Shown: piece after piece, positions 1 to 37,210 of the stretch
Layout: every line of letters begins with the position of its first letter
How positions within the stretch are numbered: the first letter of the stretch is position 1
NCBI GenBank assembly: GCA_041563215.1
Contig: JBFFNJ010000002.1
Location: forward strand, 1 to 37,210
Length of the DNA stretch: 37,210 bases
Source: Candidatus Deferrimicrobia bacterium
GTDB taxonomy: Bacteria > Desulfobacterota > Deferrimicrobia > J040
Reading direction: 5' to 3'
Made by a program: the position numbers and the translations under genes
Notes under the pieces: generated by a model
The model's database searches: none
The model's input: only the letters and a program-made list of their open reading frames with translations
Told to the model about the DNA's origin: nothing

Positions 1-337
1 CCTGGAGTGCCAGGTCGGGGTAGTTCGGGTTGGCGAAAAACGCGGCTTTGTACCTCCCGCCGATGCCGAGCAGAAGGCCCGTTTCGTCTTCATCCACATC
101 GGAATTGAGAACGCCTCCACGGCCGGTAACCTCGAAGCCGCTGTGTATACCGTAGTTCCCCCCCACGAAGAGAGCGAAAAAATCATCCGAGGAGGTTATC
201 CCCAGCTTCCCTTTCCACTTCCCCTGGTCGGAGATGGCGGCGGTGTCGAAGTTGTTCAAAAAGGCACGTGCCGTTGCCGGGATGATGAGAACAGAGACGA
301 GCAGAACACAAAGGAGCAAACAGTTTTTGGCCTTCAT
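1..337 (-). CDS. Secreted protein with N-terminal signal peptide, possibly beta-barrel or outer-membrane-like. Partial: the C-terminus runs off the window start.
   Basis: Minus-strand ATG at 337-335 is preceded by GGAGGA (revcomp of 343-348). The translation MKAKNCLLLCVLLVSVLIIPATARAFLNNFDTAAISDQGKWKGKLGITSSDDFFALFVGGNYGIHSGFEVTGRGG... stays open to position 1. It has a hydrophobic h-region plus an A-x-A-like cleavage site. Alternating aromatic/Gly-rich segments are typical of beta-strand proteins. It is missing from the ORF track because it has no stop inside the window. Confidence 0.55.
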   Translation of the reverse strand, partial: MKAKNCLLLCVLLVSVLIIPATARAFLNNFDTAAISDQGKWKGKLGITSSDDFFALFVGGNYGIHSGFEVTGRGGVLNSDVDEDETGLLLGIGGRYKAAFFANPNYPDLALQ

Positions 338-366
338 AAGCTTCCTCCGGAAAAATACGTAATGGC

Positions 367-385
367 ATGTTGCAAACTGCAACAT
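367..385. promoter_or_regulatory. Perfect 8-bp inverted repeat ATGTTGCA-aac-TGCAACAT between the glutaredoxin-like gene and the downstream secreted-protein gene. Could be an operator or a weak terminator hairpin.
   Basis: Read directly: 367-374 ATGTTGCA, 375-377 aac, 378-385 TGCAACAT. It lies 13 nt after the stop at 398 and 30 nt upstream of the ATG at 337. No U-run follows immediately on the minus-strand transcript. Confidence 0.35.
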
Positions 386-397
386 TTCTTATATCCC

Positions 398-610
398 TCA
401 GGTGCCTCCGTGGCCAACCGTGACCTTCTCGCCTTCGATGATGACCGGAACCTGTCTGCCGCCGGAGATTTTTACCATTTCCTTGATCATCCCGGGGTTT
501 TTCGTGACGTCAATGTACTCGACGTCGAATCCATTTTTCGCGTAATCCTCACGGGCGCGGACCGTGTAGGGTCACGTGTCCTTTCCGAAGATCCTGACCT
601 TTTCCGACAT
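398..610 (-). CDS. Glutaredoxin/NrdH/YruB-like small thioredoxin-fold protein with in-frame TGA (572-574) read as selenocysteine. Redox motif is U-P-Y-T.
   Basis: ATG at 610-608 with GGAGG 6 nt upstream. Translation: MSEKVRIFGKDT-[TGA]-PYTVRAREDYAKNGFDVEYIDVTKNPGMIKEMVKISGGRQVPVIIEGEKVTVGHGGT, stop at 400-398. The TGA sits exactly where the first Cys of the glutaredoxin CPYC motif sits, after the beta1 strand VRIFGK. The downstream GGRQVPVI..G...VG segment matches the Grx cis-Pro / beta3-beta4 region. Confidence 0.65.
547..570 (-). other. SECIS-like hairpin immediately 3' of the in-frame UGA
   Basis: Minus-strand RNA after the UGA reads C-CCUaCACGG-UCCGCGC-CCGUGAGG. That is 8 bp with one bulged A and a 7-nt G-containing loop, starting 1 nt after the UGA. 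The position is compatible with bacterial SECIS elements, but I could not score it against a SECIS model. Confidence 0.4.
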
Positions 611-812
611 ATCCGACCTCCAACGTTTATTTTCCGCCACAACCGATCACGGGAAAGGTTTTCACCGTCTCACGGCCCCCGCCGCACTGCACAGCGCTCA
701 GATTGTGCCCGCAATCCTTTGCTTTTCGACCGGCAGGTTTACCGCGCAGCCGAAAAGGCGCTCGCCAATAAGCCGGGTTAGTAGCAATTATATATCAAGG
801 GGTGATCTATTT

Positions 813-1805
813 TTAGAAAAATCGTGCCCCCATCATGTGAAGGCGCTTTATGCGCTCTTCGATGGGAGGGTGTGTGGAGAAGAGGAACCGGTCGCCGAAA
901 CGGGTTGCCGGGGATGGGTTCAGAATGAACATGTGTCTCGTTGCCCTGTTGACCCCCTCGATCCGGGACCCGATGCGTGTCGTCTTGCGAAGTGCCGATG
1001 CCAGTGCCGACGGATTGCGTGTCATCTGTACCGCCCGGGCGTCGGCGAGGAACTCCCTCTTCCGCGATATGGCGAAACGGAGGATGGTCACGATCAGCGG
1101 CGAGAAGAGCGCGAGAAACAGGGCCGGTACAACGAGCCCGATGGAAAGGCGTGCCCTCCGGGAAAAGAGGCCGATCTTGAGAAAAAGGTCTGAAACCATG
1201 ACGACCGAGCCCACGAAGACGGAGAGAAAGAGGAAGTACCTGGTGTCCCTGCCGAGGATATGGGACACTTCGTGGGCCAGGACACCCTGGAGCTCCTCCC
1301 TGGTCAGGTTGCTGATGGCCCCTCGCGTAACGGCTATTGCGGCCTCCTTGTCGGAAAGGGCAGAGGCGAAGGCATTGATCGCGCCATCTTCGATGACGTA
1401 CACTTCCGGTGTGGTGCGCAGGCCCGAAGCGATTTTCAGCTCTTCGATAATGTTCGTGAGGAGCGTCTCCGTTTCGGCGTCGGCTTTCCTCGCGCTGTTT
1501 ACGAGGAGGGGAATCTCCTTCCCGGAGGTCATCGTGACGATGGCGAGGACCGCCAGGATGGACAGGGCGAGCATGACACCGGCAATGGTATGGCCCTGCG
1601 CCGCTCCGGTGACGTAGCCAACGAGGACTGCCGTTACGACGAGGGCTGCCGTCAAAAGGTACGAGGACCTCCTGTTTTGCTCGATCGCATCGTGGAAGGT
1701 GACCTTCTCGAGGGGCATCCTGTTAGCCGAACAAAAGGGGCATTCGGAAGGGGAGGCGGAAACAGCTCCGCCGCATCGATGACACTTTGTGCCCTGGACA
1801 GCCAT
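813..1805 (-). CDS. M48-family zinc metallopeptidase (HtpX-like) with N-terminal zinc-ribbon and transmembrane segments
   Basis: 330-aa ORF. HEVSHI (HExxH) zincin motif. N-terminal CHRCGG...CPFC pair. Several hydrophobic helices. The start lies 8 nt downstream of the LemA stop. Confidence 0.9.
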   Translation of the reverse strand: MAVQGTKCHRCGGAVSASPSECPFCSANRMPLEKVTFHDAIEQNRRSSYLLTAALVVTAVLVGYVTGAAQGHTIAGVMLALSILAVLAIVTMTSGKEIPLLVNSARKADAETETLLTNIIEELKIASGLRTTPEVYVIEDGAINAFASALSDKEAAIAVTRGAISNLTREELQGVLAHEVSHILGRDTRYFLFLSVFVGSVVMVSDLFLKIGLFSRRARLSIGLVVPALFLALFSPLIVTILRFAISRKREFLADARAVQMTRNPSALASALRKTTRIGSRIEGVNRATRHMFILNPSPATRFGDRFLFSTHPPIEERIKRLHMMGARFF

Positions 1806-1813
1806 GGATCAGA

Positions 1814-2371
1814 TCAGTTGCCAGGTACGAGATCGACCCTGATCCTCTGTTCCCTCTCGCCCCCCGTGTCGAAGTAGACCTCCTTTTCGTAGTTGAACAG
1901 CGAGCCGATGAGGTTCGAAGGGAATTTTTCGAGCTTTGTATTGTACGCCATCACACAGTCGTTGTAGAACTGGCGTGAATAGGCGATGCGGTTTTCCGTG
2001 GAAGTCAGCTCCTCCTCGAGATCCGTGACTGCCCTGTTCGCCTTGAGATCGGGGTAGCTCTCCACGACGGCGAAGAGCGACTTGAGGGCATCGGTCAGGA
2101 GGGCCGACGACTCGGCCTTCTCTTTCGGGCCCTTTGCCTGGGTAACCATGCTCCTGGCCTGTATCACCCGCTCCAGCGTATCCTTTTCGAAGCTCATGTA
2201 ATCCTTGACCACCTCGACGAGGTTGGGGATCAGGTCTATTTTCCGCCGGAGCTGGACGTCGATCTGGTGAAACGAGTTCCTGATCCTGTTTTTCATGCTC
2301 ACGAAGGCGTTGTAGGTGAGGATACCCCACCCGACTCCTGCCACGATGAGCAAAAGGGGTACATAATGCAT
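1814..2371 (-). CDS. lemA: LemA family membrane protein
   Basis: 185-aa ORF with an N-terminal TM helix. YNAFVSMKNRIRNSFHQIDVQLRRKIDLIPNLVEVVKDY and NRIAYSRQFYNDCVMAYNTKLEKFPSNL are typical LemA blocks. It forms the common LemA/peptidase pair with the next gene. Confidence 0.9.
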   Translation of the reverse strand: MHYVPLLLIVAGVGWGILTYNAFVSMKNRIRNSFHQIDVQLRRKIDLIPNLVEVVKDYMSFEKDTLERVIQARSMVTQAKGPKEKAESSALLTDALKSLFAVVESYPDLKANRAVTDLEEELTSTENRIAYSRQFYNDCVMAYNTKLEKFPSNLIGSLFNYEKEVYFDTGGEREQRIRVDLVPGN

Positions 2372-2552
2372 GCCGGACCTCCTCGCACACGATTATTTTT
2401 CCTCTCCTTTTTCATCGCTCATTTACCGCAAAAGTTTAATGGTTTCGGGACTCTCTTCGATCGTCTGCCCCTTGTGCATGCAAAATGCCGCCGCCGGGCA
2501 GAAATCCTCGTATCGAAGGAGCGCTCCCCCTCTCTTTTGTTCACGCCGAAAC

Positions 2553-2561
2553 TGGTATAAT
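2553..2561 (+). promoter_or_regulatory. Possible extended -10 promoter element (TGgTATAAT) upstream of the U32-family gene
   Basis: tgg at 2553-2555 and TATAAT at 2556-2561, about 30 nt upstream of the ATG at 2591. No good -35 hexamer at 17-nt spacing. Confidence 0.3.
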
Positions 2562-2590
2562 TTAAATCCTTGGGAAGATGGGAGCGCCCC

Positions 2591-5002
2591 ATGCAGAAGA
2601 GAACGAAAGAGTCAGGCAGGAGGCACAGGAGGGGGCAGAGGAAGGATACGCCCCCCCCCGCAAAGAAGCGGCAAAAGAAGAGAGAGCCATTTTCCGGCAA
2701 GCCGGAGCTGCTGGCTCCCGCGGGGAACCTGGAGAGCTTCTTTTCCGCCCTTGACGCAGGAGCAGATGCCGTATACATCGGGCTTCCCCGCTTCAACGCG
2801 CGGATCAGGGCCGATAACTTCTCCATCCCCGACCTTGCGAAACTGATTCCCTGTGCCCACAAACGGGGCGCACGGGTTTACGTAACGGTGAACACCCAGG
2901 TCCTCGAGGAGGAGCTCCCCTCTTTTATCGACCTCGTCTCGGCGGCATCCCTTTACTCTCCCGACGCATTTATCGTGGGAGACCTCGGCGCCCTGGAGAT
3001 ACTGAGGACCCACTTCCCATCCGCCGAAATCCACGCAAGCACCATGATGGGGAACTTCAACTCGAGGATTCTAGATGTATATGCCGGACTGGGCGTGCGG
3101 CGGGCAATCCTCGAGAGGCATCTCGACCTCGAGCAGGTCAGGGAAGCTGTCAGGAGAAGCCCCATCGACGTGGAGCTGTTCGTTCACGGCGCCATGTGCT
3201 TTTCCTACTCGGGGAGGTGTCTCTTTTCCAGCTACCTCGGTGGAAAGAGCGGAAACCGCGGGGAGTGCGTGCAGCCCTGCAGGCGGGTATTCAGGGACAA
3301 GAGGCGCAACCGTGAGGCATCCTTCTTTTCTGCGAAGGATCTCTCCCTGATGAGGATGCTGCCCGGGCTGATGAAGCTCGGGGTGCGGGCTTTCAAGATC
3401 GAGGGAAGGATGCGGGGAGCCGAGTACGTTCACGATGTGGTATCGGCCTACCGGAAGGCGATAGACAAAATTTACGCGGGGCAGGCCGAAGAGGGTGTTT
3501 TCGAGGGCGAGGCGATGCTCGAGGGGGTGATCGGGCGGGAATCGGCAGGGGGGGTGATCTCCGGCGAAGACGAGACGAGCACGGTTACCTCTGAGACGGC
3601 GGGAGCCGTGGGGGAGTTTATCGGGAAGATCTCTGCCCAGCGCGGACCTTACGTGCTGGTCACGAGCCGCTGTGAGCTGAAAAAGGGGGAGCGGCTGAGG
3701 GTGCAAAACCGTGTCACCGGCAGGGGAACGGGGTTTACCCTCCTCGCAATGGAGAGGAAGGACAACGAGACGTGGATCAAGGTGCCCTTTCATGTCCAGG
3801 AGGGGGACCTGCTCTACCGGGTGAGCCCGGGGCGGGAAAGGAAAAAGGCCACCGAATCTGCTACCTCCCTGTATGCGGACCTTCCCTCGTCGGGTACCCG
3901 CTTCACCGTGTTCGTTATGGGAGCCAACATAACCGTCACTGGCTCCATGGGGGACTTCAAGAAACAGTACGATTTTCGGGTCGAGGGAAAGAGAAAGGGG
4001 GCATGGATCAGCCCCGATGAGCTGGAGAAATTGCTCGCCGATTCCTACGGGGGCGACTTCCCCCTGGGCCGGGTCGTTCTGCGGGGGGAAGTACCGCCGG
4101 GAATCGTTCCCGGTGATGTGGTGCGGGTTTTTGAAAAGGCGTCGAAGAACTTCGACAAATCGCTCTACCTGGACCTGAAAAAGAGGAGGGTGTCGATCAT
4201 ATCGTCCCTGAAGATACCGGCCACCAGGAGGGAGAGGAAGCCCACGGGCCTGTACGCCGCCGTCGGGACGGTAAGGGAGGCGAAGGTGGTAGGGGACATG
4301 GCCGACTACGTGATCGTCAGCATGACCAAGAGCCTCGTGAGAGACCCGCAGGAGCTTATGTCCTTTGACAGGAGCAAGCTGATCTTTGCCCTGCCCCCGT
4401 GCCAGTCGGACGCGCTCCTGACCTTTTACCGGGGGGGCATGAAGAAAATTGCCGGCATGGGGTTTCGCACGTTTGTCGTGCCCGATGTGGGGTGGATAAA
4501 GGTGCTCCGTGAGCATGGCCTGGCTCATAAAGTACAATTGATTTCGGATCACAGCCTCTACTCTTTCAATACCGCATCGTGTAAGCTCCTCCATGGACTG
4601 GGCGTTTCCCGTTTTATTCTGCCCCTGGAAACCACGTTCAAGAATCTTTTGAAAGAGGCGAAATTTCTGCGGGGACTCGGGATATTCCCGGTTTTCATGA
4701 ACGTTCCCCTGATGGTGTCCCGCCTTCGTCCCTTCCGTGATGACGGAGAGCGGCTGGTGGAAAGCCGGATGGGGGAGGAATTCAGGGTGGTCACGAAATC
4801 CCGGGGAACGGCCCTGTACCCGGAGATACTCTACAGCGCCAGTGGCTACATAGACCGTTTCATGGGAATCGGCATAAGCGATTTTCTCGTCGACCTGAGA
4901 AACCTGGAACAGGGACAGCCAGCGGTTGTCCTGGACCATGTGCTGAGGGACCGGGAGATTCCCGGGACGTCCACCTTCAACCTCTTCAGGGAAAACTTTT
5001 AG
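2591..5002 (+). CDS. Peptidase-U32 family Fe-S protein (RlhA/TrhP/UbiU-type), long form with Lys/Arg-rich N-terminal tail
   Basis: The ORF track gives 2570-5002 with a TTG start. I prefer ATG 2591, which has GGGAG 6 nt upstream and lies downstream of the [33 protein letters not shown] is the canonical U32 N-terminus. The spaced four-Cys cluster C-FSYSGR-C-...-C-VQP-C is characteristic of U32 family members. Confidence 0.85.
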
Positions 5003-5010
5003 GGGGGCAT

Positions 5011-7044
5011 GTGAGTTCCTTCAAGGAAAGGGTATCACGCATAAGGAACATCGGCATTATCGCACATATCGATGCCGGCAAGACAACCCTCACGGAGAGG
5101 TTCCTCTACTACTCGGGGATCAGTTACAAGATAGGGGAAGTCCATGACGGGGAGTCGCAGATGGACTACCTTCCCCAGGAAAAGGAGCGGGGTATCACCA
5201 TAACCGCTGCTGTCACCCAGTTCCCCTGGAAGGGCGCCGAGATTCACCTCATCGACACGCCGGGACACGTGGATTTCACCATCGAAGTGGAGAGGTCCCT
5301 CAGGGTCCTGGCGGGAGCGGTAGCGGTGTTCTGCGCCGTGGGAGGCGTCGAGCCCCAGTCCGAGGTGGTGTGGAATCAGGCGGTGAAGTTTGGTGTACCC
5401 ATGATAGCCTTCGTCAACAAAATGGACAGGCCGGGGGCCGATTACCTGAAGGTGATGGGGGAGATGAGGGAAAAGCTGGGAGCAAATCCGGTGATCGTCA
5501 CCATCCCCATCGGGTCGGAAGAGTCCTTCCGGGGGGTCATCGATCTGGTGAACATGGAATCCCTCTCCTTTGATGATTCCGACCTGGGCAGGACCGTAAC
5601 GCGGGGGGAAATACCCGTCGAGATGATGGAGGAGGCGGCAAAGCAAAGGGAGAGGCTCGTCGAGGCTGCAGCAGACGCTGACGATGAGCTTGCGGAGCGT
5701 TACCTCGAGGGGAGGGAAATTGACGCGGATCTTTTGAAGAGGGCGCTCCGGACCGGGACGATTGCGGGGAGGTTTCATCCGCTTTTCGGGGGCTCCGCGC
5801 TCCGCAACAGGGGGGTGCAGCCGGTTATGGACGGGATCGCCGACTTTCTTCCCTCGCCGGTGGAGGCCCGGCCGATGAAAGGAAAGAATCCCGATACCGG
5901 CCTGGAGATAACGCGGTCCCCTGACATATCCGAGCCTTTCTCCGCCCTTGCCTTCAAGGTGATCATGGAAGAGGGAAGAAAAACGGTTCTTCTGCGGGTC
6001 TACTCGGGGGAGATCAGGGAGGGTTCGGTGGTGAAAAACATCCGGACGGGAGAGCGGGAGAAAGTGGCGAGGGTCTTCAGGATGCACGCGGGAAAAAAGG
6101 AGAGGATGACAGGGGGGCAGCCCGGCGATATCGTCGCCGTGAGGGGGCTCAAGAACGTCGGCACGGGGGACACGATATGCGCTCCTGAAGACCCCATCGA
6201 ATACGAGCCGATAGAGGTGAGGAAGCCGGTCATCTCCGTCACCCTCGAGCCGGCCAGGATCAGCGACATCGAGAGGCTGAAAGAGGTGGTGTGGAAGATA
6301 ACGGAAGAGGACCCGACCCTGCAATTCAAGGAGGATGAGGAAACGGGCCAGCTCATCCTTTCGGGAGTTGGTGAGCTGCAGCTCGACGTGAGCGTCGACA
6401 AGATGAACCGCTTCTACGGTGTAACCGCGAAGATGGGACGGCCCGAGGTGCTCATGCGGGAGACGGTTGGAGGCGTGGGAATCGGAGAGGGGGCCTTCGA
6501 GCGGGATATCGAGGAGAAGCGCTACTCGGCCATTGTGAAGGCGCGCGTTTCGGCACGGGACAGGGGAAGGGGGATAAAAATCGAGCTCGGTGACAAGGTG
6601 GCCTTGCTGGCCGATTCCGCAAAAGAGGCCGTGGTCCTCGGCATCAGGGAGGGGTCCGGCTATGGTGCCTTCGGGTACCCGGTCGAAGATATCCTGGTCG
6701 AGGTTCTTTCCGTCGAATTCCCCCATTCGGCCCACCTGCCCCAGATCACCAAGGTGGCCAGTGCCGGGGCCTTTCTCGAAGCGTACAGGTCTGCCGGGCC
6801 CGTGCTCCTCGAGCCGATCATGCAGATAGAGATAACGGTGCCGGAAGAGTTTCTCGGGGGGGTCATAGGGGATTTTTCCGCACGGAGGGGAAAGGTCGAG
6901 TCGGTGGACAAGAGGGTGGGCTTCTCGGTGATATCAGGGACCGTTCCCCTGAAGACCATGTTTGGCTATGCCACGGACTTACGGTCTCTCAGCCAGGGGC
7001 GCGGTGCCTTTACGATGAAATTCTTGACCTTCGACTGCGTGTGA
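5011..7044 (+). CDS. Elongation factor G paralog (EF-G2-like translational GTPase), not in an str-operon context
   Basis: 677-aa ORF with a GTG start whose SD (AGGGGGG, 5001-5007) overlaps the U32 stop codon. G1 [10 protein letters not shown]3 DTPGHVDF, G4 NKMD. The full five-domain length ends with GRGAFTMKF. The switch region [22 protein letters not shown] diverges from canonical EF-G. Confidence 0.9.
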
Positions 7045-7132
7045 GTGATGGGGGTCCCGTGCTTTTTCGGGAGGGTGAAACTGCGAAGGACAGGCGGTTT
7101 TTTTATATAATTAATTGTTAGGGAGGATGTGC

Positions 7133-7363
7133 ATGAAAAAGGATAGCAAACAGGTCAAGCCCGAGTCTACGCTTTACGAGGTCATCCAGAAGTTTCCCCC
7201 TCTGCGCCGAAGGATCGGCGAACTCTTCGGCAAGAGGTGCCTTACCTGCCCGAGTTCGAAGAAGGAGACGATAGCCTACACGGCGTTCCACAAAGGCCTT
7301 GACCCCGATGTGGTGGTTCGAGACCTGAACAGTATCCTGGCGGGACAGAAGAAGGGCAAGTGA
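7133..7363 (+). CDS. DUF1858-type small protein (hybrid-cluster-protein-associated redox disulfide domain)
   Basis: ATG at 7133 with GGGAGGA 5 nt upstream. The track start 7115 is an upstream TTG. The 76-aa protein carries TLYEVIQKFPPLRRRIGELFGKRCLTCPSS, matching the DUF1858 pattern with a C-x2-C. Confidence 0.7.
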   Translation: MKKDSKQVKPESTLYEVIQKFPPLRRRIGELFGKRCLTCPSSKKETIAYTAFHKGLDPDVVVRDLNSILAGQKKGK

Positions 7364-7385
7364 AGCCGGGTGGAGGGTAGGACCC

Positions 7386-7781
7386 CTGGACATCATCGCG
7401 AAAATAGCAGAGGAGAGGATCAAGGAGGCAATCGAGAGGGGGGATTTCAAGAATCTCCCCGGCAGGGGAAGGCCCCTCGTGATCGAGGACCTCTCCATGG
7501 TTCCCGAAGAACTGAGACTCTGCTACAAGGTGCTGAAAAATGCCGGCCTCCTTCCCCCCGAGCTGGAACTCAGGAAGGAGATAGCCACGCTGGAGGCGCT
7601 CCTTACCACCGTAGACACCGAGAGGGATCTCGAGAGCACGATTTCGATGCTCAATGAGAAGATCCTTCAGTTGAACATCCTCGAGAAGAGATCTCTGCCG
7701 CTGGAAAAAAAGCAGTACTATGTCGGTGCCCTCAGAAAGCGGCTGAACATCCCCCCCCGCGCAGAAAAGAAGCGGGGATAA
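7386..7781 (+). CDS. DUF1992 (DnaJC28-like conserved domain) protein, proposed CTG start
   Basis: The frame is open from 7329. The conserved family N-terminus IAEERIKEAIERGDFKNLPGRGRPL is encoded at 7404-7478, upstream of the first canonical start (GTG 7479 in the track). CTG at 7386 has GGAGGG (7372-7377) 8 nt upstream. Confidence 0.7.
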   Translation: MDIIAKIAEERIKEAIERGDFKNLPGRGRPLVIEDLSMVPEELRLCYKVLKNAGLLPPELELRKEIATLEALLTTVDTERDLESTISMLNEKILQLNILEKRSLPLEKKQYYVGALRKRLNIPPRAEKKRG

Positions 7782-7787
7782 ACAATC

Positions 7788-8237
7788 ATGATAAACGGGA
7801 TGGGCCCTTCCGGCCCCGGAGAAATCAAAATACTCCTGCTCCCCTTCTGCCTGGGCAAGAAGGAGGTTGAGGAAGTAACGGCGATTGCACGAAGCCGGGG
7901 TTACCGGGTCGTGGTGGCCACCACGACCTCCTTCGCCCTGTCCGAGGTCCGCAATGCCGCCGTATCGCAGAAAAACAATCCCGTGAGAATAGTGGGCGTG
8001 GTGTGTGATGGGAGGGCGAAAAAGGTTGCCCTCGGCCTGTTCCTGCTGAAAGCGAGGCAGCTTTTCAAGCGGGTCGCCCTGATGGAAACGAGAAGGATAA
8101 CTCTCTCGCGGGTGACCATACAGGGCGGCACCCGGTCGATGTTCGGCAGGAGAGACTGCGACATCGGAAACAATACCGTTCCCCGCGAGGACCTCATGGA
8201 GGCGCTTCTCGGGGGAAGGGTATTTTTCATCCTGTAG
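7788..8237 (+). CDS. Hypothetical protein, tentatively a short and degenerate DUF116-like protein
   Basis: 149-aa ORF beginning 6 nt after the DUF1992 stop. ILLLPFCL, GYRVVVATT, IVGVVCDG and DCDIGNNTVPREDLMEAL resemble my recollection of DUF116 blocks. The family's N-terminal TM region and CxxCGxC block are absent. This is a weak recollection-based call. Confidence 0.4.
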   Translation: MINGMGPSGPGEIKILLLPFCLGKKEVEEVTAIARSRGYRVVVATTTSFALSEVRNAAVSQKNNPVRIVGVVCDGRAKKVALGLFLLKARQLFKRVALMETRRITLSRVTIQGGTRSMFGRRDCDIGNNTVPREDLMEALLGGRVFFIL

Positions 8238-8259
8238 CTTTCCCCTTCAGGATCGCAGA

Positions 8260-8280
8260 CCGGCTGCCCTGTTCAGCCGG
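8260..8280. terminator. Hairpin between convergent genes (CCGGCTG-ccctgtt-CAGCCGG), possible bidirectional terminator
   Basis: A 7-bp GC-rich stem read directly. No clear U-tract on either strand. Confidence 0.35.
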
Positions 8281-8332
8281 AAGGAAATGCGCGGGCCGAC
8301 GGCGCTTTCCCGGTTGCGGGACGGCGAGGCGA

Positions 8333-9121
8333 TCAGCTTCCCCTGAAACGGGGTGCCCGTTTTTCCCGGAATGCCCTCTTTCCCTCTACCAGGTCATCTG
8401 ACTCCATGCACTTTCGTATGAGGGCATCGGCCTCCGCCACCCTTTCCTCGTCCATCTTCCAGTGCTCCATGCACATCCTGAGCAGCCGCTTCGTCCCCTG
8501 GATGGACAGGGGGGCATTTTCAGCTATCTCCTTTGCCGTTTCATATACCACCTGCTCGAGTTCTTCCGGGGGCACGATCCTGTTCACCAGGCCAATTTCG
8601 GCGGCCCTCACCGCGCTGACCAGGCGGGCCGTGAAAAAGAGCTCCTTGGTGAACTGGACGCCTATGATGTTCACGAAGCGCATGAGCCCTGCAGGCCGGT
8701 AGATGATTCCCAGCTTCGCAGGGGTCATGCCGAAGACGGCCCTGTCCGATGCAATTCTTATGTCGCCGGCACAGGCAAGCTCGAGGCCGCCCCCGAAGGC
8801 GATTCCGTTCAGCATCGATATAACGGGGAATTTCACCGTTTCCACGGCGTTGATCATGTCGTCGAAGGGGTTGGCCGACAGCAGCACCTGCTCTCCCGCC
8901 TCGTCCCGGGAAGGGATCGCGTGAATGTCGTAACCGGCGCAGAAGGAGTCCTCACCGTCACCCCTGATGACCAGGCACCGCAGGTCGCCCTCGCCGCTTA
9001 CCTCCTGGAAGAGCGTCTTCATGGATTTGAGCATGTCCATGGTGAGGGCGTTTTTTTTCGGCCTGTTCGATATGGTAACCGTGCCTATGTGCCCGTCTCT
9101 CTGATAGAGTATTTTTCCCAT
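8333..9121 (-). CDS. Enoyl-CoA hydratase/isomerase (crotonase) family protein
   Basis: 262-aa ORF. TVTISNRPKKNALT, FCAGYDI and NGIAFGGGLELACAGDIRIA are canonical crotonase oxyanion-hole blocks. Confidence 0.9.
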   Translation of the reverse strand: MGKILYQRDGHIGTVTISNRPKKNALTMDMLKSMKTLFQEVSGEGDLRCLVIRGDGEDSFCAGYDIHAIPSRDEAGEQVLLSANPFDDMINAVETVKFPVISMLNGIAFGGGLELACAGDIRIASDRAVFGMTPAKLGIIYRPAGLMRFVNIIGVQFTKELFFTARLVSAVRAAEIGLVNRIVPPEELEQVVYETAKEIAENAPLSIQGTKRLLRMCMEHWKMDEERVAEADALIRKCMESDDLVEGKRAFREKRAPRFRGS

Positions 9122-9140
9122 GTTTTCATCCCCTTTCTTG

Positions 9141-10715
9141 TTATTCGGGTGACATCTCCTCTTTCAGCGGGATCACCCTGCCGACGATCGACCGCGCGGG
9201 CCCGAGGCGAAGCAGGAATCCCGCGAGAACGAAAAGGATACCCAGGGAGAGTGATCCCAGGGCCAACCTGATGAGGGCTCCGCCCATTTCGTCCCAGGGG
9301 GGCAGGAAGGCAACCCTTCCGAGCAGCTCCCGGGTTCCGATTATGGCAAGGGCGCACAGGATCGTTGAAACGAAGGGGACCTTTACCGCCCGGAACGAGA
9401 AGGGTATAGCCGTCTTCCGGAGCAAGAAGCCGTAGAGCAGGAGCGAGTGGAGGACTATGCCGATCGTCGAGGCCCCGGCAAGGCCGTTCACCCCGTAATT
9501 GACCATCAGGAAGTAATAGGCGGGGAGCGTTACAATCCACGCGACGGATCCGATAATCGTGGGGGTGAGCGTGTCTTTCATCGCGAAAAAGCCTCTTGCC
9601 ACGATGTTTTGTGAACACCAGAAGGGAATTCCCAAGGAGAAGAAGGAGAGGGCCGAGGCGGTGTTGATCGCGTCGTGAATGTTGAAGGCGCCTCTCTTGA
9701 ACACCAGGAGGACCACTTCCCGGGAAAAGAGAAAGACGAGGGCAGCGGCAAAAGCAGAGGAGTAGAAGACCCAGTCGAGGGCGGCGCTCATGTCGGCGAA
9801 CATGGACCTGATTTTGCCACGGGCCGCCTGCTCGGCGAGGAAGGGATAGGAGGCGACTCCCGATGCCTGGCCGAGAACCCCGATGGGAACCTGTGCGAGC
9901 CTCCGTGCGTTGTTCAGCCACGTTATCGCCCCCGCGACGAGGAAAGAGCCGAAGACCCTGCTCATCCATTCGTCCACGAAAACGAGGGAGAAGCCGAGCA
10001 TGATGGGTATGGAGAGCCGGATGAACTCCCTGAAGCCCGGGTTCCTCGTGTCGAAGTTAAGCCGTATCCTGAGGCCCGATGCAAGGGCACCGAAGAGCTG
10101 GATGAGAAAGTTCCCGAGAAAGGATCCGGCGAGGACACCCCAGGCGAACCCTTCCATCCCCAGCTTTTTCCCGAGCAAAAGTCCCCCCGCAATGATCCCG
10201 GCGTTATAGATGAGGGGCGCCAGCGCGGGTATGAAGAATTTTCCGCGTGCGTACTGGACCGCCATGAGCAGGCCGCCCGTGTAGAAGAAGGTCTGGGCCG
10301 GCATGACGATTCTCGTCAATCTGGCGGTGTATGCTATCTGGTCGCCTTGGAATCCGGGTGCTATGAGGGGAACGAGCTGTTCGGCGAAAACCTCGCCGAC
10401 AATGATCAGCGCCACGAGAATGACGGAAAATATGCAGAATATTGCGGAAAAAGCGCGGTTCCCTCCTTCCCTGTCGTCCCTGCTCAGGTAGTCGGCGTAG
10501 ATGGGGATGAAGGTGATGGAAAGGGATGCGCCCGCGAGAAGGTAGTTCAGGAAATCGGGGATGGTGAAAGCGGCAAAGTAGGCGTCCGTGCCCGCGTGGG
10601 CTCCCTGGGTGTACGCGATGACCGCATCCCGGGCGTAACCGAGGATCCTGCTGAGAAAAACGCTGCTCACCATAATCAGTGCAGCAGCGCCCATTTTTTT
10701 TCTCGTTTCGTCCAT
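9141..10715 (-). CDS. murJ: Lipid II flippase MurJ (MviN)
   Basis: The track ORF 9141-11003 is trimmed to ATG 10715 (MDETRKKMGAAALIMVSSVFLSRILGYARDAVIAYTQGAHAGTDAYFAAFTIPDFL). That is the typical MurJ N-terminus, and the upstream 96 codons overlap the divergent GNAT gene region. The protein has many TM helices. Confidence 0.9.
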   Translation of the reverse strand: MDETRKKMGAAALIMVSSVFLSRILGYARDAVIAYTQGAHAGTDAYFAAFTIPDFLNYLLAGASLSITFIPIYADYLSRDDREGGNRAFSAIFCIFSVILVALIIVGEVFAEQLVPLIAPGFQGDQIAYTARLTRIVMPAQTFFYTGGLLMAVQYARGKFFIPALAPLIYNAGIIAGGLLLGKKLGMEGFAWGVLAGSFLGNFLIQLFGALASGLRIRLNFDTRNPGFREFIRLSIPIMLGFSLVFVDEWMSRVFGSFLVAGAITWLNNARRLAQVPIGVLGQASGVASYPFLAEQAARGKIRSMFADMSAALDWVFYSSAFAAALVFLFSREVVLLVFKRGAFNIHDAINTASALSFFSLGIPFWCSQNIVARGFFAMKDTLTPTIIGSVAWIVTLPAYYFLMVNYGVNGLAGASTIGIVLHSLLLYGFLLRKTAIPFSFRAVKVPFVSTILCALAIIGTRELLGRVAFLPPWDEMGGALIRLALGSLSLGILFVLAGFLLRLGPARSIVGRVIPLKEEMSPE

Positions 10716-10923
10716 CAACCGATTCCGGATCACGTGACCCCGTTTCAGGAGTCGTTTATTATAGATACGATTTTTTATCGACAAAATCAAATGAAGGCCG
10801 AAAAAGGGATTCAAATATTTCTCCCGAAGTGAGAAAATGAGTGGGCAGGGAGGGGAAAAAGGGGGTAGAATAATCCCATACCAATAAAACGTTATTTTAT
10901 TAAAGAAGGCAAAGGAGGGTGCG

Positions 10924-11526
10924 ATGATTATTGGATACCCGAAAGAAGTGACTCTGCGGGATGACATACGTGTCACCCTCAAACCGTTCGAGAAGAAAGA
11001 CAAGGAGTCGGTTTACGAGTTCTTCGTTTCCCTGCCCGAGGAAGACAGGTTGTATCTGAAGGATGACGTGACGGATCCCCTGGTTGTGGAAAAGTGGGCC
11101 CGGGAGCTCAATTACGACAAGGTCTTTCCCCTTCTCGCCTGGCACGACAACCGGGTGGTGGGAGATGGCACGCTCCACAGGACGATAACGGGATGGATGC
11201 ACCACATCGGTACGATCCGGATAGCGATTGCGCGGGATTTTCAGCGGAAGGGCCTCGGCTCGGTTATAGCCAGGGAGCTCTTCTTCTATGCGCTGAAGTG
11301 CGGCCTCGAAAAGATCGTTGCCGAGATGATGGAAATTCAATATGGCGCGCTGAAGGTCTTCGAGAAGCTCGGGTTTGTCCACGAGGCGACGCTGAAGAAC
11401 CATGTCCTCGATCAGATCGGGGTCAAGCACGACCTGCTCATTTACACGAAGGATCTGGTCCAGTTCTGGAACGAGATCCGTGACCACGAGTTCTTTTCCA
11501 TTCCCACCCGCCACATGGAGGAGTAA
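10924..11526 (+). CDS. GNAT family N-acetyltransferase
   Basis: 200-aa ORF with AAGGAGGG SD 4 nt upstream. IARDFQRKGLGSVIARELFFYA (Q/RxxGxG/A acetyl-CoA loop) and KVFEKLGFVHE blocks. Confidence 0.85.
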   Translation: MIIGYPKEVTLRDDIRVTLKPFEKKDKESVYEFFVSLPEEDRLYLKDDVTDPLVVEKWARELNYDKVFPLLAWHDNRVVGDGTLHRTITGWMHHIGTIRIAIARDFQRKGLGSVIARELFFYALKCGLEKIVAEMMEIQYGALKVFEKLGFVHEATLKNHVLDQIGVKHDLLIYTKDLVQFWNEIRDHEFFSIPTRHMEE

Positions 11527-11607
11527 GGTGAGGGGTGCACGTTTGCCGGTGCCGCCGATGGAGAGGGTTTTTCCGCAGGGCAAACAAAAGCGAGCGTGAA
11601 GGTAAGT

Positions 11608-11638
11608 GTCGGGGCCCGGTAGATTCCCGTCCCCCGAC
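11608..11638. terminator. Hairpin between convergent GNAT and ClC genes (GTCGGGG-16 nt-CCCCGAC)
   Basis: A 7-bp stem read directly. The loop is large and there is no U-tract, so its function is uncertain. Confidence 0.25.
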
Positions 11639-11683
11639 CACCGGGGCCTTCACCGGGGGTGTGCTGCCGTCTCCGCTGCCTGC

Positions 11684-13480
11684 CTACGTTTCCACGTCCA
11701 TCTTTATGAGCGCTTTCTGGTATGCCTGGAGCAGGTCCTTCCGGTATATGACACCGATCAGCTTTCCCGTTATCCGATTGTCGATCACCGGCAGCTGTTC
11801 CACGTTCTTGTACCCGAACCTGTTCAGGGCAGTGAAGAGATCGTCTTCGGGGGAGACTGCCACCAAATCCGTCGTGGCGACGTCGTGGGCCCTCACCAGC
11901 TCCGCCAGTTCGTCTTCCCTGACGAAGGATTTGACGTCGGAAAAGGTGATGACCCCCATCAGCCTGTGATTCCCGTCGTGGAGGTAGAGGTAGTTCGTCG
12001 GGTTCGTTATGAATATCTGGATGAGCTCTTCGAAGCTCGCCGCGGGGTTGATTGTCGAGAATGCGCTCTTCATTATGTCAGAAACACGCATCGACTTGAG
12101 GACCCCCATTTCCCTTCCCGACACGATATCGATGCCTTTCTTGTGCAGCTTGAAGGTGTAGAGCGAGTGGGGGAGAAATCGCTTTGCAACGATCATGGCG
12201 ATGATCGTTGCCGTCATCAGGGGGAGGATGATCTTGTAGTTGTTGGTCATCTCGAAGACGATCAGGATCGCCGTTATCGGTGCGTGTACGACCGATGCCA
12301 GGAAGGCTGCCATGCCCACCAGAGCGTATGACCCCGGAGACGAGATCACGCCGGGAAGGAGGACGAGGAAGAGTTTCCCCAGCGCTCCGCCGAGCATCCC
12401 GCCGATAAAGAGGGAGGGCCCGAGAACCCCACCCGATCCGCCGCTCCCTATCGAGAAGGAGGTGGTGATGATCTTCAGGAGGGCAAGGGTAAGGAGCAGA
12501 TACCACGTGCCGATCCCGAAGAGCGCCTCGTTCACCGATTCCATGTGGGTGCCGAGGACCTGGGGAAAAACGATCGCTACGACGCCGACGACGAGCCCCC
12601 CCAGAGCCGGTTTGACCAGGGGGTTTGCCGGGAGCTTCTCGTTGAAATATTCGTCCGTTTTGTCCAGGAAAAGGATGAATCCCACGGCCAGGAGTCCGCA
12701 GATCGCACCCAGGGCAGCGTAGGGGAGGAACTCGAGGACGCTTTTCAGCTCGTAGGCGGGGACCTGGAACTGCAGTATGTTGCCGAGGAAGGCCCTCATG
12801 GTGACCGTTGCGATCACAGACGAGATCACGATGGGGCCGAAGGTCTGGAGGGAAAAATCGCCCACCATGACTTCCAGGGCGAAGAAAACCCCGCCGATGG
12901 GGGCGTTGAAGACGGCTGCGATTCCCCCTGCCGCTCCGCATCCCACCAGCGTCTTCATCATTTCGCCGGAAAGCCGCAAAAACTGCCCCACGCTCGATCC
13001 GATGGCCGCCCCTATCTGGGCGATCGGCGCCTCTCTTCCCACGGAGCCCCCCGACCCGAGAGTTGCTGCCGCGGTGAGGGTGCGGATGATGGTCGTCCTC
13101 GGTTTTATGAGCCCTCCTCTCAGGGTGATCGACTCCATCGCATCCGGGACTCCGTCCCCCTTTGCCTCCTGCGGAAAGAGCTTTATGAGGGGGGCGATGA
13201 GGAAGCCGCCCATGGCGGGAAGGATGAAGATGAGATACCGGGTTTTCCTGAGGAGTTTCTCGTGGATCTCCCCGAAGAATATCCAGGTGAAAAAGTCTAT
13301 CAGCTTTATGAACACGACGGCACCGAGGCCGGCCAGGGCTCCCACGAGGATGGCGAGCAGAAGGTTGAATGCCTGGTCGGAGATGCCGAGACGGCTCAGC
13401 GTCCGGAATATGGCTTTTCTGATCGGCTCTCCTATCCGCCTGCTGGTGACCCCTTTGATCTGTTTGAAAAAACCCCGCAT
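11684..13480 (-). CDS. ClC-family voltage-gated chloride channel / H+-Cl- antiporter with C-terminal CBS pair
   Basis: GREAPIAQIG and GSGGVLGPSLFIGG selectivity-filter motifs, more than 10 TM helices, and two CBS repeats at the C-terminus. The track ORF starts at 13756. I trimmed it to ATG 13480 (MRGFFKQIK..., GGAAGG upstream). ATG 13507 is an alternative. Confidence 0.88.
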   Translation of the reverse strand: MRGFFKQIKGVTSRRIGEPIRKAIFRTLSRLGISDQAFNLLLAILVGALAGLGAVVFIKLIDFFTWIFFGEIHEKLLRKTRYLIFILPAMGGFLIAPLIKLFPQEAKGDGVPDAMESITLRGGLIKPRTTIIRTLTAAATLGSGGSVGREAPIAQIGAAIGSSVGQFLRLSGEMMKTLVGCGAAGGIAAVFNAPIGGVFFALEVMVGDFSLQTFGPIVISSVIATVTMRAFLGNILQFQVPAYELKSVLEFLPYAALGAICGLLAVGFILFLDKTDEYFNEKLPANPLVKPALGGLVVGVVAIVFPQVLGTHMESVNEALFGIGTWYLLLTLALLKIITTSFSIGSGGSGGVLGPSLFIGGMLGGALGKLFLVLLPGVISSPGSYALVGMAAFLASVVHAPITAILIVFEMTNNYKIILPLMTATIIAMIVAKRFLPHSLYTFKLHKKGIDIVSGREMGVLKSMRVSDIMKSAFSTINPAASFEELIQIFITNPTNYLYLHDGNHRLMGVITFSDVKSFVREDELAELVRAHDVATTDLVAVSPEDDLFTALNRFGYKNVEQLPVIDNRITGKLIGVIYRKDLLQAYQKALIKMDVET

Positions 13481-13788
13481 CAACCTTCCGGATGACCCGA
13501 AAAACATAATTATTTTAGGCCGTTCCACATCTGTATACCACAGGTGGGCAGGTATTCTCAAGATTCGAAAGCGGGGGTTTATTTTTTCGGGGCGTCGTGT
13601 TTCGAAACCGGTTGGAGATGCGCCGCCGGGAAGGCCGCCGTCGCCCGACCGGGAGAGCCCCCGGTACCGCGTGCGCAAGTCCTTGTCTGTTGGTACTTTA
13701 CCTTTTTCAACGGGTGTGTTAATGGTATTCTGTTTCTGGAAAGACGTATCCCGCATTAAATAGACAAGACATGATAAAGGAGGATAAC

Positions 13789-15744
13789 GTGGGCAAGAAC
13801 ATCGTACAGAAGATTATCGATTCTCACCTCGTGTCGGGGGAGCCCGTGCCCGGGAAGGAGGTCGGTATACGGATCGACCAGACGCTGACCCAGGACGCAA
13901 CGGGCACCATGGTGTACCTGCAGTTCGAGGCCATGGGGATCCCGAGGGTCAGGACAGAGCTTTCCGTGTCATATGTAGACCACAACACCCTCCAGGAAGG
14001 GTTCGAAAATGCCGACGATCACCTATATCTTCAGACGGTTGCCGCCAAGCACGGCGTGTATTATTCGCGCGCGGGTAACGGGATATGCCACCAGGTCCAC
14101 CTCGAGAGATTCGGCGCACCCGGCAAGACGCTCCTCGGGTCCGATTCTCACACGCCCACCAATGGCGGGATAGGGATGATCGCCATCGGTGCGGGAGGGC
14201 TCGACGTGGCCATCGCCATGGCCGGCGGTGCCTTCTTCCTGACCTATCCGAAGGTGTTGAAGGTCAATTTCACGGGAAGGCTTTCTCCCTGGGTGTCGGC
14301 GAAAGACGTGATACTGAGGCTCCTCGAGATATTGACGACGAAGGGAAATGTGGGTTGGGTCGTCGAGTACGGCGGGGAGGGCATCAAGTCCCTCAGCGTC
14401 CCCGAGCGGGCGACGATTACCAACATGGGAGCCGAGCTCGGCGTCACGACGAGCGTTTTTCCCTCTGACGAGATCACCAGGGCATTTTTGAAGGCCCAGA
14501 GGCGAGAGAACGTCTGGGTTCCCCTCGAAGCGGACGATGATGCACAGTATGAGAGGGTCCTGGAGATAAACCTCGCCGAAGTGGAGCCGATGGTTGCCCA
14601 GCCCCACAGCCCGGACAACGTGGCGAAAATTCGGGATATTGCGGGAATGGAGGTACACCAGGTCCTCGTGGGCTCCTGCACGAACTCCTCCTACAAGGAT
14701 GTGTCCACGGTGGCGAAGATACTGGAAGGGAGGCTGATCAATTCCTCGGTCAGCTTCGGCGTGGCTCCTGGCTCCCGGCAGGTGCTCCTCATGGCCGCAA
14801 ACGAAAGCTCCGTTGCCAAGCTGGTCGGGGCTGGTGCCCGGATACTCGAGGCAACGTGCGGCTTCTGCATCGGGGCGGGACAGGCGCCGCAGTCGGGAGC
14901 GGTCAGCGTTCGGACGAACAACAGGAACTTTTTCGGCCGGTCGGGCACGAAGGACGCGGGTATCTACCTGGTGAGCCCGGAGACGGCTGCTGCATGCGCG
15001 ATCAAGGGTGTCATCGCAGACCCGCGGGACGTGGCGGAGGAATGCGGTCTCGAGCCTCCCCACATCGGCGCCCCAGATGAGTTCATCGTGGACGACACGA
15101 TGATCATCGTGCCTCCCGGGGACTCCTCTGGAGTGGAGATCAAAAGAGGCCCCAATATCGGTAATCCCCCCGAGGCAGCGCCTCTCAGAGACAGCATCAA
15201 GGGCGAGGTCACCCTCAAGGTGGGTGACAAGATAACCACCGACCATATCATGCCAGCAGGGGCACGGCTGAAGTACCGGTCCAACATTCCCAAGTATGCC
15301 GAGTTCGTCTTTGAGAGCGTCGATGCAGAGTTTCACAGGAAGGCCCTCGAGAACAAGGGAAAGGAGATCGACAACGTCATCGTGGGCGGCATGTCCTACG
15401 GCCAGGGCAGCTCCCGGGAGCACGCTGCAATCTGCCCGAGTTACCTCGGCGTGCGTGCGGTCATCTCCAAGTCCTTCGAGAGAATTCACTCGGCGAACCT
15501 GGTCAACTTCGGTATCCTGCCCCTTCTGTTCGCACGCGAAGAGGACTACGACCGGGTCGACCAGGGCGATGCGATCGAGCTTCCCGGGGTGAAAGAGGCC
15601 ATACAGAAGGGTGATACGGTCACTGCGGTGAACAGGACGAAGGGCTTCGATTTCGAGCTCAAGCACACGCTCTCGGGGCGCCAGATCGAGATACTCCTTG
15701 CGGGCGGCAGGCTGCAGTACACGAAGATGAAGGGAAGCCAGTAA
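13789..15744 (+). CDS. Aconitate hydratase (single-chain aconitase / IPM-isomerase superfamily, about 650-aa type)
   Basis: DQTLTQDATG, GSDSHT, CTNSSY and ATCGFCIG Fe-S ligand blocks, plus a fused swivel domain (GGMSYGQGSSREHAA). GTG 13789 has a perfect AAGGAGG 5 nt upstream. The track start ATG 13771 has none. Confidence 0.9.
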   Translation: MGKNIVQKIIDSHLVSGEPVPGKEVGIRIDQTLTQDATGTMVYLQFEAMGIPRVRTELSVSYVDHNTLQEGFENADDHLYLQTVAAKHGVYYSRAGNGICHQVHLERFGAPGKTLLGSDSHTPTNGGIGMIAIGAGGLDVAIAMAGGAFFLTYPKVLKVNFTGRLSPWVSAKDVILRLLEILTTKGNVGWVVEYGGEGIKSLSVPERATITNMGAELGVTTSVFPSDEITRAFLKAQRRENVWVPLEADDDAQYERVLEINLAEVEPMVAQPHSPDNVAKIRDIAGMEVHQVLVGSCTNSSYKDVSTVAKILEGRLINSSVSFGVAPGSRQVLLMAANESSVAKLVGAGARILEATCGFCIGAGQAPQSGAVSVRTNNRNFFGRSGTKDAGIYLVSPETAAACAIKGVIADPRDVAEECGLEPPHIGAPDEFIVDDTMIIVPPGDSSGVEIKRGPNIGNPPEAAPLRDSIKGEVTLKVGDKITTDHIMPAGARLKYRSNIPKYAEFVFESVDAEFHRKALENKGKEIDNVIVGGMSYGQGSSREHAAICPSYLGVRAVISKSFERIHSANLVNFGILPLLFAREEDYDRVDQGDAIELPGVKEAIQKGDTVTAVNRTKGFDFELKHTLSGRQIEILLAGGRLQYTKMKGSQ

Positions 15745-15790
15745 CAAGAGAGCTCAAGAGCGACTGAGCAATAGAAATCGGAATACGAAA

Positions 15791-15802
15791 CCCGGGACTA
15801 CC
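15791..15802. repeat. Left copy of the 12-nt direct repeat CCCGGGACTACC
   Basis: Identical 12-mer at 15791-15802 and 15975-15986. The pair brackets the AT-richer, repeat-laden part of the aconitase/helicase intergenic region. Confidence 0.6.
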
Positions 15803-15974
15803 GATTCCTTCCGATGGTAGTGCAGAGTGTAGATTGCAGAGTGCAGAATAACAATCCAGTTGATGGCAGGGTCCGGGGGTTCAAGTGATAATAACGGTAA
15901 TGCAGAATTCGGATTGCGGAATGAACACCCAACTCTGAACTCGAAACTCTAAACTCTAAACCGGTTTCTCGGGA

Positions 15975-15986
15975 CCCGGGACTACC
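15975..15986. repeat. Right copy of the 12-nt direct repeat CCCGGGACTACC
   Basis: See the left copy. It ends 3 nt before the helicase stop codon (15989-15991). Confidence 0.6.
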
Positions 15987-15988
15987 AT

Positions 15989-17959
15989 CTATTCATACTC
16001 ATATTCGTACAGCGTGTAGCGGGGGAGCAGTTTCTGGGGTATCCCCTCTATGAACCGGGAGGGCTTTGAAAGCACGGACTGCGTCTGCCGGTCGAAGATA
16101 TGAATGGGGGATGAGAAGAACAGGTTCGTCTTCGCCCTCGTTGCGGCCACGTAGAGGAGCCGTCTTTCCTCCTCGAGCTGGTAGGGGTCATCGATGGATT
16201 TGAGGGACGGAATCCTGCCGTCGAGGACCCATATGATGAACACGGTATGCCACTCGAGGCCTTTGGCTGAATGGATGGTGGAGAGGGTGAGGTAATCCGT
16301 TTCTCTATCCGTTCCCGTTACGTCGGAGACGCTCGCCTCTATGGGTTCGAGCGTCACATCGGTCAGGAAGGTTTCGAGTTTCCTGTACCTCTCGGCGATG
16401 ACCTCGAGCTGTTCGAGGTCCTTGAGCCTTTTCGGGTAGTTGTCGAACTTTTTTTCCATGACCGGGCGGTAGAAGTTGTTGATGAGCTGAACCCTCTCCG
16501 TCAGCGGCATGTCGTCCCTTGCGAGGGTGATGAGGAGTTCAGACAGCCGCACAGACTCCTCGCTCCTTCCCCCTTTGGCGAGCTCTTCCGCTACCTGGCG
16601 CATGGACTCGCCGCCCATCAGCCTTCGGGCCAGCGCGGCGGCTTTTTTCTTTCCTATCCCCTCGGCGAGCCTGAATGTCCGAAGGGAGCTTATTTCGTCA
16701 AGGGGGTTTGCGATGATGCGCAGTATGGCCAGCACATCCTTGACGTGGGTCGTTTCCATGAATTTGAAGCCGCCGAATTTCCGGTAGGGGATGTTTCTCT
16801 TCGCGAGCTCGATCTCGAGGTCGAAGGAGAGGAATGATGCCCGGAAGAGGACGGCCATGTCTTTCAGGTCGACCCCCTCTTCGTGGAGCTCCAGTATCTT
16901 GTCGGCAACGAAGAGGGACTGCATTTTTTCGTTCGGCGTGGCGACGAGCCACGGGGGGTCGCCTCCCCTTTTGCTCGTAAAGAGCCTCTTCGGAAACTTT
17001 TCCTCGGCCCTCTCGATGATGACGTTCGTTAAGTCGAGGATGGGCTGGGTGGACCGGTAGTTCTCCTCGAGATACAGGACCCTCGTGTCGGGAAACATGG
17101 AGGGAAAGTCCATGATGTTCCTGAAATCTGCACCACGGAAGGAATATATGCTCTGGGAGTCGTCTCCCACGGCCATGATGTTCCTGTGTTTTTCCGCCAG
17201 CAGGCAGGATATCTCTGCCTGGAGACGGTTTGTGTCCTGGAACTCGTCGATCATGATGTACCGGTACCGGTTCGAAAGTGCTTCCCTCACCTCCGGGTGG
17301 TCGGAAAGAAGCTTGACCAGGTTCACCAGAAGGTCGTCGTAGTCCATGAGGTTCTTGTCCCGTTTCATCTCCGCGTAGTGGATGGCGATCTTTTCGATGT
17401 CGCCGGTTACATAGGAAAAGTGGGTGAAATCGGACAGGATCACGTCTTCGATGGCTGTGGTCTTGTTGATCGATTTGCTGATAATTTCCCCCACCGTTTC
17501 CTTCCGGGGAAACCTGACCATCCTGCCCGCGTATCCCAGTTCCTCCCTCACCAGTCCCACGAGGTCGAAGGCGTCGCTCCGATCGAGGATGGTAAAGGTG
17601 TTCGTGTAATCGGTCAGGTGTGCATACTGCCTCAGGATGGTGTTTGCAAAGGAGTGGTACGTTCCCCCCGCCACCTTTTCACACCGTGCGTCGGTCATGA
17701 GGGCAGCCCTTCTCAGCATTTCCTCCGCAGCTTTTCTCGTGAAGGTGAGCAGAAGTATCGATTCGGGGTCGATGCCGTAGGATATCAGGCAGGCGACCCG
17801 GTAGATGAGTGTCCTCGTCTTTCCGGATCCCGCGCCGGCTATGACGAGAAGGGGATTTTCCCGGTGAAGAGCCGCCTCCCGCTGGGCCTCGTTCAGGTCC
17901 CTTTCCAGGTTCAGGTCTCTCAGTTTTTCCCCGTCGGGTATGAGCTTGTATTTCCTCAT
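15989..17959 (-). CDS. UvrD/PcrA/Rep-family ATP-dependent DNA helicase (superfamily 1A)
   Basis: 656-aa ORF. Walker A AGAGSGKT, motif II MIDEFQDTN, VGDDSQSIYSFRGA, TIHSAKGLEW and VAATRAK motifs. Confidence 0.9.
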   Translation of the reverse strand: MRKYKLIPDGEKLRDLNLERDLNEAQREAALHRENPLLVIAGAGSGKTRTLIYRVACLISYGIDPESILLLTFTRKAAEEMLRRAALMTDARCEKVAGGTYHSFANTILRQYAHLTDYTNTFTILDRSDAFDLVGLVREELGYAGRMVRFPRKETVGEIISKSINKTTAIEDVILSDFTHFSYVTGDIEKIAIHYAEMKRDKNLMDYDDLLVNLVKLLSDHPEVREALSNRYRYIMIDEFQDTNRLQAEISCLLAEKHRNIMAVGDDSQSIYSFRGADFRNIMDFPSMFPDTRVLYLEENYRSTQPILDLTNVIIERAEEKFPKRLFTSKRGGDPPWLVATPNEKMQSLFVADKILELHEEGVDLKDMAVLFRASFLSFDLEIELAKRNIPYRKFGGFKFMETTHVKDVLAILRIIANPLDEISSLRTFRLAEGIGKKKAAALARRLMGGESMRQVAEELAKGGRSEESVRLSELLITLARDDMPLTERVQLINNFYRPVMEKKFDNYPKRLKDLEQLEVIAERYRKLETFLTDVTLEPIEASVSDVTGTDRETDYLTLSTIHSAKGLEWHTVFIIWVLDGRIPSLKSIDDPYQLEEERRLLYVAATRAKTNLFFSSPIHIFDRQTQSVLSKPSRFIEGIPQKLLPRYTLYEYEYE

Positions 17960-17975
17960 GAATCGTTTGACTCCC

Positions 17976-18764
17976 TCACGATGCGTAGCAGTAGAGGCAG
18001 GCGTGCCGGCAGCTCCCGTAAGTACCTATGTCCCTGCTGCCGGTGCACCCGCATCCGGGTCTGGTGGGGTTCTCCTTCATCCCTCCCCGGACGCTGCCCG
18101 GCCCCAGGAGGTACTCCCCGTCGATGCAGGCGCCTTTTTCGAACCCCGCCTCTTCGAGTGCCGTGCTTGCGCACGACAGCATGGGGAGGCCGTATTCTCT
18201 TCCGGCGGAGATAAGCTTTCTCAACGGACCGGCATCATGTCCCCCTTTTTCCGGGAAATCGTGGGCTCTGAGTCGTCGTGCCGCTTTGACGTAGGGGTGA
18301 AAGGTGGCTACGTAACATCTTGAAACAAAATGAGATATCGAATCCGCTATGCGCCTGAACCGTGCAACGGTCCGTCCCCCCTCCTCGAAAGGCAGCAGCG
18401 GATCGAACCTCCAGAACACCCTGTCTTTCCCCAGCACCTTTGACAGGTCCCGGACGGCCCCGGCGACGGACCGCCAGGGGGGGACTTTTTTTTCCAGGAA
18501 CCCCCCGTATCCGTTGATGGTCACGTGGAAGAAGACCGGCGGCCCCTTCCCGGCAAGCTCTTCGATCTTTCCGAGCGCCGGCGCTGGATTTTTCGTCCAG
18601 AAAACGAAGCAGGCCACGTCTTCGGGAAGGAGCGACACGGTGTAGGGTCTTCCCGAAAAGGGGTTTTTCACGGAGACGGAACCCCCTTCGAGGCTTCGGG
18701 CAAACCACTCCCAGTGAAATGCCGGAATATCGGTTCTCCTGCTGACGCTGATGATTTCTCCCAT
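17976..18764 (-). CDS. DUF1848 family protein with C-terminal Cys cluster including CX3CX2C
   Basis: The track ORF 17976-18920 is trimmed to ATG 18764 (MGEIISVSRRTDIPAFHWEWF..., the typical DUF1848 N-terminus). The C-terminus reads PGCGCTGSRDIGTYGSCRHACLYCYAS. The stop lies 16 nt upstream of the helicase start. Confidence 0.8.
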   Translation of the reverse strand: MGEIISVSRRTDIPAFHWEWFARSLEGGSVSVKNPFSGRPYTVSLLPEDVACFVFWTKNPAPALGKIEELAGKGPPVFFHVTINGYGGFLEKKVPPWRSVAGAVRDLSKVLGKDRVFWRFDPLLPFEEGGRTVARFRRIADSISHFVSRCYVATFHPYVKAARRLRAHDFPEKGGHDAGPLRKLISAGREYGLPMLSCASTALEEAGFEKGACIDGEYLLGPGSVRGGMKENPTRPGCGCTGSRDIGTYGSCRHACLYCYAS

Positions 18765-18789
18765 TGTACGAAAGGGCCCGGTGGAAAGG

Positions 18790-18951
18790 CTATCGCTTCG
18801 ATATTGGCCTGCCGCAGTGGGTACAGTACGGGGATTTTGCGTCGACATACCGGGTGCAGTGGTGGCACTGGATGGTGGGGTCTTCAACCATCTCCTCCTT
18901 GTCCTCATCCCACGTTTCATCGTCGTAGTATTTCCAGTCGTCCCGGGACAT
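18790..18951 (-). CDS. Small zinc-ribbon protein (53 aa), not in the ORF track
   Basis: ATG 18951-18949 with AGGGGG 6 nt upstream. Translation: MSRDDWKYYDDETWDEDKEEMVEDPTIQCHHCTRYVDAKSPYCTHCGRPISKR, stop TAG at 18792-18790. It has an acidic N-terminal half and CxxC-x11-CxxC. It ends 25 nt upstream of the DUF1848 start. Confidence 0.5.
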   Translation of the reverse strand: MSRDDWKYYDDETWDEDKEEMVEDPTIQCHHCTRYVDAKSPYCTHCGRPISKR

Positions 18952-19051
18952 GAAAAACCCCCTTTATCGTTTATTTCTCATTTTCATGTGTAATAGCTTT
19001 TGTCTGATCCACCTCTGTCGTGCCCTTTCCCTTTCCTGTTCAACTGTGTCT

Positions 19052-19057
19052 ATTATA
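19052..19057 (-). promoter_or_regulatory. Possible -10 hexamer (TATAAT on the minus strand) for the zinc-ribbon/DUF1848/helicase operon
   Basis: The plus strand reads ATTATA at 19052-19057, about 100 nt upstream of ATG 18951. No convincing -35 element. Confidence 0.25.
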
Positions 19058-19097
19058 GTGCAAATTTGGAGAAGAGATGGAGTTGATTGGCGGTGTT

Positions 19098-20162
19098 TCA
19101 CCTGCCCGGTTTTCCCATAATATCCTCCAGGTTTTTCAGGAGGATATCGATCTCCTCGTCGGTTCCCACGGTGATCCGGAGGCAGTCGAAGAGGCGCTCC
19201 GTGTTGAAGTAGCGCACCAGGATTCTTTTCTTTTTCAGGTCTCTGTAGAGCCCGTTCAGCCCGACGCCCTTTATCCTGGCGAGCACGAAGTTGGCCGCCG
19301 AGGGAAAGACGGAGAAACCGAGTTTTTCAAGGGATGCCGTGAGCCTCTCTCTCGTCCGGACGATTTTTTTCGCGTTTCTTCTCATCCACGGCATGTGGCC
19401 GAGTGCCGCGCACCCCGCGGCGAGGGAGATCCTGTTGACGTTATAGGAGTCTTTGACCTTCCTCATCTCGTCGGTGATCCAGGCAGGCGCAAAGGAAAGG
19501 CCGAGCCGGATTCCTGCCAAGGAGAATGACTTGGAAAAGCTGCGCAGGACAACCACGTTGTCACATGCACCTACCAGGCTAAGGGCGGTGTCTTCGGCGA
19601 AGTCGACGTAGGCCTCGTCGACGACCACGATCCCCCGGAACTTTCTGGCCACCTTCCTGATCGTAGCGGTGGGCGTGAAGGTGCCGGAGGGCGAGTTCGG
19701 GTTTGCCAGAAAGAGTATCTTCCCCGGGACCGAGGAGATATCTTCCGGGAGTGCATAGTCATCGGGAAATGGGACCGTCACCGGCTCTGCTCCCTGAATG
19801 TGAACGAGGGTCTCATAGAGGGTGTAGGTGGGGTGGGGGTAGACGACCCCGTCTCCCTCTCCGGCAAAGACCCGGGTCAGAATGGCGAGGAGCTCGTCCG
19901 ATCCGTTTCCGCCCAGGATGCAGTTTTCCGGCACGTTGTATACCCGGGAGGCTCTCCGTATGAGGGGAGCCATGTCGGGGTCGGGATAGAGCCTCAAATC
20001 CTTGAGCCCGGCATTTTGGATCGCCTCCAGCACTTTCGGAGAGGGCGGGTAGGGGTTTTCGTTCGTGTTCAGCTTGATGTATCTCAACGTGCCCGGCTGC
20101 TCCCCGGGAACGTACCCGGACATTTTTCTCACGTTTTTTCTCACCAGCTGTTTTTTCTTCAT
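19098..20162 (-). CDS. hisC: Histidinol-phosphate aminotransferase
   Basis: KLNTNENPYPPSP, the YPDP block and SFSKSFSLAGIRLG (PLP lysine). I prefer ATG 20162 (MKKKQLVRKNV...), which forms an ATGA overlap with the upstream aminotransferase stop. The track start is 20195. Confidence 0.88.
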   Translation of the reverse strand: MKKKQLVRKNVRKMSGYVPGEQPGTLRYIKLNTNENPYPPSPKVLEAIQNAGLKDLRLYPDPDMAPLIRRASRVYNVPENCILGGNGSDELLAILTRVFAGEGDGVVYPHPTYTLYETLVHIQGAEPVTVPFPDDYALPEDISSVPGKILFLANPNSPSGTFTPTATIRKVARKFRGIVVVDEAYVDFAEDTALSLVGACDNVVVLRSFSKSFSLAGIRLGLSFAPAWITDEMRKVKDSYNVNRISLAAGCAALGHMPWMRRNAKKIVRTRERLTASLEKLGFSVFPSAANFVLARIKGVGLNGLYRDLKKKRILVRYFNTERLFDCLRITVGTDEEIDILLKNLEDIMGKPGR

Positions 20163-21355
20163 GGGCTCACAACCTTTGACAGGAAACTTCTCCATGCCTC
20201 CGAAGAGCGCTTGACGGTTTCTAAAGAGGTGCAGTAGGCGACCCTGAAGTGCCCCGGGCAGCCGAACCCGCTGCCGGGGACGATGAGAATCCTGTACTCC
20301 CTCGCCGTGTCGATGAAGGCGGCTTCGGTCACCCCTGCGGGAATTTTCGGGAAAAAGTAAAAGCCCCCCTCGGGAAGGAGAAAATCAATCCCCCTGTCGG
20401 TGAATATTTCCGCCAAGACCTCCCTGTTTGCGCGGTACACGGAAAGGTCCGGCCTGGCGCTTTCGATGGCTCCCGAAACCCTCTGCATCAGGGCCGGCGC
20501 ATTGACGAATCCCAGGGTCCGGTTTGCAAACACCATGGCTTCGAAAATTTCATCGGCCAGGGTAGCGTCGGGTGATATGGCCGCGTAGCCGATTCTCTCC
20601 CCGGGGATGTTCAGATCCTTCGAGTGGGAGTAGACGACGACGGAATTGCGAATGTGGGCCGCCGGGGGGATGAAGGGCGCCTCCCCGAACACCACCTCCC
20701 GGTAGGGCTCGTCTGAAATTGCGTAAACGGCCCTGCCCGTTCTCTTTTCATGATTCTCCAGGATTTTTCCCATTCTTTCGAGCGTGTCTTTCCGGTATAC
20801 CCTTCCCGTGGGGTTATTTGGCGTGTTGAGGATGACCGCCTTCACCTCTTGGGACAGGCTCCTCTCGAGGCTGTCAGGGTCTGGCTCGAAGTCCTTCCCC
20901 GTTTCGAGGACGACGGGAAGGCCGGCGAAGTTTTCCACGTAGAAGAGGTATTCCACGAAGTAGGGTGAGAAACAGATAACTTTTTCTCCGGGGTTCAGGA
21001 GCGCCTTTAAAACCACGTTCAGTCCACCCGCCGCGCCGGCGGTCATCAGGACGTTTTTTCCCTCGAACTTCCTTCCCGTCAGCTCCGTGAGTTCTCTCGC
21101 CTTTTTTTCCCTCACGCCGGGATAGCCTGCGTTTTCCATGTAGGCGTGCATGCCGGGCTCGGGTCTGGAGAGGATTTCTATCAGTGTGCTGTAGAATGCG
21201 GGCGGCGGGTCTCCGAAGGGGTTGCCGATGGAAAAATCGAAGACGTTCTCATCGCCGAACTCCCTCTTCAACTTCGCTCCCTCCTCGAACATTTTCCGTA
21301 TCCAGGAACTTCTTGTCAGGGCCTCCTTTATCGTCTTCGCGTACAATTGCGTCAC
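20159..21355 (-). CDS. Class I/II pyridoxal-phosphate-dependent aminotransferase (Asp/Ala aminotransferase-like)
   Basis: 398-aa ORF with a GTG start. FSIGNP, NTPNNPTG, SDEPY and SHSKDLNIPGERIGY blocks. Confidence 0.85.
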   Translation of the reverse strand: MTQLYAKTIKEALTRSSWIRKMFEEGAKLKREFGDENVFDFSIGNPFGDPPPAFYSTLIEILSRPEPGMHAYMENAGYPGVREKKARELTELTGRKFEGKNVLMTAGAAGGLNVVLKALLNPGEKVICFSPYFVEYLFYVENFAGLPVVLETGKDFEPDPDSLERSLSQEVKAVILNTPNNPTGRVYRKDTLERMGKILENHEKRTGRAVYAISDEPYREVVFGEAPFIPPAAHIRNSVVVYSHSKDLNIPGERIGYAAISPDATLADEIFEAMVFANRTLGFVNAPALMQRVSGAIESARPDLSVYRANREVLAEIFTDRGIDFLLPEGGFYFFPKIPAGVTEAAFIDTAREYRILIVPGSGFGCPGHFRVAYCTSLETVKRSSEAWRSFLSKVVSP

Positions 21356-21477
21356 CTCTTATCGTTTGCCTTTATCGTTTTTCTCAATGGATTTCCCCTG
21401 TTTTTTCTTGCCCCGCTCTTGCCTCTGTAGCTGCTTCTGCACTCTCTTTTCCTCTCCGGCGCTCTTCCATCTTTACG

Positions 21478-23202
21478 TCAGGGCCGCCGGCTTTTCAAAA
21501 AATCGATGAGACGATCCGCCTCCCAGGTGTTTACCACGTCTGCCGATTCCAGCCAGCCTCTCCGGGCCACGCCGATTCCAAAGTGAAGGTTGTCAAGATC
21601 GTCGATGTGATGCATATCTGTTGCTATGGCCACCTTCACCCCGCTTGCCTTTGCCATCCTGCAGGTCCTGTCATCTATGTCCAGTCTTTTCGGATGAGCG
21701 TTCAGCTCCAGGATCACATCGTGTCTCGCCGCGGCCTCGATGATCTTTTCAACATCCACCTCGTATCCCGCCCTCTCCCCGATAAGCCTTCCCGTCAGGT
21801 GCCCGATCATATCTACAACCCCCGTCTGCATGGCTGCCAGAATCCTCTCGGTGGCCCTCTGCCGGGACTGGGAAAGACCGGAGTGAATGGACCCCGTGAC
21901 GAAGTCGAGTTCCCGAAGGGTAGAGTATTTCAAATCTAACGTCCCGTCTTTTAAGATGTCAACTTCAACTCCGGAAAAAATCGTGACTCCCTTCTGCCTG
22001 CTGTTGATTTTTTCGATTATTTCCTTCTGCCGCAACAGTTCGTTTTCATCGAGCCCTCCGGCTATCCGCAGGGACTTTGAGTGGTCCGTGACGCAGAAAT
22101 AACGAAACCCTCTCTCCTCCATGAGCCGTGCTATTTCGTCGAGGGTGTGGAAGCCGTCGCTCCAGTCACTGTGGAGGTGCATCTCCCCCTGTATCATCTC
22201 TTCCGTAACGAGGCGGGGGAGTTTTCCCTCGATCGCCGCTTCCACCTCGCCCGAGTCCTCCCGTATCTCCGGCGGTATGAAGTCCATTCCCAGCTGCCGG
22301 TAGATCTCCTCTTCTGTTTTCGAGGCGACCGTCGTTTCGTCCTTCTCCCTGAACAGGCCATATTCGGACAGCTTCAGTCCTTTTTTCCTGGCTATTTGCC
22401 GCAGCCTCACGTTGTGGGCTTTTGAACCGGTGAAGTAGGCCAGGGCGCTGCCGAAGGCCTCCCGGGTGACCACCCGCATGTCGGCCTGCACCGTGTTCAG
22501 TATGGTGACGCTCCCTTTCGTATCCCCTGCTGCGAGGATCTCGGACACCTGGGGAAGCTTGGTGAAAAGATCTACCAGCTCCCGTTTTGATTCAGAGATG
22601 GCCAGTATGTCGATGTCCCCGATGGTTTCCCTCATCCTCCTTATCGAGCCGGCGGTTACCACGGATTCAGCAAGGCCCGATTCACGGACTTGCCGGGTCA
22701 GGGTATCGGCGAGCACATATGCTTCCCCCAGGGGGATCCTTTGCCGGGAGTGCTCGTAGAACTCGATGCCCCGTAGGATGTTTTCCACGGTTTTTGCCCG
22801 TATCCCGGGCAGCTTGAGGAGCGTCCCGTCACGGATTGCTTCCTTGAGCTTTTCGAAGCTGTCAATTCCGAGTTTTCTGAAAAAGAGGGAGACCTTCTTG
22901 GGTCCCAGCCCCGGGATCTTTTTCAGCTGGAGCAGTTCGCCGGGGACCGTTTTGCGGAGCTCCTCGAGAAGGGGGATTTCCCCCCTTGTGCGTAACTCCC
23001 CTATCTTCCCGGCGATGTCCTTGCCCACGCCCGGGATCTTTGTCAGTTCCCTCTCCGTGTAATTTTCCACCGACTCGGGATGAGCCATCAGGGACTCTGC
23101 CGCCCTGCGGTAGGCTCGTATCCGGAAAGGATTTTCGTCCTGGAGCTCGAGGTAGTCGGCGATCAAGTTCAGCTTCTCGGCAATTTCCCTGTTATCTGCC
23201 AT
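21478..23202 (-). CDS. polX: Family X DNA polymerase with C-terminal PHP 3'-5' exonuclease/phosphoesterase domain (PolX)
   Basis: 574-aa ORF. N-terminal NREIAEKLNLIADYLELQDENPFRIRAYRRAA (8-kDa/HhH domain), GSIRRMRETIGDIDIL (pol beta catalytic Asp motif) and PHP His motifs (MHLHSDWSDG). Confidence 0.9.
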   Translation of the reverse strand: MADNREIAEKLNLIADYLELQDENPFRIRAYRRAAESLMAHPESVENYTERELTKIPGVGKDIAGKIGELRTRGEIPLLEELRKTVPGELLQLKKIPGLGPKKVSLFFRKLGIDSFEKLKEAIRDGTLLKLPGIRAKTVENILRGIEFYEHSRQRIPLGEAYVLADTLTRQVRESGLAESVVTAGSIRRMRETIGDIDILAISESKRELVDLFTKLPQVSEILAAGDTKGSVTILNTVQADMRVVTREAFGSALAYFTGSKAHNVRLRQIARKKGLKLSEYGLFREKDETTVASKTEEEIYRQLGMDFIPPEIREDSGEVEAAIEGKLPRLVTEEMIQGEMHLHSDWSDGFHTLDEIARLMEERGFRYFCVTDHSKSLRIAGGLDENELLRQKEIIEKINSRQKGVTIFSGVEVDILKDGTLDLKYSTLRELDFVTGSIHSGLSQSRQRATERILAAMQTGVVDMIGHLTGRLIGERAGYEVDVEKIIEAAARHDVILELNAHPKRLDIDDRTCRMAKASGVKVAIATDMHHIDDLDNLHFGIGVARRGWLESADVVNTWEADRLIDFLKSRRP

Positions 23203-23321
23203 GGGGGTTCATCTTTCGAGCGTTGCGGCCTCAATTGCATGTGTCAAAGAGACTATAGGATGTATAATAGTGTAATTCGAGACGAAGGGGGACAGAAAAA
23301 AGGATGCCGGGGAGACAGGCG

Positions 23322-23948
23322 ATGTTCCGCATGGCCGCAAGCTTGGCTGTGGTGTTCGCGTGCTTTATGCTCATTTTATCCTGCTCGCAGACGAGGGCGC
23401 GTTACGTTGCCATACAATACGGGGCTTATGGTCGGCAGCAGAAGGCTGAAGGCGCGTATGCCGGGCTCACGGTGAACGACTTCTCAGACGTAAGACAGGA
23501 CAGGGACGGAATCGGTGTTGATTACACGAATGCAGCGGATATTTTCCCCACCGAGCCGGTGGGAAAAAGCGTGGCGCAGGTCATCGGGAGCGTACTTACG
23601 GAAAAGGGCTTTGAGGTTACCCGGATAAGCAGGCAGGGGAGCCCTGAAGGCTACAGCTCGGAATACGAGGCAGGGTATCACCTGACGGGGACGATAGAGG
23701 AGCTGACGATCACGGTGAAGGGAAAGGGGCTGCTGGCCCACTTCGATTCCCGGGGGGTAATACAATTTTCCCTCTTCAGCGGAGAGGGGATGATGGTGTG
23801 GTCGGGGAAAATGCAAGCCGAGCTTTCGACCTCCTCACCCTTCGTCACGGAAAAGGCCATAGAAAAATCGATCAACGAATGCGTGGTGCTTCTCGGGGAG
23901 GCCCTTGCAAAGGATGAAAAATTCCTCACAATTACCGCCCAGAGATAA
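23322..23948 (+). CDS. Uncharacterised lipoprotein
   Basis: MFRMAASLAVVFACFMLILSC has an I-L-S-C lipobox. GGGGAG lies 7 nt upstream of ATG 23322 (track start 23304). I recognised no family. Confidence 0.6.
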   Translation: MFRMAASLAVVFACFMLILSCSQTRARYVAIQYGAYGRQQKAEGAYAGLTVNDFSDVRQDRDGIGVDYTNAADIFPTEPVGKSVAQVIGSVLTEKGFEVTRISRQGSPEGYSSEYEAGYHLTGTIEELTITVKGKGLLAHFDSRGVIQFSLFSGEGMMVWSGKMQAELSTSSPFVTEKAIEKSINECVVLLGEALAKDEKFLTITAQR

Positions 23949-24095
23949 CGGGTGAGACAGGGGAAAGATTCGCCCCAACCTTTCCCGGCGTGCCGACCGA
24001 TATGATAGAGGTAAGGGAGGATTGCGGGAAGGACTTTTCCATGGGGGCGTGGTTGGGCACGAAACCATGGTTGTGGAAGCGGGGGCGTTGAGATA

Positions 24096-25097
24096 ATGGA
24101 ATTCCGGGTAATAAGCTCCCTCAGCGAGGCCTGGGATATCGTGGACTGGCTGAACGATCTGTCTTACGAGCCGTCCCCGTTTCTCACCTCGCGGTACCTC
24201 CGGGCGTGGGATACCTGTTTCTCGGCCACCATGGAGAAGCTGGTCATCGCGGGGGTGCAGGGGGAGAAGGTACGGGGTGCAGGTGTCTTTTACCTCCGGG
24301 AAAAACCCTCCACATACTTTCTGATCGGCGGCAAGTCTCTCTCCGACAGGCTCGGATTCGTGATCGAGCGGGGTTTTGAGCAAAAGTTCATCGAGGGGTT
24401 CTTTGCCTACATCCCCGGGATGGAGAGCATGCGGGGTTCCCGCTTCGTGATCAACAACGTAAACGGTGGCACTCCCCAGCAGGAGGTGCTGGAGGATATG
24501 CAGGGAAAAACCGCCGGCCTGAAAATGGCCACCGTCGATTCATCCCCCTACATCGAACTCCCCGCCGATTTCGATGCCTACCTCATGTCCCTCTCGGGGA
24601 AGCAGCGGCACGAGCTCAGGAGGAAGATCAAGCGGGCATCGGAGGGCCTGGGCGGAATACGTGTCGATGTTGTCGATGGGCAGGACACGTCGAGGCTATC
24701 GCTGGCGATGGAGGAGTTCGTGAGGCTCCACAGCTCCTCGAATACGGGGAAACAAAACTTCTGGAAAGGGAGCAGGAGGAAATTTTTCGATGCCATAGCC
24801 GGGGAGTTCGGCGAGGCAGGCTGGCTGAAAATTCTTTTCCTGCTCAACGGGCCCCGTGATGAGCGGGTTGCAGCGCTGATGATCTTCGACTACGGGGGTG
24901 ACTACCTGCTCTACAACTCCGGGTTTGACCCGGCCCACAGGAGGTCTTCGCCGGGTATCGTGCTGATAGCAGAAGCAATAAAGCGGGCAATCGACGAGGG
25001 CAGGAAGAGGTTCGATTTTTTACGGGGAGAGGAGCGGTACAAGTACGAGCTGGGTTCGAGGAACCGGGCCGTTTACCGCGTGGAGTTCGATGTATGA
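24096..25097 (+). CDS. CelD/BcsL-like (Acetyltransf_6, FemAB-fold GNAT) acyltransferase
   Basis: 333-aa ORF. LSGKQRHELRRKIKRA, FVRLHSSS and the C-terminal GDYLLYNSGFDPAHRRSSPGIVLIAEAIKRAIDEGRKRFDFLRGEERYKYELG are typical of this family. Confidence 0.75.
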   Translation: MEFRVISSLSEAWDIVDWLNDLSYEPSPFLTSRYLRAWDTCFSATMEKLVIAGVQGEKVRGAGVFYLREKPSTYFLIGGKSLSDRLGFVIERGFEQKFIEGFFAYIPGMESMRGSRFVINNVNGGTPQQEVLEDMQGKTAGLKMATVDSSPYIELPADFDAYLMSLSGKQRHELRRKIKRASEGLGGIRVDVVDGQDTSRLSLAMEEFVRLHSSSNTGKQNFWKGSRRKFFDAIAGEFGEAGWLKILFLLNGPRDERVAALMIFDYGGDYLLYNSGFDPAHRRSSPGIVLIAEAIKRAIDEGRKRFDFLRGEERYKYELGSRNRAVYRVEFDV

Positions 25098-26239
25098 AAA
25101 TTGCCGTCATCTCCTATCACACCTGCCCCTATGAGCCCTTTGGCCGGGGATACTCGGGGGGTATGAACGTATTTTTGCGGGAGCTTATCGAGCGCCTGTC
25201 CTTCATGGGCATCTCCGTAGATGTCTTTACCCGCTCTGGTGACGATGATTACGTATCCGTGAAGAATGAGCACCTGAAGGTGTACCACGTGGGGTGCCGC
25301 CTTCCGCCGTCCCCCTCTCTAGCAGATTTCCTTGCGTCGGAAGCCCGGTTCTCCGAGGGCGTCCTCGGGTGTCTCGGTGATGAAACCGACCTTTCCTTCA
25401 GCAATTACTGGCTTTCGGCACCCGCTTCCCTTGCGTTGAAGGCCCGGAGGGGCATCCCCGTTGTGCACATGAATCATACCCTGGAAAAGGTGAAGGAGAA
25501 ATTTTCGCAAACCGCATATCCATCGGATGCACTCCGACAGGCGAGGCTTTTCTGGGAATTTTTTGCACAGAAGCTTGCAGACCGGGTAATATTCCCCTCG
25601 CCGAGGGATTTCGAGGTGTCAGGCGCCCTTTACCCCTTTCTGGAAAAAAAGGGCGCCGTCGTTTACCCGGGGATATCGGATGAGTTTCTCGACTTACCCT
25701 CCCGGCGGGAGGAGGCGCGCAAAGAGATCGGCGTGGCGAAAGACATTTTTCTCTTTCTGTTCAGCGGCAGGGACGAGAGGACGAAGAACGCAGAGGGACT
25801 CATGGCCGCATTTAAAGAGCTTGACCAGAAGAGGTGCCGGCTGCTGGTCCTTGGCGGCGGCGCTTATCCGGGAGAGGGGATACAGTGCCTTCCGGCACAG
25901 GCTAGGGAGTCCCTCGTCGCCACGATGGATGCGTCGGACTGTGTCGTGGTCCCTTCCTATTACGAGAGCTTCGGGTTTTTCGCGATGGAAGCCCTTGCGC
26001 GGGGAAAGCCCGTCGTCGTTCCTGTCGGGACGTTTATCGGCGACCTCACCGCGGAACATGATCTGGGCGAGGTTTTCGACCCCGGGAGGAGAGGTTCGCT
26101 TGCCCGGGCGCTTGGATCCTGCGTCGAGAAAAAAGAGCGATTTCGGGAAAGAGCCCCCGAGATTGCGGAGAGGGCCGGACAGTTTACCTGGGAGAGAGCT
26201 TCCTCCCGATTTCTACAAGTTCTCGATCAGCTTTCGTGA
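25094..26239 (+). CDS. GT4-family glycosyltransferase with MshA-like (D-inositol-3-phosphate glycosyltransferase-like) N-terminus
   Basis: MKIAVISYHTCPYEPFGRGYSGGMNVFLRELIERL parallels the MshA signature ISxHTSPLxQPGxGDxGGMNVY. C-terminal YESFGFFAMEALARGKPVVV (EX7E region). ATGA start/stop overlap with the CelD-like gene. Confidence 0.75.
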   Translation: MKIAVISYHTCPYEPFGRGYSGGMNVFLRELIERLSFMGISVDVFTRSGDDDYVSVKNEHLKVYHVGCRLPPSPSLADFLASEARFSEGVLGCLGDETDLSFSNYWLSAPASLALKARRGIPVVHMNHTLEKVKEKFSQTAYPSDALRQARLFWEFFAQKLADRVIFPSPRDFEVSGALYPFLEKKGAVVYPGISDEFLDLPSRREEARKEIGVAKDIFLFLFSGRDERTKNAEGLMAAFKELDQKRCRLLVLGGGAYPGEGIQCLPAQARESLVATMDASDCVVVPSYYESFGFFAMEALARGKPVVVPVGTFIGDLTAEHDLGEVFDPGRRGSLARALGSCVEKKERFRERAPEIAERAGQFTWERASSRFLQVLDQLS

Positions 26240-27347
26240 GCCTCACAGCGTTGTCGATGAAGTTTTCGAGGCCAATCTTTGCCTCTTCGTCCGGGTACTG
26301 GATGGGGGGGTGCTTCATGAAGTAGGAGGACGGCTCGATGAGGGGGCCTCCCATGCGCGCGTCGATAGCGATCTTGAGACACCGGATGACGTCGATAACC
26401 ACGCCCGCGCTGTTCGGGGAGTCGATGACGGAGAGCCGCAGCTCCAGCTCTATCGGGGAGTCGGCGAAACCCTGGCCCTCGAGCCTGATGAAGCAGATCT
26501 TGTTGTCCTTCTGCCAGGGGACGTAGTCCGAGGGGCCTACGTGGATGTTTTCATCCGTCAGGGAACCGCTCACGACGGACCTCACCGACTCGGTCTTGGA
26601 TATCTTCTTGGAGGAAAGCCTCTTCCTGTTGAGCATGTTGAGGAAATCCGTGTTGCCCCCCGTGTTGATCTGGTAAGTCCTGTCGAGGGAGACGCCCCTG
26701 TCGGCAAAGAGCTTTGCGAGTGCCCTGTGGATGATCGTTGCACCGAGCTGCGATTTTATATCGTCCCCGATTATGGGTATGTTTTTTTCCGTGAACCTGT
26801 TTGCCCAGCCGTCATCGGACGCGACGAACACGGGAATGCAGTTAGCCATGGCGATACCGAGTTCGAGGCAGATACCGGCGTAGAACTCGGTGGCCTTCTG
26901 GGACCCGACGGGAAGGAAGTTCACGAGTATTTCGGCACCAGAATCGTAAAGGATCTTTTTCACGTCGTCCGGCTCCCGCATCGAGGGAAGGAATACCTGA
27001 TCTTCGGGGTACTCTGCCATGTGGTCGGGGAACCCGTCCAGGAGAGGGGACATGTAAACCTGACCGTTGTCGTTTTCAAAGTCGCTGAAGAAGACGGGGG
27101 TGGAGTTGGGCTTTGCAAAGATCGCCTCTTTCAGGCTCCTTCCGACTTTTCTCTCGTCGATGTCGAATGCGGCGACGATATCTATGTCTCCCGGGCCATA
27201 GGGGCCGATATGGCTGTTAATGAGCCCCCTTAGCTGGCCACGTTCGTCTGCCTTCTTCCCTCCCAAGTTCCGGTAATATTCGACGCCCTGGACAAGGGCG
27301 CTCGCACAGTTTCCGACTCCTACGATAGCAACCCGAATGTTTCCCAT
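26184..27347 (-). CDS. ino1: myo-Inositol-1-phosphate synthase (inositol-3-phosphate synthase)
   Basis: 387-aa ORF. N-terminal RVAIVGVGNCASALVQGVEYY Rossmann motif, and the NTGGNTDFLNM and SSYFMKHPP blocks typical of bacterial/archaeal MIPS. GAGGAA SD upstream. Confidence 0.88.
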   Translation of the reverse strand: MGNIRVAIVGVGNCASALVQGVEYYRNLGGKKADERGQLRGLINSHIGPYGPGDIDIVAAFDIDERKVGRSLKEAIFAKPNSTPVFFSDFENDNGQVYMSPLLDGFPDHMAEYPEDQVFLPSMREPDDVKKILYDSGAEILVNFLPVGSQKATEFYAGICLELGIAMANCIPVFVASDDGWANRFTEKNIPIIGDDIKSQLGATIIHRALAKLFADRGVSLDRTYQINTGGNTDFLNMLNRKRLSSKKISKTESVRSVVSGSLTDENIHVGPSDYVPWQKDNKICFIRLEGQGFADSPIELELRLSVIDSPNSAGVVIDVIRCLKIAIDARMGGPLIEPSSYFMKHPPIQYPDEEAKIGLENFIDNAVRLTKADRELVEIGRKLSPR

Positions 27348-27365
27348 TTCACGTTCCTCGAAGAT

Positions 27366-27536
27366 TTAGTGTTCCGCCGACACATTATTTGATTCGTCTT
27401 TGTCTATGGGGGATTCCTCGCCAGATGGAAGCTGGCTGAAGCAAACCCAGCACGCGGGGGGGGAAAGGCCTGATTTTTTGCGCCGCTCTTCTCCGATGAA
27501 ATTCTGGGCGCCGCATCTTTCACAGTACACGATCAT
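27366..27536 (-). CDS. Small zinc-ribbon protein (56 aa), not in the ORF track
   Basis: ATG 27536-27534 lies 4 nt after the ThDP-enzyme stop (TGACTGCATG). Translation: MIVYCERCGAQNFIGEERRKKSGLSPPACWVCFSQLPSGEESPIDKDESNNVSAEH, stop TAA at 27368-27366, which is 18 nt upstream of ino1. It has CxxC-x21-CxxC and an acidic tail. It fills the otherwise empty gap between two same-strand genes. Confidence 0.5.
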   Translation of the reverse strand: MIVYCERCGAQNFIGEERRKKSGLSPPACWVCFSQLPSGEESPIDKDESNNVSAEH

Positions 27537-27540
27537 GCAG

Positions 27541-29145
27541 TCAAAGTACTTTCCACGGGGGCAGCAGATCCTGCCTGACCTCTATCAATGCCGTTCCCCG
27601 CCTCTTTTTCGTGCTTTCCAGCACTACCCCCAGTTCTTCCGGGGAATCGGCTCTATTATAGTCGATTCCAGATGCAGCGCAAATATTTCCGAAGTCAGGA
27701 TTTTTCAGGTTTACGCCAATTTTTTCCAGACCTCCCCATTTTTCCCACTCCCGGAGCACTCCGTAGCCGGAATCGTTGAAGAGAATGACCGTGATGTCGA
27801 GGGGGTATTCGGCCGCTGTCTGGAGCTCTGCGGCGAAGTAGGGAAAGTTGCCGTCTCCTGTTATGACATACGCACGTTCCACCCGGGAAGCGGTGAGGGC
27901 CCCTATCGCAGCCGGGAGTGCAAAACCGAGGCTGTTGCTTCCCGAAGGATAGTGGTAGAGCCCGGGTGCTTTCGACCCGAAGAGGTATCTCATCCAGTAG
28001 GAGATTATGGTGGGGTCGGTGAAAACGTGAGCGTCACCGGGGATCTTCTCCTCCATTGTGGCGACGTACGCTGTCTCCGAGGGGTAGCTTGCGTGCGCAA
28101 GCCGGAGATGTTCTCTCCGTGCTTTTGCGAGGATACCCGGCAGCTCGCTCCCCCCCTCGTTCCCGTGAGGGTCGACGGCGGCGAGGAAATCCTCTGCCGT
28201 GCACTGAAGGTGATGCACCTTTGTTCCCGGCAGCACGGGGGGCGAGGGATCCAGGTTTACGTGCACGATTTCCGGCGGAAAGGGCCCCTTCCTGTTGCCC
28301 GTGGAGATGAGGGAAAAGGAGGTCCCGAGGGCGATCAGAATGTCTCCCTTCCCCATGACCTCTCTGGCCGTGGCCTGCCGGTATACCCCTCCCGCCAGCC
28401 GGTGTGTCTCCGGGATAGCCCCTTTTGCCGTTATCGTCGTAAAGAGGGGGGCATCGATCGTTTCGGCCAGGCGGAGGAGTTTTTCCCCGCACCCGGGGAA
28501 GATGGCCCCGTATCCCGCCAGGATGACGGGCCGGCGCGCCCGGTTGATCAGGTTTTCGGCCCCTTTCACCATGTCCGGAGAGGGTGGTGCCGGTTTTCGG
28601 GGTGTCAGGTCCGGTGCCGGCGCCGCCGGTTCATAGTGCGTGAGCACATCGACGGGAAGCTCCACGTAGGAGGGTTTCACGGGAGGGGAGAGAGATGCCC
28701 TCACCGCATCCGCGAGGAGCCTGTCCGCTTCTGAGGGGCCTTCGGGGAAAAACGCTGCGTCGATGATGCTGGTGGCCGATGCGGCCTGCCCCTCGAATTC
28801 GTGCAGGGCTTTCGCCCCGAGACCCCGTGCGTCCCGGTGGACCTGTCCGGAAACAAAAACGACGGGGGTGCCCTTCACTTTTGCTTCGAGCATCGCGCAG
28901 GACCCGATGAGGAAGCCCGGCCCCGGGGTCAGGAGACAGAAGGACACGCCCCCCGTTGCGCGGGAGTAGCCTGTCGCCATGTAACCGGCGCAGAGCTCTG
29001 TCCTCGCGGGAACATAGAGGTTTCCGAGCCCCGCCCGGGAGATCTCTCTCAAAAGGCGCATCACATGGGTTCCCGCCACACCGAAGACGGGGGCGCCCGT
29101 TCTCTCCAGTATCCCTACGAAAGGAAAGGCCAATGTCTTTCCCAT
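27541..29145 (-). CDS. Thiamine-diphosphate-dependent enzyme (acetolactate synthase / IolD / sulfoacetaldehyde acetyltransferase superfamily), specificity unknown
   Basis: The N-terminal Pyr domain contains GYMATGYSRATGGVSFCLLTPGPG. The C-terminal ThDP motif is ITGDGNFPYF...LFNDSGYG. The track ORF is trimmed to ATG 29145 (MGKTLAFPFVGILERTGAPVFGVAG). Confidence 0.8.
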   Translation of the reverse strand: MGKTLAFPFVGILERTGAPVFGVAGTHVMRLLREISRAGLGNLYVPARTELCAGYMATGYSRATGGVSFCLLTPGPGFLIGSCAMLEAKVKGTPVVFVSGQVHRDARGLGAKALHEFEGQAASATSIIDAAFFPEGPSEADRLLADAVRASLSPPVKPSYVELPVDVLTHYEPAAPAPDLTPRKPAPPSPDMVKGAENLINRARRPVILAGYGAIFPGCGEKLLRLAETIDAPLFTTITAKGAIPETHRLAGGVYRQATAREVMGKGDILIALGTSFSLISTGNRKGPFPPEIVHVNLDPSPPVLPGTKVHHLQCTAEDFLAAVDPHGNEGGSELPGILAKARREHLRLAHASYPSETAYVATMEEKIPGDAHVFTDPTIISYWMRYLFGSKAPGLYHYPSGSNSLGFALPAAIGALTASRVERAYVITGDGNFPYFAAELQTAAEYPLDITVILFNDSGYGVLREWEKWGGLEKIGVNLKNPDFGNICAASGIDYNRADSPEELGVVLESTKKRRGTALIEVRQDLLPPWKVL

Positions 29146-29249
29146 CCTCAAAAAGTTCCTTGATTTTGACCGGCTTTGAGTGCTTAAACTATTTTTAGCG
29201 AAACGCTGCGCAAATGCAACAAACAGCTTCAGGAGCACGGAGGGAGATC

Positions 29250-30608
29250 ATGCAGATCGAAAAGGGGACGGACAAGCTCGTCAAGACGATTCGACTGATG
29301 ATAAAGGATTCGCCGGGCTATCTTGGACGTCTTGCTACCGCAATCGGGGACATGGGAGGCAACATCGGGGACGTGAAGATCAACCGGTTCGGCATGGAGT
29401 ACAACACCCGCGACTTCACCGTGTTCGTCGATGACGAGGCACACCTGGAGCGGGTCCTCGAGGCAATCGGAAAGGTCGAAGGCGTCATCATCTCCGATGT
29501 TATCGACCTCGTCCTCGAGCTCCACCGCGGGGGGAAAATTCGCGTGAAATCGACCGTGACGATCGATGGCGTCAGTGCGATCAGAAAAATTTACACCCCC
29601 GGCGTGGCAAAGGTGTGCAAGATGATCCAGAGCGATCCCGATTCGGCATATGACTACACCTCTATCGGGAATTCCGTTGCTATAGCCACGAACGGGTCGG
29701 CCATTTTGGGCCTGGGAAATATCGGGGCAGTGGCGGGAATGCCCGTCATGGAGGGCAAGGCGGTCCTTTTCGACTATCTCGTGGGGATAAACGGGATTCC
29801 CGTTCTCATCGAGTCCGATGACCCTGAGGAGATTATCGCCGTGCTGGCAAAAACCGCCTGTACCTATGGTGCCATCAAGCTGGAGGATATCAAGGCCCCC
29901 GACTGTTTCCAGATAGAGGACAGATTGACGGAGCTCCTCGATATCCCCGTGATGCACGACGACCAGCACGGAACGGCCGTGGTGGTCCTCGCGGCTCTTA
30001 TCAACGCGAGCAAATACGTGGGGATGATGATCAAGAACGATATCGTGGGCGTCGTCGGCCTCGGTGCTGCCGGGATGGGCATATCGAAGCTCCTTCTTGC
30101 CTACGGGGTGAGGAAGCTGCTCGGTACCGATCTGAGCGAGCAGGCAATGGAGATTTTGCAGGACAAGGGTGGCGAGCCGACAAGCCTCGAGGAGATCATG
30201 CGCGAATCAGATATCGTCATCTGCACCACCGGTGTTGGCGGCCTGATAAAGAAAGAGATGATCCGGAAGGGCCAGGTTATCCTCGCTCTATCCAATCCCT
30301 TTCCGGAGATAACACCGGAGGATGCGAAGGCCGCCGGGGCGTCTTTCGCCGCCGACGGGAAGGGGGTCAACAATGCCCTCGCCTTCCCCGGAATTTTCCG
30401 GGGGGCGCTGAATGCCCGGGCAAGGAGGATAAACAACAGGATGAAGCTTGCGGCGGCGAAGACGATCGCGAAATTTGCAGAACCGGGTGAGCTCGTGCCC
30501 GGGATACTGAATATCGAGATGCATTCGGAAGTGGCAAAGGCCGTCGAGAGGGCAGCCTTTGAGTCGGGAATTGCAAAGCCGAAGCCGGACATCATCGGCG
30601 AGGATTGA
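29250..30608 (+). CDS. NAD(P)-dependent malic enzyme with N-terminal ACT domain
   Basis: ATG 29250 with GGAGGGAG upstream (track start 29214). An ACT-like first 75 aa is followed by YTPGVAKVC, NGSAILGLGNIGAVAGMPVMEGKAVLF and GLGAAG Rossmann motifs. Confidence 0.88.
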   Translation: MQIEKGTDKLVKTIRLMIKDSPGYLGRLATAIGDMGGNIGDVKINRFGMEYNTRDFTVFVDDEAHLERVLEAIGKVEGVIISDVIDLVLELHRGGKIRVKSTVTIDGVSAIRKIYTPGVAKVCKMIQSDPDSAYDYTSIGNSVAIATNGSAILGLGNIGAVAGMPVMEGKAVLFDYLVGINGIPVLIESDDPEEIIAVLAKTACTYGAIKLEDIKAPDCFQIEDRLTELLDIPVMHDDQHGTAVVVLAALINASKYVGMMIKNDIVGVVGLGAAGMGISKLLLAYGVRKLLGTDLSEQAMEILQDKGGEPTSLEEIMRESDIVICTTGVGGLIKKEMIRKGQVILALSNPFPEITPEDAKAAGASFAADGKGVNNALAFPGIFRGALNARARRINNRMKLAAAKTIAKFAEPGELVPGILNIEMHSEVAKAVERAAFESGIAKPKPDIIGED

Positions 30609-30667
30609 ACGCCGGTTCCGCGCCCCGGCAAATCAGCAAAAAAGTTCAGGGTTCAGGGTTTCCCCCG

Positions 30668-30685
30668 GCGAACCCCCGGGTTCGC
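30668..30685. terminator. GC-rich palindrome GCGAACCC-cc-GGGTTCGC between convergent genes, preceded by the tandem GTTCAGG GTTCAGG
   Basis: Read directly. It lies between the malic enzyme stop (30608) and the cytochrome stop (30690). The loop is very small, so the effective stem is about 6-7 bp. Confidence 0.35.
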
Positions 30686-30689
30686 TGAC

Positions 30690-31892
30690 TCATTCCTTCC
30701 TTCTTATCTTCAGCCTGATGAAGATGTCGTAGGCCAGGAGACAGGCGGTTATCAGGATGAGACCCAGAATGAGAGCCTGGAAGGGAAACTTCATGCCAGA
30801 GCGGTGAATCGTCATGTCGTCGATGTTTATCTTCACCGTCTTTAAGACGGGGTCCGGCGAGGGAATCTCATAGAGGAGCGACACGGCTGCGGAGAGGGTT
30901 TCAGATCCTTTCTCGAGGGGGAACTCCAGCGTCAGCATCCTTTTCTCTTTCGGGCCGATCCGATTGTCCTTGAGGACCGTGCTGGCGTTCAGGAACATGT
31001 CGGCTGCGGAGCTTATCGGTTTTCCCTCCCTGTTCCCGAGCACGCGCTCGATGAACACCTGCTTTTCGCCGATCACCTCTCCCCGGTCGCCGTTTAATCT
31101 CGCGTTTACGATGAGCCGGTGCGTGGGAATTCCCGTGGGGACCTTGTGGCCTGACCTGTCGTTGAAGAGCTCGATCTTCAGAATCGCCTCGTTTTTTCGG
31201 GACCTGAGAGTTCCCGTCATCGTGATGGCTTCTCTGATCTTTTCGGGGTAATACCCGCCCTGCATCGTGTGGTCCGGGGGCCCCTCTTCATCGGACCCGG
31301 GAAATAGTTGCGGGAGGTGGCAGAATTGACAATGAATCCCCTCGCCCCGGTAGAAACTCTGCTCCCACTCGGAGTAGGTGGTGAGTACGGGCACCCCGTT
31401 CTCATTGGTGAACTCGTGGCATCCGGCGCAGAATTTTGAATCGAGGAGAAGGGGGGAAAACTCGGTTTCGTGGTAGGGGCTCCTGGCATTGGCAATGGGG
31501 CCTCTTTTCGTTCCCGGCGTATTGACGAACCGCGGGAAGTCATTGCCGATGGTGACTTCCTTCACGGTGTGACAGAAGTCGCAGGTGATGCCTTCCCCTT
31601 CGGAAATACCCTCTTTTTTGTAGCCTTTCGGAATCGTTGCGATAGGGTTGTGGCAGAAGCGGCACAGCGACGCCCTGTCGGGGCTTGTGGATTGGGTTGC
31701 ACGGTATACTTTCCCGAAGTTCGGTTCGGTGAAGGAATTGGAGTGCCGGGATGATTTCCACTGGTCGTAGATTACCCCGTGGCACTTCTTGCATATTTCC
31801 GCAGTCTCGAAGCCCTTCTCACCGGAGTAGGAGAGCGGGGGCAGCGAGGAAAGAAGCAAAAAGATGAACAAAAGAGGGAAAGCCCGTTTCAT
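30690..31892 (-). CDS. Pentaheme c-type cytochrome with signal peptide and C-terminal transmembrane anchor
   Basis: Five CxxCH motifs (CKKCH, CRFCH, CDFCH, CAGCH, CQFCH). N-terminal signal sequence MKRAFPLLFIFLLLSSLPPLSYS. C-terminal hydrophobic helix ALILGLILITACLLAYDIFI followed by basic residues. Confidence 0.85.
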   Translation of the reverse strand: MKRAFPLLFIFLLLSSLPPLSYSGEKGFETAEICKKCHGVIYDQWKSSRHSNSFTEPNFGKVYRATQSTSPDRASLCRFCHNPIATIPKGYKKEGISEGEGITCDFCHTVKEVTIGNDFPRFVNTPGTKRGPIANARSPYHETEFSPLLLDSKFCAGCHEFTNENGVPVLTTYSEWEQSFYRGEGIHCQFCHLPQLFPGSDEEGPPDHTMQGGYYPEKIREAITMTGTLRSRKNEAILKIELFNDRSGHKVPTGIPTHRLIVNARLNGDRGEVIGEKQVFIERVLGNREGKPISSAADMFLNASTVLKDNRIGPKEKRMLTLEFPLEKGSETLSAAVSLLYEIPSPDPVLKTVKINIDDMTIHRSGMKFPFQALILGLILITACLLAYDIFIRLKIRRKE

Positions 31893-31979
31893 GGGGAAAA
31901 AATTCTCTTAAATTTTACGTGATTTTACTCTATTCTATTTTAACATTCAAGGTTTCCCCCTATAGGAGGCATATTCGCC

Positions 31980-33140
31980 TTGAAGAAGGTAAGGGACGAT
32001 ATTACGCCTTTCCTCGTCATGGAGATCATGGAGGAGGCCTTCGAACTCGAGAAGGAGGGAAGAGACATCATCCATCTCGAGATCGGAGAGCCCGATTTCG
32101 ACACCCCTGAGGTGATCAAGAAGGCGGCGATCAAGGCGATCGGCGATGGCATGACCAATTACACCCACTCCCTTGGAATCCTCCCGATGAGAGAGGCGGT
32201 TGCAGAGCACTACCTGGATAAGTATGGCGTGTCCATTTCTCCCGACAGGGTGGTGGTGACCAGCGGCACCTCACCCGCGCTGCTCCTTATCTTCTCGTCC
32301 ATCGTTTCTCCGGGTGACGAGGTGATACTGACCAACCCCTGCTACGCCTGCTACCCTAACTTCGTCAAATACGTCGGCGGGGTTCCCCGGTTCATAAACG
32401 TGTACGACAGGGACAACTATGAGCTCGATGTGGAAGGGGTAAAAAAGATTCTCGGCAGGCGCACGAAGGCCATCCTGATCAATTCTCCCTCGAATCCGAC
32501 AGGGACGGTTATTTCAAAGCAGAAGCTCAAGGAGATAGCCGGCCTCGGGATTACCGTGATCTCCGACGAGATCTATCACGGCCTGGTGTACGAAGGTGAC
32601 GAGGAGACCATCCTCTCCTGCGGGGATGAAGCATTTGTCCTGAACGGTTTTTCCAAGGCATATGCTATGACGGGATGGCGGCTCGGATACCTCATCGCCC
32701 CGAAAAAATATGTGCGTACAATCCAGATACTGCAGCAGAACCTCTTTATCTCCGCCAACGACTTCGTTCAGCATGCCGGCGTCGTGGCCATCAGGGAGGG
32801 GAGACCTTACGTGGAAGAGATGAAGAAGGTTTTCGACTCCCGGAGAAAAGTGATGATAGAGGAGATAAAAAAAGTGGGATTTGCCGTCCGGAGCGAGCCG
32901 AAGGGGGCGTTTTACGTCATGGCCGGTATCAGGGATTTTTCCAAAGATTCGCTTTCCTTTGCCTTCGAACTGCTCCGGGAAGCAGGCGTGGGCGCGACGC
33001 CGGGGGTCGATTTCGGTTCCAACGGGGAGGGTTTTCTCCGTTTCTCTTACGCAAACAGCGTCGAGAACATCAAGGAGGCATTCAAAAGGATCGGGAGTTT
33101 CCTGGAAAGCAAATACGGCAAAGTCGGAAAGGGAGGTTGA
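31980..33140 (+). CDS. Class I pyridoxal-phosphate-dependent aminotransferase (aspartate/aromatic type)
   Basis: 386-aa ORF with a TTG start and AGGAGG 11 nt upstream. GEPDFDTP, NSPSNPTG, SDEIY and FSKAYAMTGWRLGY motifs. Confidence 0.85.
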   Translation: MKKVRDDITPFLVMEIMEEAFELEKEGRDIIHLEIGEPDFDTPEVIKKAAIKAIGDGMTNYTHSLGILPMREAVAEHYLDKYGVSISPDRVVVTSGTSPALLLIFSSIVSPGDEVILTNPCYACYPNFVKYVGGVPRFINVYDRDNYELDVEGVKKILGRRTKAILINSPSNPTGTVISKQKLKEIAGLGITVISDEIYHGLVYEGDEETILSCGDEAFVLNGFSKAYAMTGWRLGYLIAPKKYVRTIQILQQNLFISANDFVQHAGVVAIREGRPYVEEMKKVFDSRRKVMIEEIKKVGFAVRSEPKGAFYVMAGIRDFSKDSLSFAFELLREAGVGATPGVDFGSNGEGFLRFSYANSVENIKEAFKRIGSFLESKYGKVGKGG

Positions 33141-33144
33141 AGGT

Positions 33145-33435
33145 ATGATTATGGCAGAGTTCAGCATTTTTCCCGTGGGCACCGGTGAAAGCCTCAGCCC
33201 GTACGTTGCGCGGTGCACGAAAATTATCGAGGAATGCGGGGTGAAGAATCAGCTGCACGCGATGGGCACTATCCTCGAGGGGTCCTGGGATCAGGTTTTC
33301 GGGGTGATCAAGAGATGCTTCGAGGAGCTCGAAAAAGACTGCCCGCGGATCTCCCTGAATATCAAAGTGGATTTCCGCAAGGGCGAATCCTACCGGATGG
33401 ATGCAAAGGTAAAGGCGGTTCTCAGCAAGATCTGA
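33145..33435 (+). CDS. MTH1187/YkoF-like (DUF77, UPF0045) thiamine-binding-fold protein
   Basis: MIMAEFSIFPVGTGESLSPYVARCTKIIEECGVKNQLHAMGTILEG is the family signature. GGGAGG lies 8 nt upstream. The gene is buried inside the longer track ORF 32881-33435. Confidence 0.8.
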   Translation: MIMAEFSIFPVGTGESLSPYVARCTKIIEECGVKNQLHAMGTILEGSWDQVFGVIKRCFEELEKDCPRISLNIKVDFRKGESYRMDAKVKAVLSKI

Positions 33436-33445
33436 GAAGACATTC

Positions 33446-34066
33446 ATGGCAATTGAAAACCTTTTACATTGGGGCGCCTACGTACTCGGGTCCTATCTCC
33501 TCGGGGCGGTTCCCTTCGGGCTGATCGTGGCTTTCCTTGTCGGGGGCGGTGTAGACCCCCGGGAGGTGGGTTCGGGAAACATAGGCGCAACCAACGTTGC
33601 CCGGGCAGTGGGCAAAATAGGCGGGGCTCTCACCCTCATCCTCGATGCGGCGAAAGGTTTTGTCCCCCTCTATCTCGCCCGGCGGGCGTTTCCCGAAAAC
33701 TATTACGCCATCGTTTCCCTCTGCGCCGTTGCGACATTTATCGGCCATGTCTTCCCCGTATACCTCAGGTTCAAGGGGGGAAAAGGTGTTGCGACAGCCG
33801 CCGGGATCATAATTTTTTTATCCCCCATTGCGGCCCTGCTCCTTTTCACGATTTTTCTCTTTGCCCTCTTTCTCACGGGCTATGTCTCCGTGGGCTCCCT
33901 TCTCTGCGCCCTCTCCTTCCCCCTACTCATGGCTTTTCTCGGGCCCACGCCCCTGTACATTGCCATCGCCCTCTTCATTGCGGTAATGATATTTTTTACC
34001 CACAGGGAGAATATCAGGAGGCTGGTCGAAGGCAGGGAGAACAAGTTTCTCGGAAAGAAGAGATAG
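33446..34066 (+). CDS. plsY: Glycerol-3-phosphate acyltransferase PlsY
   Basis: GSGNIGATNVAR, DAAKG and FKGGKGVAT motifs, with multiple TM helices. Confidence 0.9.
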   Translation: MAIENLLHWGAYVLGSYLLGAVPFGLIVAFLVGGGVDPREVGSGNIGATNVARAVGKIGGALTLILDAAKGFVPLYLARRAFPENYYAIVSLCAVATFIGHVFPVYLRFKGGKGVATAAGIIIFLSPIAALLLFTIFLFALFLTGYVSVGSLLCALSFPLLMAFLGPTPLYIAIALFIAVMIFFTHRENIRRLVEGRENKFLGKKR

Positions 34067-34082
34067 GCAAACCGGGTTCGAT

Positions 34083-34580
34083 TTACAGTTTGTCCAGGTT
34101 TCTCTTCTGCCTGCGCTTTTTTTTCGACAGTCTCCGGGAGACCCCTTTCGTCGGTTTCCTCTCCCTTGCCTCTTCCTCGTCTTCACGTACCCCTTTTGTG
34201 GAACAGTAGTGTGCCTGCTCCACCTTCCCGGCAAACTCATCTACCCGCACATAGGTGCTGTTGAAGGGCGTTATTCTCGCTATGAGGCCCGCATCGCTCG
34301 TCACCACGAAAGCGCCCTCCCGTAAACTTTTCGCCAGTCTGGCTATCCTGTCGTCTGCGGACTCGGGAGGCGAGGTGAATACTGCTTTCACCCACTTTTT
34401 TGCGACGGCCCCTCCCGGGGTGCCTCTCTTTCCGTCGAAGACAACGAGGATCGAGAGTTTTTTCAGCTTCCCGTATTCGGAGAGCTTGGCGAGGAGTTCC
34501 TCTCTTGCCTCCTCGAGGTTTTCCTCCCCGGAGAACCCAAGGTGGAAAAGGAGGTTGTAACCATCGACGACGAGTTTCAT
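34083..34580 (-). CDS. NYN-domain (YacP/Rae1-like) predicted ribonuclease with basic C-terminal tail
   Basis: Trimmed to ATG 34580 (MKLVVDGYNLLF...ILVVFDG...VVTSD). These are conserved acidic residues of the YacP-type NYN/PIN-like fold. The C-terminus is Lys/Arg-rich. Confidence 0.75.
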   Translation of the reverse strand: MKLVVDGYNLLFHLGFSGEENLEEAREELLAKLSEYGKLKKLSILVVFDGKRGTPGGAVAKKWVKAVFTSPPESADDRIARLAKSLREGAFVVTSDAGLIARITPFNSTYVRVDEFAGKVEQAHYCSTKGVREDEEEARERKPTKGVSRRLSKKKRRQKRNLDKL

Positions 34581-35066
34581 GCCCGGTAGATTGTCCGTGC
34601 CAGTTTCTATTTTCCCGCCTTTCCAGAAAAGGGGGCGGGAAGAGTTTGCGAAAACAATCATAGCGGAAACAAGCCCGTTTGAAAATATCCCCGTAGCAGC
34701 ACCGGCCTTTCTCCAATTCCCTTTTCACCCGTATCCCGCGAAGCGCCTGCGCGTGCGGGTTTGCTGTTGACCAGATTTGTTTCACCCCCTGACAGGTTAA
34801 TCTGACCGGGGGCGTTATGTTCGGAAGCGGCGGCCGAATATTTTCCCTATACTTTTGTGGAAATCCGATATAATCTTTTTCATAACGATTTAAGAGAGTT
34901 GCTTAAATATTGGGCATTTACCTGTCTGTTTTTTGTGCATCCCCGGCAGCGGAACAATCTTAAAAAAAGAGCCGGAAACGTTGCAATAATAGTTAGATCG
35001 GAAATATCCATTAAGAAACGGGGTGTTGTCACATTTTTCGGGGGCAAGGTTTTTTTCTGTCTCTGA

Positions 35067-35453
<387 letters not shown>

Positions 35454-35491
35454 AACGCATTTACGCATAACTTCAACAGGAGGTTGTTTAC

Positions 35492-36904
35492 ATGACGCCG
35501 AAAGAGATTATCGAGTTTTGCAAGAAGGAAAAAGTGGAGATGGTCGACCTCAAGTTCATGGACTTTCTCGGCCTGTGGCAGCACTTCGCCGTTCCCGTTT
35601 ACGAGCTCAAGGAAGATTCATTCGAGGAGGGCTTCGGTTTCGACGGTTCCTCCATAAGGGGATGGCAGCCCATTCACGCGAGCGATATGCTCGTCATCCC
35701 GGATTCCAAAAGAGCGGTCATCGACCCGTTCATCAAGAGGAAGACGCTTACCCTGATCTGCAATGTCTACGACCCCATCACGAAAGAGGCATACACCCGT
35801 GACCCGAGGAACATTGCGAAAAAGGCCGACGCCTATCTCGAGTCCACCGGGATCGGTGATACCGCCTATTTCGGCCCGGAAGCGGAGTTTTTCATCCTCG
35901 ATGACATACGGTACGCCTGCGAGAGGCATTACGCTTTTTACCAGATCGATTCGATCGAGGGACAGTGGAACACGGCAAGAGAAGAGAACCCGAACCTCGG
36001 TTACAAGCCGCGGTACAAGGAGGGCTACTTCCCCGTTCCTCCCACCGATTCTCTCCACGATGTCAGGGACGAGATGGTGCGGGTCATGGAAAATATCGGC
36101 ATGAAGATCGAAGCACAGCATCACGAGGTTGCCTGTGCCGGCCAGGGCGAGATCGACCTCCGGTTTGCCCCCCTCGTTGAGAGCGCCGACAACCTCCAGT
36201 GGTACAAGTACATCGTGAAGAACGTTGCCCGCCAGCACGGTAAAACGGTTACCTTCATGCCGAAGCCGATTTTCGAGGACAACGGCTCCGGCATGCACAC
36301 CCACCAGTCTATCTGGAAGGGCGGCAAGCCCATTTTCGCTGGTGAAGAGTATGGCGGCCTCTCCAAGGAGGCACTCTACTATGTGGGGGGTATCCTCAAG
36401 CATGCCGCTGCAATCTGCGCGTTCACCAACCCGACGATAAACTCCTACAAGAGGCTCGTCCCGGGCTTCGAGGCTCCCGTCAACCTGGCATACTCGAGCA
36501 GGAACAGGTCGGCGGCGGTGAGAATCCCCATGTATTCACCATCCCCCGCCGCGAAGAGAATAGAGTACCGCACCCCCGACCCATCCTGTAACGGGTACCT
36601 TGCCTTTGCGGCCATGCTCATGGCCGGCCTCGATGGGATACAGAACCGCATCGACCCGGGAGACCCCCTGGACAAAGACATCTACTCCCTCTCTCCCGAA
36701 GAGCTCGCGGGCGTTCCCCAGACACCGGCATCACTGGATGAAGCCCTGAGCGCGCTCGAAAAGGATCACGAATTTCTCCTGAAGGGAGACGTATTCACGC
36801 CCGACGTGATCGAGATGTGGATCAGCTACAAGATGGAGCACGAGGTCAAAAACATCAATTCCAGGCCCCATCCGGCCGAGTTCATGCTCTATTTCGATTG
36901 CTGA
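35492..36904 (+). CDS. glnA: Glutamine synthetase type I
   Basis: 470 aa. [32 protein letters not shown] and [13 protein letters not shown] motifs. AGGAGG SD. Confidence 0.95.
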
Positions 36905-36925
36905 CGGCCCTGGTGATTTCTGCCG

Positions 36926-36958
36926 AAGGCGGGCCTCTCTGGCCCGCCTTTTCTTTTT
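36926..36958 (+). terminator. Rho-independent terminator of glnA
   Basis: AAGGCGGGCC-tctct-GGCCCGCCTT (a 10-bp stem), followed by TTCTTTTT. Confidence 0.8.
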
Positions 36959-37073
36959 ATATGTTCCTGGCTCGTGATTTTCCCCCTCAATCGTGCGGTT
37001 TGCCACCTTGCCGGCCAGGTATGCAAAAACAGGTAATTTTTACGGGCGCTTCAAGGTCCGGGACGGGTGGTTA

Positions 37074-37101
37074 TTGACACGGGCCGGTTCAATTTTATAC
37101 T
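37074..37101 (+). promoter_or_regulatory. Sigma-70-type promoter (TTGACA-16 nt-TATACT)
   Basis: -35 TTGACA at 37074-37079 and -10 TATACT at 37096-37101. The next ATG (37111) is only 9 nt beyond the -10 hexamer. Confidence 0.5.
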
Positions 37102-37110
37102 CTTCCTCGT

Positions 37111-37210
37111 ATGAGAATTTTCCCCCCTCATCGGGCTGCCGTCATATCGTGCATCATGATCCTTTTATTATCCTGCGGCGGCGGCGGCGGGAGCGGGAGC
37201 ATTTCGGTTA
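37111..37210 (+). CDS. Lipoprotein, N-terminal fragment (continues beyond the window end)
   Basis: MRIFPPHRAAVISCIMILLLSCGGGGGSGSISV has an L-L-S-C lipobox followed by a Gly/Ser linker. It is open to the window end. Confidence 0.5.
   Translation, partial: MRIFPPHRAAVISCIMILLLSCGGGGGSGSISV

Follow-up and report, generated by a model that had tools for sequence, protein, structure and literature searches.

The name UXX-star is said to go back to Haft and Tolstoy in 2025, and NCBI relatives of the gene described here carry it as 'UXX-star (seleno)protein family 1'. The matching curated NCBIfam equivalog model, NF041114 ('UXX-star selenoprotein family 1'), includes three residues of a C-terminal tail, and a 2026 review tabulates the family with the motif UxxT and two Sec residues (PMC13188914). 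A 'Distant Grx-like protein 1' with the UxxT motif was already present in a 2022 review (PMC9312934) and is also found in the more recent one (PMC13188914). Among related selenoproteins, the clostridial UxxC glutaredoxin was shown biochemically to be GSH-dependent, as far as the account relayed by the 2026 review goes (Kim et al., 2011, via PMC13188914). Here we describe a gene on the minus strand of a 37,210-nt stretch of DNA from a Candidatus Deferrimicrobia bacterium (hereafter the window, that is the whole stretch analysed; contig JBFFNJ010000002.1). Judged by sequence comparison, window positions 610-389 hold an unannotated further gene of this already curated two-Sec family and not a new kind of gene. 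We consider it highly likely that the explanation as a whole is right, namely a two-Sec UXX-star family 1 gene in which a weak RNA element assists at the first UGA and whose product would act as a small redox module.

The preliminary description of this DNA had read a frame from ATG 610, with GGAGG 6 nt ahead of it, through a TGA (574-572) and 57 further codons, and this is indeed what the sequence holds: minus-strand translation gives 57 sense codons (PYTVRAR...VGHGGT) between this TGA (UGA-1) and a second one (UGA-2, Table 1). Reading the frame beyond TGA 400-398 gives a product that ends in ...G-H-G-G-T-U-G-I-stop, so that the U-x-x-stop layout is present (TGA 400-398, GGG, ATA, TAA 391-389). 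The same description had assigned both halves to a single glutaredoxin-fold domain, and the profile searches agree. Pfam Glutaredoxin PF00462 matches both halves as one domain (44.1 bits, cutoff 22.9), and the full 73-aa product, with U written as C, matches NF041114 over model positions 1-70 of 70 (102.4 bits, cutoff 72). Without the tail, the 70-aa product scores 94.4 bits over model positions 1-67 of 70, the tail adding 8 bits. Because PF00462 and NF041114 span both halves and the DNA of the gene is base-for-base identical in five independent assemblies from different samples, a frame split in this way by UGA-1 is far beyond chance. The active-site motif U-P-Y-T (codons 13-16, with T16 invariant in alignment A2) had been recognised correctly and corresponds to the UxxT of 'Distant Grx-like protein 1' (PMC9312934; PMC13188914). 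The nearest solved structures are those of ordinary glutaredoxins (3IC4, 3GRX). Membership among the classical dithiol glutaredoxins (CPYC; Grx1/Grx3) was considered and rejected: residue 16 is Thr, TIGR02181 reaches 35 bits against a cutoff of 90, and the protein terminates three residues past the Gly-Gly turn, short of the C-terminal helix that marks this class.

Table 1. Features of the two-Sec gene and its surroundings, in window coordinates.
Feature	Position	Strand	Remarks
UXX-star gene, coding sequence	389..610	-	73 codons + TAA; MSEKVRIFGKDT-U-PYTVRAREDYAKNGFDVEYIDVTKNPGMIKEMVKISGGRQVPVIIEGEKVTVGHGGT-U-GI; from translation
Ribosome-binding site GGAGG	617..621	-	6 nt ahead of ATG 610-608; read from sequence
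UGA-1 (TGA, codon 13), read as Sec	572..574	-	opens U-P-Y-T (563-574); comparative basis
UGA-2 (TGA, codon 71), read as Sec	398..400	-	tail comparison and NF041114 score gain
Tail codons GGG (Gly) and ATA (Ile), true stop TAA (389-391)	389..397	-	read from sequence
V-P-V, codons 54-56	443..451	-	cis-Pro loop of the thioredoxin/glutaredoxin fold; columns invariant (alignments A1, A2, A6)
SECIS for UGA-2	367..385	-	AUGUUGCA-GUU-UGCAACAU, 8 bp; 3' UTR, directly after the true stop
Hairpin proposed earlier for UGA-1	547..570	-	loop UCCGCGC; +5 to +28 from UGA-1; local MFE fold, -10.5 kcal/mol
Candidate weak non-canonical SECIS for UGA-1	539..559	-	lower stem CGCG/CGCG, upper CC/GG, loop (C)GUGA
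Start of downstream conserved gene	1..337	-	RBS GGAGG 344-348, ATG 335-337; runs off the window
M48/HtpX-like zinc protease	813..1805	-	upstream; Pfam and NCBIfam matches
LemA	1814..2371	-	upstream; Pfam and NCBIfam matches

In the window, TGA ends 12 of the 21 Pfam-supported genes and is their commonest stop; the code is therefore standard, and both UGAs need site-specific recoding. Further TGA-interrupted genes were sought in the window, and only spurious GC-rich frames were returned. The UXX-star gene is uncalled in every public assembly that carries the same DNA, the public callers leaving a ~475-nt gap or a 54-aa 'glutaredoxin' fragment in its place. On the plus strand, an ORF (143-781) overlaps the gene, as an antisense frame with no conservation argument.

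Relatives were collected by several routes. A protein search with the single sequence found one relative only, owing to its word-index sensitivity, and an alignment query was needed; this query returned 2,689 relatives which, among the matches listed, were mostly 68-aa products cut at the tail TGA. In a scan of species-representative genomes, three loci (L001, L002 and L004) carried TGA in both columns and two (L003 and L005) had Cys first and U-x-x-stop at the end. A metagenome scan gave 80 loci, ~60 of them of the form CP[YF][TC]...G-[GT]-U-x-x-stop and ~15 ordinary YruB/Grx proteins with a C-terminal helix; its pattern fixed Cys at column 1, so U-first genes were outside its reach. A pattern scan of viral contigs returned one unrelated match only. 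Additional double-Sec genes were reached via homologues of the 206-aa protein encoded downstream of the UXX-star gene.

These relatives span both halves of the protein, and their active-site column holds Cys or Sec. At column 13, Cys is found in ~60 fetched homologous genes and in thousands of relatives in the databases; 9 distinct genes have TGA there, which bears out the earlier alignment of UGA-1 with the nucleophilic Cys; the window gene thus displays the in-frame TGA/Cys pairing at this column. TGA occupies both columns in all 9 of these double-Sec genes, the proteins of which are only 52-75% identical, with no frameshift or other stop and with the RBS, the start codon and the flanking residues conserved. 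The double-Sec genes come from at least three lineages: a syntenic clade that includes the window, Desulfosarcinaceae (L002) and Thermodesulfovibrionales (L004). In the syntenic clade (L102-L113), every member has UPYT and T-U-x-V-stop, with no Cys-first gene and no reversion to TGC or TGT. The clade defined here therefore has both positions fixed as Sec, whereas most of the family has Cys at 13. The fetched family genes also include members that combine CPYC with a tail Sec.

A decayed glutaredoxin pseudogene, or a TGA created by assembly or sequencing error, could be argued from the missing public annotation and from the lack of a canonical SECIS after UGA-1. Against this stand the identical DNA in the five assemblies, the TGA column kept in an intact frame at such low protein identity, and a conserved RBS, start codon and set of flanking residues. 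At the level of sequence comparison, the conserved TGAs and the conserved protein on both sides of them exclude a pseudogene or an error, and we give such an origin a barely credible chance.

The end of the gene had been placed at 398, which would make the product a single-Sec, 70-residue Grx-like protein with a monothiol-type, single-selenol mechanism. The frequent use of TGA as a stop in the window (12 of 21 genes) would suit this end point, as would the habit of public callers of ending Cys-first relatives at the tail TGA, to give 68-aa products. Yet column 71 is TGA in all fetched family genes, ~64 of which have the G-[GT]-U-x-x-stop tail, and in every relative exactly two (rarely three) sense codons, usually G/A-V, follow the tail TGA before a stop. 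Moreover, the curated NF041114 model includes the three tail residues, which are worth the 8 bits given above, and a SECIS-type hairpin with a GU loop follows at a fixed distance in most family genes (see below). A product ending at TGA 400-398 is thus extremely unlikely: this TGA is the second Sec codon, followed by GGG ATA TAA and, after the stop, by a canonical SECIS. The further selenol in the tail makes a single-selenol mechanism unlikely as well. The earlier proposal of a Sec-containing Grx-like protein consequently holds for the family and for Sec at position 13, and fails for the number of Sec residues, NF041114 being a two-Sec family with a U-x-x-stop tail. In effect, what the preliminary description had rediscovered from the letters alone was the first of the two Sec residues of a known family.

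We coded the published bSECIS constraints (PMC13188914, Fig. 2) in Python and applied them downstream of the tail UGAs. In the window, the hairpin at 385-367 satisfies all four constraints, with a local energy of -8.7 kcal/mol and a loop G-U at +24/+25 from UGA-2; with just two codons left after UGA-2, the whole of it falls in the 3' UTR. Across the family, 58 of 64 C-terminal UGAs pass (window included), when 18 of 60 control Cys codons do so, or 5 of 60 if G[G/U] is required. A perfect hairpin of at least 6 bp that starts at +8 to +24 from UGA-2 is present in 57 of 68 family genes, whereas shuffles give 15 on average and 22 at most, and in these 68 genes the loops start mostly at +19 to +25. 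GU is found in 48 of 63 of the loops (GGUC, GUU, GUC, CGUGC). A U-run follows only 2 of the 63 hairpins, so that they are not terminators. MAFFT aligned the hairpins by sequence and not by structure; compensatory changes in the stem are seen in L001, L106, L110, L113 and L107, and the clade stems include UGUCGCA/UGCGACA, GCCGCA/UGCGGC, GGCCCCA/UGGGGCC and UGCCCGC/GCGGGCA. The SECIS hairpins of several relatives carry GCAGGUCUGC, as in E. coli fdhF. Rfam searches of the whole window at gathering thresholds, and of 330-640 at permissive E-values, gave no SECIS match and a lone chance snoRNA match. Altogether, the comparison establishes 385-367 as a predicted canonical bacterial SECIS hairpin at the right distance from UGA-2.

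The situation at UGA-1 is different: all 9 double-Sec genes combine a strong hairpin downstream of UGA-2 with the lack of a canonical one at UGA-1, and a hairpin meeting the published bSECIS constraints was found after UGA-1 in 0 of 9. A hairpin directly after UGA-1 had been proposed (CCU-a-CACGG/CCGUG-AGG; 8 bp, one bulge, 7-nt loop). It does form, being the local MFE fold, but it is at chance level, unconserved and at odds with the bSECIS model. For the 61-nt fold, z is -1.17, and an equally good fold is reached by 25 of 200 shuffles; in relatives, its pairing is kept in 73.6% of cells versus 73.5% in shuffles, pair 12-22 being found in the window only. Moreover, neither of its first two loop positions is a G, and it stands only 10 nt from UGA-1, failing the bSECIS requirements for both loop G and spacing. 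This hairpin is probably fortuitous. The rule proposed with it, that a SECIS score at background level would denote a pseudogene, is too strict, as both TGAs and the flanking protein are conserved; a subset of genuine selenoprotein genes is known to fail the bSECIS model (PMC13188914). No covariation above shuffles was detected after UGA-1 with three explicit structures, including two two-tier ones, or with RNAalifold, the consensus of which is weak (-3 kcal/mol).

Synonymous codon use is constrained near UGA-1. Among 8 clade members, the only invariant degenerate codons are T12 ACG, A19 GCC, R20 CGU, E21 GAG and Y23 UAC; they occupy positions -3 to -1 and +19 to +33 relative to UGA-1, and the other 22 conserved degenerate codons all vary. 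CGU is the Arg codon used in 8 of 9 U-first genes versus 2 of 21 Cys-first genes, and it puts G23-U24 at the canonical distance from UGA-1. The candidate element at 539-559 presents G23-U24 at this distance, with a local energy of -5.9 kcal/mol in the window and -5.5 to -7.4 kcal/mol in relatives, and only 2 apical base pairs. When a mini-hairpin is required to have a 4-5-nt G[G/U] loop with its first nucleotide at +22 to +24, two or more apical pairs and a local energy no higher than -5 kcal/mol, it is present in 8 of 9 U-first, 4 of 64 Cys-first and 0 of 26 CxxT genes, the criterion being post hoc and the counts not corrected for phylogeny. The strong 3' SECIS of one clade member (L107) likewise has CGUGA as its apical loop. 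The local synonymous constraint and the invariant G23-U24 point to a signal at the RNA level near UGA-1, and we favour a recoding of UGA-1 that is aided by a weak local element of non-canonical form, displaying G23-U24 in the (C)GUGA loop.

UGA-1 might instead not be read as Sec but be leaky (near-cognate Trp or Cys) or terminating, with a minor fraction of full-length product. Both the lack of a canonical SECIS in 9 of 9 double-Sec genes and the weakness of the candidate element (-5.5 to -7.4 kcal/mol) are compatible with this, but UGA-1 aligns exactly with the catalytic Cys in a classic Cys/Sec pair, and it is maintained throughout the clade with no reversion to TGC or TGT. The same mRNA also carries a SECIS of proven type, which implies that the cell decodes Sec, the synonymous constraint and the invariant G23-U24 point to an RNA signal, and the 2026 review counts two Sec for the family (PMC13188914). 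Leaky or terminating UGA-1 is accordingly very unlikely, and Sec at codon 13 is the reading that we retain. It is also improbable, though less so, that UGA-1 is decoded with no canonical local SECIS, through either the minimal CC/GG-closed (C)GUGA loop, which is much weaker than anything that would pass the consensus model, or the strong 3'-UTR SECIS 174 nt downstream. To our knowledge, one SECIS serving two UGAs is known in archaea and eukaryotes and undescribed for bacteria. One and the same mRNA here has a textbook SECIS at UGA-2 and none that is canonical at UGA-1, and would thus provide a test of the RNA structure that bacterial SelB needs; it is in the decoding of UGA-1 that the real potential for novelty lies.

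On the minus strand, the gene order is LemA, the M48/HtpX-like protease, a 200-nt gap, the UXX-star gene, a gene for a 206-aa OMP-like protein and one for a 160-aa rubrerythrin/ferritin-like protein, followed by a convergent ferritin-like gene and an M20 peptidase gene; the order from LemA to M20 is conserved in L001 and L101-L114. A terminator scan found a terminator-like site at 844-826, which suggests that transcription of the UXX-star gene starts separately, within the 200-nt gap. From its translation and synteny, the 206-aa protein has a signal peptide, ends in ...SYKF and resembles an outer-membrane beta-barrel; it has no family match in NCBIfam. None of selA, selB, selC and selD lies within the 37-kb window, nor does any tRNA. 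The rubrerythrin/ferritin-like neighbours hint at oxidative stress or metal handling. In other lineages the neighbours are different: in the Vicinamibacterales Cys-first relatives, an ArsR-type regulator lies 15 nt upstream, with a rhodanese close by, and CPFC-type relatives adjoin an ACR3-like arsenite carrier.

These neighbours bear on function. Instead of a disulfide-type oxidoreductase, the same two-Sec gene could encode a chalcogen clamp, made up of the Sec/Cys at position 13 and the tail Sec, for a soft metal or metalloid (As, Hg, Cu, or Se itself), or a persulfide/selenide carrier, and metal binding has been raised as an alternative role for the family (PMC13188914). The ArsR-type regulator and the rhodanese, the arsenite carrier and, in the window's own clade, the link to ferritin/rubrerythrin-like genes all go in this direction. 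Conversely, in its fold, its cis-Pro loop and the placing of the first Sec the protein matches the thiol-disulfide oxidoreductases, and the neighbourhood differs among lineages, so that no single partner is implied. We regard such a clamp or carrier as possible, if rather unlikely, and develop the redox reading below.

In glutaredoxins, the last strand is followed by a Gly-Gly turn at the edge of the active site. The UXX-star protein would be a small redox module, with Sec13 in the active site and Sec71 on a flexible tail. Placed right behind the Gly-Gly turn that follows the last beta strand near the active site, the tail Sec71 could reach residue 13 and stand in, as a resolving or shuttling residue, for the missing second Cys of CxxC. 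Sec13 and Sec71 may then form a reversible diselenide, which would be a selenenylsulfide in Cys-first relatives. We infer this diselenide mechanism from general glutaredoxin architecture; it would resemble the working of the tail of thioredoxin reductase. The members that keep both CPYC and a tail Sec speak against the diselenide reading, since they show that the tail does not just make up for the second Cys. Two Sec residues paired within a thioredoxin-fold protein of 73 residues would make a small natural module for diselenide redox chemistry or chalcogen binding, and with this gene the selenoproteome of an uncultured deltaproteobacterial lineage gains a two-Sec protein.

How the protein relates to known systems can be seen at several distances. 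Proteins of the YruB/NrdH type (TIGR02196, TIGR02194), ordinary members of which are among the fetched loci (L044, L053, L058), share the minimal fold, the position of the CPYC-type motif and the V-P cis-Pro loop; they differ by having CxxC, a C-terminal helix and no Sec, and the window protein, at 40 bits, stays below their cutoff of 88.6. In animal thioredoxin reductase, a flexible C-terminal Gly-Cys-Sec-Gly tail shuttles redox equivalents with a buried centre, and the SECIS lies in the 3' UTR. The window protein likewise has a Sec two or three residues from its C-terminus, an analogy of mechanism and not a homology; unlike it, the animal enzyme is a eukaryotic flavoenzyme with a eukaryotic SECIS, in which the partner of Sec is the adjacent Cys. 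In the clostridial UxxC glutaredoxin, as summarised in the 2026 review, Sec replaces the nucleophilic Cys and a SECIS follows the UGA, but this protein retains both its resolving Cys and a C-terminal helix and, within that summary, has no tail Sec (Kim et al., 2011, via PMC13188914). The hairpin at 385-367 is like the fdhF-type SECIS of E. coli and the bSECIS consensus in its stem, its G-U loop at ~24 nt and its energy (PMC13188914, Fig. 2), and unlike the fdhF type in its location wholly in the 3' UTR, only two codons after the UGA. UXX-star families 2 and 3 and the HUGP/GUXX-star fusion (NF041211, NF047338, NF045501) share the fold, the U-x-x-stop tail and the SECIS, as with CPYC...GFGGG-U-A-I-stop in loci L034, L041, L060 and others, but they keep the full CPYC/CPFC and the GGG-U context, and the window protein reaches 53-55 bits against their cutoffs of 97-100. 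The closest likeness is to UXX-star family 1 (NF041114) itself: ~70 residues, [U/C]-P-[Y/F]-T, G-G-T-U-x-x-stop and a SECIS after the stop. Within this family, the window copy ends in Ile instead of the usual Val, has G-H-G-G-T where G-F-G-G-T is usual, and is one of the minority of members in which Sec takes the place of Cys at the first position.

Annotation failure is systematic in public gene calls for the double-Sec members of the UXX-star genes for glutaredoxin-like selenoproteins, those members with one Sec at the active-site column and another in a C-terminal U-x-x-stop tail. Public calls either leave an empty gap of ~475 nt at the site or place there a 54-aa 'Glutaredoxin (weak)' fragment, whose start lies 3' of the first TGA. 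At the gene end, the true stop past U-x-x is frequently TGA itself (many loci, for example L002, L004, L107, L110 and L113); of these two TGA codons, set 6 nt apart, the first would be decoded as Sec while the second ends translation, a difference in line with a SECIS that acts only at a strict distance. Tail length also varies: Sec is followed by three residues instead of two at the gene ends of L075, L076, L078, L086 and L037 (U-T-V-H-stop, U-G-V-H-stop, U-T-I-H-stop, U-S-V-K-stop), and a GGUC-type hairpin is still present 3' of the stop in these variants.

In the window, a terminator-like hairpin followed by a T-run overlaps the final codons of the upstream M48/HtpX-like gene, suggesting that the LemA-M48 transcript stops at this point and that the selenoprotein gene has a transcript of its own. 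N-terminal to its membrane and peptidase parts, the M48/HtpX-like protease has a segment resembling a zinc ribbon, of the form CxxC...CxxC (MAVQGTKCHRCGG...CPFCS); the protease falls under every cutoff of the NCBIfam HtpX models. The conserved downstream gene encodes a 206-aa product that has a signal peptide, ends in ...SYKF and resembles an outer-membrane beta-barrel; no NCBIfam model matches it, and PF13505 matches only faintly, in one relative. This gene is always followed 3' by a 160-aa rubrerythrin/ferritin-like gene and then by a convergent 227-230-aa ferritin-like gene.

Coordinates of the features discussed (window or homologous locus)
Feature	Location	Strand
UXX-star site in public gene calls	L091 11560-12034; L102-L106; L110 2793-2957	
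Terminator-like hairpin and T-run	window 826-844	(-)
M48/HtpX-like protease	window 813-1805	(-)
Downstream conserved gene	window 1-337, continued in L091 12035-12655	(-) in window
tRNA-Sec gene	L053 1849-1947	(-)
CPFC subgroup of UXX-star relatives, with neighbouring genes	L003 265-520 and 715-3329; L031, L033, L037	
Vicinamibacterales Cys-first UXX-star loci	L095 7591-8207; L099 5260-6740	

The closest database protein to the UXX-star product, P0001 (ENA, 110 aa), is 69% identical with the motif CPFT and, as called, bears a signal-peptide-like N-terminal extension of 40 residues, reflecting either a secreted variant or a mis-called upstream start. About 2 kb separate a tRNA-Sec gene in L053 from a glutaredoxin-like gene of the ordinary YruB type, which lacks the UXX tail. 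Relatives of the CPFC subgroup have a 13-residue insert ahead of the tail (..GDTSLRGGIPLFGGT-U-A-V), and their neighbours encode an ACR3-like arsenite carrier, thioredoxin-like proteins and a CcdA-like membrane protein. In the Vicinamibacterales, where Cys occupies the first position and Sec the tail, the UXX-star gene begins 15 nt after the end of a regulator gene of the ArsR type (HTH_20/HTH_34) and a divergent rhodanese gene lies upstream, an arrangement that may link these members to metalloid or reactive-sulfur sensing.
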